Shown: in pieces, positions 1-64,000 of the stretch | How the letters are laid out: every line of letters begins with the position of its first letter | Position numbering within the stretch: the first letter of the stretch is position 1 | Notes under the pieces: generated by a model | Seen by the model: only the letters and a program-made list of their open reading frames with translations | Database searches by the model: none | What the model was told of the DNA's origin: nothing | Made by a program: the position numbers and the translations under genes | DNA from: Minisyncoccota bacterium | GTDB taxonomy: Bacteria; Patescibacteriota; Minisyncoccia; Phycocordibacterales; JACRKE01 | Direction of reading: 5' to 3' | Assembly: GCA_041660505.1 (NCBI GenBank) | Contig: JBAZWG010000001.1 | Span: 477,776-541,775, forward strand | Length of the DNA: 64,000 nt

Positions 1-759
1 CTTGCCTTCAAGAATGCCTCGGAAGGCGGTACCTATAATGCAGGTACGCGTATGGTCCAATGGTCGCGCCAGCTTGGTCCGCGCGAAGGTCACACCTTCA
101 TGATCCAAGTTCTCGCCCGCGATATCGCCGACAACATCGTCGTGACGAACAATGCCCAAATCTATGTGAACGGCAAGACCTACGCATCCAACGACACACA
201 AGTCTGCATCACTATAACACCGATAAAGCTTGAGATCACAGCCGACAAAGCTAATGTTGCGCCGGGCGATAACATCACTTACACCGTTCGTTACTCGAAC
301 GTTGACGGTGCACCGGTTCAGAACTTGAACTTGCGAATGTCTGTTCCTCAAGGTACGACTTTCGTCAGCTCCGACCATCAGAATATCCAAACACAGAACG
401 GCATGGTGAATCTTACTGTCGGCGGGCTCAACCCCAAGCAGGACGGTACCATAAGCCTTGCTCTCAAAGTAGATTCGAAGGTTAATAAAGACCAGCCGAT
501 TACGTTCACTGCGAACGCAAGCTTCCAGGACACTCAAGGTGTCCAACAGCCCGATGTGCTGGCCACTGTTAATACGCCGATCTCGGCCGAGAGCACGAAG
601 CTTAACACCGCAAGCGCCGTAAGTGTCGGCAGCTTCCTCCCCTCATCCTTACTCGGTTGGCTTGCCTTCATTCTCTTGTTCCTAATAATTATCCTCATAA
701 TTACTCGCATCTTGAGCGATTATAAGGGAGGCAAAGGCCATCCGCCCGCGACAGTGTAA
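1..759 (+). CDS. Partial (5'-truncated by window edge) secreted repeat protein, DUF11-like conserved repeat domain, with a C-terminal transmembrane anchor
   Basis: Frame 1 is open from nt 1. It has DUF11-type repeat sequence (ITITPIKLEITADKANVAPGDNITYTVRYSNVDGAP) and a C-terminal hydrophobic helix followed by basic residues (LLGWLAFILLFLIIILIITRILSDYKGGK). Confidence 0.5.
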   Translation, partial: LAFKNASEGGTYNAGTRMVQWSRQLGPREGHTFMIQVLARDIADNIVVTNNAQIYVNGKTYASNDTQVCITITPIKLEITADKANVAPGDNITYTVRYSNVDGAPVQNLNLRMSVPQGTTFVSSDHQNIQTQNGMVNLTVGGLNPKQDGTISLALKVDSKVNKDQPITFTANASFQDTQGVQQPDVLATVNTPISAESTKLNTASAVSVGSFLPSSLLGWLAFILLFLIIILIITRILSDYKGGKGHPPATV

Positions 760-760
760 T

Positions 761-798
761 AAAGAGTTGAAAGTAAAAAGTTATAAAGTTGAAAGTTG
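761..798. repeat. Family E AAAGTT-containing octamer array between the DUF11-like gene and tsaE
   Basis: aaagagttgaaagtaaaaagttataaagttgaaagttg. Confidence 0.6.
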
Positions 799-799
799 C

Positions 800-832
800 A
801 CAAAAGCCTCGTTAATTCGGGGCTTTTGTTTT
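800..832 (+). terminator. Intrinsic terminator-like hairpin (aaaagcc..ggcttttgttttt) after the DUF11-like gene
   Basis: A GC stem (agcc/ggct) is followed by a T-run (ttttgtttttcg) right after the stop at 759. Confidence 0.4.
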
Positions 833-846
833 TCGCATTTTGCGCT

Positions 847-1308
847 ATGATTAGCCTTATGGCGAAGCATACGACCAAAAGTTTGGAAGAGACCCATAAA
901 CTTGCTGCTGATTTTGTTTCGCGTCTCCCCAACTCCCAACTCCTAACTCCCAACTCCTGTCTCATCTTCGCTCTGCATGGCGACCTCGGCTCTGGCAAAA
1001 CGGCATTCGTGCAAGGTGTTGCAAAAGCGCTAGGCGTTAAGCATCATGTAACGAGTCCCACTTTTGTAATCCAAAAGCGTTATGAAATCCCAGATTTATC
1101 GAAAAATATTATTCATATAGACGCATACAGACTAGGCGAGGGAAGCGATATGAGCGCACTAAGATTTAATGAGACGCTCGCCGACCCGAATAATATCGTC
1201 TTCATTGAGTGGCCGAACATTGTAACAAGCGCCCTGCCCGAACATGCCATCCCGCTAAAATTCAAATTCATCGATGAGACTACGCGCGAGATAGAATTAC
1301 CAAACTAA
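847..1308 (+). CDS. tsaE: tRNA threonylcarbamoyladenosine biosynthesis protein TsaE (P-loop ATPase)
   Basis: Walker A motif GDLGSGKTAFVQG with the TsaE-typical SPTF motif (VTSPTFVIQKRYE). The ORF track starts at a TTG at 796; the likely ATG is at 847. It carries an in-frame CCAACTCC repeat insertion (PNSQLLTPNS). Confidence 0.8.
   Translation: MISLMAKHTTKSLEETHKLAADFVSRLPNSQLLTPNSCLIFALHGDLGSGKTAFVQGVAKALGVKHHVTSPTFVIQKRYEIPDLSKNIIHIDAYRLGEGSDMSALRFNETLADPNNIVFIEWPNIVTSALPEHAIPLKFKFIDETTREIELPN
927..957. repeat. Family A octamer array (CCAACTCC/CTAACTCC x4) inside the tsaE coding sequence
   Basis: ccccaactcccaactcctaactcccaactcc is translated in-frame as PNSQLLTPNS. Confidence 0.8.
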
Positions 1309-1309
1309 T

Positions 1310-3691
1310 ATGAAAAAAGAAACAAAGACATTACTACTCCTAGATTCGCACGCGATCTTGCATCGGGCATATCACGCACTTCCGGACTTCCGCAGCGAGA
1401 ATGGGGAGCCGACCGGCGCGCTCTACGGCTTCGTCGCCTTCGTGCTTAAGGCCATCAAAGATCTAAAGCCGGACTATGTGGCCGCCTGCTTCGACTTGCC
1501 GGGGCCGACATTCAGGCACGAGGAATATAAAGAATACAAAGCAACACGAGCGAAGACAGAAGATGATTTGATATCACAGCTTAAAGTGGCAAGAGGCGTG
1601 GCCGAGGCGCTAGGTATACCGGTCTATGAACATCCCGGCTTCGAGGCGGACGATATGTTGGGCACGATCGTGAAGAAGGTCGCCGAGGAGAGACCTCTCT
1701 CTGGGGGACTCACCTCGGCGTGCAAGATTATTATTGCTTCGGGCGATATGGATACTTTGCAACTGGTGAAAGACGATGATGTGGTGGTCTATACTTTAAA
1801 AAAGGGATTGAACGATACAGTTATATATAATGAGAAGGCGGTAGAAGAAAGATTCGGCTTTAAGCCCAAGCTCTTACCGGATTATAAAGGCTTGCGCGGG
1901 GATGCTTCCGATAATATCATCGGCGTTAAGGGGATTGGCGAGAAGACGGCAGAAGAATTAATTCAGAAGTTTGGCACGATAGAAAATATAATGAAGAAGG
2001 CGAAGACGCATCACGACGAACTGCTCGAGGCGGGAATCAAAGAGCGGATTATCGGCCTGCTCAAGACCAACGAAGATGAGGCGTTATTCTCCAAGATGCT
2101 GGCGACAATCCGCGATGACGCGCCGATTGATTTTAAACTACCGGAGAAGACTTGGCGAGAGGGAGTTGATATTGAAAAGGTTGAGGCAATGTGCAAGCAG
2201 TATAGCTTCCGGACTTTGGCGGGGCGGATACGAGAGGCGGTTGCTGGAACAGGAGATAGGGTGAATTCCCCAACTCCCAACTCCCAACTCCCAACTCCTC
2301 CCAACTTTAAAAAGCTCCAGATAATGGCATGGCTCGTTGACTCCAGCGCGACCGATCCGGAAATTGAGAAAGTTCTGGAAGTTGCCGGTGTTAGTGACGT
2401 TGGTGAAGTCGAGGCCGTGCTCATGAAGAAAATTCATGAGGCCAAGCTCGAGAAAGTTTTAAACGATATTGAGTTGCCGCTTGTTCCAATCATTGACGCG
2501 GCGGAGAAGTGCGGCATCTTGGTGAGTAAAAAGAAACTCGCCGACTTGTCGGAAGAGTATCACATTCATACGGCGCGATTAGAGAAGCAGATTCATGATT
2601 TAGCTGGCAAGGAGTTTAACATCAGCTCGCCGAAACAGATGGGCGAGGTGCTCTTCGATACGCTCAAGCTTGAGGTGAAGGGGCTTAAGAAGACTGCCGG
2701 CGGCGCCCGCTCAACCAAGGAGTCAGAGCTAGACAAGCTCAAGGACCTGCACCCGATAATCAATAAAATTCTAGAATACAGAGAATACAAAAAGCTTCTC
2801 TCGACATATATAGACGCTATACCCAAACTCTTGGATAAAGAAGGCAGATTACATACGACACTCGTGCAGGCCGGCACCACGACAGGCAGAATGTCTTCGA
2901 ATAACCCGAATCTGCAAAACATCCCGATAAAGACCGAGCTTGGCCGGGCGATACGTGAGGCCTTCATTGCACCCAAAGGGACGGAACTTCTCGCGCTAGA
3001 TTATTCGCAGATAGAGTTGCGCGTAGCGGCAGCGCTATCGGGTGATGAGAAATTACTTAAGATATTCAAAGAAGGCGGGGATGTGCACGCCTCGGTGGCA
3101 TCTCTCGTCTTCGGCGTCCCGCCGGATAAAGTGGATCACGAGATGAGGCGCAAGGCCAAGGTCATCAACTTCGGCATCATCTACGGTATGGGCGTGAATG
3201 CGCTTAAGACCAACTTGGGCACTACGCGCGAAGAGGCCCAGCAATTCCATGACGCTTACTTCGAGCAGTTTAAACAGCTGGGTGAATATCTGGATAATAT
3301 TCTGGCCGAGACCAAACATACTAAATATACGACGACTCTCTATGGAAGGCGCCGATACTTCAAGAATATCAACTCCCGTATGCCCCAGCTCCGGGCGATG
3401 GAGGAGAGGATGGCCGGCAATGCACCGCTCCAAGGTACCGCCGCCGATATTATCAAGCTCGCGATGATCAAAGCGGAACACGAATTAAAGAAAGCACATT
3501 TACACGACGACGCGAAGCTTCTCCTGCAAGTTCATGATGAATTGATCTATGAAGTGAAAAAAGAAAAGGTAGAAGAAGTCGCGAAAGTTATTAAACAAGC
3601 GATGGAAACGGCGTCAGACATCAAATGCCCGATAATAGCCAACGTTTCCAAAGGCCCAAGCTGGGGCGAGATGAAGAAACTAAATATTTAG
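1310..3691 (+). CDS. polA: DNA polymerase I (5'-3' exonuclease plus polymerase domains)
   Basis: N-terminal FEN-like region (LLLDSHAILHRAYHALP), polymerase motif A (DYSQIELR), motif C (QVHDELIYEV) and motif B (RRKAKVINFGIIYG). Confidence 0.9.
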   Translation: MKKETKTLLLLDSHAILHRAYHALPDFRSENGEPTGALYGFVAFVLKAIKDLKPDYVAACFDLPGPTFRHEEYKEYKATRAKTEDDLISQLKVARGVAEALGIPVYEHPGFEADDMLGTIVKKVAEERPLSGGLTSACKIIIASGDMDTLQLVKDDDVVVYTLKKGLNDTVIYNEKAVEERFGFKPKLLPDYKGLRGDASDNIIGVKGIGEKTAEELIQKFGTIENIMKKAKTHHDELLEAGIKERIIGLLKTNEDEALFSKMLATIRDDAPIDFKLPEKTWREGVDIEKVEAMCKQYSFRTLAGRIREAVAGTGDRVNSPTPNSQLPTPPNFKKLQIMAWLVDSSATDPEIEKVLEVAGVSDVGEVEAVLMKKIHEAKLEKVLNDIELPLVPIIDAAEKCGILVSKKKLADLSEEYHIHTARLEKQIHDLAGKEFNISSPKQMGEVLFDTLKLEVKGLKKTAGGARSTKESELDKLKDLHPIINKILEYREYKKLLSTYIDAIPKLLDKEGRLHTTLVQAGTTTGRMSSNNPNLQNIPIKTELGRAIREAFIAPKGTELLALDYSQIELRVAAALSGDEKLLKIFKEGGDVHASVASLVFGVPPDKVDHEMRRKAKVINFGIIYGMGVNALKTNLGTTREEAQQFHDAYFEQFKQLGEYLDNILAETKHTKYTTTLYGRRRYFKNINSRMPQLRAMEERMAGNAPLQGTAADIIKLAMIKAEHELKKAHLHDDAKLLLQVHDELIYEVKKEKVEEVAKVIKQAMETASDIKCPIIANVSKGPSWGEMKKLNI
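1681..1720. repeat. Family B 40-bp palindromic element, copy 1, in-frame in polA (encodes AEERPLSGGLTSA)
   Basis: cgccgaggagagacctctctctgggggactcacctcggcg, with terminal inverted octamers cgccgagg/cctcggcg. Confidence 0.75.
2268..2305. repeat. Family A octamer array in the polA coding sequence (encodes SPTPNSQLPTPPN)
   Basis: tccccaactcccaactcccaactcccaactcctcccaac, in a linker between polA domains. Confidence 0.8.
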
Positions 3692-4141
3692 AATTCTGAA
3701 CAGGGCGATGCCGGTGGCCACGGACACATTGAGCGATTCTTTCTTTCCTTTCATCGGGATTTCTATAATGCTGTCACATTGGTCTAGGATGTCTTGCGTG
3801 ATGCCGAATCTCTCTTCGCCGATTATTAAAGCCGTTTTTCCTGACGATTTGAAGGTTTTATAGTCTACGGAATTCTCGGCTTGCTCAAGCGCGACGATAT
3901 TAAAACACTCCTCCCTAAGTTGCGCTATCGCGTAGGATAGGGAGGGGTGTTGTTCCCAAGAAACAGACTTCTCGGCGCCTAATGCCGTCTTCGTAATATC
4001 CTTTCGTATACTGCCGAAGCGGTCTAATGGGGATGGGGTGTAGCCGGTCAGGTATATTTTAGAAACCCCGGCAGCATCTGCGGTGCGGAATATCGCCCCG
4101 ACGTTATAAACACTGCGGATGTTATGAAGAATGAGGATCAT
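3680..4141 (-). CDS. SpoU/TrmH-family RNA 2'-O-methyltransferase
   Basis: MILILHNIRSVYNVGAIFRTADAAGV and a C-terminal SPOUT knot region (ESLNVSVATGIALFRI). The ORF track extends to a TTG at 4189; the ATG is at 4141. Confidence 0.8.
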   Translation of the reverse strand: MILILHNIRSVYNVGAIFRTADAAGVSKIYLTGYTPSPLDRFGSIRKDITKTALGAEKSVSWEQHPSLSYAIAQLREECFNIVALEQAENSVDYKTFKSSGKTALIIGEERFGITQDILDQCDSIIEIPMKGKKESLNVSVATGIALFRILNI

Positions 4142-4233
4142 GACAGAATTAAAGAATTTAGGAATTAGAGAATAATACAGTAAAATCAAGAATAGACAAG
4201 CGGGTCTAAAACTGGTATTATTTCGAAACTTCG

Positions 4234-4306
4234 CGCTCGTAGCTCAGTTGGTAGAGCAGCTCCCTTTTAAGGAGATGGTCGAGGGTTCGATTCCCCCCGA
4301 GCGCAT
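4234..4306 (+). tRNA. tRNA, probably Lys (anticodon TTT)
   Basis: Perfect 7-bp acceptor stem GCGCTCG/CGAGCGC, D-loop AGTTGGTAGAGC, T-loop GGTTCGATTCC, anticodon loop CTTTTAA. The exact reading at the line break 4260/4261 is uncertain, so the end coordinate may be off by one. Confidence 0.6.
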
Positions 4307-4309
4307 AAA

Positions 4310-5065
4310 CTAGAGTTCCAGCACGAAGCGTTCTAACGATGTTTCGAAATCGGTGAGACCCCTGCGGGCTTTATGGTAGATATTAATAAGCTTCAATGAC
4401 AGATGGGGTAGTTCTTCTGCGCGATAATTTCTAAGCAAGGGTTTTATTTTGCGAATCTGCCAGTCCTGTAAAGAGCTTTTATCCATCGGCGTCATTTTGG
4501 CAACCATAAGCATATTTTTGAGCTGCCATGTCAGCTTCCAAAATAATTCTTCTGCTGGCAAGCCGGCGGTAAGCGCCGTTTCGTACTCGACCCACAGCTT
4601 TTTCTTATCTCGCAGGCCGAAGGCGTCGCTAAAGCGGTAGATGTTGTAACCGGCGAAGATCGGATGAGACACTTTGACCTCGCGCGCGCCGGCATATCCT
4701 GCCGGCTCTGCTTTCATGAATTTATTAAGCTTGGCGCCGGCAGATTCCAGTTTCGCGAGTGGTTCTTTGGTCAACGAGCCGTCTACAATAATTACGTCGT
4801 GCGACGACGTTTGCAGATGGGGGATTAGATGGATGAGCAGTTCACGCCCTGTCGCAGTCTCGCAAAAGTAGCGCAACAAAATGAGATATGTCTCGCCAAA
4901 GAGACTTGTACTTGCCGCGAAATTTTTTATTTTTTCGGCATTTTCTTCGCTCGCCTCGAACTGGACGACCTGAATATCCGGTTGTTTCTTGACGAGTTCG
5001 TCGAGCTGAACACGAGCCTTGGCCTGCACTTTGTCCCGATCGGAACCGTAAAAAATCGTAATCAT
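4310..5065 (-). CDS. holA: DNA polymerase III delta subunit-like (HolA family)
   Basis: Length and motifs (LFGETYLIL, IFAGYNIYRFSDAFGLRDKKKL) fit the HolA clamp-loader delta family; the similarity is weak. Confidence 0.5.
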   Translation of the reverse strand: MITIFYGSDRDKVQAKARVQLDELVKKQPDIQVVQFEASEENAEKIKNFAASTSLFGETYLILLRYFCETATGRELLIHLIPHLQTSSHDVIIVDGSLTKEPLAKLESAGAKLNKFMKAEPAGYAGAREVKVSHPIFAGYNIYRFSDAFGLRDKKKLWVEYETALTAGLPAEELFWKLTWQLKNMLMVAKMTPMDKSSLQDWQIRKIKPLLRNYRAEELPHLSLKLINIYHKARRGLTDFETSLERFVLEL

Positions 5066-5180
5066 AGTATGAAAAATAAATTTGCTGCATCACGAGAACA
5101 CGGATATTTTTCTGCTGAAAAATTCCTCGTGTTCGCGCCGACCGCGCTCGCAAGTTTCTCGAGACGCACAATTTTATTTT

Positions 5181-5669
5181 TCATAGCCAACGACGAACTT
5201 TTTCTGTATATCGTTTGTAGCGCTCGCCGAATTTGCGCGAGAGATAATGTTCTTCCGGGATTACGACCAAATAGTCGAGGATGGCGTATTGAGCAATATC
5301 GAGAATAATAAGCCAGAGCGTCCCAACCCACAGCCCGATACCGAAGGTCAAAATTAGAAAAGCAAGATACATTGGATTACGGCTGTATTCATGCGGGCCG
5401 GTTATGACCAAGTCAGTGGTCGCGCGTGTCGGATTGGAATGAGTACCGACGTTTTTGAATGTTACATCCGACCACCAGAGGATAAGCATTGCGCCGATAG
5501 TAAGCATAAAGCCGATGCCTCTAAAGAACGAAGATGCAATGACCGGCAAGGGGAAGAGGAACTGCATCAGGAGGCCGAAAGCGATGGTCGCAGTGACGAC
5601 GACGGGCGGGTAAATCTTCACGTGAGGTACGTCGTGATGAGTATTTGGTTGATGAGTTTCGTTGTCCAT
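5181..5669 (-). CDS. Isoprenylcysteine carboxyl methyltransferase (ICMT)/phospholipid methyltransferase family membrane protein
   Basis: Multi-TM protein with the ICMT/PEMT signature GPHEYSRNPMYLAFLIL. Confidence 0.6.
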   Translation of the reverse strand: MDNETHQPNTHHDVPHVKIYPPVVVTATIAFGLLMQFLFPLPVIASSFFRGIGFMLTIGAMLILWWSDVTFKNVGTHSNPTRATTDLVITGPHEYSRNPMYLAFLILTFGIGLWVGTLWLIILDIAQYAILDYLVVIPEEHYLSRKFGERYKRYTEKVRRWL

Positions 5670-5950
5670 ATGTGTATTCTATTGCGTATTTGTCGAAGAG
5701 GCAAGCGGATGGAGGAGTGTGCCGAACGATTCGCCTGTGCCTAGTGGAGCGGGGGAGGTGAGGAAGGCGCCGGGATGTTCACGTTCATACTTGGCCGGGC
5801 CGCCGATAGCCAGCCAGACGAAGAACATTGCGATCATTAGCGCAACGAATCCCAATAAAAATGCTCCGGCCTCGTTCATATTTTAACAGAATTATTGAAT
5901 AAAGAATTTTGGAATTTAAGATCTTTAATTCTCAAATTCCTCAATTCCGT

Positions 5951-6775
5951 TTAATGCTGGTGCTTCGGGCAGAAGTGTGTTGAGCGACTGCCTAATACTA
6001 TGCGCTTTATTATACCACCACAGCCCTTCTTTTTGCACGCCTCGCCCGTCATGCGATATGCCATATGATGATTTTGAAAGCCGCCCTTCTCGCCGTAGAT
6101 ATTGCGGTAGTCTGATTTAGAATCACCGCCGAGTTTAATCGATTTAGTCAGAATCTTGCGCATTGATTTTAATATCGCACCGGATTCTGCTGGGGATACA
6201 TCTTTTGCTTTTCGCGTCGGGATAATCCCTGCGTCCCATAACGACTCATCGGCGTAGATATTGCCGATACCGGATATTATAGTCTGATCCAGCAGGGCGA
6301 GTTTGATAGGCAGATTCGGTCGGCGTAATAAACGCGCGAGCAAAACTTTCAACGTAAGTTTTTTATCAAAAGGGTCGGGGCCGAGTGTTTTAAGTGTCTC
6401 GTGCTCATGAAGTTTAGAAGTTTCGATAAGTTCGACTCGGCCGAATTTACGCAGGTCGGAGAAAGAAAGCTCGTGCCCTTTCGACAAGAAAAATCTCTGG
6501 TGAATATATTTAGAGTTCGGTCGGTCGAAGAGCAGTTGGCCGGTCATTTTCATATGAACGCGCAAGGTCATTCCGCCGGAGAGATGAATTAAAACATTTT
6601 TCGCCTGACGCGATACTGAAAGAAACTTTTTGCCTATCAGTAATTTCTTAAAGTCTTTGAAATTGTGACCCTTGATCTGCTTGGGCCAGCCCGTCCAAAC
6701 GTCAGTAATAACAAGCCCGGGCAACACCGCATTAAGCCCTGTAACAGTGGTATGTACTTCAGGCAGTTCCGGCAT
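5951..6775 (-). CDS. mutM: Formamidopyrimidine-DNA glycosylase (Fpg/MutM/Nei family)
   Basis: N-terminal MPELPEV, where Pro2 is the catalytic residue, and a C-terminal zinc finger (CKKKGCGGIIKRIVLGSRSTHFCPKHQ). The likely start is the internal Met at 6775; the track gives 6796. Confidence 0.9.
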   Translation of the reverse strand: MPELPEVHTTVTGLNAVLPGLVITDVWTGWPKQIKGHNFKDFKKLLIGKKFLSVSRQAKNVLIHLSGGMTLRVHMKMTGQLLFDRPNSKYIHQRFFLSKGHELSFSDLRKFGRVELIETSKLHEHETLKTLGPDPFDKKLTLKVLLARLLRRPNLPIKLALLDQTIISGIGNIYADESLWDAGIIPTRKAKDVSPAESGAILKSMRKILTKSIKLGGDSKSDYRNIYGEKGGFQNHHMAYRMTGEACKKKGCGGIIKRIVLGSRSTHFCPKHQH

Positions 6776-6840
6776 AATGGTTATATAAAAACTCAAAAAT
6801 CAAAGTTCAAAATTTTGATATTTGATATTTAATCTTTGAT

Positions 6841-8169
6841 CTAAGTAAGTTTCATCGCACGCAATATTTCTTCTTGCGCTACTTCGTAGTCGCTCCATGG
6901 TTCTTTAGTGCCATTCGTGCCCATGATGTACGGGTCGGTGCCTTTGCCGGAGATTAAGACCACATTATTTTTCTTCGCCTCGGCTATTGCCGCTCTTATC
7001 GCTTCGCGTCTGTCCATTATGATGCGATATTTGCGGCGGCCCATACCCTTTGCTATTTCCTCAACTATCGTTTGCGGGTCTTCGTCATACGGATCTTCAT
7101 TGGTCAGAATGATTGTATCGCAATATTCTGCCGCTATCTTGCCCATCTGTGGACGCTTCCATTTATCCCGCCCGCCCCCGCACGAGCCAAGCACGCAAAT
7201 CTTGTGTGAATTAGGGAAAACTTTATATAACTTCTCTAAAGAGTCGGCAGTATGGGCGTAGTCCACTATTACAGTATAAGGCGGCTCGATGCGACCGGCA
7301 GGGAACTTGGCGCGCACCTCCTCGGGGAAGCGCGATGGATCGATAACCACTTTCTCCAGCCGGCCCGGGACGCCTTGGAACTTCTCGATGGCGCGCTTAA
7401 TAACGTCCGGTGCGATACCCTGACTTTTCGCGAACATGGCGGCGGCCAAGATGTTGTAAGCGTTGAACTCGCCGGCGAGTTTCGTCACAATTCTTTCTCT
7501 AAAAATATTTAATTCTGAAGAATCTTCTTTGAGGGTGAATGGTTTGGCATCGCCGATATTGTAAGCCACCTTTTGGGGCACATTAATAGCTAAAAATTTG
7601 TCAGAGTCCTGACTGTCTTTGTTCACCACCAAGACTTTATTCTTCTTCCATGATTTCTCGAGTGAGTGGGCGATGGCGAGCTTGGCGGCCAGATAATTTT
7701 CATACGAGCCGTGCGACTCGATATGTTCCGGGGAGATGTTCGTAAATATTAATGCATCGAGCGAGATGAACTTATGGCGGAACTGTTGGGCGCCGTTACT
7801 GGTCATCTCGACAACCGCCCAGTCGCACTTCTCCTCAACCGCTTGGCGCAAGAAATTTTGCAGGAACGATCTGCCCGGCATCGTCATCTTGAACATGTTG
7901 CGTTCGGACTCTTTACCAATCTTGAAGCGCAGGGTAGAAGCTAGAGCGGTTTTATAGCCAGCTTCTTCTAATATCGCAGAGACCAGTTCTGCCGTCGTTG
8001 TCTTACCCTTGGTGCCCGTTATCGCCACCACTTTTATTTTGCGCGAAGGGAATTTGTAACGAGCGGCACCCCAGACAGCCAAAAGATAATGGTAAATAGG
8101 CTGGCCGGCCCGGAAAAGCTTCTCGGGTATGAACTTCCTAAATCTATTCAGGCTTTCATCGGTATCCAT
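6841..8169 (-). CDS. murE: Mur ligase family protein (MurE-like UDP-N-acetylmuramoyl-tripeptide ligase)
   Basis: ATP-binding motif VVAITGTKGKTTTAELV and C-terminal domain motif DYAHTADSLEKL. Confidence 0.6.
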   Translation of the reverse strand: MDTDESLNRFRKFIPEKLFRAGQPIYHYLLAVWGAARYKFPSRKIKVVAITGTKGKTTTAELVSAILEEAGYKTALASTLRFKIGKESERNMFKMTMPGRSFLQNFLRQAVEEKCDWAVVEMTSNGAQQFRHKFISLDALIFTNISPEHIESHGSYENYLAAKLAIAHSLEKSWKKNKVLVVNKDSQDSDKFLAINVPQKVAYNIGDAKPFTLKEDSSELNIFRERIVTKLAGEFNAYNILAAAMFAKSQGIAPDVIKRAIEKFQGVPGRLEKVVIDPSRFPEEVRAKFPAGRIEPPYTVIVDYAHTADSLEKLYKVFPNSHKICVLGSCGGGRDKWKRPQMGKIAAEYCDTIILTNEDPYDEDPQTIVEEIAKGMGRRKYRIIMDRREAIRAAIAEAKKNNVVLISGKGTDPYIMGTNGTKEPWSDYEVAQEEILRAMKLT

Positions 8170-8172
8170 AAA

Positions 8173-8760
8173 TTATTTACCAATTTGCTTCAAGGCCTCT
8201 TTGATACGTTTATTAAGACCGGTCACGTCTGCCGGGACTTTTTGCAATGCTTCTCGCGCCTCTGTGTGCGCGTAACCGAGCGCTATCAAAGCAGAAAGCG
8301 CGTCTCTATCTTCATTCATAAGCGGGCTATCGGCCAAATCTCCGCCCAGACTTGTTATTTTATCTTTGAGCTCCAGTACGATTTTATCCGCGATTTTTTT
8401 GCCGATACCGGAGACTTTCGTCAGATATGAAGCGTCGTTAGATAGAACGGCGCGCTTAAGGGTAGTGGCGGGAGCGGCAGAGAGCACGGCCAGCGCCTTC
8501 TTGGGGCCGATGCCAGAGATGCTTATTATAAGTTCGAATAATGCTCGCTCGTCGGTCGTCAAGAAGCCGTAAAGATCCAGCGCATCCTCGCGAACGACGA
8601 GATAAGTAAAGAGCCGGGCCGGCTCGCCTAGATCCTTGGCCGATTGCAGGGTTGCTAATGTCTCCGGCAGGCAGAAAACCCGCAAACCAAGGCCGCCAAG
8701 GCTGATAACAGCCGCTTTTTCTTCAATATTCAGAACAGTTCCCTCAATCTGCGCAATCAT
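8173..8760 (-). CDS. ruvA: Holliday junction branch migration protein RuvA
   Basis: MIAQIEGTV N-terminus, HhH motifs (SGIGPKKALAVLS, VSGIGKKIADKIVLEL), length 195 aa. Confidence 0.9.
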   Translation of the reverse strand: MIAQIEGTVLNIEEKAAVISLGGLGLRVFCLPETLATLQSAKDLGEPARLFTYLVVREDALDLYGFLTTDERALFELIISISGIGPKKALAVLSAAPATTLKRAVLSNDASYLTKVSGIGKKIADKIVLELKDKITSLGGDLADSPLMNEDRDALSALIALGYAHTEAREALQKVPADVTGLNKRIKEALKQIGK

Positions 8761-8809
8761 GATGTAATACTACACCAAGGTTGCCTTTTTAACAAAAACT
8801 GTGCATTTC

Positions 8810-8845
8810 GAGGTTCGACCTTAAGCATCAAAAAGGTCGAACCTC
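8810..8845. repeat. Family D palindromic hairpin element (variant copy) in the ruvA/rpsT divergent intergenic region
   Basis: gaggttcgacc-ttaagcatcaaaaa-ggtcgaacctc, an 11-bp stem. Confidence 0.7.
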
Positions 8846-8889
8846 TGGAAGTTGCATTTAGCCATGTTTTCTGGTAGTATTTCGGGATT

Positions 8890-9150
8890 ATGGCAATCAC
8901 CGCATCAGCAAAAAAGGCTATCAGGAACTCCAAGCGCAAGCACGAGGTCAACTTGAAGCACAAGAAAAGCGTCACCGATGTCCGCAAAGACATAGAGAAA
9001 TTGGTGGCCAAGAAAGACCTTAAGGCCGCTGTAGCGCTCCTCCCCAAGGCCTATCAGGCAATCGACAAATCAATGAAGCTCGGGCTACTTAAGAAAAACA
9101 CCGCCGCCCGCCGAAAATCTCGCCTAGCCAGACTAGTCAGCGCGAAATAA
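8890..9150 (+). CDS. rpsT: 30S ribosomal protein S20
   Basis: MAITASAKKAIRNSKRKHEVNLKHKKSV ... LLKKNTAARRKSRLARLVSAK is the typical bS20 sequence. Confidence 0.85.
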   Translation: MAITASAKKAIRNSKRKHEVNLKHKKSVTDVRKDIEKLVAKKDLKAAVALLPKAYQAIDKSMKLGLLKKNTAARRKSRLARLVSAK

Positions 9151-9162
9151 ATTTAAAAAAAC

Positions 9163-9192
9163 AAAAAGGACCCTAATAGGGTCCTTTTTGTT
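9163..9192. terminator. Bidirectional intrinsic terminator between rpsT (+) and the convergent minus-strand ORF
   Basis: aaaaaggaccctaatagggtcctttttg: a GC stem flanked by an A-run and a T-run. Confidence 0.7.
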
Positions 9193-9194
9193 TT

Positions 9195-9641
9195 TTATAC
9201 CTCCCCCTCCTTGCTCTTAGCTAATGCTGCCACCAAAATTTTTAATCTCTTTTTATCCCTTTCTAAAAAGTTCCTCTGATTTCTTAGCCAACTCTCCTTG
9301 TTAAATCCCGGTTCCATTATTACCGGCATATCGTTTACCCGTGCCTCTGACTGCCTTACTTCTGTCTCTTTATGATTGACCCAATCCTGCAACTTCTCCA
9401 TGTTCCCCTTGCTCTCTTGCAATGTTTTGCCTATGAGTGCATCATTTATCTTTGCCAACGGCCTACTTTGTAATTCGGTAATCACCGAACTTAGATTCAG
9501 GCCCATTCTATCTAGATGCTCCAGTGTTTTTACTACATTCTCTAAGTCATCCGCCATACCTTCTAACTTCCGGCTGTCATTTTCCATCAAATCTTCCACC
9601 GAGTGTTCCTCGTTTGAATCATAAGAATCTTCGATTCCCAT
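9195..9641 (-). CDS. Hypothetical acidic coiled-coil protein
   Basis: 148-aa ORF with no recognisable domain; predicted helical and charged. Confidence 0.4.
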   Translation of the reverse strand: MGIEDSYDSNEEHSVEDLMENDSRKLEGMADDLENVVKTLEHLDRMGLNLSSVITELQSRPLAKINDALIGKTLQESKGNMEKLQDWVNHKETEVRQSEARVNDMPVIMEPGFNKESWLRNQRNFLERDKKRLKILVAALAKSKEGEV

Positions 9642-9675
9642 AAGTATTTATTTACCTAATATGCACCTCACTTTA

Positions 9676-9683
9676 CCCCCCCC
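9676..9683. promoter_or_regulatory. Poly-C8 tract inside the putative promoter spacer of the 9195..9641 gene (TTGCAA-like -35 at about 9690-9695 on the minus strand)
   Basis: ctttaccccccccacgaaatttgcaag. A similar ACTTGCAAA(A/T)TTCG -35 context also precedes the minus-strand gene starting at 24572. Confidence 0.3.
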
Positions 9684-9772
9684 ACGAAATTTGCAAGGGT
9701 AGGGTGGGGAAAAGCGGAAAACAGAAACTCGGTTTCTCAAGAGAAAACCGAGTTTCTAAAGCCTAAAATTTT

Positions 9773-9847
9773 TGGTGCTCCCGGCAGGAATCGAACCTGC
9801 ATCTGATCCTTCGCAGGGATCTGTCCGGTCCATTGAACGACGGGAGC
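9773..9847 (-). tRNA. tRNA-Arg with apparent anticodon GCG and an encoded CCA
   Basis: Cloverleaf: acceptor GCTCCCG/CGGGAGC, D-stem GTTC/GGAC, anticodon stem GATCC/GGATC with loop CTGCGAA, T-arm GCAGG-TTCGATT-CCTGC, discriminator A, then CCA. Confidence 0.75.
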
Positions 9848-9862
9848 GGTGAAACAATTTGC

Positions 9863-10582
9863 TTACTTTACCATAAAATTTGGCTCTCGGGAAGAGGTAA
9901 GAGTGTGGCCTAATTGAGTTCCTAATTCGAGTAATTCGCGCCGAATATTGCTGTCGCCGTAATACACGTAGCAAATCCCTTTAAAGTTTTTGCGATATCG
10001 TTTCGTCACACTTCGCTTTTTAAAATATGGTTTTTTAAATCTTTCTAGGGGAACACTCAACACTTCCGACCAGAATTTTTTTGCGTCAGTAATACTATGA
10101 TAATAGTGGAGATGAAGATGAATGGAGAAGTGGGCGTTATCTATGATATAAACTTTGCGCAACAGGGTAATGAAAAGACGATGCATTACGGGGTCAGTAT
10201 TCGCAAACTTAATCCCGCCTCCGCCGGTCCCTTTTGCGCCTTCTGCCCAGTACAACATTGAGAGTAGTGATTTAAGGTAGAACAAATCACTAAAGTTTTC
10301 ACTTCCAGATTCAATAATCTTCTTAACCTTATTGGTGCAATCTTGTGTTTGAACTTCGGTTCGGTGCCTCAGGGCTGCAAATGCAAGAGGGCGGACACGG
10401 GCCAAATGGTCTTTCTGTTTCTTGGAGTCTTTTTTGTATCCAGTGATAGAACCAAGCCAGTAGGAAAGAGTGCCTTTTGAGGAAACGCCTAAAATTTCAG
10501 AAATTTCCGAGTATGGTTTCCCTAACTTATGCAGACGAACGGCCTCTTTCCTAACCTCATCTGAATATCTATTGCCAGCCAT
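9863..10582 (-). CDS. Hypothetical protein with an N-terminal helix-turn-helix and a degenerate LAGLIDADG-like motif (possible homing-endonuclease-like protein)
   Basis: N-terminal HTH (EVRKEAVRLHKLGKPYSEISEILGVS), a LAGLIDADG-like block (LLSMLYWAEGAKGTGGG ... MHRLFITLL) and NIRRELLELGTQLG. It lies between tRNA-Arg and an inverted copy of the tRNA 3' end. Confidence 0.4.
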   Translation of the reverse strand: MAGNRYSDEVRKEAVRLHKLGKPYSEISEILGVSSKGTLSYWLGSITGYKKDSKKQKDHLARVRPLAFAALRHRTEVQTQDCTNKVKKIIESGSENFSDLFYLKSLLSMLYWAEGAKGTGGGGIKFANTDPVMHRLFITLLRKVYIIDNAHFSIHLHLHYYHSITDAKKFWSEVLSVPLERFKKPYFKKRSVTKRYRKNFKGICYVYYGDSNIRRELLELGTQLGHTLTSSREPNFMVK

Positions 10583-10618
10583 TTGAACATAGTATACTAC
10601 AAATATTTGTCAGTATCT

Positions 10619-10641
10619 AGGTTCGATTCCTGCCAGGAGCA
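10619..10641 (+). repeat. Inverted partial copy (22/23 nt) of the 3' end (T-arm plus acceptor) of tRNA-Arg at 9776-9798
   Basis: aggttcgattcctgccaggagca compared with the tRNA's AGGTTCGATTCCTGCCGGGAGCA. There is no 5' half or cloverleaf upstream, so it is a fragment. Confidence 0.7.
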
Positions 10642-11124
10642 TTAAAAGCCCAGTCGCCGCGAGAGTAACTCCGCGAAGGGGATTTGATGTTCTTCTTCGG
10701 GTAAATGCTTGAGAATAAAGGCGCGGGTGTTGTCCGGATTAAGATATTCTAGGGGAATAATAATGTACGGCGAGAGCATCTTCTTGGATTTGAAGATGAT
10801 GCTCGCCGGCGTTTGCAGATAAATCCAGAAAGATTCGAGCGATTTAAATGAGTGAAATTCGTTGTTAAGTTTAAGCCCTTGGTTTGTAAGCTCGCAGTGT
10901 ACCGTTTGAGGCGGGCGAGCACCGAAGAGCATAACTGTAAAAGCTGCTACTATGATTAAGACAGCGAAAAGGATGTTGCCGAAGAAGAGCGAGGCGATAG
11001 CGATACCCGCGGCGATTATGCCCACGACCCAATACCACTCGCTAGTTTTATGCACGAACTCGTACTCTTGCGTCTGCCAGGAGATTTTTTCTGCTATCCG
11101 CTCGATGTTTTCTTGTTCCGGCAT
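10642..11124 (-). CDS. Hypothetical membrane protein (two TM helices, PH-like/DUF304-like topology)
   Basis: Hydrophobic segments WYWVVGIIAAGIAIASLFFGNILFAVLIIVAAFTVMLF. Confidence 0.4.
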   Translation of the reverse strand: MPEQENIERIAEKISWQTQEYEFVHKTSEWYWVVGIIAAGIAIASLFFGNILFAVLIIVAAFTVMLFGARPPQTVHCELTNQGLKLNNEFHSFKSLESFWIYLQTPASIIFKSKKMLSPYIIIPLEYLNPDNTRAFILKHLPEEEHQIPFAELLSRRLGF

Positions 11125-11126
11125 AA

Positions 11127-11543
11127 TTATATCGAGAGGGGATATAGTTTATTCTCACAGCCAAGTGAATATCCTTTCTGAACGAACTCAAGCTGGCAGA
11201 AGGTAATCTCATAGGTCTTGCCATCGGAAAGGTAAGTAATGTCATATTTAGGAGATTCCGGATCGATGGGCGGATGTGTTCGGATAAGGAAGAAATCGTT
11301 CGTGAGAGCGGTGATGACGTTACTGCCGGCCGTCACATTCTCCTTGGGTGTTACTATCGGATATGTGCTGTGGGAAAGAAAATAATTCTTAAGCGAGCGC
11401 TGGAGTTCTGTCGCGGCGCCAACTCGGCGGATGTCGTGCGACTCTGTCGCGTATCGGCGCCAAATCAAAGGCGCGATTATTGCGATAATTAATATGGTAA
11501 CGACAGTGATTATAACCTCTAGTATTGTGGTGCGCTCATGCAT
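11127..11543 (-). CDS. Prepilin-type N-terminal domain protein (type IV pilin/pseudopilin-like)
   Basis: N-terminus RTTILEVIITVVTILIIAIIAPLI resembles the class III signal/Glu+5 motif (FTLIELLVV). Confidence 0.4.
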   Translation of the reverse strand: MHERTTILEVIITVVTILIIAIIAPLIWRRYATESHDIRRVGAATELQRSLKNYFLSHSTYPIVTPKENVTAGSNVITALTNDFFLIRTHPPIDPESPKYDITYLSDGKTYEITFCQLEFVQKGYSLGCENKLYPLSI

Positions 11544-11546
11544 ATA

Positions 11547-12833
11547 TTATTCTCTAAAATATCCCCAAGAGTGCAGACGGTCGAAGTCTTCGAACCATCT
11601 GTCGCCAATGTCGGTGCGGTAGTACATGTGGGGGATCATGATGTTCTTGATGCGGGAATACGTTTGTGCCTGTGCTTGTTTCATTGTCGGGCCAGTACCG
11701 CAGACAATGAGGACGACGCCAGAGGTACCCGTGACGAGCCACTCGCCGTTCTCTAACTTAACATCTTCTATATGCACGCCTTCTGTCGGCTTGTTGAAAA
11801 GAATGACAGAGTCTTTGGACTTAACGTTGAACGTCTCCGGGTCGGTGAAGGGGAATGGCGGCACGACAATGCGCACGCCGATCTGGAAGCCCGTTTTAGT
11901 TTTGAACTTGGTGAGCGTACCGGCCGCGAGCTCGTAGAAAAATTCACCCATCGGCATAGTGATGCCTTCTTGTTGAATACAGATAGTAGGGTAGCCGAAG
12001 CGCGATGTCCACTCAAGCGGGTAGATGCCGTTGCCGTTCACAATGCAGTTGATATCTATATAGCCGAAGTAGTGTTCTTCCGCCAACTTCGCTTCCATCT
12101 TTTTTAATGTCTGGTTGTAAATTTTATTAGGCTCGGACCAGAACATAAACGTCCCCATCTCGCCCGTGCTTGGGCCGAGATTACCGGGGAAGAGCTTTTT
12201 ATTCTCGAAGTTTACGTTTATGGGCAAGGCGAATTCTTTGCCATTAAAAAATGCGCCAACCGCCACCTCTACGCCCACGATGCGCTTTTGTAACTGGAAT
12301 GACTTAATCTTCTTGGCGTAAGCCTTCTTGTAATCATTCAAGACCTGCAACATATCCTTGCCGTCGTCATCCTCGCCAACATACAGAATACTCTTTACGT
12401 TTTGTGCTTCCAAGGATGGCTTCAAGACGTATTTACCCGGGTTGGCCTGGACGAAAGCTATCGCATCGTCGAATGAAGTGAAGTCGTTGTAGGGGACTAT
12501 CGAAACGCCGTATTTCTTAAGCTCCTCTTGGCCGAAGTTACGATCGTCCTCGAGCATATCGGTATAAGGCGTACCGCCGACGACAAGCTTGCCGGCATCA
12601 CGAAGCTTCTTGGCCTTCTTGCCTTGGCCGAGCACATCGTCGAAGATTATGACGTCTGCCCAGTCTACGTGCGACTCCCAATCGTCTATTTTCTCAACGA
12701 AACCGTCAGACACCTCGCGCTCCTCCTTGTGCTCAATGAAGTATTTAACGTCGTTGCCCTCCTTGACTAATTGCCAAGCGATATCGCCAATGAGGCCATC
12801 GAGCGATACGAATAAAAATCTCTTTTTTTCCAT
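11547..12833 (-). CDS. purD: ATP-grasp enzyme, phosphoribosylamine--glycine ligase (PurD)-like
   Basis: PGNLGPSTGEMGTF (PurD has GDTGPNTGGMGAY), EWTSRFGYPT (PurD has EFNCRFGDPET) and a C-terminal GTSGVVLIVCGTG. Confidence 0.55.
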   Translation of the reverse strand: MEKKRFLFVSLDGLIGDIAWQLVKEGNDVKYFIEHKEEREVSDGFVEKIDDWESHVDWADVIIFDDVLGQGKKAKKLRDAGKLVVGGTPYTDMLEDDRNFGQEELKKYGVSIVPYNDFTSFDDAIAFVQANPGKYVLKPSLEAQNVKSILYVGEDDDGKDMLQVLNDYKKAYAKKIKSFQLQKRIVGVEVAVGAFFNGKEFALPINVNFENKKLFPGNLGPSTGEMGTFMFWSEPNKIYNQTLKKMEAKLAEEHYFGYIDINCIVNGNGIYPLEWTSRFGYPTICIQQEGITMPMGEFFYELAAGTLTKFKTKTGFQIGVRIVVPPFPFTDPETFNVKSKDSVILFNKPTEGVHIEDVKLENGEWLVTGTSGVVLIVCGTGPTMKQAQAQTYSRIKNIMIPHMYYRTDIGDRWFEDFDRLHSWGYFRE

Positions 12834-12996
12834 ATGTTCATAAAGTATACAAAATAAATCCGCAAGAAGCGAGTATTAAGCCATGTCCGATAGAATATCT
12901 AGTAAAATAAAAGCGCCCTAAAGGACACAAGAAGGCGTAAAAATGTCTTTTATAAACAGGTTAAAAATCAAGATTTCCTATAACCGAATAGTCATG

Positions 12997-13010
12997 TTGA
13001 AAGTTACAAA
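12997..13010. promoter_or_regulatory. Family E motif TTGAAAGTTACAAA immediately upstream of the -35 of the giant surface-protein gene
   Basis: The same motif is found in the AAAGTT octamer arrays at 761-798 and 49690-49742. Confidence 0.35.
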
Positions 13011-13016
13011 ATCGGC

Positions 13017-13044
13017 TTGACACGTCGCCGCATAAAGATAGTAT
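13017..13044 (+). promoter_or_regulatory. Putative sigma70-type promoter for the giant surface-protein gene
   Basis: TTGACA (13017-13022), a 16-nt spacer, then TAGTAT (13039-13044), about 45 nt upstream of the start at 13090. Confidence 0.35.
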
Positions 13045-13089
13045 GAGATGTTTGCGCTTATTTAGTAATCTAGTTTTAAAAAATAATTT

Positions 13090-16000
13090 ATGAGCATAAA
13101 AAGAATTTCAGGAGTCGTGGCGCTGTTAGCCACTGCCGGTATTGCATCGGTCGCAATGGCAGTTGGACCAGGTGCGCCAGCTACACCGACCATAACAGGC
13201 GGTAATTTGGTAAGCGGAACTATTTACGCAAGCTCTACAACTGCGATTCAGGCCAACGTTAACTTTACTGGAGTGGGTGCGGATGTAAGTGACCACATAC
13301 TCCTTTATCTCGACGGCTCTCTTTTCGGGGGGAAAGATTATACGATAACAGGGTCAGAGTTGGTTTCAACCACAAACAACCCCGTAGAATTCCAGTTTGT
13401 TGGAAGCGATCTGACCACTGAAGTGTCACACAATATTACCGCAGTTGCCAGTACTACCTCGGGCGGAGGATTCAGTGTAGAATCTGCTCCGGCGACAGTT
13501 ATTTTTGATAACACTACGCCGACACTTCCAACTGTTTCTATCGCTAGCAACGCGGCGAGCACGACTCTAGCAGGTGTGGGTCGAACTATAACAGTCTCTG
13601 TAAGCGCAAGTGAAAATCTCGACCCGGCCAAAGTTACGGGTACTATTGCTGGTCAAACAGCAACTGTAAGCGGAAGTGGTTCTTCATACACACTTTCTTA
13701 TACAATGACGGGAAGCGATACTCCTGAAATAGTTCCGTTTGCTATAAACTTTTCTGACCTCGCGGGTAATGCCGGGACGCAAGTTGTTTCTACTACTGAC
13801 GCTTCTTCAGTAACATTCGAAAAAACACTGCCAACGCTTAGTGCGATAATCTACTCTTCTAACGCAAGCTCAACACTTGCAAAGTCGGGGGACATAATTA
13901 CAATTGCGGCGAGTTCAAGCGAAGAAATATTCCCAGTATCTGCGACCATTGCAGGACAAACTGCCACAGTCGCTTCGACCAGCCCGACCGATTACTACTT
14001 CACCACAACTGTTGACGGAAGTCATGCTGAGGGACCTGTTGCTTTGGCGATAGACTTCTCTGATCTTGCCGGCAACGCGGGCACGCAAGTTGTTTCTGCA
14101 ACGGGAGTTGTAAGTATAGACAAGACCGCTCCAACCGCAGGTATTTCTTATGACATTAACCATGCGGTAAAAAATGGTACGTCGCTAACTATTACCGCAA
14201 CAACAACGGAATCTTTAATCACTGCTCCGCTTATTTCAATCACAGTGCCAGTAGGCGGAAGTAATGCGGTGTCGAATGTAAGCATGTCGACTTCGAACGA
14301 TAAGGTTTATGTTTATAGTTACACAGTTGGTACGAATGACGGCACGGCAAGTATTGCTTTGAGTGGAACGACAGATTTGGCCGGCAACACAATCACAGTA
14401 ACACCAACGAACGGCACGACATTCACCGTCGATAACACCGTACCGGCGGCACCAGTAGTAACTACGGTTGGCGGTACCGATAATAAAGTAAACGCCAGCG
14501 AAGCCTCGGCAATCATTGTTGTTGGCACGGCAGAAGCGAACGCTACAACGACAGTTTCTATAACAGACGGCGTAAACACAGTAACTAAAGATGGACTTGC
14601 CGATGGATCCGGAAATTATTCCATAACTCTGAACGGTACGACTGCCGTGCCAGCCGCACTCGCCGACGGCGTTATTACTGCATCAGTAACGGCGACAGAT
14701 ATCGCAGGCAATACCGGTCCTGCGGGAACGAAAGCAGTACTCCAGAATACCTCTGTCCCGATTGCACCAGTGCCCTCGATAACCAACAATATTAACAGCG
14801 CTGCAAGTACAACTGTTGCGCTGATCGGTACTGCGCAAAGTAACACTACGCTTTATTATTCAATCTCGGATGGCACTAAGTACCTAACCGGAACATCAAC
14901 TGTAGTAGCCGGCGCATTTAACGTGACCGGCCTCAATCTCTCGACATTTAACGAAGGGAGCATAACCGCGACGACGACAGTAACAGACTCGGTAGGGAAC
15001 GTGAGTTCTGTCGGAATAGCGACTCCAGGAACGAAGGATACCGTCGCTCCGGTATTTTCTTCTGTTACACCAGCCACCAACGCATATATAAAGAATGTAA
15101 CAACGAGCACCCAGCTTGGTTACACTTTGGGTGAATCGCTCGCGTCCGGTCTCGCGGTCTTCACGAGGACTGGTGGCACTGCCGATGGAACTGTTCATTC
15201 TTGTGCGCTCGCGGGTACAGCTAAAACAACTGGTGCCCCGCGTACGCTCGATATCTCAAACACGACTAATGGCTGTACGATAGTGCAGTCTCTCGTCTCT
15301 GGCTCTGTATATAGTATCGACTTCGGCGGGTCGGACGCGGCAGGGAACAATTCGGCAACCACGACTGTAACTGGCGTCACCTTCGATAATACATTACCTA
15401 CGCTCTCGCCGGTTTCTATTGCCTCAAGTAATGCGTCTACAACACTCGCAAAAGCAGGTGATGTTGTCACATTATCATTCACAAGTGATGAGCCAATCCA
15501 AACACCGACTGTAACAATTGCCGGCCATTCTGCCACTGTTCTGGATATGGGTAGCAACGTCTGGAATGCTTCGACAACCGTGCTTATCGGAGACACTAAT
15601 GCCGCTACGTCTTTCACAATCGACTTCACAGATCTCGCTAATAACGCCGGGACGCAGGTTGTTGCGATAACCAGCGGAAGTCCGGTGGTTATCGACACCG
15701 TTGCACCGACGGCGACACTTGCGTATTCACCGACGACGGCAGTTAAGCCAGGCGCGTCGCTCGTCATCACCGCAACATTGAGCGAGCCGATTGCTGATGC
15801 ACCGGTCTTGAACTTCGATATTTCCGGTCCTTATACTCAATCAGCGGCGGCGATGACAAAAACTGATAGTACACATTATGCAACAACGACCATTGTGGGT
15901 GTTGGAAACGGTTCCGCTTCGGTCAACTTGAGCAATGCAACTGACCTCGCGGGGAACGCAATCACTGGTCTCCCGACGAGCGGCGCGACCTTCACAGTAG

Positions 16001-19000
16001 ACAATGCTGTCCCTACGCTCTCCGGGGTTTCTATAAGCTCCTCGAATACGACACCGACACTTGCAAAAGCGGGGAATATAATAACGCTCGCATTCACGAG
16101 TAACGAGACAGTCCAAACGCCGACCGTCACAATAGCAACCCATTCTGCAACGGTACTGAATATGGGAGGTAATGTTTGGAATGCTTCGACAACAGTGTTA
16201 TCTAACGACTCCAACGCGGTTACACCATTCGCAATAGATTTTTCCGATATTGCCGGTAACGCAGGGACACAAGTAACGACAACAAACGATGCGTCAGGCG
16301 TTGTCATTGATACCGTCTTGCCGAATCTGTATCTCGAAACCGCGATAGCTTCGTTAGTTAACACCGCGACACCGAGTTTTGCATTCCGTTCCGATGAGGC
16401 GGGGAATGTCAGCTATTCCGGCGGGTGTACAGCAACTACACCTTCTGTAACTACGGCAACCACCACAATAACTTACAATTCACTTACCGATGCCACTTAT
16501 GGAAGTTGCGCGGTCAAGGTAACTGACGCTACTGGCAACCAAAGCTTGTCGCTCACGCTCCCAAGCTTCACTATCGATACACTCGCACCGACACTTTCTT
16601 CACGTTCTATTTCTTCGAATAATTCATCAACTACCCTAGCCGTTGTGGGCGACGTCGTCACACTCTCGATTACTTCAAGTGAAAATCTCGCCTTTGCTAC
16701 TAGTACAATAGCAGGTCGTTCCGCGGTGCTCGCAACCACATCTCCGACAACCTTCACTTTCACAATAACAATGAATAGCGGTGATGCAGAAACAGTCATA
16801 CCGTTCACTATCGACTTCACGGACTTTGCCGGTAACTCCGGTACACAAGTTTCTACTGTAAGTTCCGGTTCCAATGTCGTCTTCGATAAAACCGCACCGA
16901 CCCTCTCATCCGTTGCGATGGTATCTAATAATGCTTCTACCACACTGGCAAAGTCCGGTAATATTATCACCCTCTCGTTCACCTCCAGCGAGCCTATCCA
17001 GAATCCCTCGACAACCGTTATCGCTGGACATCTTGCGACCGTGACCGGGTCGGGTACAACATGGACTGCTACTTACACAATGAGCACAGGGAGTCAATCG
17101 GACGGGCCGGTTACCTTCACAATAGACTTCAAGGATAAAGCCGGCAATGATGGAACCACCGTCTCGGCTACGACCGATTCATCTGCGGTAACCTTCGACA
17201 AAACGGCACCGACATTATCTTCGGTATCAATTGCTTCTGACAACGCGAGCACTTCTCTCGCCAAGGTCGGCGACACTATTACTTTGTCATTTACGAGCAG
17301 CGAACCATTGTTGGCGGCCGGTGGGACTATAGCTGGACACACTGCGACATTGGCTACAACAAGCCCAACGACATTCACGCTTACAACCACGATGCTGGCC
17401 GGTGACACTACAGGAACAGTGTCATTCTCTGTGACGTTCACCGATAACGCTGGTAATGCTGGTAGCGCGGTTTCTGTTACCAGCAACGGCACGTCGGTTA
17501 AATTCGACAAAACCAACCCGACGGTCTCTGCCGGTTCAGACGCATCGGCGAATGCGCAATTCACTCAAAACGCAACAGCGAGTGACGCAGGCTCCGGTAT
17601 CGCGACTTATTCTTGGACGAAAACAGCCGGCTCGGGCACAATTACCTTCGGCACCCCTGTGGCGGAAGATACTACAGTAAGTGCATCAGTCGATGGTGCT
17701 TACACGATTCAACTTGTTGCAACAGATAACGCAGGCAATACCGCAACATCGACGGCGACAGTAACATGGGATGCCACCGCACCGACGATTGATATCACCG
17801 CACCGATAGAAGGACTGACAATCGCGACGACGACTTCGCTTACTGTAACAACAAGTGAGACAGCAACTTGTACTTATTCGCTCGACAGTGCGACATCAGT
17901 AACTCTCTCGACAACAGGCGGCACTTCTCACAGTGATACTTTAAGCAATGTTGCTTCCGGCGCACATTCGCTCACGACCACCTGTACTGATCTCGCGGCT
18001 AATATTGCCACCTCATCGACACGCTCGTTCACAGCTCTCACGACAAGCGGTAGCAGTATCACTGGCGGTTCCGGCCCGGTTGTCCTCGACAGCACTCCAA
18101 ACGATGGAGACGTAGCACTTCCGGGCGGGGTCACCAGCCTTACACTTTCCGCAAGTTCGCCACTCTCGGCTTCGACCAGCCTCTCTACTGTTGTGCCGGG
18201 TAGTCCAGGGAGCCTCATGCTCAATGGTGCGCCAGTCTTGCTTAACAACTTCACGATTGGAACAACTACTCGTGTTGGCCTCACGACTGCACAGACAGTA
18301 GGGGACAAAACTATAACCGTTGGCACCGGCTTTACCTTGCAGTCCGGTACGAACGGCACACCAATCACGATAGTTGGCAGTGGCACCGGCGTCAGTATGG
18401 ACTTGCCTGATGGTGTTTCAATCCTTGGACCAACAGGTTGGAACGGCCAAGTCTTGCCTCCGTCCGGCGGTACGACCAACGGCTCCGCACCTTCCGGCTT
18501 TACGGTTGGTGATTCATTCGAAATTGGTTCATCGGACGTACCGCTTCTCCTGACCCAAGCGGCAACCATCACCTTCCCAACTATCAAGCCGATGGTAATG
18601 CGCGTGACCGGTTCAAATACCTGGAACACTCTATCGACCTGTGCCGGCACTTACGCTGTACCAACGGCACCAGCGGCGTTCGGCGAATGTGCCATCGCGG
18701 GAACTTCTGCGACCAAGGTCCTGACATACCACTTGACAACCTTCGGCACGATCACAACGATTCCGGCTACAGTAACACAGAGTTCGAACGGGCCGATAAT
18801 TGGATCGTATGGAGGTAATAATGGTTCAGCTTCAGTGACTACCCCAACCCCAACGCCAACGCCAACGGCAACAAAGACAACCTCTGTTGTTTCGAAAATA
18901 ACTACAAAAGTACCGACAACGACAACGACCGGCAACAAGATTACTGCTCAAACTCCCGCAACTTCGCGTGCTGCGCTCATTGCTAAGTTGAACAGCCAAC

Positions 19001-19209
19001 TCGCCCAACTTCGCAGACAGTTGGCATTATTGAAGAATAACGCCCCCGCCTCGTCCGTAACTAATATCGCTAAAGTTAAGCCGAAAGTCGTTCCGCCAAT
19101 AGCAAACATCAGCGCCTTGAACGAAGAAAAAGTAACTGCGCCCAAAGCCACAACCACCAAGAAAAGCACAGGCTTCTTCGGTAAAGTCTTAAACTTCTTC
19201 GGATTCTAA
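13090..19209 (+). CDS. Giant (2039 aa) secreted surface protein with a signal peptide and at least 12 tandem Ig-like repeats of about 100 aa
   Basis: N-terminal signal (MSIKRISGVVALLATAGIASVAMA). Repeats of the form TLPTLS..SNASTTLAKAGD..IAGHSATV..FTIDFSDLAGNAGTQV. A TPTPTPTP linker and a C-terminal coiled segment. Confidence 0.8.
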   Translation: MSIKRISGVVALLATAGIASVAMAVGPGAPATPTITGGNLVSGTIYASSTTAIQANVNFTGVGADVSDHILLYLDGSLFGGKDYTITGSELVSTTNNPVEFQFVGSDLTTEVSHNITAVASTTSGGGFSVESAPATVIFDNTTPTLPTVSIASNAASTTLAGVGRTITVSVSASENLDPAKVTGTIAGQTATVSGSGSSYTLSYTMTGSDTPEIVPFAINFSDLAGNAGTQVVSTTDASSVTFEKTLPTLSAIIYSSNASSTLAKSGDIITIAASSSEEIFPVSATIAGQTATVASTSPTDYYFTTTVDGSHAEGPVALAIDFSDLAGNAGTQVVSATGVVSIDKTAPTAGISYDINHAVKNGTSLTITATTTESLITAPLISITVPVGGSNAVSNVSMSTSNDKVYVYSYTVGTNDGTASIALSGTTDLAGNTITVTPTNGTTFTVDNTVPAAPVVTTVGGTDNKVNASEASAIIVVGTAEANATTTVSITDGVNTVTKDGLADGSGNYSITLNGTTAVPAALADGVITASVTATDIAGNTGPAGTKAVLQNTSVPIAPVPSITNNINSAASTTVALIGTAQSNTTLYYSISDGTKYLTGTSTVVAGAFNVTGLNLSTFNEGSITATTTVTDSVGNVSSVGIATPGTKDTVAPVFSSVTPATNAYIKNVTTSTQLGYTLGESLASGLAVFTRTGGTADGTVHSCALAGTAKTTGAPRTLDISNTTNGCTIVQSLVSGSVYSIDFGGSDAAGNNSATTTVTGVTFDNTLPTLSPVSIASSNASTTLAKAGDVVTLSFTSDEPIQTPTVTIAGHSATVLDMGSNVWNASTTVLIGDTNAATSFTIDFTDLANNAGTQVVAITSGSPVVIDTVAPTATLAYSPTTAVKPGASLVITATLSEPIADAPVLNFDISGPYTQSAAAMTKTDSTHYATTTIVGVGNGSASVNLSNATDLAGNAITGLPTSGATFTVDNAVPTLSGVSISSSNTTPTLAKAGNIITLAFTSNETVQTPTVTIATHSATVLNMGGNVWNASTTVLSNDSNAVTPFAIDFSDIAGNAGTQVTTTNDASGVVIDTVLPNLYLETAIASLVNTATPSFAFRSDEAGNVSYSGGCTATTPSVTTATTTITYNSLTDATYGSCAVKVTDATGNQSLSLTLPSFTIDTLAPTLSSRSISSNNSSTTLAVVGDVVTLSITSSENLAFATSTIAGRSAVLATTSPTTFTFTITMNSGDAETVIPFTIDFTDFAGNSGTQVSTVSSGSNVVFDKTAPTLSSVAMVSNNASTTLAKSGNIITLSFTSSEPIQNPSTTVIAGHLATVTGSGTTWTATYTMSTGSQSDGPVTFTIDFKDKAGNDGTTVSATTDSSAVTFDKTAPTLSSVSIASDNASTSLAKVGDTITLSFTSSEPLLAAGGTIAGHTATLATTSPTTFTLTTTMLAGDTTGTVSFSVTFTDNAGNAGSAVSVTSNGTSVKFDKTNPTVSAGSDASANAQFTQNATASDAGSGIATYSWTKTAGSGTITFGTPVAEDTTVSASVDGAYTIQLVATDNAGNTATSTATVTWDATAPTIDITAPIEGLTIATTTSLTVTTSETATCTYSLDSATSVTLSTTGGTSHSDTLSNVASGAHSLTTTCTDLAANIATSSTRSFTALTTSGSSITGGSGPVVLDSTPNDGDVALPGGVTSLTLSASSPLSASTSLSTVVPGSPGSLMLNGAPVLLNNFTIGTTTRVGLTTAQTVGDKTITVGTGFTLQSGTNGTPITIVGSGTGVSMDLPDGVSILGPTGWNGQVLPPSGGTTNGSAPSGFTVGDSFEIGSSDVPLLLTQAATITFPTIKPMVMRVTGSNTWNTLSTCAGTYAVPTAPAAFGECAIAGTSATKVLTYHLTTFGTITTIPATVTQSSNGPIIGSYGGNNGSASVTTPTPTPTPTATKTTSVVSKITTKVPTTTTTGNKITAQTPATSRAALIAKLNSQLAQLRRQLALLKNNAPASSVTNIAKVKPKVVPPIANISALNEEKVTAPKATTTKKSTGFFGKVLNFFGF
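13480..17530 (+). repeat. Tandem array of roughly 300-bp coding repeats (Ig-like domain units) inside the giant surface-protein gene
   Basis: Recurrent peptide blocks FSDLAGNAGTQVV and DKTAPTLS at about 100-aa spacing. Confidence 0.7.
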
Positions 19210-19212
19210 AAA

Positions 19213-19260
19213 CGGAGGGTAGAGGACTCGAACCTCTAAGGGCTTTCACCCGCTAGTTTT
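19213..19260 (-). pseudogene. 3' half (variable arm plus T-arm plus acceptor 3' strand) of a class-II (Ser-like) tRNA, with no cognate 5' half adjacent
   Basis: Reverse complement reads CTAGCGGGTGAAAGCCC-TTAGAGG-TTCGAGT-CCTCT-ACCCTCC-G. Its acceptor strand is complementary to the GGAGGGA fragment at 19736-19742. Confidence 0.5.
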
Positions 19261-19290
19261 TCCGCCCTTCGGCGGACCCGCTGGGGCGGG
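19261..19290. repeat. 30-bp perfect direct repeat, copy 1 (double hairpin TCCGCCCTTCGGCGGACCCGCTGGGGCGGG)
   Basis: Identical to 19692-19721; it folds into two short hairpins (CCGCC-CTTC-GGCGG and CCCGC-TGGG-GCGGG). Confidence 0.85.
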
Positions 19291-19312
19291 CAAGACTGCT
19301 TTCGAGACAAGG

Positions 19313-19400
19313 CGGAGGGAGCGAGATTCGAACTCGCGAGACCCTTTCGGGTCTACCGCATTTCAAGTGCGGCGCACTAGACCAACTATGCGATCCCTCC
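19313..19400 (-). tRNA. tRNA-Ser (anticodon TGA), class II with a long variable arm
   Basis: Acceptor GGAGGGA/TCCCTCC, D-arm GCAT-AGTTGGTCTA-GTGC, anticodon arm CCGCA-CTTGAAA-TGCGG, variable arm GACCCGAAAGGGTC, T-arm GCGAG-TTCGAAT-CTCGC, discriminator G. Confidence 0.85.
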
Positions 19401-19650
19401 GCCTTGTTTCGAATAATTTATCAAGATACTCTCGCCCCGTCCCCGACTTCAACCAGTTCTCCCTTTTTCTCGCCTCGGTAAAATCTTCACAGGATTCGGT
19501 ATGAATCAATTTCCAAGGTCGTCCTGCTTTTGTTGAACTGGTTTTTCCGGCATTGTGCGCTCGTAACCTTATATCAGGAATATTCTCGTGGCTTGACCCA
19601 ACGTAACGCTTCCCAGTTTTCTCGCTTAGAAGAACATAGACACAGGACAT
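19363..19650 (-). CDS. GIY-YIG nuclease family protein (COG2827/UPF0213-type small endonuclease)
   Basis: CVYVLLSEKTGKRYVGSSHENIPDIRLRAHNAGK matches the GIY-YIG ... RL.EHN signature. The 3' end overlaps the 5' part of tRNA-Ser by about 38 nt. Confidence 0.75.
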   Translation of the reverse strand: MSCVYVLLSEKTGKRYVGSSHENIPDIRLRAHNAGKTSSTKAGRPWKLIHTESCEDFTEARKRENWLKSGTGREYLDKLFETRRRDRIVGLVRRT

Positions 19651-19691
19651 TTTGTGAGTATATCACAGGAATGGTTTTTTGCCTTTGCACT

Positions 19692-19721
19692 TCCGCCCTT
19701 CGGCGGACCCGCTGGGGCGGG
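19692..19721. repeat. 30-bp perfect direct repeat, copy 2; followed by a tRNA-Ser-like 5' fragment (reverse complement GGGAGGGATCGCATAGCGGTCT at 19722-19743)
   Basis: Identical to 19261-19290. The adjacent fragment matches the first 15 nt of the intact tRNA-Ser. Confidence 0.85.
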
Positions 19722-19851
19722 AGACCGCTATGCGATCCCTCCCAGACCGCCTATATTAGCGAAAAGTGGACAATTAGTCTAGACACTCGCTAATGGCAGT
19801 GTTACGATTATATTATTAGCAAAAGATTATTAGTAATTAATTTAAAAAAGT

Positions 19852-20109
19852 ATGATGGGTTCATGTGATGGTAAGAATCACTGCGCGATGATGAAGTTGG
19901 GCCACTGGCTCATCCTCATCGGTGCTTTGAACTGGGGGGTGTTTGGTCTTGGTATGCTTGTGGGCAAGAGTGACACCTGGAACATTCTTCGAATGTTGCT
20001 CGGCAACATGCCGGTAGTGGAAGGTGTTGTTTATCTGCTGGTCGGTGTCTCCGCTGTGATGAAGCTCATCGGCTGTCACTGCAAGACCTGCTGTTCGGGT
20101 GTAAAATAA
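19852..20109 (+). CDS. DUF378-family small membrane protein
   Basis: WLILIGALNWGVFGLGMLVG ... VYLLVGVSAVMKLIG matches the DUF378 pattern. Confidence 0.6.
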   Translation: MMGSCDGKNHCAMMKLGHWLILIGALNWGVFGLGMLVGKSDTWNILRMLLGNMPVVEGVVYLLVGVSAVMKLIGCHCKTCCSGVK

Positions 20110-20132
20110 TAACAGAGAACAATTAGCACAAG

Positions 20133-20150
20133 GCCCCACAAGGGGCTTTT
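20133..20150 (+). terminator. Intrinsic terminator after the DUF378 gene
   Basis: ggcccc-acaa-ggggc followed by tttt. Confidence 0.55.
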
Positions 20151-20180
20151 GTGCTATACTAAATACAGCCCCACCCCCAA

Positions 20181-20249
20181 CCCCTCCCCGAAGGAGAGGG
20201 GTGTTGAAACGAGTATTCACCCTCTCCTTCGGGGAGGGAAAGGGAGGGG
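20181..20249. repeat. Two GC-rich hairpins of family C (CCCCTC..GAAG..GAGGGG and CCCTCTCC-TTCG-GGGAGGG) upstream of ruvX
   Basis: Same hairpin type as those flanking the DUF559 insertion in tlyA (44202-44223 and 44602-44624). Confidence 0.5.
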
Positions 20250-20258
20250 CGAATTTTT

Positions 20259-20708
20259 ATGAAATATCTAGGCGTGGATTATGGGACGAAGCGGATAGGC
20301 CTGGCCGTCTCGGATGATGAGGGGAGCATGGCCTTCCCCTATACTGTCGTACCGAACAGAGGCATCATGCATGCGGCCGATGATATCGTTATGGCTTGCC
20401 GGAATAAAAAGATAGACGCGATTGTCATCGGCGAGTCACTCAACTATGCGCTCGAGGATAATCCTATAATGAAGCACATTCGGACGCTCGCCCAGCATTT
20501 GAAGGATAAGATAAACCTGCCGATATTTTATGAAGACGAGACGCTGTCATCCGCCCATGCAGAACGTACGCAAGCCTGCCCGCCATCACTGCGTCGGCCA
20601 GAACAGGGCCGTTCACGCAGTGGGCGGGGTAAAAATGAATTATTAGACGCCTCCGCCGCGGCGATAATACTGAACAGCTTCTTGGAAAAGCAGAAGAATA
20701 AAAAATAG
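20259..20708 (+). CDS. ruvX: Holliday junction resolvase-like protein RuvX/YqgF
   Basis: MKYLGVDYGTKRIGLAVSD is the YqgF N-terminal motif. Confidence 0.85.
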   Translation: MKYLGVDYGTKRIGLAVSDDEGSMAFPYTVVPNRGIMHAADDIVMACRNKKIDAIVIGESLNYALEDNPIMKHIRTLAQHLKDKINLPIFYEDETLSSAHAERTQACPPSLRRPEQGRSRSGRGKNELLDASAAAIILNSFLEKQKNKK

Positions 20709-20794
20709 AGAGGAATACGAATAGATATGCAACGGTCCCGGTAGCGCAAGCGCATACCGGGACCATTTTGTTGCGGGGGAGGGTCGAGCTATGC

Positions 20795-21061
20795 CTATGC
20801 CTCGACCTGGTGCTTCTTGTACTCGTTGATCATGAGGATCACGACCTCATGTTCAGCCCTGCCTGCCGCGACCTCGCGACGGGCCCTCTTCTCGAGCGAT
20901 CTCATGAGGCCGAATTGGCCCCGAGTTTCCGTGATGATCCCCATTTCCCGAAGAGCTTCCTGAAGCATCGTGTGCTTCCTCCTAATTAGTAGGTTCCCGC
21001 AACTGCGTGGTGTCGCAAGTAAGCGAAACCACTCGAGAACTAGTGTGAAATGATAACACAT
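20795..21061 (-). CDS. Hypothetical small protein
   Basis: ORF only; MLQEALREMGIITETRGQFGLMRSLEKRARREV has protein-like composition. A plus-strand ORF of similar size overlaps, so the call is uncertain. Confidence 0.25.
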   Translation of the reverse strand: MCYHFTLVLEWFRLLATPRSCGNLLIRRKHTMLQEALREMGIITETRGQFGLMRSLEKRARREVAAGRAEHEVVILMINEYKKHQVEA

Positions 21062-21104
21062 GTGGATAACTTACGCAAGTTGGATATCCACAACTTGTGA
21101 ATAT
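21061..21104. promoter_or_regulatory. Cluster of three DnaA-box-like 9-mers (one perfect TTATCCACA on the reverse strand, two with 8/9 matches) forming an inverted arrangement
   Basis: tgtggataa (21061-21069), atatccaca (21084-21092), tgtgaatat (21096-21104). Confidence 0.4.
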
Positions 21105-21142
21105 CCCCAACTCTAACTCCTAACTCCCATCTCCTAACTCCT
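21105..21142. repeat. Family A octamer array, intergenic copy upstream of pilM
   Basis: ccccaactctaactcctaactcccatctcctaactcct. Confidence 0.75.
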
Positions 21143-21162
21143 ATTTGTAGTATACTAAAGTC

Positions 21163-22245
21163 ATGAAGTCTTCTTTCAGCGCTTTTTTTCCTTTGCCCAA
21201 TAGTTTGGTCCGGCCGGCTGTGGGCTTGGATGTCTCTGATGAATCTATCAAGCTTATCGAGCTGTCGTACGCAGGGGGACAGGCGAGGCTCAAGCAGTTT
21301 GCCGAGCTACCGATACCGCCCGGTGCCATCGTGGCGGGGCAGATCAAACAGCCGGCCGACCTGACGATGGTGCTAGCCTCTATACGCAAGAGATATAATA
21401 TTTTCCAAGCGAATGTGTCGTTGCCGGAAGAATTAACTTATGTTACTAAAGTTCGCGTAGCGCTAGCACCCAAGGTGGATATTCGCGAGCAGATAGGATT
21501 GCATTTGGACGAATACGTACCTCTTCCTCCGCAAGAAACGGAATTTGATTTTGAACTAATCGCCGAGCAGGGCGACAGTATTGACTGCGCAGTGGTTGCT
21601 CTGCCGAGAGAGACGGTCACCAGCTATCTCGGCGCCTTTAAAGAGTCGGGGATAGAGCCGTTGGCATTTGAGATCGAAGCGCAAGCCGTGGCACGGTCGC
21701 TAATAAAGTCGGACGACACCGATACGATAATGACAGTGGACTTCGGCAAGGCAAGGACGGGCCTGGCGATAGTGAGCGAAGGCCGAGTGCTTTTCTCGGC
21801 GACACTGCCCTTTGGTGGCAGATACAATACTAATATCGTCATGCAGATGGAGAAACTTGATGAGGCCAAGGCGGAGGCGCTCAAGCGTAACTCCGGCTTG
21901 TCGCGTGCGTCCGGCCACGAAGAATTATACTCCATGCTCCTATCTCACATTTCCGTTTTGCGCGACGAGATGAACAAGTACCTCCTATTCTGGGGTTCTC
22001 ACAAGAAGGAGGGTGAGGCCGATCCCAAACCGGTCAACAGAATAATTCTCGCCGGTGGTGAATCAAACCTGCTCGGGTTGCCGGAATACCTGTCGGCCAC
22101 GCTGGGTCTTAAGGTGGTGATGGGGAATCCCTGGATCAATGCGTTCTCGCTTGATGAATATATCCCGCCGATCGAACAGCCGGCCTCGCTCCGGTACGCG
22201 ACAGCTATCGGGCTCGCCTTGCGCGCCAACGTAATTTTCTCCTAA
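21163..22245 (+). CDS. pilM: Type IV pilus assembly protein PilM (actin-like ATPase)
   Basis: GLDVSDESIKLIEL ... LPIPPGAIVAGQIKQPADL and the length are typical of PilM. Confidence 0.85.
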   Translation: MKSSFSAFFPLPNSLVRPAVGLDVSDESIKLIELSYAGGQARLKQFAELPIPPGAIVAGQIKQPADLTMVLASIRKRYNIFQANVSLPEELTYVTKVRVALAPKVDIREQIGLHLDEYVPLPPQETEFDFELIAEQGDSIDCAVVALPRETVTSYLGAFKESGIEPLAFEIEAQAVARSLIKSDDTDTIMTVDFGKARTGLAIVSEGRVLFSATLPFGGRYNTNIVMQMEKLDEAKAEALKRNSGLSRASGHEELYSMLLSHISVLRDEMNKYLLFWGSHKKEGEADPKPVNRIILAGGESNLLGLPEYLSATLGLKVVMGNPWINAFSLDEYIPPIEQPASLRYATAIGLALRANVIFS

Positions 22246-22260
22246 ATCATTCGTATCTCC

Positions 22261-22875
22261 ATGATCATAAACCTGCTTCCGGAAGAAGAAAAGAAATCAT
22301 TAAAACGGCGCTATTATGCGAGAATGTTTCTTGTCGGCTCAATGCTCTTTACTGCAATCATTTTTGCGGCCATACTTAGTTTGCTCCCGCCGATAATCCA
22401 ACTTAACTACGCGATAATCGGCCCTGCGCATCAGCAAGCAGCTGCGGCGAAATCCAGGGAAGCTAACGCGACCTCCACTACCCTGGCCGCAATCGTAAGT
22501 GAGATAAAAGATGTAAACGCGAAGATTGCGATAGTGAACGGTATGCCAGGAAAAATGCCTACAGGGGCAAATGTTACGAAGCAATCGGTCTTGATCTCGC
22601 GGATAATCGATTCATTGGCGCGAGCAAGCCAAGTCGCCCATGCCAAAGTAACGATATCTAATTGGCACTTCAACCGATACCCTGCCGACCCTAGCACCAA
22701 GACCCCGGCGGGCTATAATATTTCTGTCTCCGGCGTGGCGGCGACTCGAGAAGTCTTGCTTGCTTTAACCAAAGAGCTCGGGCGCAACGAGGGTATTATT
22801 GCAGTCGACAATCCTATTGCGAATTATGTCCCGGGCAAGAACAGCTCATTCGTCATCTCGCTAATCGCACGATAG
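22261..22875 (+). CDS. pilN: Type IV pilus assembly protein PilN
   Basis: MIINLLPEE N-terminal INLLP motif followed by a single TM helix. Confidence 0.75.
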   Translation: MIINLLPEEEKKSLKRRYYARMFLVGSMLFTAIIFAAILSLLPPIIQLNYAIIGPAHQQAAAAKSREANATSTTLAAIVSEIKDVNAKIAIVNGMPGKMPTGANVTKQSVLISRIIDSLARASQVAHAKVTISNWHFNRYPADPSTKTPAGYNISVSGVAATREVLLALTKELGRNEGIIAVDNPIANYVPGKNSSFVISLIAR

Positions 22876-22879
22876 TTAT

Positions 22880-23437
22880 ATGAAGATCGATTCGTACAAA
22901 ATAATATATTTAAAAATGGCGCTGTTCGTTGTCGTCCCGCTCCTGCTTTATGGGATGGTCTTTCGAACTTTGCTTAATGCGCGCGGAGAGGCGGAGAAGA
23001 TACAGACTGCGAACGCATTCGAAGAGGATACCCACTCATTGCGCGTCGCTCTCAAAGCGGCAATGGATAATTCGCTTGAAGATAGGAGTAAAATAGAAAC
23101 TCATTTTGTACGCAAGGATGATATCGTCAACTTCATCAATAATTTGGAAAAGTTAGGAAATGATAACGGTGTCGTGGCGAACGTGAGCTCGCTTGGAGAA
23201 TTATGGCAAGATCAGAATAGCGGGTCGCTGGCCATTTCTCTCCATGTCGCGGGAACTTTTACTGACGTGTACAATTATCTCCTTCTGCTTGAAGAGACAC
23301 CGCAGAAATTGACGCTTGACGACATCCAGCTGATAGCTGGGGACAGCGGAGCGCCGACGACAATAAAAGCGTTAGGCCCGCATACGAGTATCTGGACAGC
23401 CGACATTCGCGCTACGGTCGTACACTATATTAAATAG
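22880..23437 (+). CDS. pilO: Type IV pilus assembly protein PilO-like
   Basis: Follows pilM and pilN; N-terminal TM helix and a coiled region. Confidence 0.5.
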   Translation: MKIDSYKIIYLKMALFVVVPLLLYGMVFRTLLNARGEAEKIQTANAFEEDTHSLRVALKAAMDNSLEDRSKIETHFVRKDDIVNFINNLEKLGNDNGVVANVSSLGELWQDQNSGSLAISLHVAGTFTDVYNYLLLLEETPQKLTLDDIQLIAGDSGAPTTIKALGPHTSIWTADIRATVVHYIK

Positions 23438-23439
23438 AC

Positions 23440-23763
23440 ATGTTTAAAAATCCATTTACTAGACAAGTAAGAGCAACACATGGCCGGCACGAGAGGCCGT
23501 GGGGTGGTATCTACGCGCAGCGTATTTGGAAGTGGATGCTCCTGGCGACGCTTATAATCTTCTGCCTCTTTGAATGGGCGCATTTGCAGATATATCGTTA
23601 TTATACGCGCCCGGTCTCCATCTCTGTTAAGGCGATAACTAAGGAGGTTGTGAATCTGGACCGCGCCGGTCTCGATATGGCCGTATCTAGCATAAAAGAT
23701 AAAGAAGTGATGTTCAACCAGTACCTCAAACAAAAGGTCCAGATAACCGACCCGGCGCAGTAG
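23440..23763 (+). CDS. Hypothetical membrane protein in the pil cluster (possible PilP-like)
   Basis: One TM helix (WMLLATLIIFCLFEW); supported by position only. Confidence 0.35.
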   Translation: MFKNPFTRQVRATHGRHERPWGGIYAQRIWKWMLLATLIIFCLFEWAHLQIYRYYTRPVSISVKAITKEVVNLDRAGLDMAVSSIKDKEVMFNQYLKQKVQITDPAQ

Positions 23764-23802
23764 TGTACTTATTTCGAAAGTTATTGTATTGTAATGCGGT
23801 GT

Positions 23803-23874
23803 GCCCCCGTAGCTCAATGGATAGAGCAGCGCTCTTCTAAGGCGTTGATGTGAGTTCGATTCTTACCGGGGGCG
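23803..23874 (+). tRNA. tRNA-Arg (anticodon TCT)
   Basis: Acceptor GCCCCCG/CGGGGGC, D-arm GCTC-AATGGATA-GAGC, anticodon arm GCGCT-CTTCTAA-GGCGT, T-loop TTCGATT. Confidence 0.85.
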
Positions 23875-23885
23875 AACGAAGTTTC

Positions 23886-24572
23886 CTACGATTCGAATTC
23901 GCTTGCCGACATGAACGGGCAGACGCAGGAAGGTTTGTGGCAAGTGGCGCAATTGTTGTGATACACCTTCGCTATTTCTTCAGCGATATTGATACCGGCA
24001 GAATTGGCGACATCGAACATACAGGAGATAAGGTCGGCGAATTCTATCTCAAGTTTCGCCAAATGCTTCTCGTCGTGAATGGAATAATATTGATTGACAG
24101 CTTCGCTGAATTCTCCTGTCTCTTCAGCCAAGTGGATGCCGGCTTGGTCGAGAGTACGATCAGATTTGGGATAAATAGCATCGAGTTCTGCTTGGGAGGC
24201 GGCGAGAGTGCGAGGCTTTTTGCCGATAGAGTGCAGGCCTTTCACTCTTGTCTCGACATGTTTGCTTTTGCAGATGCATGGCCGCTTGCCGCAGTATGAG
24301 CAACAGCCGGGGAATCTCTTCCAGAGCATATCGCTTGCGTCGATGTGCAAGCGATTGGCAATCGACATCACCCAAGAAAACGAGAAGAGCAAATTAATGC
24401 GCAACTTCTCGACATCATTTTTCCTGATGCCTTTGATGGCTCGCATGGCGAAGATTGCTTGATTGTCTACCAGTTCGAAAAGAGAGAATTTTTGATCTTC
24501 AGAGACACCATAAACAGTAGAGACGAATTCTTGTAAGTCTGCAATTGAGCCGTTCTTGAGGAAAGAAGCCAT
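23886..24572 (-). CDS. MazG-like nucleotide pyrophosphohydrolase domain protein with Cys-rich (zinc-binding-like) motifs
   Basis: IHLAEETGEFSEAV ... EFADLISCMFDVANSAGINIAEE is the MazG EExxE pattern, together with CCSYCGKRPCIC and CATCHKPSCVCP. Confidence 0.5.
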   Translation of the reverse strand: MASFLKNGSIADLQEFVSTVYGVSEDQKFSLFELVDNQAIFAMRAIKGIRKNDVEKLRINLLFSFSWVMSIANRLHIDASDMLWKRFPGCCSYCGKRPCICKSKHVETRVKGLHSIGKKPRTLAASQAELDAIYPKSDRTLDQAGIHLAEETGEFSEAVNQYYSIHDEKHLAKLEIEFADLISCMFDVANSAGINIAEEIAKVYHNNCATCHKPSCVCPFMSASEFES

Positions 24573-24645
24573 CGCACTTGTATTATCCCACTCCTACCGA
24601 ATTTTGCAAGTACCTCAAAATTTGCTACTATAAAGCCTTGTATCC

Positions 24646-24718
24646 GCGCGGTTAGCTCAGTTGGTAGAGCAGGGCTTTTACACAGCCAAGGTCAGGGGTC
24701 CGAGTCCCTTACCGCGCA
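24646..24718 (+). tRNA. tRNA-Val (anticodon TAC)
   Basis: Acceptor GCGCGGT/ACCGCGC, D-arm GCTC-AGTTGGTA-GAGC, anticodon arm GGGCT-TTTACAC-AGCCA, T-arm AGGGG-TCCGAGT-CCCTT. Confidence 0.85.
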
Positions 24719-24725
24719 CTTTATT

Positions 24726-25796
24726 ATGGAAAAGAAAGATTATCCCATATTGCTCACACGACATCTTGAGGCGCTTAAAGCCGAGTGGAAGATTGCGTCT
24801 GCCGAGATAATAGAGTCTTGTCGTGCTATCTATCTCGAGGGGAGCGGGCTTGCCAATGAGTTCGCGCGGTTTCTCGAAGCACCGGGCAAGTTCATCCGGC
24901 CGAGCATGTTCTTGTTCGGGTACCGACTTGGCGGAAACGAGCCGGACGAAAAGCTAATACGCCTCGCGCTCGCCTTCGAACTTCTGCATACATACCTGCT
25001 TATACACGACGACATTATGGACGCGTCCGATTTGCGCCGAGGCGTACCGAGCGTTCATCGTTTGTGCGAAGCGTATCATAAAAAAGAAAAATTTCGTGGT
25101 GACAGCGCCTATTTCGGCGTCAGTATGGCTATTTTGTTCGGTGATATTATATCTTCAAAAGCTATTCAACTTTGGTCAGAAGCCGAAGTGGCGGGCGCAT
25201 CGTTGCCGAAAGCGCGCGCAACCTTCGACGCAATGCATGTTGAGGTGTGTTTGGGGCAGTATCTGGATCTCATGTCTCCGGCCGGTTCAAAGGTTCCGTC
25301 TCGAGATATTGTGGCGCAGATAATGGAAGAGAAGACGAGTAAGTACACAATGACCGCACCGCTCACAAGCGGGCTCTTGATGATTGATGCGCCCAGCGAA
25401 TGGGTGCGCGACTTTGGGACCAATCTAGGCATTGCTTACCAAGTAGCCGATGATATTCTAGGCGTCTACGGAGACCCGAGGGTAACAGGGAAGTCGGCAG
25501 ACTCCGATATCCGCGAAGGCAAAGCCACGTTCCTTGTTTGGTCAGTGCTAGAGTCTGCAACTTCTGACGACAAACAGACAGTTATAGAGTTTTATACCGG
25601 CAACGATAGAAGTGATGATGCTGTCCTGCGGGTGAAAAATCTTTTTGATAAATATGATGCGCGCGCGAAAGCCGGAGCGATTGCATCAGAGTATATGAGC
25701 AAGGCACTTGATGTCCTGACAAACGCACCGATCTCCGATATTGCAAAAGACGAGCTCAAAATATTTTCAAAGTTCGTCGTAGAAAGAAACAAATAA
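24726..25796 (+). CDS. Polyprenyl diphosphate synthase (trans-isoprenyl diphosphate synthase, IspA/IspB family)
   Basis: FARM motif LLIHDDIMDASDLRRG and SARM motif YQVADDILG. Confidence 0.85.
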   Translation: MEKKDYPILLTRHLEALKAEWKIASAEIIESCRAIYLEGSGLANEFARFLEAPGKFIRPSMFLFGYRLGGNEPDEKLIRLALAFELLHTYLLIHDDIMDASDLRRGVPSVHRLCEAYHKKEKFRGDSAYFGVSMAILFGDIISSKAIQLWSEAEVAGASLPKARATFDAMHVEVCLGQYLDLMSPAGSKVPSRDIVAQIMEEKTSKYTMTAPLTSGLLMIDAPSEWVRDFGTNLGIAYQVADDILGVYGDPRVTGKSADSDIREGKATFLVWSVLESATSDDKQTVIEFYTGNDRSDDAVLRVKNLFDKYDARAKAGAIASEYMSKALDVLTNAPISDIAKDELKIFSKFVVERNK

Positions 25797-25797
25797 T

Positions 25798-26496
25798 ATG
25801 CAACCAGAAAAAATCCCAACCAGTGTCGGTATTATTATTGATGGCAACCGTCGTTGGGCGAAGGCTCACAGCCTCCTGCCGTGGCAGGGGCACGAAGCCG
25901 GATATAAAAAAGTAAAAGAGGTGGTCGCATGGCTTCGCGACGCCGGCGTAAAAGATATCGTCGCCTATACCTTCTCGACAGAGAACTGGAAGCGCCCGGA
26001 ACAAGAAGTTTCTTTTCTTATTAAGCTTATCGAACATGTGCTCGTGAACGAGTTGGATTGGGCGAATCAAGAAGGCATACGACTTCGAGGTGTCGGTGAT
26101 ATGACTAAGTTTTCCGAACAAGTTCAGAAGCTCGTAAAAAATGCCGAAGAGAAAACGAAAAATAATAGTCGCATCACGTTAGGGATAGCATTGAACTACG
26201 GCGGTCGAGCAGAAATTTTACAGGCCGTGAACAAGCTACTTACTGTGCGAGGTTCAACCTCGCACAGTCTTGTTACTGAAGAGGAATTTTCCAAACTGCT
26301 TTATACAAAAGATATTCCGGATCCTGATCTGATATTGCGCACGAGCGGGGAACAACGTCTCTCTAACTTCCTCCCATGGCAATCAACCTACAGCGAACTT
26401 TTTTTCTTGCCTAAAATGTTTCCGGATCTGACGAAGGAAGATGTAACGAATGTCCTTGCAGAATATTCTGCACGTGATCGCAGAAGGGGAAAGTAG
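25798..26496 (+). CDS. uppS: Undecaprenyl diphosphate synthase (cis-prenyltransferase)
   Basis: VGIIIDGNRRWAK, ENWKRP and RTSGEQRLSNFLPWQ motifs. Confidence 0.9.
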   Translation: MQPEKIPTSVGIIIDGNRRWAKAHSLLPWQGHEAGYKKVKEVVAWLRDAGVKDIVAYTFSTENWKRPEQEVSFLIKLIEHVLVNELDWANQEGIRLRGVGDMTKFSEQVQKLVKNAEEKTKNNSRITLGIALNYGGRAEILQAVNKLLTVRGSTSHSLVTEEEFSKLLYTKDIPDPDLILRTSGEQRLSNFLPWQSTYSELFFLPKMFPDLTKEDVTNVLAEYSARDRRRGK

Positions 26497-26497
26497 A

Positions 26498-27196
26498 ATG
26501 AAGCGGATAAAAATAATTTTTGAAAATAAAGATTTGCTGGTAATTGACAAGCCGGCGGGGTATTTGTCGCACGGCGACGAGAAGAGCAAGGGGTCAGACG
26601 TGGCAAGTTGGTTCGCGAAGAACTATCCCAAGTCTGCAAAAGTTGGGGACGACGGTAGGGCGGGGATAGTTCATCGCCTAGACAAAGATACTTCCGGCGT
26701 GATGCTCTTGGCAAAGACGCCGGAGATGTTTACGTATCTGAAGCAGAGTTTCGAAACTAAAGATATAGAGAAAACGTACCTTGCCATAACCTACGGTGTG
26801 GTAAAAGACGAGCAGGGGATGATAGACCGGCCTATTGGCAGAAGCTCGCACGACGCGCGGCTCCGCCGGACCGGTGCCGACGCCGACGGCAAACAGCGCA
26901 ATGCGCTCACGTATTACAAAGTGCTGGAACGATTCCCGCAGAATACTTATCTCGAAGTGCACCCCAAGTCTGGTCGCACACATCAGGTGCGTGTACACCT
27001 CAAATCTATCGGCAAGCCGATACTCTGCGACATGTTGTATGCACCGGGCAAGGCATGCATGCCCGAAATGGGCAGGCAAGCCCTGCACGCATCAGAAATA
27101 ACATTCGCACTGCCGAATGGAGCGAAAAAGAGCTTCAAGTCACCCCTGCCGGACGACTTCAAAAAGACGCTTGAAAAGCTCCGAAAGATGTGTTAG
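26498..27196 (+). CDS. RluA-family pseudouridine synthase
   Basis: HRLDKDTSGVMLLAKT catalytic motif. The ATG at 26498 lies 2 nt after the uppS stop; the track gives 26450. Confidence 0.85.
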   Translation: MKRIKIIFENKDLLVIDKPAGYLSHGDEKSKGSDVASWFAKNYPKSAKVGDDGRAGIVHRLDKDTSGVMLLAKTPEMFTYLKQSFETKDIEKTYLAITYGVVKDEQGMIDRPIGRSSHDARLRRTGADADGKQRNALTYYKVLERFPQNTYLEVHPKSGRTHQVRVHLKSIGKPILCDMLYAPGKACMPEMGRQALHASEITFALPNGAKKSFKSPLPDDFKKTLEKLRKMC

Positions 27197-27203
27197 GATT
27201 CCA

Positions 27204-27239
27204 AAGGTTCAACCTTAAGCACCAAAAAGGTTGAACCTT
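27204..27239. repeat. Family D palindromic hairpin element, copy 2, between rluA-like and rplS
   Basis: aaggttcaacctt-aagcaccaaa-aaggttgaacctt. Confidence 0.8.
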
Positions 27240-27257
27240 AAAAATTTAAAAACCCCA

Positions 27258-27662
27258 ATGATTCCCGTCATTTCACCCGTCAATATAGAAGAACGCCGCA
27301 AACTCGACTTTCGAGCCGGCGACACCGTCCGCGTGACCGTCAAGATCGTAGAAGGCAAGAAGGTTCGTCTCCAAGCGTTCGAGGGTATCTGTATTGCTCG
27401 AAAGCACGGCACCGAGCCGGGCGCCTCGTTCACTATCCGCAAGATCGCCTCCGGCGTCGGCATGGAGAAAATCTTCCCTTTGTACGCTCCCGTCATCGAC
27501 AACATTAAAGTTATCAAGCGTTCCAAGACTCGCCGCTCCAAGCTCTACTTCATCCGCGACAAAGCAACGCGCGAAGTGACCAAGAAGATGAGCAAGATCC
27601 GCGCCGGCAAAGAGTCCGAGCCCTTGCCCGAAGAAGCTCCTGCTGAAGCGGTCGCGGCATAA
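27258..27662 (+). CDS. rplS: 50S ribosomal protein L19
   Basis: RAGDTVRVTVKIVEGKKVRLQAFEGICIARK matches bL19. The ATG at 27258; the track's TTG at 27231 falls inside the repeat. Confidence 0.85.
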   Translation: MIPVISPVNIEERRKLDFRAGDTVRVTVKIVEGKKVRLQAFEGICIARKHGTEPGASFTIRKIASGVGMEKIFPLYAPVIDNIKVIKRSKTRRSKLYFIRDKATREVTKKMSKIRAGKESEPLPEEAPAEAVAA

Positions 27663-27683
27663 GACAAAATAGAAACCAAGAAT

Positions 27684-27705
27684 AGCCCGTAAGGGCTTTT
27701 TCTTT
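27684..27705 (+). terminator. Intrinsic terminator after rplS
   Basis: agccc-gtaa-gggct followed by ttttt. Confidence 0.7.
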
Positions 27706-27731
27706 TCGCCTCGCTGTGTAATACTTTCTAA

Positions 27732-28700
27732 ATGGAGAAAGAAACGAATAACGAGCTGGAATCAAGATTAGAAATAATGCCCACGCCTGAAGTCGTCGTC
27801 CAAGATGAACCGGGGATGCGACTGTGGGGTATTGCGCAAAAAGCGGCAGACAAACAATACGACAAGAAAGAATACCCGATTGTTGAAGATATTGAAGATT
27901 ACTTTTCTGAACGTCCATTACCACGGGCTGTTATACAAAAGATACAAGAATATCAAAAAGTAAACGAAGAAGCTGTTTTCTGGATATCTCTCGCATACAA
28001 TCATCTCGAACGGATTGACCTTGTTAAAAAAGAAATTATTTCACACAAATCCTGGATTACGAATATTGATGATTTGATCAACGGTGTTCATGCTGTCATG
28101 CGGGAGGTTGAAAATTCGTTAGACGCCGATATTCAGGAAAAGATACAAGGTGCGGTACTTACTGACCTCTCAGCAAAAGAGCGCATCCACGACCAGCTTA
28201 CTGCTGATATCACCGAAATCATTAATTTTTATAAACTTAGTCCGGAAACGAATATTAAACAAGCAGTACTGACTACCGCGAATTTTTTCACACCAAAGAA
28301 TTCTGGCAGGGGATTATCGGTCGGAGAAGATCAGTACCTATTCTGTCATGCAACGAATCGCGATAATATGCGGCACGAATTCTCGCACGGGTTCATTAAC
28401 GACATGGTCCATGAGCTCGACCAAAAACTCTTCGAAGAGCAAAAAAATAAAATAGTCTTGCTGGCTGGAGACTGGTTGAAGTACGGAAATGACTATGGTG
28501 AGTATTGGGAAAGCTTGTTGGATGAAGAACTGATTAGAACGTATGTCGACTGCTACTCAAAGCGACAGCAGCTCAAGATGACTCCGCTGCGTACATTGGT
28601 CTACAAACTCTATGAAGACTACGATGTGGCGAAAGAAACAGACCCGCAGCTTCGATTCAAACAGTTTTTACTAACAGAATTTCCTAAACGACTCTGGTAA
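27732..28700 (+). CDS. Hypothetical protein with an HExxH (HEFSHG) putative zinc-metallopeptidase motif
   Basis: 322-aa ORF with only the HEFSHGFIND motif recognisable. Confidence 0.4.
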   Translation: MEKETNNELESRLEIMPTPEVVVQDEPGMRLWGIAQKAADKQYDKKEYPIVEDIEDYFSERPLPRAVIQKIQEYQKVNEEAVFWISLAYNHLERIDLVKKEIISHKSWITNIDDLINGVHAVMREVENSLDADIQEKIQGAVLTDLSAKERIHDQLTADITEIINFYKLSPETNIKQAVLTTANFFTPKNSGRGLSVGEDQYLFCHATNRDNMRHEFSHGFINDMVHELDQKLFEEQKNKIVLLAGDWLKYGNDYGEYWESLLDEELIRTYVDCYSKRQQLKMTPLRTLVYKLYEDYDVAKETDPQLRFKQFLLTEFPKRLW

Positions 28701-28716
28701 AAAAGTGGATAAATAA

Positions 28717-29430
28717 TTGGTAGACGCTATACACTTGAGGTATACTAGAGGCATGGGAATGCGAGGACCATTACCAAAGAGGAGAGTGAAAATTAAGTGG
28801 TCGGCAAAATTTGCCTATGCTATTGGATTATTGGTAACCGACGGTTGTCTCTATAACGATTATCGGCACATGAGTCTGACTTCTAAAGATATTGAACAGG
28901 CTCGAAATTTCAAAAAGTGTCTCGGCTTGAAAGTTAAAATTGGATTGAAGGGGAGCGGAGCGTCCAAAGAAAAAAAATACTATCATGTACAGTTCGGGGA
29001 TGTCGAATTTTTTGAATTTTTACAGTCTGTTGGACTCACGCCCGCAAAGTCAAAAACGATCGGTGCCGTCAAAGTCCCAGACGAATATTTTTTTGACTAT
29101 GTTCGGGGGTGTTTTGATGGAGATGGATGTTTTTATTCATACTGGGATCCTCGCTGGCGATCGAGCCATATGTTCTATGTTGAATTTGTTTCTGCGAGCA
29201 AAGTACATATCAATTGGTTTCGAGAAGAGTTACGAATGAGGGCTGGAATTGTAGGTCATCTGACAGATGATGGGAAACACTCTACAACTCAGCTCAAATA
29301 CGCAAAGAAAGAGGCGCTGGTAATTATCGACAAAATGTACTATAATCCTCGTGTTATTTGCCTCACCAGAAAAAAGCTCAAAATCAAAAAAGCTTTGAAA
29401 ATTGAGCGAAGACAGCAAAAGTTATATTGA
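28717..29430 (+). CDS. LAGLIDADG-family homing endonuclease (double-motif)
   Basis: Two LAGLIDADG motifs: FAYAIGLLVTDGCL and FDYVRGCFDGDGCF. The gene ends 5 nt before tRNA-Leu. Confidence 0.8.
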   Translation: MVDAIHLRYTRGMGMRGPLPKRRVKIKWSAKFAYAIGLLVTDGCLYNDYRHMSLTSKDIEQARNFKKCLGLKVKIGLKGSGASKEKKYYHVQFGDVEFFEFLQSVGLTPAKSKTIGAVKVPDEYFFDYVRGCFDGDGCFYSYWDPRWRSSHMFYVEFVSASKVHINWFREELRMRAGIVGHLTDDGKHSTTQLKYAKKEALVIIDKMYYNPRVICLTRKKLKIKKALKIERRQQKLY

Positions 29431-29435
29431 GTTAT

Positions 29436-29522
29436 GCCCGGGTGGAGGAACTGGCAGACTCGCAACCTTGAGGTGGTTGTGCCCGCAAGGGCGTGCAGGT
29501 TCAAGTCCTGTCCCGGGTACCA
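29436..29522 (+). tRNA. tRNA-Leu (anticodon GAG), class II, with an encoded CCA
   Basis: Acceptor GCCCGGG/CCCGGGT, anticodon arm CAACC-TTGAGGT-GGTTG, long variable arm GCCCGCAAGGGC, T-arm GCAGG-TTCAAGT-CCTGT, discriminator A plus CCA. Confidence 0.8.
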
Positions 29523-29543
29523 GAATAATTTCTAATAAAATCT

Positions 29544-29840
29544 ATGACTATAGAATTTTTGCGTTCGTACCGTGTTGGACCTTTTGCGATTTTTGATTTC
29601 GCTCTTTCTTACGTTGCTGTATATTTCCTAGCACCATATCTATCTAAACTTTTTGCTCTCGTTGGCATAAGTATAAACAGAGAACAGTGGCTGTGGCTCA
29701 CTTTGCCGATCGCGCTTATTACACATCTGGTCTTTAGAATAGACACGCCATTTACCAGAATGATGCTAGACCCCTCTGGCGGGTATATTGCGAAATTTGT
29801 TATTATATTTATGCTGATCATGGTATACGTAAGACGGTAA
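29544..29840 (+). CDS. Hypothetical small membrane protein
   Basis: Three predicted TM segments. Confidence 0.4.
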   Translation: MTIEFLRSYRVGPFAIFDFALSYVAVYFLAPYLSKLFALVGISINREQWLWLTLPIALITHLVFRIDTPFTRMMLDPSGGYIAKFVIIFMLIMVYVRR

Positions 29841-29861
29841 GATTGCGACGGAGCAAAGTTC

Positions 29862-30452
29862 ATGCCTAACAAATTCTACACCGGCAAGGGAGACAAGGGC
29901 GATACAGGGTTCTTCGGTACTGCCGAGCGCCACCCCAAATCATCAATGCGCGTTGAGTGTCTCGGCGCGGTGGATGAACTTGGCTCGTGGGTCGGCCTCT
30001 GTCGTGCGAAGTTGGTCACCGAGGAGAGACCTCCCTCTGGAGGACTCTCCTCGGTGACAAAATCAAAAATATTAGAAGAAGTTCAGCAAAATCTGTTTAT
30101 CATCCAGGGCGAGTTTGGCGGAGCCGACGTGCATTTGAACGAGAAACATCTAGCGAAGCTCGAAGAAGATATTGCTGACATTTCTAAACGCTTGCCGGAA
30201 ATCACCAGTTTTGTTTTACCCGGCGCATCCGAGCTTGGCGCGATACTTGATATAACTCGCACGATAGCGAGGCGCGTCGAAAGGCGAGTGGTTGCATATG
30301 CCAAAGATACGCAACTTATGGGAGCAGTGCAGGGGAGGGCGCGCGAATTTACTCTGGCCTACTTGAATCGTCTATCGAGTCTCTTATACGTCCTCGCTCG
30401 ACACGAGGCCGCAAAAAGAGGAACGCAAGAAAAAACTCCGACCTATGAGTAG
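29862..30452 (+). CDS. ATP:cob(I)alamin adenosyltransferase, PduO type
   Basis: FYTGKGDKGDTGFFGTAERHPKSSMRVECLGAVDELGSWVG matches the PduO/MMAB N-terminus. It carries the in-frame family B element (VTEERPPSGGLSSV). Confidence 0.8.
   Translation: MPNKFYTGKGDKGDTGFFGTAERHPKSSMRVECLGAVDELGSWVGLCRAKLVTEERPPSGGLSSVTKSKILEEVQQNLFIIQGEFGGADVHLNEKHLAKLEEDIADISKRLPEITSFVLPGASELGAILDITRTIARRVERRVVAYAKDTQLMGAVQGRAREFTLAYLNRLSSLLYVLARHEAAKRGTQEKTPTYE
30017..30056. repeat. Family B 40-bp palindromic element, copy 2, in-frame in the adenosyltransferase gene
   Basis: caccgaggagagacctccctctggaggactctcctcggtg, with terminal inverted octamers. Confidence 0.8.
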
Positions 30453-30529
30453 GGTGGTGTTAGCACTATTCTTTGTGGATAAAGTCGAACACGGGTATAT
30501 ACCGACGCTGTAAAAACCGTTATAATTAA

Positions 30530-31045
30530 GTGATGGTATGGATGCTATGCAGTCATTGTAAAAAGGAGTTTCAAACAAAACCTTCTTGGATTCGTTATGG
30601 CAGGAAGTATTGTTCAGAACCATGCCAGCGCTTAGGTATGCGCAAGGGTAAAAACGTCAAATGCTCATGGTGTGAAAAAGTAGTATACAAATCACTGAAG
30701 GAACTGCACGGTACGAAAAGCGGCAAATTATTTTGCAGTAAAACCTGCAGTCTAGCTTGGATTGCGTCAGAACACCAAGAAGAAAATCATCCCAATTGGA
30801 AAAATGGTGAAAAATCATATCGTCACATTCTCGAGCGTCACACCAAAAAGAAGATTTGTATTCTCTGCCAGACAGAAAACCCTGATGTCATGGCCGTCCA
30901 CCATGTTGATCAAAATCGAAAGAACAACAAGTTAAGCAATCTCCAATGGCTCTGCCATAACTGCCATCATTTGGTGCATTGTTACCCGAGAGAAAAAATA
31001 AGATTTACAAAATTACTTACGCCCACAAATGCCACGCCACTGTAA
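30530..31045 (+). CDS. HNH endonuclease with N-terminal zinc-ribbon modules
   Basis: HNH motif VHHVDQNRKNNKLSNLQWLCHNCHHLVH plus several CxxC pairs. It is a tandem paralog of the next gene. Confidence 0.75.
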   Translation: MMVWMLCSHCKKEFQTKPSWIRYGRKYCSEPCQRLGMRKGKNVKCSWCEKVVYKSLKELHGTKSGKLFCSKTCSLAWIASEHQEENHPNWKNGEKSYRHILERHTKKKICILCQTENPDVMAVHHVDQNRKNNKLSNLQWLCHNCHHLVHCYPREKIRFTKLLTPTNATPL

Positions 31046-31520
31046 AATATGCAATACATTATTTTATGCTAAACCCGGACACGTTAAGCGTGGCTGGGGC
31101 ATATACTGTTCGCGAACGTGTCATTACTCGGACACAATTGAAAAGGTGAAGAAAGAATGCGAGACGTGCAAAAAACCGGTTTTCGTTGTGCGCTCCAAAA
31201 TTATTCGCTCAAAAAGCGGAAAGTTTTTCTGTAACAAATCCTGCCAGACAAAATGGCGTAATCGGCAGTATGTCGGCAACAAACATAGTAATTGGAAGGA
31301 CGGGCTTAATTCGTACCAGTCAATTCTTGATCGCAATAAAGTTCCCCGGATATGCTTGTTATGTAAAATCACTGATATTCGCATTCTGGTAACTCATCAT
31401 GTTGATGAAAATCACCGAAACAATGAGCTTTCAAATTTGGCTCGTTTGTGTCATAATTGCCATCACTTGGTTCATAACAGGCCTAAGTATAAGAGCAAGC
31501 TTATGGTGCCTCTGGTGTAA
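31029..31520 (+). CDS. HNH endonuclease (tandem paralog) whose 3' end overlaps tRNA-His
   Basis: THHVDENHRNNELSNLARLCHNCHHLVH. The stop at 31518-31520 lies inside the tRNA-His 5' acceptor region. Confidence 0.75.
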   Translation: MPRHCKICNTLFYAKPGHVKRGWGIYCSRTCHYSDTIEKVKKECETCKKPVFVVRSKIIRSKSGKFFCNKSCQTKWRNRQYVGNKHSNWKDGLNSYQSILDRNKVPRICLLCKITDIRILVTHHVDENHRNNELSNLARLCHNCHHLVHNRPKYKSKLMVPLV

Positions 31521-31580
31521 CGGTTAACACAGACCCCTGTGGAGGGTCAAATTCGAGTTCGATTCTCGGGAGGCACCCCA
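31505..31580 (+). tRNA. tRNA-His (anticodon GTG) with G-1 and an encoded CCA
   Basis: Extra 5' G, acceptor GTGCCTC/GAGGCAC, D-arm GTGT-AACGGTTA-ACAC, anticodon arm GACCC-CTGTGGA-GGGTC, discriminator C plus CCA. Confidence 0.85.
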
Positions 31581-31596
31581 AATAAAATTTAAATCT

Positions 31597-33201
31597 ATGG
31601 AAGACCAACCGCGATTTGATTATCTTTTTATTGGTACGGGGAATTCAGCTTTGACCGCCGCCGCTTTGCTTGCCAATAGCGGTGCGCGAGTGCTTATGCT
31701 TGAGGCTCACGATATACCCGGCGGATACGCGCAGTCTTTCGCTTGGGGCAAATATTTCTTCTGCGGGCAGGTGCACTATATCTGGGGTTGTAGTCCGGAG
31801 GGGCGTATTGGTACCTTCTTGAGGAAGATAGGCTTGGATAAAGATATCACCTTCGAGCTTTATGACCCCGATGCCTATGACATTATGGCGATGCCGGACG
31901 GCAAAAAAGTAGGCATGCCGTATGGTTGGGAGCGCTTGGCGATAAATATAGAAAAAGCTTATCCCGGTCAAGGCGACCGCGTCCGTGCTTTTACCGGAAT
32001 TATTAGTCGGATAAGAAAAGAGTTAGCACAATTCCCAGAACGCAATATTAAATGGTGGGAATATATTACCCGTGCGAGGCAATACCGAACGCTTATTAGA
32101 TATCGCAACAAAACACTACAAGACGTTTTCGACGAATGCGGGCTCTCGATAGAAGCGCAGACGGTGCTCGCGGCTAATGCCGGTGACTTCATGGCGCCGC
32201 CGAACAAGCTCGCCATTCTTGCGTATCAAGGGCTTATGGCCGGATATAACGACGGGGCATATTATCCGACCAAACATTATAAATACTATATAGACAGAAT
32301 CGCTGAATTTATAGAAAGTCATCGCGGTTCTCGAATCATTTATAAAGCCGAGGTTGCGGCGATAGAAACATCCGGCGACAAAGTGACTTCGGTAAAAACG
32401 AAAGACGGCAGGACTTTTAACGCGAAGACAATAATCTGTAATATGGACCCAAAGCGTGTGGCCGAAATGATCGGTTTGGAGAAGTTCGGAGATAAATTCA
32501 AGAAAAAATTAGATTATGTTTATTCACCATCGGGAGTAATGATCTATCTGGGTCTTAAAGATATTGATCTAAAAAAGTATGGTTTCGGAAGGCACAATAT
32601 TTGGCATTGCGAGAACTTCGATATGAATAAAATGTGGCAAGATCAGGGTCAGAATAATTTTGAAAAGCCGTGGATTTTCATATCGACCCCTACTCTGCAT
32701 ACGCAAGAGTCAGGCACCTGCCCGCCAGGTAATCAGATAATGGAGGTTGCAACATATGTCGAGTATGGTGATCTGGCAAAGCTAAAAGCTGAAAACTATA
32801 AAGAATATGAGGCTCGCAAACTCGAAATCGCTGAACGCATGCTTGATATTGTAGAAAAGCGCTATATTCCCGATTTACGCAATCATATCGACGTAAAAGT
32901 AGTCGGCACTCCGAGCACAAATGAATACTGGGTCTCGGCTCCGAGGGGGAATGCTTATGGTGCAGATATGCTCCCGAATCAGATTGGTCTACACCGTGTG
33001 ACAATGGAAACGCCGTTTAAGAACTTCTACTTCTGTAACGCTAGCGCCGGGTATGCCGGTATGCATGGTACGACCGGCAACGGCATATTATTGTACGAAA
33101 AACTGACCGGGGAAAAAGTTTTTGACCCAAGCAAAGCTCCTAGCGACGACGAGCTTGCCGAGGCGGCTTATCTTAAGGCTAAACAGAAAAGCGTTTCCTA
33201 A
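31597..33201 (+). CDS. FAD-dependent oxidoreductase, phytoene desaturase (CrtI)-like family
   Basis: N-terminal dinucleotide-binding motif [36 protein letters not shown]. Confidence 0.7.
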
Positions 33202-34519
33202 TCATTTCTGCGACTCGCTTTCCCGACCGTGCGGCGCCCTCGGTCCATGGACTGTTCATGTAATCGCCGGCTAGGTAGATATTGTTCACCCCCTGGCCTT
33301 CTTCTTCGAACTTCACGACGCGTGGCAGATAATCGTGGCGAAACTTAGGCATTGCTTGAGGCCAATATTTGAGCGCCAAGGGTTTGATGTCCGAAATGTG
33401 AGCACGAACCTCCGGACAGACTTTTTGTAGTTCGGCTAAGACCGACTCGTACACTTCGTTATCCGGTTTACCGTTTGATTGTTCTGCTGCGGTCTCGTGC
33501 AGGTATACATTCAATATCGAGCGGCCGTTATTCTCGAGTTTCGCACTTTTCCTGATTTGATTATCGTAGCCGGATATCATCTCGTTCTCGACGAAAGGGA
33601 CGTAAGTCAAGTGCGTGCCGTCGGGGAAAAGATTTACGGGAATATCAAAGGTAACGACCATCGTCTCGGCGTAAGTTAAATTTTCAAACATTGCAACTAC
33701 GGAAGCGGGTACGTTTTTTATGATATTTTTTGCCACATTGCCGGTCGTCGCCACGATAACTATGTCAAAAAGTTCTGAAGTATTGTCGCGAATAATCTCA
33801 ACACCAGAATCTTTCGGAGAGACGGAAGCAATTTCTGTGTTGGTCAGTACCTTTAGTTTACTTGCAATAGCTTTCGGTATTGACGCAATGCCCCCGTCGG
33901 TATAGGTGGTGTGGAAGCCGCCACTTTCGGTCATCATCTTCATAAGCGAGAACAATGCAGCTGCGCTGATTTCGTCTACTCTGTGGAACTGCATAATTCC
34001 TGTAAATGGATCAGCCACATAATCTGCGACTTCGGGTGAAATTTTTTCGCGGAGATATGCTGAAGCGGAGATACTCTGGAGCTCCAAGCCCACTTCAGAC
34101 AAATGAAAAAAATTAAGAGGCGAACGAATCAGTTTAAGATGCAAACCCCATAGTAAAAATCGCAGCCGAGCTCCGAGCGATAAAAGCTTGAAATTGAAAA
34201 GCAAATCGAACGGGCCCGATAGATCTATATAATAGGGGATTCCTTCGCGGATAATGCGATGCTTGCTGTTCTTCTGTGTGGCTACCCATGCGATACCAAG
34301 CTCGGTGGCATACGCGTGGAGCAGATCGTACCGATTGACAAAAAAGTCCGCACCGGAGTCAAAAATAAAGCCATTAATAATCTCTGTCTGAATACGCCCT
34401 CCAACAACCGAGGAACTTTCAAAGACTGTGACATTATGGCCAGCCTTTTGGAGTTCATAAGCTGCCACCAGCCCCGCGATACCGGCGCCAACGACCGCAA
34501 TCTTCTTTGGACTTTGCAT
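33179..34519 (-). CDS. FAD-dependent oxidoreductase, amine oxidase/protoporphyrinogen oxidase-like
   Basis: [37 protein letters not shown]. Confidence 0.7.
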
Positions 34520-34537
34520 GTGTGGTAGTATAGCGTA

Positions 34538-35545
34538 ATGGTAAATTTAGACCAAGTGCAGGATAAAATTTATGATCTGCTTATTGTGGGCGCCGGGCCT
34601 GCTGGGATTGAAGCGGCTTTACAGGCCAAGAAGGCCGGCATGAACGCACTGCTCATCGACCGTGAAGAGGCGGGCTTTATTATCGCCCACACAATGAGCA
34701 ATAAAAAGTTCTACCACGCTTACGGGCAGAACGTAGAGGCACCAAAAGGTCTGCTAGATTTCCCAGACCGCAAGCAAGGCAGTGAGCTGGTGCGCCTCTG
34801 GCGCCTGCAGGCAGACACGGTGCCGTATGCACCGCACACCGTGTTTAAAACGATCGAGGACGCAAGAGGCGAGACCTCCGGCAAAGGCGGAGGTCTCGCC
34901 TCGGACACGGTTTACAATTTTATTACAGACAAAGGCGCCATCCAAGCGCCGAAGTTAATTCTCGCCACCGGCATGTTCAGCAAGCCGTGCAAGCTAGGCG
35001 TGCCGGGCGAAGAGGGTAATACCAGCGTTGCGCACGAATTTGATTACAACTCCTTTATTACAGACAAGAAAATTTTAGTAATAGGCGGCGGCAACTCGGC
35101 CGTCGAAGCCGCGCTCGAACTCTCGCTCGATAATGAGGTGACGCTCCTGGTGCGCAAGCCACACGTCGCGGAGACCGTGACCGAACGCAACAGGGTTGAG
35201 CTTGAGAATGAAGCCGGGAAAGGGACGATAAAAGTTTTTTATAACTCGAGCGTCACAGAATTCAATAATCAAGAAGCGACACTAAAATTAGAAGACAAAA
35301 TTGAGAAGAAAGTGTTCGACAAAATTTACATAACCATTGGATTCGAGAAGCCATCCGACTGGCTTGCCTCGATGTCGATAGCGCTCGACCAGGATGGCTT
35401 ACCAAAACTGTCTGACAAACTAGAGACCTCCCGCTCTGGAATTTTTGTATCCGGGGCACTAACCGGCAACGATTCAATAATCGGTTCGGCCAATCAGTCT
35501 ATAGACATTATCCGGTACATGGCCTATACTGCGAAATCAGCATAA
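34538..35545 (+). CDS. NAD(P)/FAD-dependent pyridine nucleotide-disulfide oxidoreductase-like protein without a CxxC (YpdA-like)
   Basis: [22 protein letters not shown] and [15 protein letters not shown] motifs; there is no redox CxxC. Confidence 0.65.
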
Positions 35546-35558
35546 TAAACAATAATAT

Positions 35559-36896
35559 ATGAAGAAACTCATCGGTTTTTTGGTTATCGTATTTGTTCTT
35601 GGCGGGATATGGCTGGCGATGTCTGGCTCTAAGTCTTCTACTAGTCCGGTTGCCAATGTTGGCGCGGTAGACTCTCTTCCGGTTTTAACAACGCCATGGA
35701 TAGAGGTAAAAGCCAGCACGACTGTTTCTCTCTTTAACCCGACGACAAATGTCTTGGTGGTACAAGCGAAGACCGGCGACCTGCTCACGCCTCCGGTGCG
35801 CATCGAGGTGGCGAAGAAAGGTGGCGCGGTACTCCACTTTCCCGACGGGTCGCAAGCTCGTCTTGACGCGGGAACTATTCTTACGCTGACGGAAGCAAGC
35901 TATCAAAAAGAATCTCACAGTCTGCGTGCGCAATTTACTCTTGCTATCGGTCGAATCTGGTCTAAGGTTATCGACCTGGCGACGCCGGAATCTGTGTGGG
36001 AAGTGCAGACATCGAACGCCGTTGCGACGGTCCGCGGTACTGCCTTCAGCGTTTCTGCTGATGCAAAAAAGCAATCGAAGGTCTACACTGCCGAGAATGC
36101 TGTTACCGTCGCGACCATTAACCCCGACACCAAAGAACGCACGAAAGTTGCCACGGCACTCGTCGAGGTTGGCAAGCAAATAGATATTACTGATACGATT
36201 GCTCGCACCGTAGAAAAGCAAGGTACATCGACGCTTAAAGTGGTATCGGCTCCAGCAAGTTTGCTCGCCGACGTGTGGGTCAAGGATAACGGCACGCGCG
36301 ACGCGCAATTAGACACGCAAGTTGCGGAGTTGAAGCAAGAAGGTTTAACCGGCGACGCTCTGCGCGTGAAGCTTGAAACAAAAGTGCGCGAAGAATATCA
36401 GATAGTTATCGAACCGATAAAGCAAGAAGAAAAAGCAGAACCGCAAGCAGACGCTAAACCGACAGTTGAACCTGCGATACTAAAACCGGAGGCAGTAAAA
36501 CAGGTACCAAAAGCTACCGAACAAACGGTTATCGGTACGAAGCCGATTGTTTCGACAGCGACACCGAAACAACTTGATGTAAATACAAAAAGCGATCTGA
36601 CAAATATTAATGAAGGGGATCGTGTACAGTTTACCGCTGTATTGATGTTGAGCGATGGCACGACGCGCGATGTTACCGCCGAGACAATGTGGAAGGTTAT
36701 CGGACCTATCGGTAATATCGTAAAGCCAGGAATTTTGGCGACACAGCTTGATGCGAATTCACAAGAGCTGGGCGAGGGTTCCGGCTCTATCATCGCGACT
36801 TGGACCGATAATAAATCGGGAGAAGGTTTCCTCGGTAAAAGCCCGATCTTTAAGGTGAAGTTTGCACCGACAGATGCCGGAGGTCCTGCGATTTAG
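35559..36896 (+). CDS. FecR-domain protein with an N-terminal membrane anchor and a C-terminal Ig-like (Big) domain
   Basis: Signal/TM segment (MKKLIGFLVIVFVLGGIWLA) and FecR signature (VATVRGTAFSV). Confidence 0.5.
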   Translation: MKKLIGFLVIVFVLGGIWLAMSGSKSSTSPVANVGAVDSLPVLTTPWIEVKASTTVSLFNPTTNVLVVQAKTGDLLTPPVRIEVAKKGGAVLHFPDGSQARLDAGTILTLTEASYQKESHSLRAQFTLAIGRIWSKVIDLATPESVWEVQTSNAVATVRGTAFSVSADAKKQSKVYTAENAVTVATINPDTKERTKVATALVEVGKQIDITDTIARTVEKQGTSTLKVVSAPASLLADVWVKDNGTRDAQLDTQVAELKQEGLTGDALRVKLETKVREEYQIVIEPIKQEEKAEPQADAKPTVEPAILKPEAVKQVPKATEQTVIGTKPIVSTATPKQLDVNTKSDLTNINEGDRVQFTAVLMLSDGTTRDVTAETMWKVIGPIGNIVKPGILATQLDANSQELGEGSGSIIATWTDNKSGEGFLGKSPIFKVKFAPTDAGGPAI

Positions 36897-36908
36897 GTAA
36901 TCATAATA

Positions 36909-38903
36909 ATGAACCAACGCCTGCGGAGCAAAGAAATATACATAGCGCTCGGTGTCGCGTTGCTTCTCGCAATATCTTACCTCGCCGGTACATTTGCCGG
37001 ACTCGAGAATTTCTTCGAAGATATTCTTGTCTCACAAAAGCCAGCCAGTGATAAAATAATCATCGTTGCGATAGATGATGCTTCTGTCGCTACAATAGGG
37101 CAGTGGCCGTGGCCGAGGGCAAAGCTTGCGGAACTCGTCACTACTGTCGATAATGCTCGCCCGCTTTCTGTCGGCCTGGATGTTATACCGCGTGAGCCCT
37201 CCCGGCTTGGTGTTGCCGACGATGCGGTTTTGCGCAAGGCTCTTGCTGGCTTAAAGACACATCTCGTACTTCCTGCTGAAGCAAATCCACTGTATCTCAC
37301 GAATCCGCCTCATGGGGATAAGCCGCTCTTACCACTTTCTAAATTTTTCGGGAAAGGTTTAGATCGCGTTGAGCTCGGGCAAGTTAACCTTGTCGCTGAC
37401 AGAGATAATAAAATTCGCCGATTACCGCGGACAATCCAATTCGATGTCGGAGTCCAGTATGAATCCTTTGCTTCGCGTACCGCGACACTTTCAGGACTGA
37501 ATATCCCAATTTTGTCTCGCCCAATAATTGACCGGATTGTGTATGCCGGCCCGAACGGTACAATACAGAATGTTCCCGCAGGGAAAGTATTAAACAAAGA
37601 CGTAGCTACACTTAAGTTGCTTGAGGGTAAAATGGTCTTCATCGGTGCGACCGCTTCAGACCTCCACGACGAGAAACCTACTCCTGCCGATCGTGGCTCG
37701 CAGATGAGCGGGGTAGAAATCCAGGCACAGATTGCGAACATGTTTCTTCAGGGCTACTCGTTGACTGCACTCGCAACATTCCCGATGATTTTCTTGATAT
37801 TTCTAACAGCGCTAATAGGCGCGCTGGTTTTCTTAATCTCAAAAAGTTCAACTAGGGCGCTCGTATACAACATCATTCTCGGCGTTATATATACGGTACT
37901 AATTATTATCGCTTTCGATTCTGGCGTTGCGATTAACTTTATTCATCTGCATCTCGCATGGATTGTCTCGACGGCCGGAATCTTTTGCTATCGATATTTC
38001 ATAGCCGACAAAGAGAAGCGTCAGCTCCGCTCGACATTCTCCAAGTATGTGTCTAAAGATGTGCTCGAAGACTTGCTTGCGAATCCGGAAAAAGTAAAGC
38101 TCGGCGGAGACGAGAAAGATGCGACTATCTTCTTCTCGGACGTGCGCGGCTTCACAACCCTTTCAGAAACAATGACGCCGACCCAGCTCACGCAGTTCTT
38201 GAATAAATACCTAACAGTAATGACCGATATCGTGCTCGAACGGCGCGGAGTCATAGACAAATATATCGGTGATGCCATTATGGGTTTCTGGGGTGCACCC
38301 TTGGACAATCCCGAACACGCGTTCGTTGCTGTTGAGACCGCGCTTGCAATGACCGAGGCGCTCGCGCAATTTAATCTAGAATCAAAAGCGCGCGGCGAGC
38401 TCGAGATTGATATCGGTATAGGATTGAACTCCGGCAAGGTTACGGCCGGCAATATGGGCTCTACCCAGCGCTTCGATTATACGGTGATGGGTGACACGGT
38501 AAATCTTGCATCGCGGCTAGAAGGGCAGACCAAGACGTACGGTATTCACATTCTCATTTCCGAAGCGACATTTAAATCAGCGCAACCGGAGAAACTCGAA
38601 CAGGCTGGAATTCTTGTGCGAGAACTGGATAGAATTAAGGTGAAAGGTAAAAAGCTGCCGGTGACAGTATTCCAAGTTGTTGATCGTGCGCTTGCGCCAA
38701 GTGTACGGAAAGTTTTAGAAGACTTCAACAGAGCTCGTGAGCAATATTACGCCGGCTCTTGGGATGGTTGTATTGAGTCTTGTAAAAAAATCCTCGCAGA
38801 ATATAATGATAAAGCCACGCATTTGTACTTAGACCGCGCAGAATATTTCCTCGAGCATCCGCCGGAGAATTGGGAAGGGGTGTATGAACTTAAGACCAAG
38901 TAA
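36909..38903 (+). CDS. CHASE2 sensor domain-containing class III adenylate/guanylate cyclase
   Basis: Periplasmic CHASE2-like N-terminus, TM helices, and a cyclase domain with FSDVRGFTTLSE and IGDAIMGFWGAP. Confidence 0.85.
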   Translation: MNQRLRSKEIYIALGVALLLAISYLAGTFAGLENFFEDILVSQKPASDKIIIVAIDDASVATIGQWPWPRAKLAELVTTVDNARPLSVGLDVIPREPSRLGVADDAVLRKALAGLKTHLVLPAEANPLYLTNPPHGDKPLLPLSKFFGKGLDRVELGQVNLVADRDNKIRRLPRTIQFDVGVQYESFASRTATLSGLNIPILSRPIIDRIVYAGPNGTIQNVPAGKVLNKDVATLKLLEGKMVFIGATASDLHDEKPTPADRGSQMSGVEIQAQIANMFLQGYSLTALATFPMIFLIFLTALIGALVFLISKSSTRALVYNIILGVIYTVLIIIAFDSGVAINFIHLHLAWIVSTAGIFCYRYFIADKEKRQLRSTFSKYVSKDVLEDLLANPEKVKLGGDEKDATIFFSDVRGFTTLSETMTPTQLTQFLNKYLTVMTDIVLERRGVIDKYIGDAIMGFWGAPLDNPEHAFVAVETALAMTEALAQFNLESKARGELEIDIGIGLNSGKVTAGNMGSTQRFDYTVMGDTVNLASRLEGQTKTYGIHILISEATFKSAQPEKLEQAGILVRELDRIKVKGKKLPVTVFQVVDRALAPSVRKVLEDFNRAREQYYAGSWDGCIESCKKILAEYNDKATHLYLDRAEYFLEHPPENWEGVYELKTK

Positions 38904-38943
38904 AAAACAAAACATCGCCCATGTTCTCGTTACCATATAACTC

Positions 38944-39618
38944 ATGGAGGTTAAGATAGAAAAGAGCTGGAAGTCTGCTTTGCAAGATGAATTTGGGAAA
39001 GAGTATTTCAAAACTCTTACTGGTTTTGTGCGGGCGGAATATAAAAACGGCAAAGTCTATCCACCCGCAAAGTTTATCTTTCGTGCTTTTGAGCTTACGC
39101 CTTTTGATAAAGTAAGAGTGGTGATACTCGGGCAGGATCCGTACCACGGCCCCGGTCAAGCGCACGGGCTTTCGTTCTCGGTGCCAGAAGGTATCGGCGC
39201 GCCGCCGTCATTACAAAACATATATAAAGAGCTTGAAGCCGACCTCGGTAAGACGCTTGGACGCTCTTCTTCCAAGTCGGGTAATCTGGAACATTGGGCA
39301 GGGCAGGGAGTTTTACTATTAAACGCAACACTCACCGTGCGGGCGCATCAGGCTGGCAGTCATCAGCATAAGGGCTGGGAGGAATTTACCGACGCGGTTA
39401 TGCGGACACTGTCACAAAAGCGCGAGCACCTCGTCTTTATATTATGGGGCAGATATGCAAGGGAAAAGGGAAGCGTCGTAGATGTTGCCAAACATCTGGT
39501 TATCGAGTCGGCACACCCATCGCCCTTCGCCGCGTACGCGGGATTCTTCGGCTCCAAGCCATTCAGTAAAACAAACGCCTATTTAGTAAGGCATGGACAA
39601 CCGCCCATTGAGTGGTAA
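38944..39618 (+). CDS. ung: Uracil-DNA glycosylase (family 1)
   Basis: VVILGQDPYHGPGQAHGLSFSV and LLLNATLTVRAHQAGSH motifs. Confidence 0.9.
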   Translation: MEVKIEKSWKSALQDEFGKEYFKTLTGFVRAEYKNGKVYPPAKFIFRAFELTPFDKVRVVILGQDPYHGPGQAHGLSFSVPEGIGAPPSLQNIYKELEADLGKTLGRSSSKSGNLEHWAGQGVLLLNATLTVRAHQAGSHQHKGWEEFTDAVMRTLSQKREHLVFILWGRYAREKGSVVDVAKHLVIESAHPSPFAAYAGFFGSKPFSKTNAYLVRHGQPPIEW

Positions 39619-39627
39619 GATACTTAT

Positions 39628-39912
39628 ATGACATCTCTTGCACGATCAGACATATTCTTTATTATCACCGGTGTCGCTGTGGTAGCGCTATCACTGATTT
39701 TTCTGGTAATTCTGATTTACGTCGCATATATCATGAAAGAGCTTCATCATATTATGCGCGTTGTTCACCGCGAGAGCGAGCTTATTTCTGAAGATATTGC
39801 CGAACTACGCACCAAAGTCGCAACCCAAGGATTCAAGTGGTCGTCTATATTTATATTTCTACGCAAACTCTGGAGATTCAAGTCTTCGAAAAAGAAACGG
39901 GACGATTTCTAA
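39628..39912 (+). CDS. Hypothetical small membrane protein
   Basis: One TM helix (IFFIITGVAVVALSLIFLVILIYVAYI). Confidence 0.35.
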   Translation: MTSLARSDIFFIITGVAVVALSLIFLVILIYVAYIMKELHHIMRVVHRESELISEDIAELRTKVATQGFKWSSIFIFLRKLWRFKSSKKKRDDF

Positions 39913-39949
39913 AAACTAAGAACTATCAACTAAAAACTAACTAAAAAGT

Positions 39950-40300
39950 ATGGCAAATACAAAAAGTAAAGTAGAAACCGGGGCGGTAGTGGCGACAGCG
40001 ATTCTTGCCGCGGTGGCAGGGTCGTACTATCTCTACAGCAAGTTTGACAAGACGCAAAAGCGTAAAGTAAAGAGCTGGGCGCTTCGTCTTAAGGCTGATG
40101 TGTTGGATGAGCTCGAAAATCTACAGGAGATAAGCAAAGATGCGTACGAGCAGGTTGTCGATGTTGCCAGCGCAAAATACGCGAAGCTCAAGAATGTCGA
40201 TACCGATGAACTGCACTTGCTTGCCAAAGATATGAAAAAACATTGGAGTGCCATACAAAAAACCGTTGCGTCACGGACCAAAAAAGCCTTCAAGAAATAG
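39950..40300 (+). CDS. Hypothetical membrane-anchored helical protein
   Basis: N-terminal TM helix and a Lys-rich helical remainder. Confidence 0.35.
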   Translation: MANTKSKVETGAVVATAILAAVAGSYYLYSKFDKTQKRKVKSWALRLKADVLDELENLQEISKDAYEQVVDVASAKYAKLKNVDTDELHLLAKDMKKHWSAIQKTVASRTKKAFKK

Positions 40301-40363
40301 CCGAGACCCAAGTTGAACAATAACCCTGTTTGCAAAAGTGTCAAAAACGGCTAGAATGGGGGA

Positions 40364-41350
40364 ATGGAAAATAAAGCGGAAAAGAAACAAGTTCTAGTCA
40401 CCGGCTTGCGCCCATCGGCCAATTTGCATATTGGCAACTACCTTGGCGCTGTTAAGCCAATGATTGAAGCTATTGCGGCCAATCCAGGAGCCGAGGTTTT
40501 TATGTTTGTAGCCGATATCCACGGCCTGACCGATAGCTCGCCCGACACCATCAAACAATATCGCCACGAAGTGGTGAAGGATTATCTTGCCCTTGGTTTG
40601 AACCCCAAGCGCGTATCTCTATATATACAGTCTGCAATTGCCGGCGAACTTTCTTATCTTACGCTTTTGCTTGCACGATACACAACATTCAATGACCTGA
40701 TGCGCGTGCCAACGCTTAAAGATAAATTGAAAGTCAATCAAGAGGCGGGGCAGGCGAATGCTTTACTCGGATTTTATCCGATTCTGATGGCGGCCGACGT
40801 GCTCATACACAAAGGGACACTCGTGCCGATTGGAGAGGACCAGATTTCTCACCTCGAGAAGATGCGCGAGTTCGGCGAGAAGTTTAATAACGAGTTCGGC
40901 AAGATATTTCCCATGCCGCAGCCGCACAGTATGAAGTTGTTGCGCATAATGGCATTGAAGGGTGACGGCAAGATGAGCAAGTCGCATCCCGAGGGCGCAC
41001 TCTTCCTGACCGATAGTGCCGAAGAGATCAAGAAAAAGATTTCGCGCGCCGAGACGGCGACGGAGGGCGTAATGACCCCGAGCTTCGAGAGTTTGCTCAC
41101 GGTGGCATGCGAATTCGGTGTCGAGACAGAGCAATTCGTTGCCGATCATTTGGCAGGTAAGCAGATTATGGGCGACTTTAAGAAAGCTTTGAGCGATGCG
41201 CTCGTCGAGTTTGTTACAGAATTCCAGACCAAGCGGGCGCGCATAACAAATGAACAAGTTGCACATATTGTCGAAGAAGGTGCGAAGGCCGCAAGGGCGA
41301 GCGCCGAGCGCACAATGCAAGAAGTATTACAAGTAATGAAATTTAATTAA
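40364..41350 (+). CDS. trpS: Tryptophan--tRNA ligase
   Basis: HIGH-region motif (PSANLHIGNYLGA) and KMSKS. Confidence 0.9.
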   Translation: MENKAEKKQVLVTGLRPSANLHIGNYLGAVKPMIEAIAANPGAEVFMFVADIHGLTDSSPDTIKQYRHEVVKDYLALGLNPKRVSLYIQSAIAGELSYLTLLLARYTTFNDLMRVPTLKDKLKVNQEAGQANALLGFYPILMAADVLIHKGTLVPIGEDQISHLEKMREFGEKFNNEFGKIFPMPQPHSMKLLRIMALKGDGKMSKSHPEGALFLTDSAEEIKKKISRAETATEGVMTPSFESLLTVACEFGVETEQFVADHLAGKQIMGDFKKALSDALVEFVTEFQTKRARITNEQVAHIVEEGAKAARASAERTMQEVLQVMKFN

Positions 41351-41357
41351 TTATTTT

Positions 41358-42059
41358 ATGGAAGATAAGAACTATACGCTGTGGGGCGGAGTCACTCTGG
41401 GTGTTGTCGTAATCGTTCTCGGTATTATGTGGTTCGTCGGGAATACGCCGGCGCCCAAGCCGGGTGGGAATATTGTCGCACCACCGGTGACAGAAGCCGA
41501 CTGGCAAGAGGGCGCCAGCACCTTACCCCTTACGCTCGTAGAATATAGTGACTTCCAATGTCCGGCTTGCGGAGCTTATTATCCGGTCGTTCAGAAGTTG
41601 AAGGCAGAGTACGCCACATCCACTCGCTTCGTTTATCGCCACTTTCCGTTGCCGCAACACTTGGATGCTAAGTACGGTGCTTACGCGGCCGAGGCGGCTG
41701 GTAAGCAAGGCAAATTCTTCGAGATGCATGATATGCTCTTCGAGAAGCAAACAGAATGGGGAATAGATACGAAGGTTTTGCTCGGCGACCCAGAAGAATT
41801 AACTCCAGCAATGGAAGCGGTCCTCATGCCGAAACTACTTTCATACGCGCAAAAGCTAGGACTGGACATTGATAAATTCAAAGCAGATATAGTCTCGAAA
41901 GAAATCAAAGACAAGATCGATACCGCAATCGCCGACGGCCGTACGCTCGACATTCCGGCGACTCCGACCTTCTTCCTGAACGGCAAACAACTAGAGCCTA
42001 ACCCGAATGGTTTTGACGAGTTTAAAAAATTAATCGATGCCGCTCTCCCGAAATCATAA
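41358..42059 (+). CDS. DsbA-like thiol:disulfide oxidoreductase (thioredoxin fold)
   Basis: CPACGAY active site and an N-terminal TM anchor. Confidence 0.8.
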   Translation: MEDKNYTLWGGVTLGVVVIVLGIMWFVGNTPAPKPGGNIVAPPVTEADWQEGASTLPLTLVEYSDFQCPACGAYYPVVQKLKAEYATSTRFVYRHFPLPQHLDAKYGAYAAEAAGKQGKFFEMHDMLFEKQTEWGIDTKVLLGDPEELTPAMEAVLMPKLLSYAQKLGLDIDKFKADIVSKEIKDKIDTAIADGRTLDIPATPTFFLNGKQLEPNPNGFDEFKKLIDAALPKS

Positions 42060-42498
42060 ACTTATTATTGGACTCCTCTTGGGTCTGGCGATTGCCGGCT
42101 TCGTTGACGCAACCTATTTGACTATCGAGCATTACATGGGCGTGATACCGCCGTGCGTGCTGACGACCGGATGTGACACGGTGACGACCAGTTCCTACTC
42201 CACACTCTTCGGCATCTACGTCGCGCTCTATGGTGCGTTCTACTATCTGGCGCTCATGGTGTTTTGTATCCATATAATGAGCACAAGCAGACACCACCTC
42301 TTCAGGCATGTTGCCCAGCTGTCGTGGATCGGCCTCGCCGCGGCAATCTACTTCACCTCGCTCCAAGTGTTCGTCATCCGCGCCTACTGCATCTACTGTC
42401 TAACTTCGGCAACTATCTCGACTGCGCTATTCATCTTCGCCCACTACATGTGGCGCGAACATAATAGACACATAAAAAGTTTTTCATCTAATGCCTAA
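42037..42498 (+). CDS. Vitamin K epoxide reductase (VKOR) family protein (DsbB analog)
   Basis: TM protein with the CVLTTGCD CxxC motif (IPPCVLTTGCDTV), paired with the upstream DsbA-like gene. Confidence 0.8.
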   Translation: MPLSRNHKLIIGLLLGLAIAGFVDATYLTIEHYMGVIPPCVLTTGCDTVTTSSYSTLFGIYVALYGAFYYLALMVFCIHIMSTSRHHLFRHVAQLSWIGLAAAIYFTSLQVFVIRAYCIYCLTSATISTALFIFAHYMWREHNRHIKSFSSNA

Positions 42499-43186
42499 AA
42501 AATACATCGTCACTATCGACGGGGCGGCGGGGACGGGGAAGAGCACCTCGGCCGGGATGCTGGCTGAACGATTGGGTTGGCTCTATGTGAACTCCGGATA
42601 TATTTATCGCGCCGCGACCCTGCTCGGCTTGCGGGCGAAGCTTTTCGATAGGGAGGATTTAAAAGACCACGAGATAGAATCGGAACTGGTAAAACTTATG
42701 CGTGATACGCAGTTCGATTTCAAAAGAGCCGACGGCGGTGCGGCGCATATGTATTTGAACGACGAGGATGTTACGCCGCTCCTGAAATCTCATGAAGTGG
42801 AGATACGAGTCTCGCCGGTCGCGCAATACATGAAGGTGCGCGAGGAGGCGGTGATAATCCAGCGCCGTGAAGCCGAGAAGAATTCATTGGTCGTCGAAGG
42901 GCGTGATACGGGGACAGTAGTGTTCCCAGACGCCGATGTTAAATTTTACCTGACCGCCTCGCTTGATGTGCAAGCAGACAGGCAGATGAAGGAGCGTAAT
43001 GCGCGCGGAGAGCCGCAACTTACCATGGATGAGCTCAAGCGCCAGATTGCGGTCCGCGACGCACGGGACTTAGAGCGTCACTTGCGCAAGCCCGAAGGCG
43101 CCATTGAAGTTAATACCGATAAAATAAACGCCGAAGAGGTTGTCAATTTATTAGAGCGCCAAGTTCGAGCATCACTAAATTTATGA
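42491..43186 (+). CDS. cmk: Cytidylate kinase
   Basis: IVTIDGAAGTGKSTSAGMLAERLGWLYVNSGYIYR. It ends with a TGA stop that overlaps the next start (ATGA). Confidence 0.85.
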   Translation: MPKKYIVTIDGAAGTGKSTSAGMLAERLGWLYVNSGYIYRAATLLGLRAKLFDREDLKDHEIESELVKLMRDTQFDFKRADGGAAHMYLNDEDVTPLLKSHEVEIRVSPVAQYMKVREEAVIIQRREAEKNSLVVEGRDTGTVVFPDADVKFYLTASLDVQADRQMKERNARGEPQLTMDELKRQIAVRDARDLERHLRKPEGAIEVNTDKINAEEVVNLLERQVRASLNL

Positions 43187-43917
43187 AAAAATTATTAGGT
43201 CTCATTATTCTTATTATTTTTGCCGCGCTTATTTGGTTTGGCAAGCAATCTTCGCAGCCGGATTATACTGTCGTTACGAGTAAGATAGGCGAAGAGAATG
43301 TCGCAGAGAAATATTCGCTAGATCTAGAGTACCCCTCGTTTCTTTCGGACAGCCAGAAATTTCAATTTATAAACGCCGACATCCACGAACTCATTGCGAC
43401 GACCAGTTTACAATTTCACGAGAATGCTAAAGACTACGCGCAATACATCAAAGATAATAATCTCGAAGCGGAAGGATTAACTCAAGGGAGCTCTCTTGTT
43501 ATTGGGTATGAGGTGGCTACCGGTACGACAGGAGTGTTACCGGTGAAGATAGTAATAGAAGAGTACAATGCCGGTGCGGCGCATCCGAACCATATCACGG
43601 TGACGCGTAATTATGACATATCAATGCAGAAGATCTTGAGTCTTGCGGATTTGTTCGCACAGAACGTGGACTATCTGGCCGTGATTGCGAAATATAGCAA
43701 GAGAGCCCTAGAGAAAAAATTCGAAGCGGACCAAGTACCGACAGATCCAGAATGGCTTGCAACTGGGACGGAGCCGAAGGCAGAGAACTATGAAGCCTGG
43801 CTCGCAGAAGCAGATGGCCTACACATAATCTTCAACGAATATCAGGTGGTCGCGTATGCCTACGGCGTACCAGAAATAGTTATCCCATGGAACGAACTTC
43901 AGAAGATCAAAAAATAA
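43183..43917 (+). CDS. Hypothetical secreted/membrane-anchored protein (DUF3298/DUF4163-like)
   Basis: N-terminal TM segment ([16 protein letters not shown]); composition resembles DUF3298/DUF4163 domains. Confidence 0.4.
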
Positions 43918-44939
43918 AGCAAGAGAAGACTTTTGTTTCGCGCGGTGGGCTCAAGCTTGAACATGCGCTCAATGAATTTAAGGTAGATGTGGCTGGCCTC
44001 ACTGTTCTTGATGTCGGCTCGTCAACAGGAGGCTTCGTCGACTGCTTACTCCAACGCGGTGCGGCCAAGGTCTTTGCTGTCGATACCGCCTATGGCGAGT
44101 TCGCATGGACTCTGCGCAACGACCCGCGCGTGGTCGTGATGGAGCGGACGAATATTTTACATCTTAAAGAGCTTTCAAGTTCCACCAACCTCACCCCTGC
44201 ACCCCTCTCCGAAGGAGAGGGGGAATTTGGATACCAAAAAACGGACCCGAAAACATGGCATTTATTACAAGAAGCCACATTGGAAATGCGAAAGAATCCC
44301 ACTCAAGCGGAAAAAATTTTGTGGGAAGCATTAAGAGACCTTGCCCCCTCTCCCTCTGGGATGGCGGGGATAAGGTTTCGAAGGCAACATATCATCGGCC
44401 GATTTATTTCAGATTTCGTATGTTTACCAAAGAGACTCGTAGTTGAAGTAGACGGAGATATTCACGATTATCAAAAAGCCGCTGATGAAATTCGCACAGA
44501 ATATCTTACGAATCTTGGCTATACTGTTATCAGATTTAACAATGATAGAGTCTTAAATGATCTACAAAATGTAATCAGAGAAATTGAATCTCGTATTCAT
44601 CCCCCCTCTCCTTCGGAGAGGGGGACGGGGGGTGAGGTTGTCGACTTCATCACAATAGACGCGAGCTGGACCAAGCTTACGCTAATCTTACCGGTAGTGC
44701 AGAAGTTTTTGAAACCCAGTGGGAGAGTCATTGCGCTACTCAAGCCACATTATGAAGCTTCGCAATCGATCTTGCGTAAGGGCGTCTTGAAGGACGATAA
44801 AGTGGCAGAGATTGTGACGAAAGTGTCCGCCACTATCGAAGCTCAGGGCTGGAAAATAAACGGCCAAACAGAGTCACCGATACTCGGCGGAGGAGGTAAT
44901 AGAGAGTTCTTGATACTACTTACTCTTAAACAGCCATAG
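43887..44939 (+). CDS. tlyA: TlyA-family rRNA (cytidine-2'-O)-methyltransferase (FtsJ fold, no S4 domain) carrying an in-frame DUF559 (Vsr-like endonuclease) domain insertion
   Basis: FtsJ motifs [12 protein letters not shown] and [27 protein letters not shown] are at the N-terminus, and the methyltransferase C-terminal part follows the insert. The inserted DUF559 block is KILWEALR ... [34 protein letters not shown] ... [13 protein letters not shown]. Confidence 0.75.
44202..44223. repeat. Family C GC hairpin (CCCCTCTCC-GAAG-GGAGAGGGG) at the 5' boundary of the DUF559 insertion in tlyA
   Basis: Perfect 9-bp stem with a GAAG tetraloop; translated as PLSEGEGE. Confidence 0.8.
44602..44624. repeat. 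Family C GC hairpin (CCCCCTCTC-CTTCG-GAGAGGGGG) at the 3' boundary of the DUF559 insertion in tlyA
   Basis: 9-bp stem with a TTCG-type loop; translated as [10 protein letters not shown]. Confidence 0.8.
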
Positions 44940-44949
44940 AATAAAGAGT

Positions 44950-45351
44950 GTGAAAATTCCCGCAGACATTGCTAAAAAGTTTCTCGAGTGGATCAAAGTA
45001 AAGATTTTCACTGAAATTTCTGGTCGCCACTTGATTTTCAGTGAAGGTGAGATCTGGTGGACAAGTATCGGGCACAATATTGGTATGGAATCAAACGGTA
45101 AGAATGAAAACTTTGAACGCCCGGTGCTGATACTTCGTAAATTCGGCAAAGACTCATTCTGGGGAATTTCTGTTTCGAGTAATATTAGAATAGACCATTT
45201 CTACTATAGATTTAAGTTAAAAGGAGAAGAGTATTGTCTTAATCTCTCTCAACTTCGGCTATTAAGCTCAAAAAGATTACTGAGGCGCGTCGGTTATTTT
45301 AACGCGGAAGATTTTACTAAGGTCAGATCTCTCATTAAAGATTTGGTATAA
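44950..45351 (+). CDS. MazF/PemK-like toxin fold protein (solo, no adjacent antitoxin)
   Basis: EGEIWWTSIGHNIGMESNGKNENFERPVLIL resembles the MazF motif GD(I/V)(V/W)W..GxEQxGxRPxLVL. Confidence 0.4.
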   Translation: MKIPADIAKKFLEWIKVKIFTEISGRHLIFSEGEIWWTSIGHNIGMESNGKNENFERPVLILRKFGKDSFWGISVSSNIRIDHFYYRFKLKGEEYCLNLSQLRLLSSKRLLRRVGYFNAEDFTKVRSLIKDLV

Positions 45352-45356
45352 AAAAC

Positions 45357-45378
45357 GGAACCCCCTTGCGGGGGTTCC
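45357..45378. terminator. GC hairpin (ggaaccccc-ttgc-gggggttcc) with a flanking A/T run; its orientation favours minus-strand termination
   Basis: aaaaaacggaacccccttgcgggggttcc. Confidence 0.45.
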
Positions 45379-45440
45379 TCGGGTCTCCATGGCTGGAGCA
45401 TAATGAGGATAGTATACCCCGCCACCCCAGCTTTTCCTAC

Positions 45441-45470
45441 TTGACAGATAGCCGTAAAGTATGCTAAATT
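45441..45470 (+). promoter_or_regulatory. Putative promoter upstream of the DGR target gene (TTGACA, 18-nt spacer, TAAATT), followed by a 240-nt leader with a 9-codon uORF (45677-45706)
   Basis: ttgacagatagccgtaaagtatgctaaatt; the uORF MAKKSESKV is preceded by an aaaggag RBS. Confidence 0.35.
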
Positions 45471-45712
45471 ATATGGCAGTTTTGACAACTAAATACTTGC
45501 GAACATAAAGCTGGTTTCAGCCCCTAGAATATAGCCACTTGGACATTCCGTGTCCAAGTGAAGTGAAGGCTGTATTTTGAGGGCTGAATACCAGCATACT
45601 GGCAAACCTGAATCGCTGGCATACTGCTAGCGCGTGAGGTGAGCCATCCCGCCGAGGCGGGAGAAAGGAGCCAGAAATGGCTAAGAAATCAGAGTCCAAG
45701 GTCTGAGCGATC

Positions 45713-46342
45713 GTGTCGGCGATGGGGGTTCTCCTCACCGTACTCACCGCCATCGTCACCGGCCTCCGCAGGAGGAAAGTGACGGAGGCCATGGTCTACG
45801 AGCTCGGGACGCCGGAAGGTGTGCCAACGCTCGAGAGGATCATGGATGCCGTCGCGGGGATTTTGGTCCCCATGACAGAGGCAGCCAAAGTGGCCGTCGA
45901 AACCGTCCGCGACTTCATTTCCCTCCGGGCCACGGTCGAATGCGATTTCGACAAAGGCCTTAAGGCGGTCGTTGAACTGGTCAAGAAGGCATTGGGGCTG
46001 ACCTACGTCAACCCCGACGTCTTCAAAATCGAGTGGTCATGGAAGGGGTTGCAAAACCTCGACATGGCCCTGTTCCATTTCAACAGGAACATGTCGACCG
46101 ACGCCGCGGAGAAGGAGATGGACGATGCGGGCTATCGGCCCGCAAACATTGCGGAGTTGCTTTTCTTCGCACTGTTCCACCCCGAGCTCTTCTTGAGCTA
46201 TCCGCTGGTTGCTCTAGGCTCGCAGTTCGGCGACTACTCGCCGTGCCTGTACGGTTGGTGCGGCGGCCACCGCAGCCTGAGCCTCCACCTTCGGGGCGGC
46301 GCTTGGTACGGCTTCTCTCGGTCCCTCGGTGTCCGCAAGTAA
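45713..46342 (+). CDS. DGR target (variable) protein, GC-rich, with an N-terminal hydrophobic anchor and the variable region in the last 41 codons (CLec/FGE-like C-terminus ending GFSRSLGVRK)
   Basis: The C-terminal 124 nt (VR, 46216-46339) match TR at 46695-46818 with 24 of 25 differences at TR adenines. GC content is clearly higher than in neighbouring genes. The ORF track starts at GTG 45713; an ATG is at 45722. Confidence 0.8.
   Translation: MSAMGVLLTVLTAIVTGLRRRKVTEAMVYELGTPEGVPTLERIMDAVAGILVPMTEAAKVAVETVRDFISLRATVECDFDKGLKAVVELVKKALGLTYVNPDVFKIEWSWKGLQNLDMALFHFNRNMSTDAAEKEMDDAGYRPANIAELLFFALFHPELFLSYPLVALGSQFGDYSPCLYGWCGGHRSLSLHLRGGAWYGFSRSLGVRK
46216..46339 (+). repeat. DGR variable repeat (VR)
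   Basis: Compared with TR: 25 mismatches, 24 at positions where TR has A (VR has G, T or C), and one T-to-C. Confidence 0.85.
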
Positions 46343-46406
46343 CTTCGAAAACTGGTCACCGGAGACCCTGGGCATTTCCTTGCCCTTGGTCTCCTTGACC
46401 CCTGGA

Positions 46407-46433
46407 CCCCGCGTTCTATCACAGAACGCGGGG
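46407..46433 (+). other. GC-rich hairpin downstream of VR (ccccgcgttct-atcac-agaacgcgggg), consistent with the DGR stem-loop that follows the IMH region
   Basis: 11-bp perfect stem located 68 nt after the VR end. Confidence 0.6.
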
Positions 46434-46694
46434 TTTGCATTTATAAACCACTTTGATATGCTCAACCTCGGATAGTAGGCGAATCTGCTCGCGGTTACGA
46501 CTTCGAGCGGCCGAACTCTGAAAATTAGATTGCCGGAGTTGTGTCGGTTGCGGCTTGCACAAGTGTGCGCTCTAATCTTTCTAAAAACTGAAGATACTTG
46601 GTGCGGTGTGCTACGGGATTATAGATCTCGAAGACGTTACAACCCCGAGAGTACTCGAGGGGCCGTGATCGGACGGCATATCGCGCAACGTGGC

Positions 46695-46818
46695 AGGCTC
46701 ACAGTTCGACGACTACTCGCCGTACCTGAACGATTGGAACGACGACAACCGCAACCTGAACCTCAACCATCGGAGCAACGATTGGAACGACAACTATCGG
46801 TTCCTCGGTGTCCGCAAA
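46695..46818 (+). repeat. DGR template repeat (TR), adenine-rich (AAC codons), non-coding
   Basis: Homolog of VR; adenines occupy the variable positions; not part of a credible ORF. Confidence 0.85.
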
Positions 46819-46830
46819 TCTCTTCACTTC

Positions 46831-47163
46831 TCATCCTCGCCTTGGCGGGGATTGAGTTTCTTTAAGCAAGTTATTCCGCCAGCCACCCAGCATTTTCCCT
46901 ATTTCATCAAGCTGTGTCGATAGTGTAATGTACTTTTTGTTATCAAGTATTTTTGTCTCCCACAATATGCGCATCAGAAACTTCAAAAGATCAAAACGAG
47001 CAGAAGCTTTTTCAATATACAGAAGCTTTTTCGTCCTATCTTGGAAACTTGCAGTGAAGATCAAATCTATGCATTCTAGGAATACCACGTCAATTTTCCC
47101 TCCCAGAGAGTATTTTGACTTCTTGGGTAGGTGGTCTAGGTATTCTGTCCATAGTTTATACAC
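46831..47163 (-). CDS. avd: Accessory variability determinant (Avd)-like four-helix-bundle protein (23S rRNA IVS protein family)
   Basis: 110-aa helical protein; ...ARFDLLKFL ... LSTQLDEIGKMLGGW resembles the four-helix-bundle/Avd family. It sits between TR and the RT on the opposite strand (GTG start). Confidence 0.55.
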   Translation of the reverse strand: MYKLWTEYLDHLPKKSKYSLGGKIDVVFLECIDLIFTASFQDRTKKLLYIEKASARFDLLKFLMRILWETKILDNKKYITLSTQLDEIGKMLGGWRNNLLKETQSPPRRG

Positions 47164-47198
47164 AGTAACCAGCCTGTCGAGTATCGTCAGGCTGTTTC

Positions 47199-47209
47199 GG
47201 GGGGGGGGG
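47199..47209. repeat. Homopolymeric G11/C11 tract between the avd start and the RT start
   Basis: ctgtttcgggggggggggtactttt, 45 nt upstream of the RT ATG and 36 nt upstream of the avd start on the other strand. Confidence 0.8.
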
Positions 47210-47253
47210 TACTTTTAAAGTTTTGGTTTTCCATAATTTGAGAACCCTACCAT

Positions 47254-48228
47254 ATGAGGAAACAACTTACAACAAGTTATGAAGAAATCATCAGCGTCGA
47301 GAACTTACTGCTTGCATGGCAAGAATTCGTTTCTGATAAGAGGAGCAATCCTAACGTGCAACTATTCCAGCTCCGCCTGATGGATCATATAATGTTGCTC
47401 CACTGGGAGCCTGCGAATTTTACCCATGTGCATAGTGGCTATACGCTTTCGAAAATCTTTGAGCCGAAAGAGCGCGACATTCATAAAGCCGGCGTCCGTG
47501 ATCGACTGCCCTGCCACGCGATTCATCGCAAGTTGTATCCATTCTTTGATACAACGTTTATTTCGCATTCGTACTCGTGCAGACTAAAAAAGGGCACACA
47601 CCGGGCTTGTAACTGTTTCAGAAAATTTTATATAAAAGCGAGTAGGAGTAAAAGTCGCACCTGTTGGGTATTGAAATGCGATATACGCAAATTCTTCGCC
47701 AACATCGACCACCAAATCTTGTTCGATATTCTCGCTCAATATATTCCTGACGAAAATGTGGCATGGTTACTCGAGAAAGTAATTTCCAGCTTTGAGCCCG
47801 GCCTTCCACTCGGTAATCTCACTTCACAACTATTTGTAAACATATATATGAACGAGTTCGATCAGTATGTTAAACATAAACTCAAGGCAAAGTATTATAT
47901 CAGATATGCAGATGATTTCGTATTTCTTTCAGAAGACAAAGCTTGGCTTGAGCAACTCGTTCCTGTAATTTCTGATTTTCTTAAAACTCGACTCAAACTT
48001 TCTTTACATCCCAAGAAGATTTCTATTAATACGCTCGCCTCCGGTGTCGATTTTCTTGGCTGGGTGCACTTTCCTAATTATCGCGTGCTACGGACAATGA
48101 CCAAAAAGAGGATGTTCAGGAATATCAGGCGCAAATTGCGTAATCTGGCCACTCTACAATCGTATCTGGGGTTGCTGCAACATGGCAATACGCAGAAATT
48201 ACGAAATATGCTATACTCTCACACATAG
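47254..48228 (+). CDS. Reverse transcriptase, DGR type
   Basis: RT motifs: RDRLPCHAI, motif A LKCDIRKFFANIDH, motif 4 LPLGNLTSQLFVNIYMNEFD (DGR signature [ILV]GxxxSQ), motif C YIRYADDFVFL, motif D LSLHPKK, motif E VDFLGW. At 324 aa it has no maturase or endonuclease domain. Confidence 0.85.
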   Translation: MRKQLTTSYEEIISVENLLLAWQEFVSDKRSNPNVQLFQLRLMDHIMLLHWEPANFTHVHSGYTLSKIFEPKERDIHKAGVRDRLPCHAIHRKLYPFFDTTFISHSYSCRLKKGTHRACNCFRKFYIKASRSKSRTCWVLKCDIRKFFANIDHQILFDILAQYIPDENVAWLLEKVISSFEPGLPLGNLTSQLFVNIYMNEFDQYVKHKLKAKYYIRYADDFVFLSEDKAWLEQLVPVISDFLKTRLKLSLHPKKISINTLASGVDFLGWVHFPNYRVLRTMTKKRMFRNIRRKLRNLATLQSYLGLLQHGNTQKLRNMLYSHT

Positions 48229-48249
48229 CAATTAGTTAATATAAATATT

Positions 48250-48804
48250 ATGAGCAAAAAATGGTGGATTTTACTTGTCGTTGTTGTTGTGGCCCTCGGC
48301 TATTGGATGATGACTTATAACCGATTTATTAAGCTTGACCAGGGTATCCAGGGTCAATGGGCGCAGGTAGAGACGCAGTATCAGCGCCGCTTTGACCTCA
48401 TTCCTAACCTTGTAAATTCTGTGAAGGGCGCAATGACCCAAGAGCAGGCGGTATTCGATGCGATTGCAGAGGCGCGCACGCAGTATGGTGGCGCAAGAAC
48501 ACTGGATGAAAAGGTGGCCGCGACAAACCAAGTCGAATCATCGTTGTCTCGTTTGCTTGCGGTGATAGAGAATTATCCGCAACTAAAGTCGATCGACACT
48601 GTTCAAACGCTCATGGCACAGCTTGAGGGCACAGAGAATCGCATCAGCGTGGAGCGCGGAAGATTCAATGATGCAATCAAATCTTACAACACCTCCGTCC
48701 AACTTTTCCCTTCAAGTATTATTGCTAGAATCTCCGGCTTCAGTGTTAAAGCCTTCTTCGAATCTGCACCGGGCGCCGAGAAAGCTCCGGAAGTGCAGCT
48801 CTAA
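48250..48804 (+). CDS. lemA: LemA family protein
   Basis: N-terminal TM helix and the LemA core (YNRFIKLDQGIQGQWAQVETQYQRRFDLIPNLV). Confidence 0.85.
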   Translation: MSKKWWILLVVVVVALGYWMMTYNRFIKLDQGIQGQWAQVETQYQRRFDLIPNLVNSVKGAMTQEQAVFDAIAEARTQYGGARTLDEKVAATNQVESSLSRLLAVIENYPQLKSIDTVQTLMAQLEGTENRISVERGRFNDAIKSYNTSVQLFPSSIIARISGFSVKAFFESAPGAEKAPEVQL

Positions 48805-48807
48805 TTC

Positions 48808-49683
48808 TTGATGAAAAAATTAGCACTACTTTTTCTCCTGCTCGCACCGGCAGTTTCGTCGGCATATTATCAGCTTTCACGGCCCACTGGCTTTGTGAAT
48901 GATACTGCGAATATGCTTGCGCCTGCAGATGCTACAACGCTTGAGGCGAAGATTTCGGCTTTCGAGAAAAAGTCAGGCAATGAAATTGCTATAGTCACGA
49001 TACCTTCTCTCGATGGCGACACAGTCGAGAACTTTGCCGTTAAGCTTTTTGCAGATTGGGGGATAGGGAAGAAAGATAAAGATAACGGCGTCCTGCTCCT
49101 CGTTGCCCGTGATGACAGAAAGATGAAAATAGAAGTGGGCTATGGCCTCGAGGGTGCCTTAACCGATGCGCAGAGTTATTGGATTACTCGTGATATTCTG
49201 ACGCCTGCGTTCAAGGCTGGCAATTACGCGCAGGGTATTAATGACGCGACCGACAAAATTATTTCAGCGACACAAGGCGAAGTTTTACCTACTGCTGAAC
49301 CCACAACAAATGCTGGAGATATAGACTATTTTTGGGTATTTTTCATTGCTGTGATGTTGATTGAATGGCTCGGGGCTATTCTCGCGCGCTCCAAATCGTG
49401 GTGGGCGGGTGGAGTTATTGGAGGCGCTGTTGCTGGTTTGGCCGGTTTCTTTATGGCTTCGGCCGGGATATTTATTATCTCGGCAATTGTACTTATACCC
49501 GCAGGGCTTTTGTTCGATTACATCGTTTCGAAAAATTATACGAAAGGTAAGGCGAATGGCCACTTCCCATGGTGGATTGGCGGTGGGGGCAGCGGCTGGG
49601 GCGGAGGATCCGGAGGTGGAGGGGGATTTGGCGGCTTCGGCGGAGGATCGTCCGGCGGCGGTGGAAGCTCCGGAAGCTGGTGA
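48808..49683 (+). CDS. TPM-domain (YgcG-like) membrane protein with a C-terminal Gly-rich tail
   Basis: TPM phosphatase domain (GFVNDTANMLAPADATTLEAKISAFEKKSGNEIAIVTIPSL), TM segments and a GGGSGWGGGSGGGGGFGGFGGGSSGGGG tail. Typical partner of lemA. Confidence 0.8.
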   Translation: MMKKLALLFLLLAPAVSSAYYQLSRPTGFVNDTANMLAPADATTLEAKISAFEKKSGNEIAIVTIPSLDGDTVENFAVKLFADWGIGKKDKDNGVLLLVARDDRKMKIEVGYGLEGALTDAQSYWITRDILTPAFKAGNYAQGINDATDKIISATQGEVLPTAEPTTNAGDIDYFWVFFIAVMLIEWLGAILARSKSWWAGGVIGGAVAGLAGFFMASAGIFIISAIVLIPAGLLFDYIVSKNYTKGKANGHFPWWIGGGGSGWGGGSGGGGGFGGFGGGSSGGGGSSGSW

Positions 49684-49689
49684 ACTGAA

Positions 49690-49742
49690 CAAGTTATAAA
49701 GTTTGTAAAGTTCATAAAGTTTGAAAGTTGAAAGTTACAAAG
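49690..49742. repeat. Family E tandem AAAGTT-containing octamer array (six to seven units)
   Basis: aagttataaagtttgtaaagttcataaagtttgaaagttgaaagttacaaagt. Similar arrays are at 761-798 and 12997-13010. Confidence 0.7.
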
Positions 49743-49754
49743 TAGATCCAGAAG

Positions 49755-50338
49755 ATGGAAAAGAAAATAAAGTCTCGATGCACTTGGCCGAAAGATGATG
49801 CGCAAATGATTAAGTATCATGATACGGAATGGGGAGTGCCACAGCATGATGATAAAATATTGTTCGAATACATCGTACTCGACACGTTCCAGGCCGGGCT
49901 GTCATGGCAAATAATTTTGCGAAAGCGCGCGGGATTTAAAAAGGCGTTCAAAACTTCGACGTTAAGAAAGTGGCGAAGATGACGAGCGCGGATGTAGCGA
50001 GGCTTATGAAAGACACTAGCATTATCCGTAATAGGTTAAAAATAGCTGGCACGATTAAAAATGCACAAGCCTTTCTGAATGTCCAAAAAGAGTTCGGCTC
50101 ATTTGAAAAATATTTGTGGCAATGGGTAAGGAATAAGCCAATAATTCATTCACATAAACAATCAAGTGATATCGGGGCGACCTCTAAAGAATCAGATGCC
50201 TTGAGTAAAGACTTGAAAAAGCGCGGTATGACCTTCGTTGGCAGCACTATTATATATGCGTTCATGCAAGGCGCTGGCCTGGTTAATGATCATCTGATAT
50301 CATGCTTTAGATACAGAGAAATTCAAAAACTAAAATGA
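49755..50338 (+). pseudogene. tag: DNA-3-methyladenine glycosylase I (Tag), disrupted by a 1-nt frameshift in an A4 run (about 49950-49953)
   Basis: Two consecutive ORFs (49755-49982 and 49970-50338) together cover Tag (YHDTEWGVPQHDDKILFEYIVLDTFQAGLSWQIIL ... SADVARLMKDTSIIRNRLKI ... FVGSTIIYAFMQGAGLVNDH). The frames join if caaaac were caaaaac. Confidence 0.7.
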
Positions 50339-50973
50339 AAATAACTAAGTTCGGGCATTCTTGTTTGCTTGTCGAGGAGGAGGGAGTTCGGCTTTTGTTC
50401 GACCCGGGGAATTATTCGACCATTCCGGAAAATCTGGCGAACATTGACGCGATAATAATTACGCACGAACATCAGGATCATTACACGCCGGAAATTCTTA
50501 AGAAAATTTTAGATACCAATAAAGACGCGCAAGTTATTACGAACTCCGGTGTCGGCGCGCAGTTAGACAAAGCCGGCATTGCCTACCAGATTATAGAAGA
50601 TGGGCAGGGGATTAAGATCGGCACAGTGGAGATTGAGGGCACTGGCACGCAACACGCGCTTATCTATCCGACGCTTCCGCGCACGGCTAACACGGGTTAT
50701 CTTGTCGCCGGCAAATTTTTTCATCCTGGTGATTCGTTCGAGACTATTCCTGCTCGGCAGGTCGAAATTCTCGCCTTGCCGGTTATTGCGCCATGGTGCA
50801 GGGTAGCCGAGGCTGTTGACTTCGCCAAGGCCATAAAACCCAAATACGCCTTCGCAATTCACGATGCGAACTTAAAATGGCCCGGTATGGCACATGGACT
50901 CTCACAGCAGATTCTCCCGAAAGAAGGTATTGATTTCCGGATTCTCGAAGACGGCAAAGAATACGAATTTTAA
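50335..50973 (+). CDS. MBL-fold metallo-hydrolase
   Basis: ITHEHQDHY metal-binding motif and N-terminal KFGHSCLLVEEEGVRLLFDPG. Confidence 0.75.
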   Translation: MKITKFGHSCLLVEEEGVRLLFDPGNYSTIPENLANIDAIIITHEHQDHYTPEILKKILDTNKDAQVITNSGVGAQLDKAGIAYQIIEDGQGIKIGTVEIEGTGTQHALIYPTLPRTANTGYLVAGKFFHPGDSFETIPARQVEILALPVIAPWCRVAEAVDFAKAIKPKYAFAIHDANLKWPGMAHGLSQQILPKEGIDFRILEDGKEYEF

Positions 50974-50983
50974 AAACTAATCT

Positions 50984-51373
50984 ATGCGTATCTACATTTC
51001 ACACGCGACCGACAAAAATTATGATTTTCGCGAATTTCTTTACGAACCTTTGCAGGCGTCGCCTTTGGCGAAAGAGCATATATTTATCTTCCCACATGAA
51101 CGGGACTATGGCAGTGAGCCCCACAACATGAAAGACGAGATAATAAGATCAAGCTTCGTCTTGGCAGAAGTCTCGTATCCTTCAACGGGTTCAGGAATAG
51201 AGCTTGGCTGGGCGAGCGAACACGGCAAGCAAATATTCTGTTTGTATCAATACGGCCGTGACTATTCCCGCAGTTTACTCGTCCTGACCAAGCATATCGA
51301 CCACTACTCCGGCGCGACTGAGTTGGTCCAGAAAATAACGGATTTTATCAAAGATAATCCGCAGTTGCGATAA
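50984..51373 (+). CDS. Nucleoside 2-deoxyribosyltransferase-like (Rossmann-like) protein
   Basis: MRIYISHATD ... SGIELGWASEHGKQIF is the pattern of the N-deoxyribosyltransferase-like fold; assignment is weak. Confidence 0.4.
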   Translation: MRIYISHATDKNYDFREFLYEPLQASPLAKEHIFIFPHERDYGSEPHNMKDEIIRSSFVLAEVSYPSTGSGIELGWASEHGKQIFCLYQYGRDYSRSLLVLTKHIDHYSGATELVQKITDFIKDNPQLR

Positions 51374-51379
51374 GCGGTA

Positions 51380-51408
51380 TTGACAACGAATAATGGTACG
51401 TTTATACT
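51380..51408 (+). promoter_or_regulatory. Near-consensus sigma70 promoter upstream of mazE
   Basis: TTGACA (51380-51385), 17-nt spacer, TATACT (51403-51408). Confidence 0.55.
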
Positions 51409-51434
51409 ATGTTTATACATGAGTAATCAAGATT

Positions 51435-51731
51435 ATGACTACGAAATTACGCGAATGGGGAAATAGTTATGCGTTGGGCTTGCCAAAAGCCGCTCTTGGA
51501 AAGTTGAACCTTAAGCCTGGCGACGAACTTACACTAGAGATTAGGAACGGAGCTTATGTATATAAACCAGTCAAAAAAGGTCCGAGAATTCCGACCCTCG
51601 ACGAGATGATTGCCAGCATTCCAGAAGGTGGCATCAAAAACGAGTGGGAAGATGTTATTGACGTCGGACGTGAAATTGTCGAATGGAATGAAAAGATATT
51701 ACCCAAAAAGAGGCGACGTCGTTTGGGTTAG
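51435..51731 (+). CDS. mazE: MazE/AbrB-type antitoxin (SpoVT/AbrB swapped-hairpin domain)
   Basis: LREWGNSYALGLPKAALGKLNLKPGDELTLEI matches the AbrB/MazE fold. Confidence 0.65.
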   Translation: MTTKLREWGNSYALGLPKAALGKLNLKPGDELTLEIRNGAYVYKPVKKGPRIPTLDEMIASIPEGGIKNEWEDVIDVGREIVEWNEKILPKKRRRRLG

Positions 51732-52023
51732 TCTCGACCCTGCGCTCGGACATGAACAAAATGGGAGACGGCCCGTCGTTGTTTTGTCGCCAGAAGAGTA
51801 CAACTGCCGCACGGGGATTTTTGTCTGTTGTCCAATATCAACCAAAGTTAAAGGATATCAGTTCGAAGTTGCAATATCATCAAATGGTATTGTTGGTGTA
51901 GTGCAAGCTGACCAAATCAGAACGCTTGACTGGATAACTCGCCAAATTAAATACCACGGTGTCATCAATTCAGAAACGCTTTTACAAGTTCAAGCGAGAA
52001 TTGTCGCACTTATAACAAAGTAA
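51688..52023 (+). CDS. mazF: MazF/PemK family endoribonuclease toxin
   Basis: RGDVVWVSLDPALGHEQNGRRPVVVLS is the canonical MazF motif. The ATG at 51688 overlaps the mazE 3' end; the ORF track gives 51610. Confidence 0.75.
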   Translation: MKRYYPKRGDVVWVSLDPALGHEQNGRRPVVVLSPEEYNCRTGIFVCCPISTKVKGYQFEVAISSNGIVGVVQADQIRTLDWITRQIKYHGVINSETLLQVQARIVALITK

Positions 52024-52027
52024 CTGC

Positions 52028-52537
52028 ATGCGGGCGAAGAAAATTTCACTCACACACGCTAAACCGGAGAAGCTTTTTTACTTCGTCGCTAATGTGGTTA
52101 TTTACAGGGCAAAAGATAGAAGATGTCTGATATTAAAGCGCGATGAACGGGAAAAGGTTCATCCGGGCAAGTGGGCGGTGCCGGGAGGGAAGCTGGAATG
52201 GAAGGATCTGCCAGTGAAGCATCCGACCCGTGTGAACGGCGACGTACTAGATTATGAAAACAAAGTCGAAGATTTGCTCGCGCGCGAAGCGCTCGAGGAG
52301 GCCAATGTAAAAATAAAAGGCCCGCTTAAATATATAAACAGCGTCGCGTTTATTAGGCCGGACGAGACACCGGTTATACTGGTGAAGTTTGCGGCGCAGT
52401 ATTTAAGTGGTAATGTTGTACCAGAGAAAGGCGGCTTCACCGACCTCGCTTGGGTTAATGCGAAAGAGGTTAAAGAGTATCGTTGCATAAAGGGAGTTGA
52501 CAAAGAAGTTAAACAAACAATAAAATTATTCAGCTAA
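52028..52537 (+). CDS. NUDIX hydrolase
   Basis: Nudix box GGKLEW ... EDLLAREALEEANVKI. Confidence 0.7.
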   Translation: MRAKKISLTHAKPEKLFYFVANVVIYRAKDRRCLILKRDEREKVHPGKWAVPGGKLEWKDLPVKHPTRVNGDVLDYENKVEDLLAREALEEANVKIKGPLKYINSVAFIRPDETPVILVKFAAQYLSGNVVPEKGGFTDLAWVNAKEVKEYRCIKGVDKEVKQTIKLFS

Positions 52538-52551
52538 TTTAATTTTTTAAA

Positions 52552-53280
52552 ATGATATTTATCATTGCCATCGCCACGTCTATCTTCACTCTCCTCGGCG
52601 GACTTTTTGCTTTGAAGTACAGCGACAAGTTGCATCTTATTCTCGGCTTCAGTGCCGGGGCGGTGCTCGGTGTGGCCTTCTTCGACCTTATGCCGGAGGC
52701 CATGGCGCTCATTGGAGGAACAGAAGATCATCTCACTGTAACGACTGTCTTGGCTTTCGGCTTCGGGCTATTTATGATACTGGACCGTACTATCTCCGGT
52801 TTGAGTCATAATGGTGAAGAAGCAGTCAATGAGACGCATCATCACGATGGCAAACTTGGCGCTTTAGCACTTATTACACACAGCTTTCTTGATGGGCTTG
52901 GTATCGGCCTGGCCTTTCAGGTCTCCGTTGCGGTCGGCGCCGTTGTTGCGGTGGCAGTACTCGTACACGACTTCTCCGATGGTATCAATACGGTTAATAT
53001 GATACTCAAGGGCACAAGAGAAAAAGTTCGCGCTCTAAAGTGGCTTGCGGCCGATGCAGTAGCGCCCTTACTGGGCGTATTGGTAGGCTCGCAGTTTATA
53101 CTTACTGACAACCAACTCGGCATGGTGCTCGCCTTGTTTGCTGGCTTCTTCTTCTATATAGGAGCCTCCGATTTGCTCCCCGAGAGCCACCATAGGCATC
53201 CCAAGCCTTGGACGACGATCTCGACCGTCCTCGGTATGCTCATTATCTATTTTGCTATCACCCTTGCAATGAAGGGGTAG
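52552..53280 (+). CDS. ZIP family metal cation transporter (ZupT-like)
   Basis: HSFLDGLGIGLAFQVS and LVHDFSDGINT motifs; multi-TM. Confidence 0.8.
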   Translation: MIFIIAIATSIFTLLGGLFALKYSDKLHLILGFSAGAVLGVAFFDLMPEAMALIGGTEDHLTVTTVLAFGFGLFMILDRTISGLSHNGEEAVNETHHHDGKLGALALITHSFLDGLGIGLAFQVSVAVGAVVAVAVLVHDFSDGINTVNMILKGTREKVRALKWLAADAVAPLLGVLVGSQFILTDNQLGMVLALFAGFFFYIGASDLLPESHHRHPKPWTTISTVLGMLIIYFAITLAMKG

Positions 53281-53340
53281 GCGGGGTCTAATTAATAAAA
53301 CCCTTCAGTTTTGGCCTGAAATAAGGTATAATCGCGCCAA

Positions 53341-54132
53341 ATGCCCGAAATATCCCTAAAGGCCGAAGAACTGTTCCATATAGGCAGTTTGCCGATAACT
53401 AACACGTATCTGGTCTCATTTTTAGCTCTTTTTGGGTTGGTTGTCGTTGGCATGATACTGAACGAGAAGATTAAGCTTTCTGTCGGCTGGTTGCAAAATA
53501 TCGTCGAGGTTGTTCTCGAAGCTTTGCTCGAACTCATGGAGTCGGTGCTTGGCTCGCGCGAAGCGGCAGAGAAATATTTGCCGCTTATTGCGACTATCTT
53601 TCTCTTTGTCATTACTTCGAACTGGCTCGGACTATTGCCAGGGATGGGCTCGATACTTTTTCATACAGAAGAAGGTATCGTCCCCCTCTTGCGTTCACCG
53701 GCAAGCGATTTGAACTTTACACTTGCGATCGCAATATCATCCGTTGTGGCGGCGAACCTGCTCGGTATGATTAAACTCGGATTCTTCGGGCATCTTGGTA
53801 AATTCTTCAACTTCAGCGACCCAATCAATTTCTTCGTCGGTATTCTCGAGCTGGTCTCAGAATTCGCAAAAGTTGTTTCGTTCTCATTCCGTCTCTTTGG
53901 CAATGTCTTCGCCGGGGAGGTGCTCCTTACCATCGTTGCTTTTCTTGTCGGCTATATTGTCCCATTGCCGTTCATGTTTCTTGAGATATTTGTCGGATTT
54001 ATCCAGGCTTTCGTCTTCGCTATGCTTACCCTGGTCTTCCTCGGGTTGCATACCACCTCTCACGATGCTCACGCAGAAGCCGGAGCACACAGCCAAGGTT
54101 CAACCTTAAGCACCCAAAAGGTTGAACCTTAA
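53341..54132 (+). CDS. atpB: F0F1 ATP synthase subunit a
   Basis: FSFRLFGNVFAGEVLL contains the conserved Arg. The last 12 codons and the stop lie inside the family D repeat element. Confidence 0.85.
   Translation: MPEISLKAEELFHIGSLPITNTYLVSFLALFGLVVVGMILNEKIKLSVGWLQNIVEVVLEALLELMESVLGSREAAEKYLPLIATIFLFVITSNWLGLLPGMGSILFHTEEGIVPLLRSPASDLNFTLAIAISSVVAANLLGMIKLGFFGHLGKFFNFSDPINFFVGILELVSEFAKVVSFSFRLFGNVFAGEVLLTIVAFLVGYIVPLPFMFLEIFVGFIQAFVFAMLTLVFLGLHTTSHDAHAEAGAHSQGSTLSTQKVEP
54095..54130. repeat. Family D palindromic hairpin element, copy 3, overlapping the atpB 3' end
   Basis: aaggttcaacctt-aagcacccaa-aaggttgaacctt. Confidence 0.8.
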
Positions 54133-54173
54133 GAATTCAATTGTCGAATTAATTAATAATTAGTAATTAGTAA

Positions 54174-54410
<237 letters not shown>

Positions 54411-54415
54411 GGGCG

Positions 54416-54452
54416 CCAAGGAGAGACCTCCCTCTGGAGGACTCACCTTAGC
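54416..54452. repeat. Family B palindromic element, copy 3, intergenic between atpE and atpF
   Basis: gccaaggagagacctccctctggaggactcaccttagc. Confidence 0.75.
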
Positions 54453-54461
54453 GGCTAAATT

Positions 54462-54971
54462 ATGGAAGATTTCGTCTTAAAATTCGGGGTGGATTGGAAG
54501 CTCTTGCTCTCGCAAGTGGTGAACTTCTTGATCCTGCTTGTGATACTCCGCTTGGTCGCGTACAAGCCGATAATCGAGATTCTGAAGAAGCGTAAGGCGC
54601 ATATTGATGAAGGTCTCGCCAATGCCGATGCGGCCGATAAACGCTTGAGTGAGATAGAGATACTTAAGCGCGGCCAGATGGCTAAGGCCGAAGCCGAGGC
54701 GCAAGCTCTAATGAAGGCGACCGAGGATAGAGCTAAGGATCGCGAGGCAGAACTTATGACGGCAGCGAATAAGAAAGTCGAAACCGCTCTTGCTGAAGCA
54801 AAGAAGCTTATATTGGCCAAGCGAGCAGAGTCAGAAGCGGAGATCGGCAAAGAAGCGGTGGCAATGGTCAAAGAAGCCTTGCTCAAAACAGTCGCACTGG
54901 ACCCAAGTGCCGTGCACGAGGCTCTGGTTAAAGAAGCACTGGCCAAGGTTTCAGAAGGCGAAACCTTCTAG
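54462..54971 (+). CDS. atpF: F0F1 ATP synthase subunit b
   Basis: N-terminal TM helix and a long charged helix; position in the operon. Confidence 0.75.
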   Translation: MEDFVLKFGVDWKLLLSQVVNFLILLVILRLVAYKPIIEILKKRKAHIDEGLANADAADKRLSEIEILKRGQMAKAEAEAQALMKATEDRAKDREAELMTAANKKVETALAEAKKLILAKRAESEAEIGKEAVAMVKEALLKTVALDPSAVHEALVKEALAKVSEGETF

Positions 54972-55005
54972 ATGCCCAAGGTTTCGCCTTCTGAAACTAA
55001 ACATT

Positions 55006-55419
55006 ATGAAATTCACCCCTCAACAATTCGCCAACGCATTCGTCGAAGCAATCCAAGAAGCTCGGCTTCTCAAAACAGAGCCCGGAAGCCGAGCTTCTGA
55101 AGCAGAAATCATTGCCCGAGCGGCAGATATTCTTAAGAAAGCGGGTAAAGAAAATAAACTTCCGCAAATCATTCTCGCTATCGAATCGGCTTGGGCCAAG
55201 AAGACCGGCGCCAGAAAGTTTACACTTCGTTCGACTTTACCGCTTAAAGATAATGCGATAAAAAGTTTGACCAAAGCGCTACAGCTCACAGACCGAGATT
55301 CTGTAGAGACGCATCTTGATCCGCACCTTGTCGCCGGCGTGATCGTTTCTGAAAATGAAAGTCGCGTCCTAGATTTATCGTTCCGTTCCCGCGTTAATAA
55401 ATTATTCGCTACTGCATGA
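55006..55419 (+). CDS. atpH: F0F1 ATP synthase subunit delta (OSCP)
   Basis: ATG at 55006 immediately after atpF; the product MKFTPQQFANAFVEAIQEA... is 138 aa. The track ORF 54790.. extends upstream in an overlapping frame. Confidence 0.65.
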   Translation: MKFTPQQFANAFVEAIQEARLLKTEPGSRASEAEIIARAADILKKAGKENKLPQIILAIESAWAKKTGARKFTLRSTLPLKDNAIKSLTKALQLTDRDSVETHLDPHLVAGVIVSENESRVLDLSFRSRVNKLFATA

Positions 55420-55531
55420 ATTACTTTTTAAAATCCCTTAGCCCCATTCCGCCAACTTCTTGGAACTTGCAAACAGATGGCGGAACGGCACGCCCCCGCC
55501 TAGGATTTTAAAAAGTAATTCATTCCATATT

Positions 55532-57061
55532 ATGTCATACGAAATCGTAGAAAAATTAAAGAAAGAGATTGCAGGGTTCAAGGCCGACCCCCGCTGGGAG
55601 GAGATTGGCGAGGTGATAGAGGTGGGGGATGGTATCGTGAAGATAAAAGGGCTGAAGAAGATCGGCAGTCAGGAGACGCTCGAGGTGACGACCGCAACCG
55701 GCGTCGTATCAGCCTTAGCACTTAACCTGGAAGAAGATTCTGTCGGCGCACTTGTTCTCGGTGATTACACAATGGTGAAGGTGGGCGACACTGTCCGCGG
55801 TACCGGGGCGACTATTCGTATCGGTGTTGGTGATGAACTCATCGGCCGAGTCGTAGACCCGCTTGGCAATGCCGTTGACGGCAAAGGCGCTTTATTTGCG
55901 AAAAAAGATTTTAACACTTACCCCTTGGAAGCGGCGGCACCATCGGTGCTTGATCGCGAAATGGTCAAGGTCCCGCTCCATACCGGCCTCAAATCTATCG
56001 ACGCTATGATCCCGATCGGCCGCGGCCAGCGCGAGCTTATAATCGGTGATCGCGGTGTGGGTAAGACGGCGATTGCTTTAGACGCGATAATCAACCAGCA
56101 ATTTGATACGGGTCGCAAACGACCAATTTGTATTTATGTCGCAATTGGCCAGAAAGAGGCAAAGGTGGCCAAGCTGATGGAAACTTTAAAGACTCAAGGT
56201 GCCGATAAGTACACTATAATAGTATCGGCACCGGCATCGAGCCCGGCCGCCCAGTGGTACTTGGCTCCTTATGCCGGCTGTGCTATCGGAGAATATTTCC
56301 GCGATCGAGGTGATGACGCGCTCGTTATTTACGACGACCTTTCGAAACATGCTTGGGCGTATCGCCAGGTATCACTCTTGCTTCGTCGTCCGCCCGGCCG
56401 CGAAGCTTACCCGGGTGATATTTTCTATTTGCATTCACGCCTGCTTGAGCGAGCCGCTAAACTCTCGAAAGAAAAAGGCGGAGGCTCGCTCACTGCACTG
56501 CCGATTGTGGAAACCCAGCTCGGCGACATTACCGCCTACGTGCCAACGAACATCATCTCCATCACCGATGGGCAGATATTCCTCGAGTCAGGCTTGTTCA
56601 ACAAAGGCGAGCGCCCGGCTATTAACGTCGGCCTCTCGGTGTCACGCGTGGGTTCTGCCGCACAGACCAAAGCGATGAAGAAAGTTGCCGGCAAGCTCCG
56701 CCTCCAACTCGCCCAGTTCCGCGAGCTCCAAGCGTTCGTGCAGTTTGCATCCGACGTCGACGCCGCCACTAAAGCCCGCATCCAGCAAGGCCAGCTCATT
56801 ACCGAAGTATTAAAGCAGGATGATCAGAATCCGCGCCCATTCGAGGAGCAGGTGGTAGTCTTTTATGCTGTCCTCGGCGGGCATTTTAACGATTACAAAG
56901 TCGAAGAAGTGCGCGATGTTGAGACAAGATACTTAACTTATCTAAAAGAGCTGCATGAGAAAGATATCTTAGAACCAATGCGCACAAGTGGCGAACTATC
57001 CGAATCTGTCGAAGCTAAGTTGAAGGAAGCCCTCGAACACTTTAAGCTGCAGGTGAAATAA
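55532..57061 (+). CDS. atpA: F0F1 ATP synthase subunit alpha
   Basis: P-loop GDRGVGKTAIALDAI and DDLSKHAWAYRQVSLLLRRPPGREAYPGDIFYLHSRLLERAAKL. The ATG is at 55532. Confidence 0.9.
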   Translation: MSYEIVEKLKKEIAGFKADPRWEEIGEVIEVGDGIVKIKGLKKIGSQETLEVTTATGVVSALALNLEEDSVGALVLGDYTMVKVGDTVRGTGATIRIGVGDELIGRVVDPLGNAVDGKGALFAKKDFNTYPLEAAAPSVLDREMVKVPLHTGLKSIDAMIPIGRGQRELIIGDRGVGKTAIALDAIINQQFDTGRKRPICIYVAIGQKEAKVAKLMETLKTQGADKYTIIVSAPASSPAAQWYLAPYAGCAIGEYFRDRGDDALVIYDDLSKHAWAYRQVSLLLRRPPGREAYPGDIFYLHSRLLERAAKLSKEKGGGSLTALPIVETQLGDITAYVPTNIISITDGQIFLESGLFNKGERPAINVGLSVSRVGSAAQTKAMKKVAGKLRLQLAQFRELQAFVQFASDVDAATKARIQQGQLITEVLKQDDQNPRPFEEQVVVFYAVLGGHFNDYKVEEVRDVETRYLTYLKELHEKDILEPMRTSGELSESVEAKLKEALEHFKLQVK

Positions 57062-57066
57062 AAAAT

Positions 57067-57618
57067 ATGTCAGACCCAGTAATTGACCCAGAACAGGAAA
57101 AACTCGATCGAGAGAAAGAAGTTGAAGCTCAAATCGAAAGTGAGCTAGATAAATATTATCCTAGCTGGCGGAGTAGTGAAGAAAGAAAGAATTTAGATAT
57201 CACAAGCTTCATGAATAATTTCTGGGCATATTTTCCTGGAAAAGAAAAGCAAACTTATAAGTCTAGTCATCATGATCAGCTTAAAGACTGGGATATCCCT
57301 AATCGCCAGCCTATCGAAGGTATTAAAAACGAATCGAGACGGCAAGAGGAATTAACTTCACACTCTCAAAAGTGGCTCGATCAGACCTCACGACAATTTC
57401 AAGAGGAATTATTAAAATCAGCAGAAGAAGTCGGTATCTCGCAAGAAGAGATTGAGGGATTGATTGACGCGCATGTTATGTCTCTAACGAGCGAACTGGG
57501 CAAAGAGTCGGGATTTGGAAAGAAATTAGATCCTGCCACAGTCGTCAAATATTTTTTCCCAATTTACAAAAAGATGCGAGTAAAGGGCTACGTTCACGAT
57601 TCAGAACTAAGAAGATAA
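57067..57618 (+). CDS. Hypothetical acidic protein encoded between atpA and atpG
   Basis: 183-aa ORF with no recognisable domain, in an unusual position inside the atp operon. Confidence 0.45.
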   Translation: MSDPVIDPEQEKLDREKEVEAQIESELDKYYPSWRSSEERKNLDITSFMNNFWAYFPGKEKQTYKSSHHDQLKDWDIPNRQPIEGIKNESRRQEELTSHSQKWLDQTSRQFQEELLKSAEEVGISQEEIEGLIDAHVMSLTSELGKESGFGKKLDPATVVKYFFPIYKKMRVKGYVHDSELRR

Positions 57619-57622
57619 TTAT

Positions 57623-59996
<2,374 letters not shown>

Positions 59997-60007
59997 AAAT
60001 ACAAAAT

Positions 60008-60250
60008 ATGAAACTCGGTATATATTCATTAAAAAAGATTTTGTTCCAAGGAGAGGCTAAAGAGCTGAATTGTAAAACTACGTCCGGCGAAATTACCGTG
60101 CTAGACCATCACCGCCCGCTCATCACTATGCTCGCCAAAGGCAAGCTGAAGGTGATTGATCATAAAGACAAACAACACGAATTCGAAGTAGTATCAGGCT
60201 TCCTCGAAGTCCAGCCTGGGAATTCCGCACGAGTGATTGTGGAAGAATAA
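60008..60250 (+). CDS. atpC: F0F1 ATP synthase subunit epsilon, N-terminal beta-sandwich domain only (80 aa, truncated type)
   Basis: Position after atpD and beta-sandwich-like sequence; lacks the C-terminal helical hairpin. Confidence 0.65.
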   Translation: MKLGIYSLKKILFQGEAKELNCKTTSGEITVLDHHRPLITMLAKGKLKVIDHKDKQHEFEVVSGFLEVQPGNSARVIVEE

Positions 60251-60337
60251 AACAAAAAACACCACGCTCGGTGATGTTCTTTGTTGCTGACTGGGTGATG
60301 AAGCGCGGGCCCAGTCTCCCGTTAACGATTGAGGTGG

Positions 60338-60679
60338 TCAGCTCTTCCAGCGATAGATCTTCCTCTGGAAGCCTGGTGGTCCGACGACTTCGATCGCGTC
60401 TCCTGATGTGAGACGGTCTTCGGCGATCGGGCCCGAGTAATAGTGCTTCACATCGAACTTCTCCTTCTCCTCGAGCAACCTCTCCTTGTCGTTGGTTGTT
60501 ACCACGGCGCTCGAGCGGCGAAAGGTTTCGATACGCTCCATCTCTGGCGGAATCGAGAGTTTTGTTATGTCATCACTCTCAATTTCCTGCGGCTTGCCGG
60601 GGAAGGCAGAATTCGTCATGCAGAACACGACGAACCACCGCTCGCGCCACGTTATACGTGGTTTCTTTGCTTGTACCAC
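60338..60679 (-). CDS. Hypothetical protein
   Basis: 113-aa ORF with somewhat higher GC; no recognisable domain. Confidence 0.3.
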   Translation of the reverse strand: MVQAKKPRITWRERWFVVFCMTNSAFPGKPQEIESDDITKLSIPPEMERIETFRRSSAVVTTNDKERLLEEKEKFDVKHYYSGPIAEDRLTSGDAIEVVGPPGFQRKIYRWKS

Positions 60680-60772
60680 CTTAACCTCCTCATTATAGGC
60701 GCTTGTTCGAACGACGAGCGCGACAAAATCAATATGTATACTATGTTTTATTGAGAATAAGTCAACCGGTGT

Positions 60773-62395
60773 TTACAAATCGTTGCCGGTGTACGAGAGA
60801 TTGAAGGACTTGTTGATGAGGGGGAAGTCGGGGACCATGTTGCCTCGGCCGGCGTAGCCTACGGCTGTCCAGTTCAAGAATGACGGGTCACGAACGTCGA
60901 CACGGGTAATGTGGCCGGCGGAATCGGTGGCAACGAAGTGTACCAAGTCACCGCGCCAACCTTCTACAATGCTGACAACGTAAGAATTCGGCTTGAAAAT
61001 AATTTCAGAAAGTTTCTTGTGGGGGAGAGCGGTGATGGTGCTGGAACTTCCAATAACTATCTTGGGCATTTTTTCTATGGCTTCGCGAATGATGGTGATG
61101 CTGTTGCGCACCTCCTGCACTCTTATCGAATAGCGCGCCAACACATCGCAGGTATTAGCCTTGGCCACAGTCATCTGTAGGTACGGGTAAGCCGCGTAGG
61201 GGAAGTCGCGGCGTGTGTCGCGGTCTATACCGCAAGCGCGCCCGGCGATACCGGTGACGCCATGATCTTTTGCAATTGTCCGGTCAAGAATGCCCGTACC
61301 TTCTAAACGGTTCAAGACCGAGCTACTGTTGCCGGCTACGCCTATGACTTCATTAAAGTCCTTTTCAAAACCAGTTAAGAATGTTTTGAGCTCGGCGAGC
61401 AATGAATCTGCAACGTCTTTTTGTATTCCTCCTATGGTATTTACACCGCGAAGGAATCTGCTACCAGAGAGCTTCTCGTTCCAGCGCATGATACTCTCGC
61501 GAAGTCTTGCGCCATGCATCCCGCCGAAGCTGAAGCCGGTGTCCATGAGGATCATCCCGATATCGCCAGAGTGGCAGGCAATACGCTCGAGCTCGCTAAA
61601 GATAGTGCGCAGGTAGCGCGTACGCTCCGAGACATGGGTATCGGAGAGCTTCTCCAGTGCGCGGATAAAGGCATGCGAATGACTGAATGAAGTATCGCCG
61701 GAAATCCTTTCTGATAATTTAATTTTCTCCGCGAGCGGCAAGGTTTCGAATAATTTCTCACTGCCTTTGTGCGAATAGCCGAGTCTGCCTTCGAGGTTCA
61801 AGATCTCTTCACCGGCGACATTGAAGCGGAAGTGCCCGGGCTCGATGATGCCGGCGTGGACCGGACCTACGGGAATTTCATAAATGCCTTCGCCTTGGAT
61901 ATGAGTGAATTCATAGTGCCCTGTCGTGCGGTCCGGTCGCGTTGTAACATTAAAATCTTTGCGTAACGGGTGGACGTTTGCCGGCCAATTCTCATGGAGA
62001 ATCATCGGGCGCGGGTCAGGATGGCCGAGGGCCGTAATGCCGAAGAACGACATGATTTTGCGCTCATAAGCGTTTGCTTCATGAATGGTCGGCGTGAGAG
62101 AAGGGAATTCTTTATCGGTCAAAATATACGGCGCGATGAACTCATTCTCGCTGGGGACGCCGAAGATGTACATCACTTTTAACTTGCCGTGTTCTTTGCG
62201 CTCGTCAAGCGCGGTGATCAGTTTAAGCGGGAGATTGTGCTCATGATACAAATTGCCGGCTACTGCGATGATATCTGCCGGTGCGACTTCGAACGTGGTG
62301 AGATTGCCATATGTGTTCGTAACGAAGCCGGCGGCAAGATATTTTGTTTTGAGTTCTTCAGTCATAATAGTTTTATATAGATGTGTCGACGGCAT
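60773..62395 (-). CDS. nuoCD: Fused NuoC/NuoD-like subunit (complex I / energy-converting hydrogenase large-subunit homolog lacking the Ni-binding cysteines)
   Basis: NuoC-like N-terminus (HPDPRPMILHENWPANVHPLRKDF) and NuoD-like core (GPVHAGIIEPGHFRF ... ERISGDTSFSHSHAF). There is no RxCGxC or DPCxxC motif. Confidence 0.7.
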   Translation of the reverse strand: MPSTHLYKTIMTEELKTKYLAAGFVTNTYGNLTTFEVAPADIIAVAGNLYHEHNLPLKLITALDERKEHGKLKVMYIFGVPSENEFIAPYILTDKEFPSLTPTIHEANAYERKIMSFFGITALGHPDPRPMILHENWPANVHPLRKDFNVTTRPDRTTGHYEFTHIQGEGIYEIPVGPVHAGIIEPGHFRFNVAGEEILNLEGRLGYSHKGSEKLFETLPLAEKIKLSERISGDTSFSHSHAFIRALEKLSDTHVSERTRYLRTIFSELERIACHSGDIGMILMDTGFSFGGMHGARLRESIMRWNEKLSGSRFLRGVNTIGGIQKDVADSLLAELKTFLTGFEKDFNEVIGVAGNSSSVLNRLEGTGILDRTIAKDHGVTGIAGRACGIDRDTRRDFPYAAYPYLQMTVAKANTCDVLARYSIRVQEVRNSITIIREAIEKMPKIVIGSSSTITALPHKKLSEIIFKPNSYVVSIVEGWRGDLVHFVATDSAGHITRVDVRDPSFLNWTAVGYAGRGNMVPDFPLINKSFNLSYTGNDL

Positions 62396-63812
62396 TAAGT
62401 AAAAGTCTTAATGGCAAAGGCAAATACAAAGAAAGGATAATGAGAAGAACCAAGAGAACAAGCGGAGGAATCGTCGTCCAGAGACTGAATTCGCCCGTCG
62501 AAGTGCCCTCATCTGTCTTACTGAACGATAAGCTGACGATATGACGCAATAGCCCGACGAAGACCAGTGCGAGTGCGGCAAGTGCGATGGTGACGAGTAC
62601 CGGATGAGCTGTGATACCGGAAGAGAGAATGTAAAATTCTGTTATAAAGATACCGAAAGGCGGTACGCCGGCAATAGCCAAGAAGCCGATGATTAGCATA
62701 ACGCCCGTAATCGGAAGCGCGGTCAGAACACCCTTTACCTTTGCTATTTTCGTCGAGCTGTATTTAAGGAAGATATTGCCGGAGGTGAAGAAGAGCATGG
62801 ATTTGGCAATCGAGTGGTAAACCATATGGAGAATGGCGGCCGGCGCGGCGATACCGCCGAAGCCGAGGCCGAGCGCCATTATGCCAGCGTGCTCGATAGA
62901 CGAGTAGGCGAAGAGGCGCTTATAATTCTTCTGAACGAGCATGATGAAGGCCGCGATGATTATCGAGAATAGCCCGAAGAAAATAAGCAGATTTTGCGAG
63001 AATGCGACGCCGAGTGCTGTGTCGGTAACCACCTTAAACCTTATGATAGCGAGCAAGGCGACGTTCAAGAGCGAGCCGGAAAATAGCGCGGTGACTGGTG
63101 TTGGAGTCTTGGTGTAAGCATCCGGCTTCCAGGTGTGCATTGGGGCGAAGCCGACCTTGGTGCCGAAGCCAACAAGAATGAAGATGAAGGCGATCTTGGC
63201 GATGAGAGGCTCCAAGTTGCCGGCGTTCGCGAGGAGCGTTTGCCAATCGAGGAATCCTACGTTGCTCGTATGCGAGACGGCGGTCAAGAATAAAAGAGTG
63301 CCGAAGAAGGAGATGAGAAGGCCGACCGAGTTAATCAAGAGATACTTCCATGCGGCCTCGATAGTCGACTGTTTATTATAGAAGGAGACGAGGAAGGCGG
63401 TCGATAGTGTCGTCGCCTCGATTGCGATCCACATGAGTATCGGGCTTACTGTCGTGATGGCGAAGAACATGGCGAGCAAGAATAGATTGACGAGAATGTA
63501 ATATTCCTGCACACGGGTCTTTATTATCCCTTTCTCCACCTCTGCGCGGATATAGCCGACGGAGTAGCAAGCGGCGGCGGCACCAATAAGAGCGACAGTA
63601 AAGAGAACAATGAGTCCGAGCGCATCGACAGAGAAGAAGGGAAGGTAACTGTATCTGCCCGCGGCCAATACTTCCTTTGCGATGAGTGCCCAAATGATAA
63701 AGCCAAGGACAGCGCTTGTGACGGTTATCGCCTCGAGCGCGCGCGGTTTATTGGTCGCACACGAGCTAAGTGCGGCGATGAGCGGGATCAGGATAAGTAA
63801 AATTAAAAGCAT
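62373..63812 (-). CDS. NuoN/NuoM/MnhD-family proton-translocating antiporter-like subunit
   Basis: About 14 TM helices with the complex I antiporter-like core (WKPDAYTKTPTPVTALFSGSLLNVALLAIIRF, YSSIEHAGIMALGLGFGG). Confidence 0.75.
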   Translation of the reverse strand: MLLILLILIPLIAALSSCATNKPRALEAITVTSAVLGFIIWALIAKEVLAAGRYSYLPFFSVDALGLIVLFTVALIGAAAACYSVGYIRAEVEKGIIKTRVQEYYILVNLFLLAMFFAITTVSPILMWIAIEATTLSTAFLVSFYNKQSTIEAAWKYLLINSVGLLISFFGTLLFLTAVSHTSNVGFLDWQTLLANAGNLEPLIAKIAFIFILVGFGTKVGFAPMHTWKPDAYTKTPTPVTALFSGSLLNVALLAIIRFKVVTDTALGVAFSQNLLIFFGLFSIIIAAFIMLVQKNYKRLFAYSSIEHAGIMALGLGFGGIAAPAAILHMVYHSIAKSMLFFTSGNIFLKYSSTKIAKVKGVLTALPITGVMLIIGFLAIAGVPPFGIFITEFYILSSGITAHPVLVTIALAALALVFVGLLRHIVSLSFSKTDEGTSTGEFSLWTTIPPLVLLVLLIILSLYLPLPLRLLLNAVDTSI

Positions 63813-63824
63813 ATTTGTTTTTTG

Positions 63825-63869
63825 TCGGGGAGGTTCAACCTTTTAGATGCTCAAGGTTGAACCTCCCCG
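63825..63869. repeat. Family D palindromic hairpin element (long-stem variant), copy 4
   Basis: tcggggaggttcaacc-ttttagatgctca-aggttgaacctccccga. Confidence 0.75.
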
Positions 63870-63876
63870 ACTTATT

Positions 63877-64000
63877 TTATTCTGTAAGATGAGTCATTTC
63901 GCTCACGTCGAGCGAACCGTATTCTCTGTAGATCATAGAGGCGAAGACGGTGGCGACGAGTATCCAAATAAGGAGGTCGAACATGATGCCGAGCTGGAGG
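63877..64000 (-). CDS. 3' end of a membrane-protein gene continuing beyond the window (possibly another Nuo/Mrp-like small subunit)
   Basis: Open minus-strand frame ending ...MFDLLIWILVATVFASMIYREYGSLDVSEMTHLTE with a stop at 63877-63879. Confidence 0.35.
   Translation of the reverse strand, partial: LQLGIMFDLLIWILVATVFASMIYREYGSLDVSEMTHLTE

Follow-up and report, generated by a model that had tools for sequence, protein, structure and literature searches.

The window, by which we mean the whole stretch of 64,000 nucleotides that we analysed, carries an uninterrupted run of 11 G next to the reverse transcriptase (RT) gene of a diversity-generating retroelement (DGR), and the question that it raises is what such a run does there. 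An initial annotation had placed it in a divergent control region between avd and the RT gene, as a slippage-prone switch for the DGR. The run itself, at 47199-47209, was confirmed in the sequence, as were its distances of 44-45 nt to the RT start codon (ATG at 47254) and 36 nt to a GTG at 47163 that had been taken for the start of avd. In these 64,000 bases, whose G+C content is 48%, no other G run exceeds 6 and no other G/C run exceeds 8. Counts of G runs in the window fall with rising length from 9271 through 2347, 422, 126 and 21 to 3, and this roughly 5-fold drop per added base means that only about 0.001 G11 runs would be expected by chance. L001, a Logan contig assembled from SRR18595301, matches the window at 100% identity across 4276 bp, the G11 included; it possibly derives from the same reads, and stands here as a second public assembly, not as a replicate of proven independence. 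Only one further long G/C run occurs in the window, a C8 between genes (G8 when read on the minus strand) at 9676-9683, 35 nt upstream of the start of a minus-strand ORF at 9195-9641; this C8 could be a second length-variable site.

The surrounding locus runs in the order target gene with VR, TR, avd in reverse orientation, and RT, with the following elements.

47254-48228, plus strand: DGR reverse transcriptase of 324 aa, divergent from avd, with a match to Pfam RVT_1 (E 7e-22)
46695-46825, plus strand: template repeat (TR), adenine-rich, with 36 A
46216-46346, plus strand: variable repeat (VR), at the 3' end of the target gene (ORF 45713-46342)
46361-46394, plus strand: GC-rich inverted repeat, 15 nt after the VR

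The RT translation contains LGNLTSQ and YADD motifs, and GxxxSQ is a hallmark motif of DGR RTs. TR and VR form a 131-nt repeat of 79% identity in which TR adenines account for 24 of the 27 mismatch positions, so the DGR is genuine and has been active. Both the RT type and the TR/VR pair are those of a DGR of architecture B3, TR-(avd)-RT, and the accessory gene lies reversed between TR and RT, the place that avd occupies in that architecture. The inverted repeat after the VR resembles the hairpin or cruciform reported downstream of the IMH in some DGRs, and a terminator-like hairpin at 46833-46852 lies directly after the TR, overlapping the avd stop codon. Just upstream of the target gene is an ORF for a PemK/MazF-like toxin (44950-45351); the ORF at 43887-44939 encodes a TlyA-family rRNA methyltransferase that is apparently interrupted by a DUF559 (endonuclease-like) domain at residues ~131-243, its TlyA match falling into two stretches.

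Where the run lies relative to avd depends on how the minus strand is read, and four features are needed for this.

47199-47209, minus strand: C11 homopolymer (G11 on the plus strand), frame-setting, forming Thr-Pro-Pro-Pro codons in the 5' part of avd
47187-47234, minus strand: avd leader ORF at C11, from ATG 47234-47232 through MENQNFKSTPPPETA to TGA 47189-47187
46831-47214, minus strand: avd body frame, open after TAA 47217-47215 up to the stop at 46833-46831
47251-47253, minus strand: second upstream ATG, within a CATATG palindrome common with the RT start

The run is not intergenic: it lies in the avd coding sequence, between ATG 47234 and the body of Avd. The minus strand reads ATG (47234) GAA AAC CAA AAC TTT AAA AGT A, then the eleven Cs, then GAA ACA GCC TGA. 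The ATG opens MENQNFKSTPPP, which at C11 is out of frame with the Avd body, and the leader stops after 15 codons. The body frame reads KYPPPRNSLTILDRLVTVYKLW..., and its first canonical start is GTG 47163, from which both the ORF list and the public annotation derive a product of 110 aa; the supposed avd start is thus merely the first canonical start codon that remains after the frameshift. In the window, the frame of the second upstream ATG (47253) is closed by TAA 47217-47215 and cannot rescue avd, so no canonical start yields a complete Avd from the locus as assembled. One C more (C12) or two fewer (C9) fuses ATG 47234 to the body and gives an Avd of 134 or 133 aa, and in silico tracts of C8, C10, C11, C13 and C14 give leader peptides of 14-26 aa. 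As at contingency loci, an uninterrupted homopolymer of at least 7-8 nt, here C11, stands near the 5' end within an ORF, and its length toggles that ORF between full-length and truncated. Sets of long and truncated forms also exist as real proteins (P0128, P0126 and P0129; also P0002, P0123 and P0122).

The restored frame encodes a recognizable Avd. A homology search with the 134-aa protein found 131 relatives, and it aligns end to end with the full-length ones among them; full-length homologues are 125-147 aa long and show the pattern x-P-P(-P)-x3-L-x-I-L-x-(K/R)-L...Y-K-L-W from the N-terminus, the closest of them, P0002, having 80% identity and starting MKSTPPRNTLTILDRLVSVYKLW. The protein matches Pfam bAvd (PF22296; E 8e-15, 55.7 bits against a cut-off of 40), and restored residues 16-120 match profile positions 1-103 of the 104 in NCBIfam NF033474, at 71.4 bits and thus below that profile's cut-off of 80; this second match sets in 9 residues ahead of the GTG start. 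No PDB sequence matched a profile of the Avd alignment, but a fold search did find Avd: an AlphaFold (AF2) model of the in-frame homologue P0003, with a pLDDT of 87.8, matched Bordetella Avd (4dwl) with a TM of 0.84 in Foldseek, 8ub7 being a further fold match. In the model, residues 1-8 are disordered, PP stands at 10-11 and helix 1 comprises residues 15-34, so the product from GTG 47163 is predicted to lack ~10 of the 20 residues of helix 1. One proline more or less in the disordered leader before helix 1 should be harmless. The leader is genuine coding sequence, the upstream ATG being in frame in all ten homologues without a tract.

The tract is kept in homologous DGRs. Searching GTDB species representatives with the Avd alignment gave 80 loci. 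Almost all of these are assigned to Patescibacteria/CPR or have no classification, and a handful come from bins of other phyla; a divergent RT adjoins avd in 78 of the 80, and a run of C8-C13 stands at exactly these Pro codons in 68. In the remainder of the RT and avd genes, Pro is encoded by CCC in only 26% of cases, and most relatives without the tract also lack PPP, which L073 encodes by mixed codons; it is therefore the homopolymer that is kept, not the prolines. Only one more G/C run of at least 8, at L043:4130, occurs in 386,622 bp, and it is the tract of a second avd copy. That copy has its own C11 (L043:4130-4140), out of frame with its leader (MDLTQPRTPPP...). From the tract to the invariant Avd Trp downstream of it, the median distance is 16 codons, with a standard deviation of 1.15 codons; the distance of the tract to the RT ATG varies from 8 to 52 nt. 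Spacing that is fixed to the Avd fold but not to the RT points to control of Avd by reading frame.

The same layout allows a reading in which the run acts as G11, from the opposite strand: it would then belong to the TR-RT transcript or to the RT 5' leader, as a DNA or RNA element with a role in translation, pausing or RNA structure, the changes in avd frame being collateral. In every divergent locus the run does precede the RT ATG by 8-52 nt, any TR-to-RT transcript in the divergent layout must contain it, and the tract is confined to this architecture: among viral-contig controls it occurs in 1 of 80 avd loci, the closest one, which has a divergent RT, and in none of the 68 loci with co-directional avd and RT. 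However, DGRs of the same layout exist without it (10 of the 80 loci have C6 or fewer, and seven divergent viral-contig loci have no run of at least 8), so the run is not needed for an RT or RNA mechanism. The variable spacing to the RT start, a tolerance of C8-C13 that is hard to square with a precise RNA or DNA element, and the lack of a plus-strand promoter-like site nearby in a sigma-70 consensus scan also speak against it, and we regard action on the other strand as very unlikely.

That scan, a simple one covering 46300-47700, found no site spanning the tract on either strand and none at all on the plus strand. A homopolymer switch in a promoter spacer was rejected on these grounds, the tract lying in coding sequence and no promoter-like site spanning it by sigma-70 consensus. 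The avd and RT genes start head to head (at 47251-47256 in the window, at ~590-615 in L086-L089 and at ~680-725 in L172-L177), so the promoter of each gene must lie inside the other. Many relatives have the two ORFs overlapping as mirror images over 21 nt (ATG-N15-CAT), the Met codon of each gene being the antisense of the other gene's His-7 codon, which explains the conserved 'M.QLNFH' leader; in the window only the CATATG palindrome is common to avd and RT, with the usable avd ATG 19 nt from it.

The avd mRNA has one further element, 3' of the C run.

47170-47194, minus strand: hairpin CAGCCUG N11 CAGGCUG, 4 nt downstream of the C run

This hairpin, which the initial annotation had coupled to the run with coordinates one base off, is real but specific to the window, and is not part of a conserved device. 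Its arms (47170-47176 and 47188-47194) pair perfectly over 7 bp around an inner stem of 3 bp, the whole lying in the NSLTILDRLV codons, and it is unusually stable, with a z-score against shuffled sequences of -2.9 to -3.5, the most extreme of 67 homologous positions. It is absent from the closest relatives, L082-L085 (z -0.5 and -0.35, with no compensatory changes), and over the 67 loci we found no conserved structure downstream of the tract (mean z -0.26); these folds ruled it out as a conserved element. The hairpin could nonetheless serve the window alone by stimulating a programmed -1 ribosomal frameshift on the C run, and a -1 slip there would give exactly the avd frame and hence full-length Avd from C11. 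Against this, relatives need shifts in both directions or none, the hairpin is absent from the closest relatives, and its 4-nt spacer is shorter than the 5-9 nt usual at frameshift sites; we consider a window-specific frameshift highly improbable.

Across the relatives, an upstream ATG is in frame in 10 of 10 loci with C6 or fewer and in 21 of 71 with C7 or more (Fisher p=2.4e-5), the latter fraction showing no difference from one third (p=0.53). Among tract-bearing loci, 16-21 are in frame, 21 need a shift of +1/-2 and 28 a shift of -1/+2. In 44 of them there is no in-frame ATG, GTG or TTG upstream, and the avd body is intact in all 44, with a median length of 119.5 codons and an HMM score of 167, compared with 172 in in-frame loci. 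OFF alleles thus keep an otherwise intact gene, which makes reversibility plausible. Random frames combined with intact bodies argue against pseudogenes, against consensus sequencing error and against a programmed frameshift in one direction, and as far as sequence can tell this frame pattern is the classic signature of a contingency locus.

Tract length also differs between loci that are otherwise nearly or wholly the same. The initial annotation had named invariant length across related genomes as evidence against a switch; instead, C9, C10, C11 and C13 occur among near-identical relatives. L083 (C11) and L085 (C13) align over 1825 bp without a mismatch, the one gap being of 2 nt and at the tract; in this clade, which is that of the window, L082 is in frame at C9, L085 is out of frame, and L083 and L084 are in frame at C11 by way of the ATG of the CATATG palindrome. 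In the P0025 lineage, two JGI samples have C9, which encodes a 142-aa Avd, and four other sources have C10; L172 (C9) and L175 (C10) differ by 1 gap and 0 mismatches in 1799 bp. The sibling JGI samples carry either C9 (3300045372 and 3300045394) or C10 (3300045333) as dominant allele, which is only suggestive with regard to switching within populations. A lineage with both states is also seen in ERZ978390, with C11, and 3300027835, with C13. In the P0036 lineage, C8 is found in contigs from at least three sources and C10 in one contig, with 1 mismatch in 1524 bp between L086 (C10) and L088 (C8); a 90-aa product matching C8 is on record for at least 38 contigs, and the C9 form is the in-frame protein of 147 aa. 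L034 (C9) and L035 (C10) are 97.5% identical, and proteins clustered at 90% identity include long and short forms side by side with others that have an alternative N-terminus. Tract length is thus polymorphic among otherwise identical genomes, as at known contingency loci, in a set of assemblies of which a few are long-read and prone to homopolymer errors. An exact-flank pattern scan of JGI metagenome contigs for window-clade variants returned one contig, L084 itself.

Whether these lengths could be sequencing or assembly error, or avd a dead gene, has to be weighed at this point. Homopolymers are error-prone, a few of the MAGs are long-read assemblies, and N gaps or contig ends occur at the tract in L017, L046, L058 and L081. 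Error would, however, have to produce the same length in separate collections and pipelines (C10 in four sources, C8 in at least three; the window and L001, L069 and L070, and L083 and L084 agree pairwise), a 2-nt difference with 0 mismatches in 1.8 kb, and out-of-frame tracts in ~70% of loci and in both directions, far above any consensus error rate; decay would have to leave every avd body free of secondary lesions. Artefact or decay therefore seems to us extremely unlikely. Decay into a pseudogene was ruled out by the intact bodies; a poly-G sequencing artefact was rejected on the grounds that the tract is internal, identical in the second public assembly and matched by homologous tracts in 68 genomes. 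The scaffold gaps and contig ends, which lie exactly at the tract in 4 of the 68 loci (N runs in L017, L046 and L058; L081 ends in C13), fit either length heterogeneity among reads or poor sequencing through the run.

The same random frames could arise if the tract were a dimmer of expression, with slippage of RNA polymerase or ribosomes on C9-C13 yielding a minority of in-frame product at any DNA length; Avd would then always be made at a low level and DNA length would drift almost neutrally. Frame states as random as 21 in 71, shifts needed both ways (21 and 28) as if length were under no selection for frame, and intact bodies in all out-of-frame loci fit this reading. In a reporter study (bioRxiv 10.64898/2026.04.01.715767), simple sequence repeats in nominally OFF frames were reported to leak, by suppression of the frameshift. 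Some lineages, moreover, have a second ATG in another frame, and about half of the loci have a possible TTG fallback start, the window having CTG. On the other side, a conserved stimulatory structure is absent over the 67 loci, and transcriptional slippage in bacteria is documented mainly for A/T runs; switching at the DNA level is directly visible as length polymorphism. We hold a pure dimmer to be rather unlikely, but the two readings are not exclusive: slippage of this kind is compatible with frame setting by DNA length, and the only difference between them is how silent OFF is.

The TTG codon deserves a remark of its own. It occupies the first residue of helix 1 in ~50% of the 80 loci, compared with 20% TTG among Leu codons elsewhere. 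This column, that of a conserved Leu, precedes the invariant Avd Trp by 13 codons, and the TTG may serve as an internal start or reflect a constraint at the nucleotide level. A TTG start as compensation for OFF frames was considered and rejected: the codon comes from one Leu column and is as frequent in in-frame and tract-less loci, and so is not a tract-specific compensation.

Taking these observations together, we favour, with moderate confidence, the reading in which the coding-region poly-C tract sets the avd frame by changes in its length and thereby gates Avd supply, cDNA synthesis and diversification of the VR. Of the switch that had been proposed at the outset, the length-variable tract tied to the DGR stands; its action would go through the avd frame, and we found no evidence for an effect on the RT. 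As a long homopolymer, the C run would gain and lose bases, presumably by slipped-strand mispairing at replication, each change resetting the frame. At C12 or C9, ATG 47234 would be joined to the body and full-length Avd made; at C11 only the GTG-47163 product would be possible, with half of helix 1 missing, and the supply of functional Avd would presumably be lowered. By this inference the window genome is in the OFF frame, one insertion away from ON. In Bordetella phage, the RT (bRT) is inactive by itself and depends on Avd (PMC6182149). If Avd, shown to be essential in the Bordetella system, is likewise essential in CPR DGRs, the tract would by analogy decide at random, heritably and reversibly, whether cDNA is made and the target gene diversified.

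Tracts of the same kind are known as poly-G/C in Campylobacter jejuni and Neisseria, as 7C in M. tuberculosis glpK and as poly-C in Group A Streptococcus mga. As described in PMC4965091, PMC10330708 and 10.1101/717272, such contingency loci have a G/C homopolymer of at least 7 in the 5' part of an ORF where +/-1 nt toggles the frame, their OFF alleles keep the downstream ORF, and lengths differ between otherwise identical strains. The avd tract shows every contingency-locus feature that sequence can test; it differs from the pathogen loci in gating a cofactor of targeted hypermutation and not a surface antigen, restriction-modification or metabolic gene, in its hosts, which are free-living or episymbiotic CPR bacteria and not host-adapted pathogens, and in its conservation across many candidate phyla. 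Type III mod genes (phasevarions) likewise have a simple-sequence repeat within an ORF that stochastically switches a genome-modifying activity, and there too OFF may leak; what they control is methylation and a regulon, whereas here it would be mutagenic retrohoming of one target gene. Recoding sites of dnaX and IS elements resemble the tract in placing a homopolymeric slippery run between two frames of one gene. Those sites, however, need one fixed, conserved shift, whereas avd tracts are found in frame, at +1 and at -1 without a conserved stimulator; across the 67 loci neither a uniform direction of shift nor a conserved stimulatory structure was found, as programmed recoding would call for.

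Among DGRs, that of Bordetella phage BPP-1 has the same four-helix-bundle fold of Avd and an RT with TR and VR showing adenine-specific differences, but its avd is co-directional (avd-TR-brt), whereas here avd is reversed between TR and RT and has the tract. We know of no homopolymer in the BPP-1 avd. In the survey by Wu et al. 2018 (PMC5758913), architecture B3, TR-(avd)-RT, makes up 90% of the CPR set surveyed, and its gene order and orientation are the same as at the window locus; among the matches listed from that survey, neither a homopolymer nor variation in the avd frame is mentioned. Nothing in the searchable literature linked DGRs or avd with homopolymers, frameshifts or phase variation; this is no proof of novelty. 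The tract is probably a contingency tract, conserved across many CPR lineages, that controls a DGR, and we found no earlier description of it.

For a functional protein, uncontrolled mutagenesis is costly. A frame-setting homopolymer in Avd would give bacteria with tiny genomes and few regulators a cheap and heritable form of control, in which diversification is mostly off and is re-armed at random. We see the odds as evenly balanced on the broader claim that a large clade of CPR DGRs has such a second-order stochastic switch, a conserved and hypermutable poly-C tract that turns targeted hypermutation on and off heritably and reversibly. If it does, most cells, and ~2/3 of sampled populations, would keep the variable protein fixed while a minority diversifies; the tract would then be the first genetic element described to regulate DGR activity in CPR organisms, and a diversity generator would be under the control of a contingency locus. 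From tract length in assemblies one may be able to read the state of a DGR in metagenomes, so that a link between phase and VR turnover could be tested with existing data.

The tract also bears on annotation, in that gene callers systematically mis-annotate tract-bearing avd genes as truncated, at ~90-115 aa, or miss them. On L001, gene calling gave no avd gene in the stretch from the target gene to the RT, and many avd products of the clade in public collections are recorded as N-terminally truncated, at 75-115 aa.

In some lineages a second ATG lies upstream of the tract in another frame, within CATATG in L083 and L084 (C11) and as ATGTTA directly before the C10 in L174-L177. Two of the three tract-length classes then give a complete helix 1 with a different leader, so the switch could be graded and not binary in those lineages.
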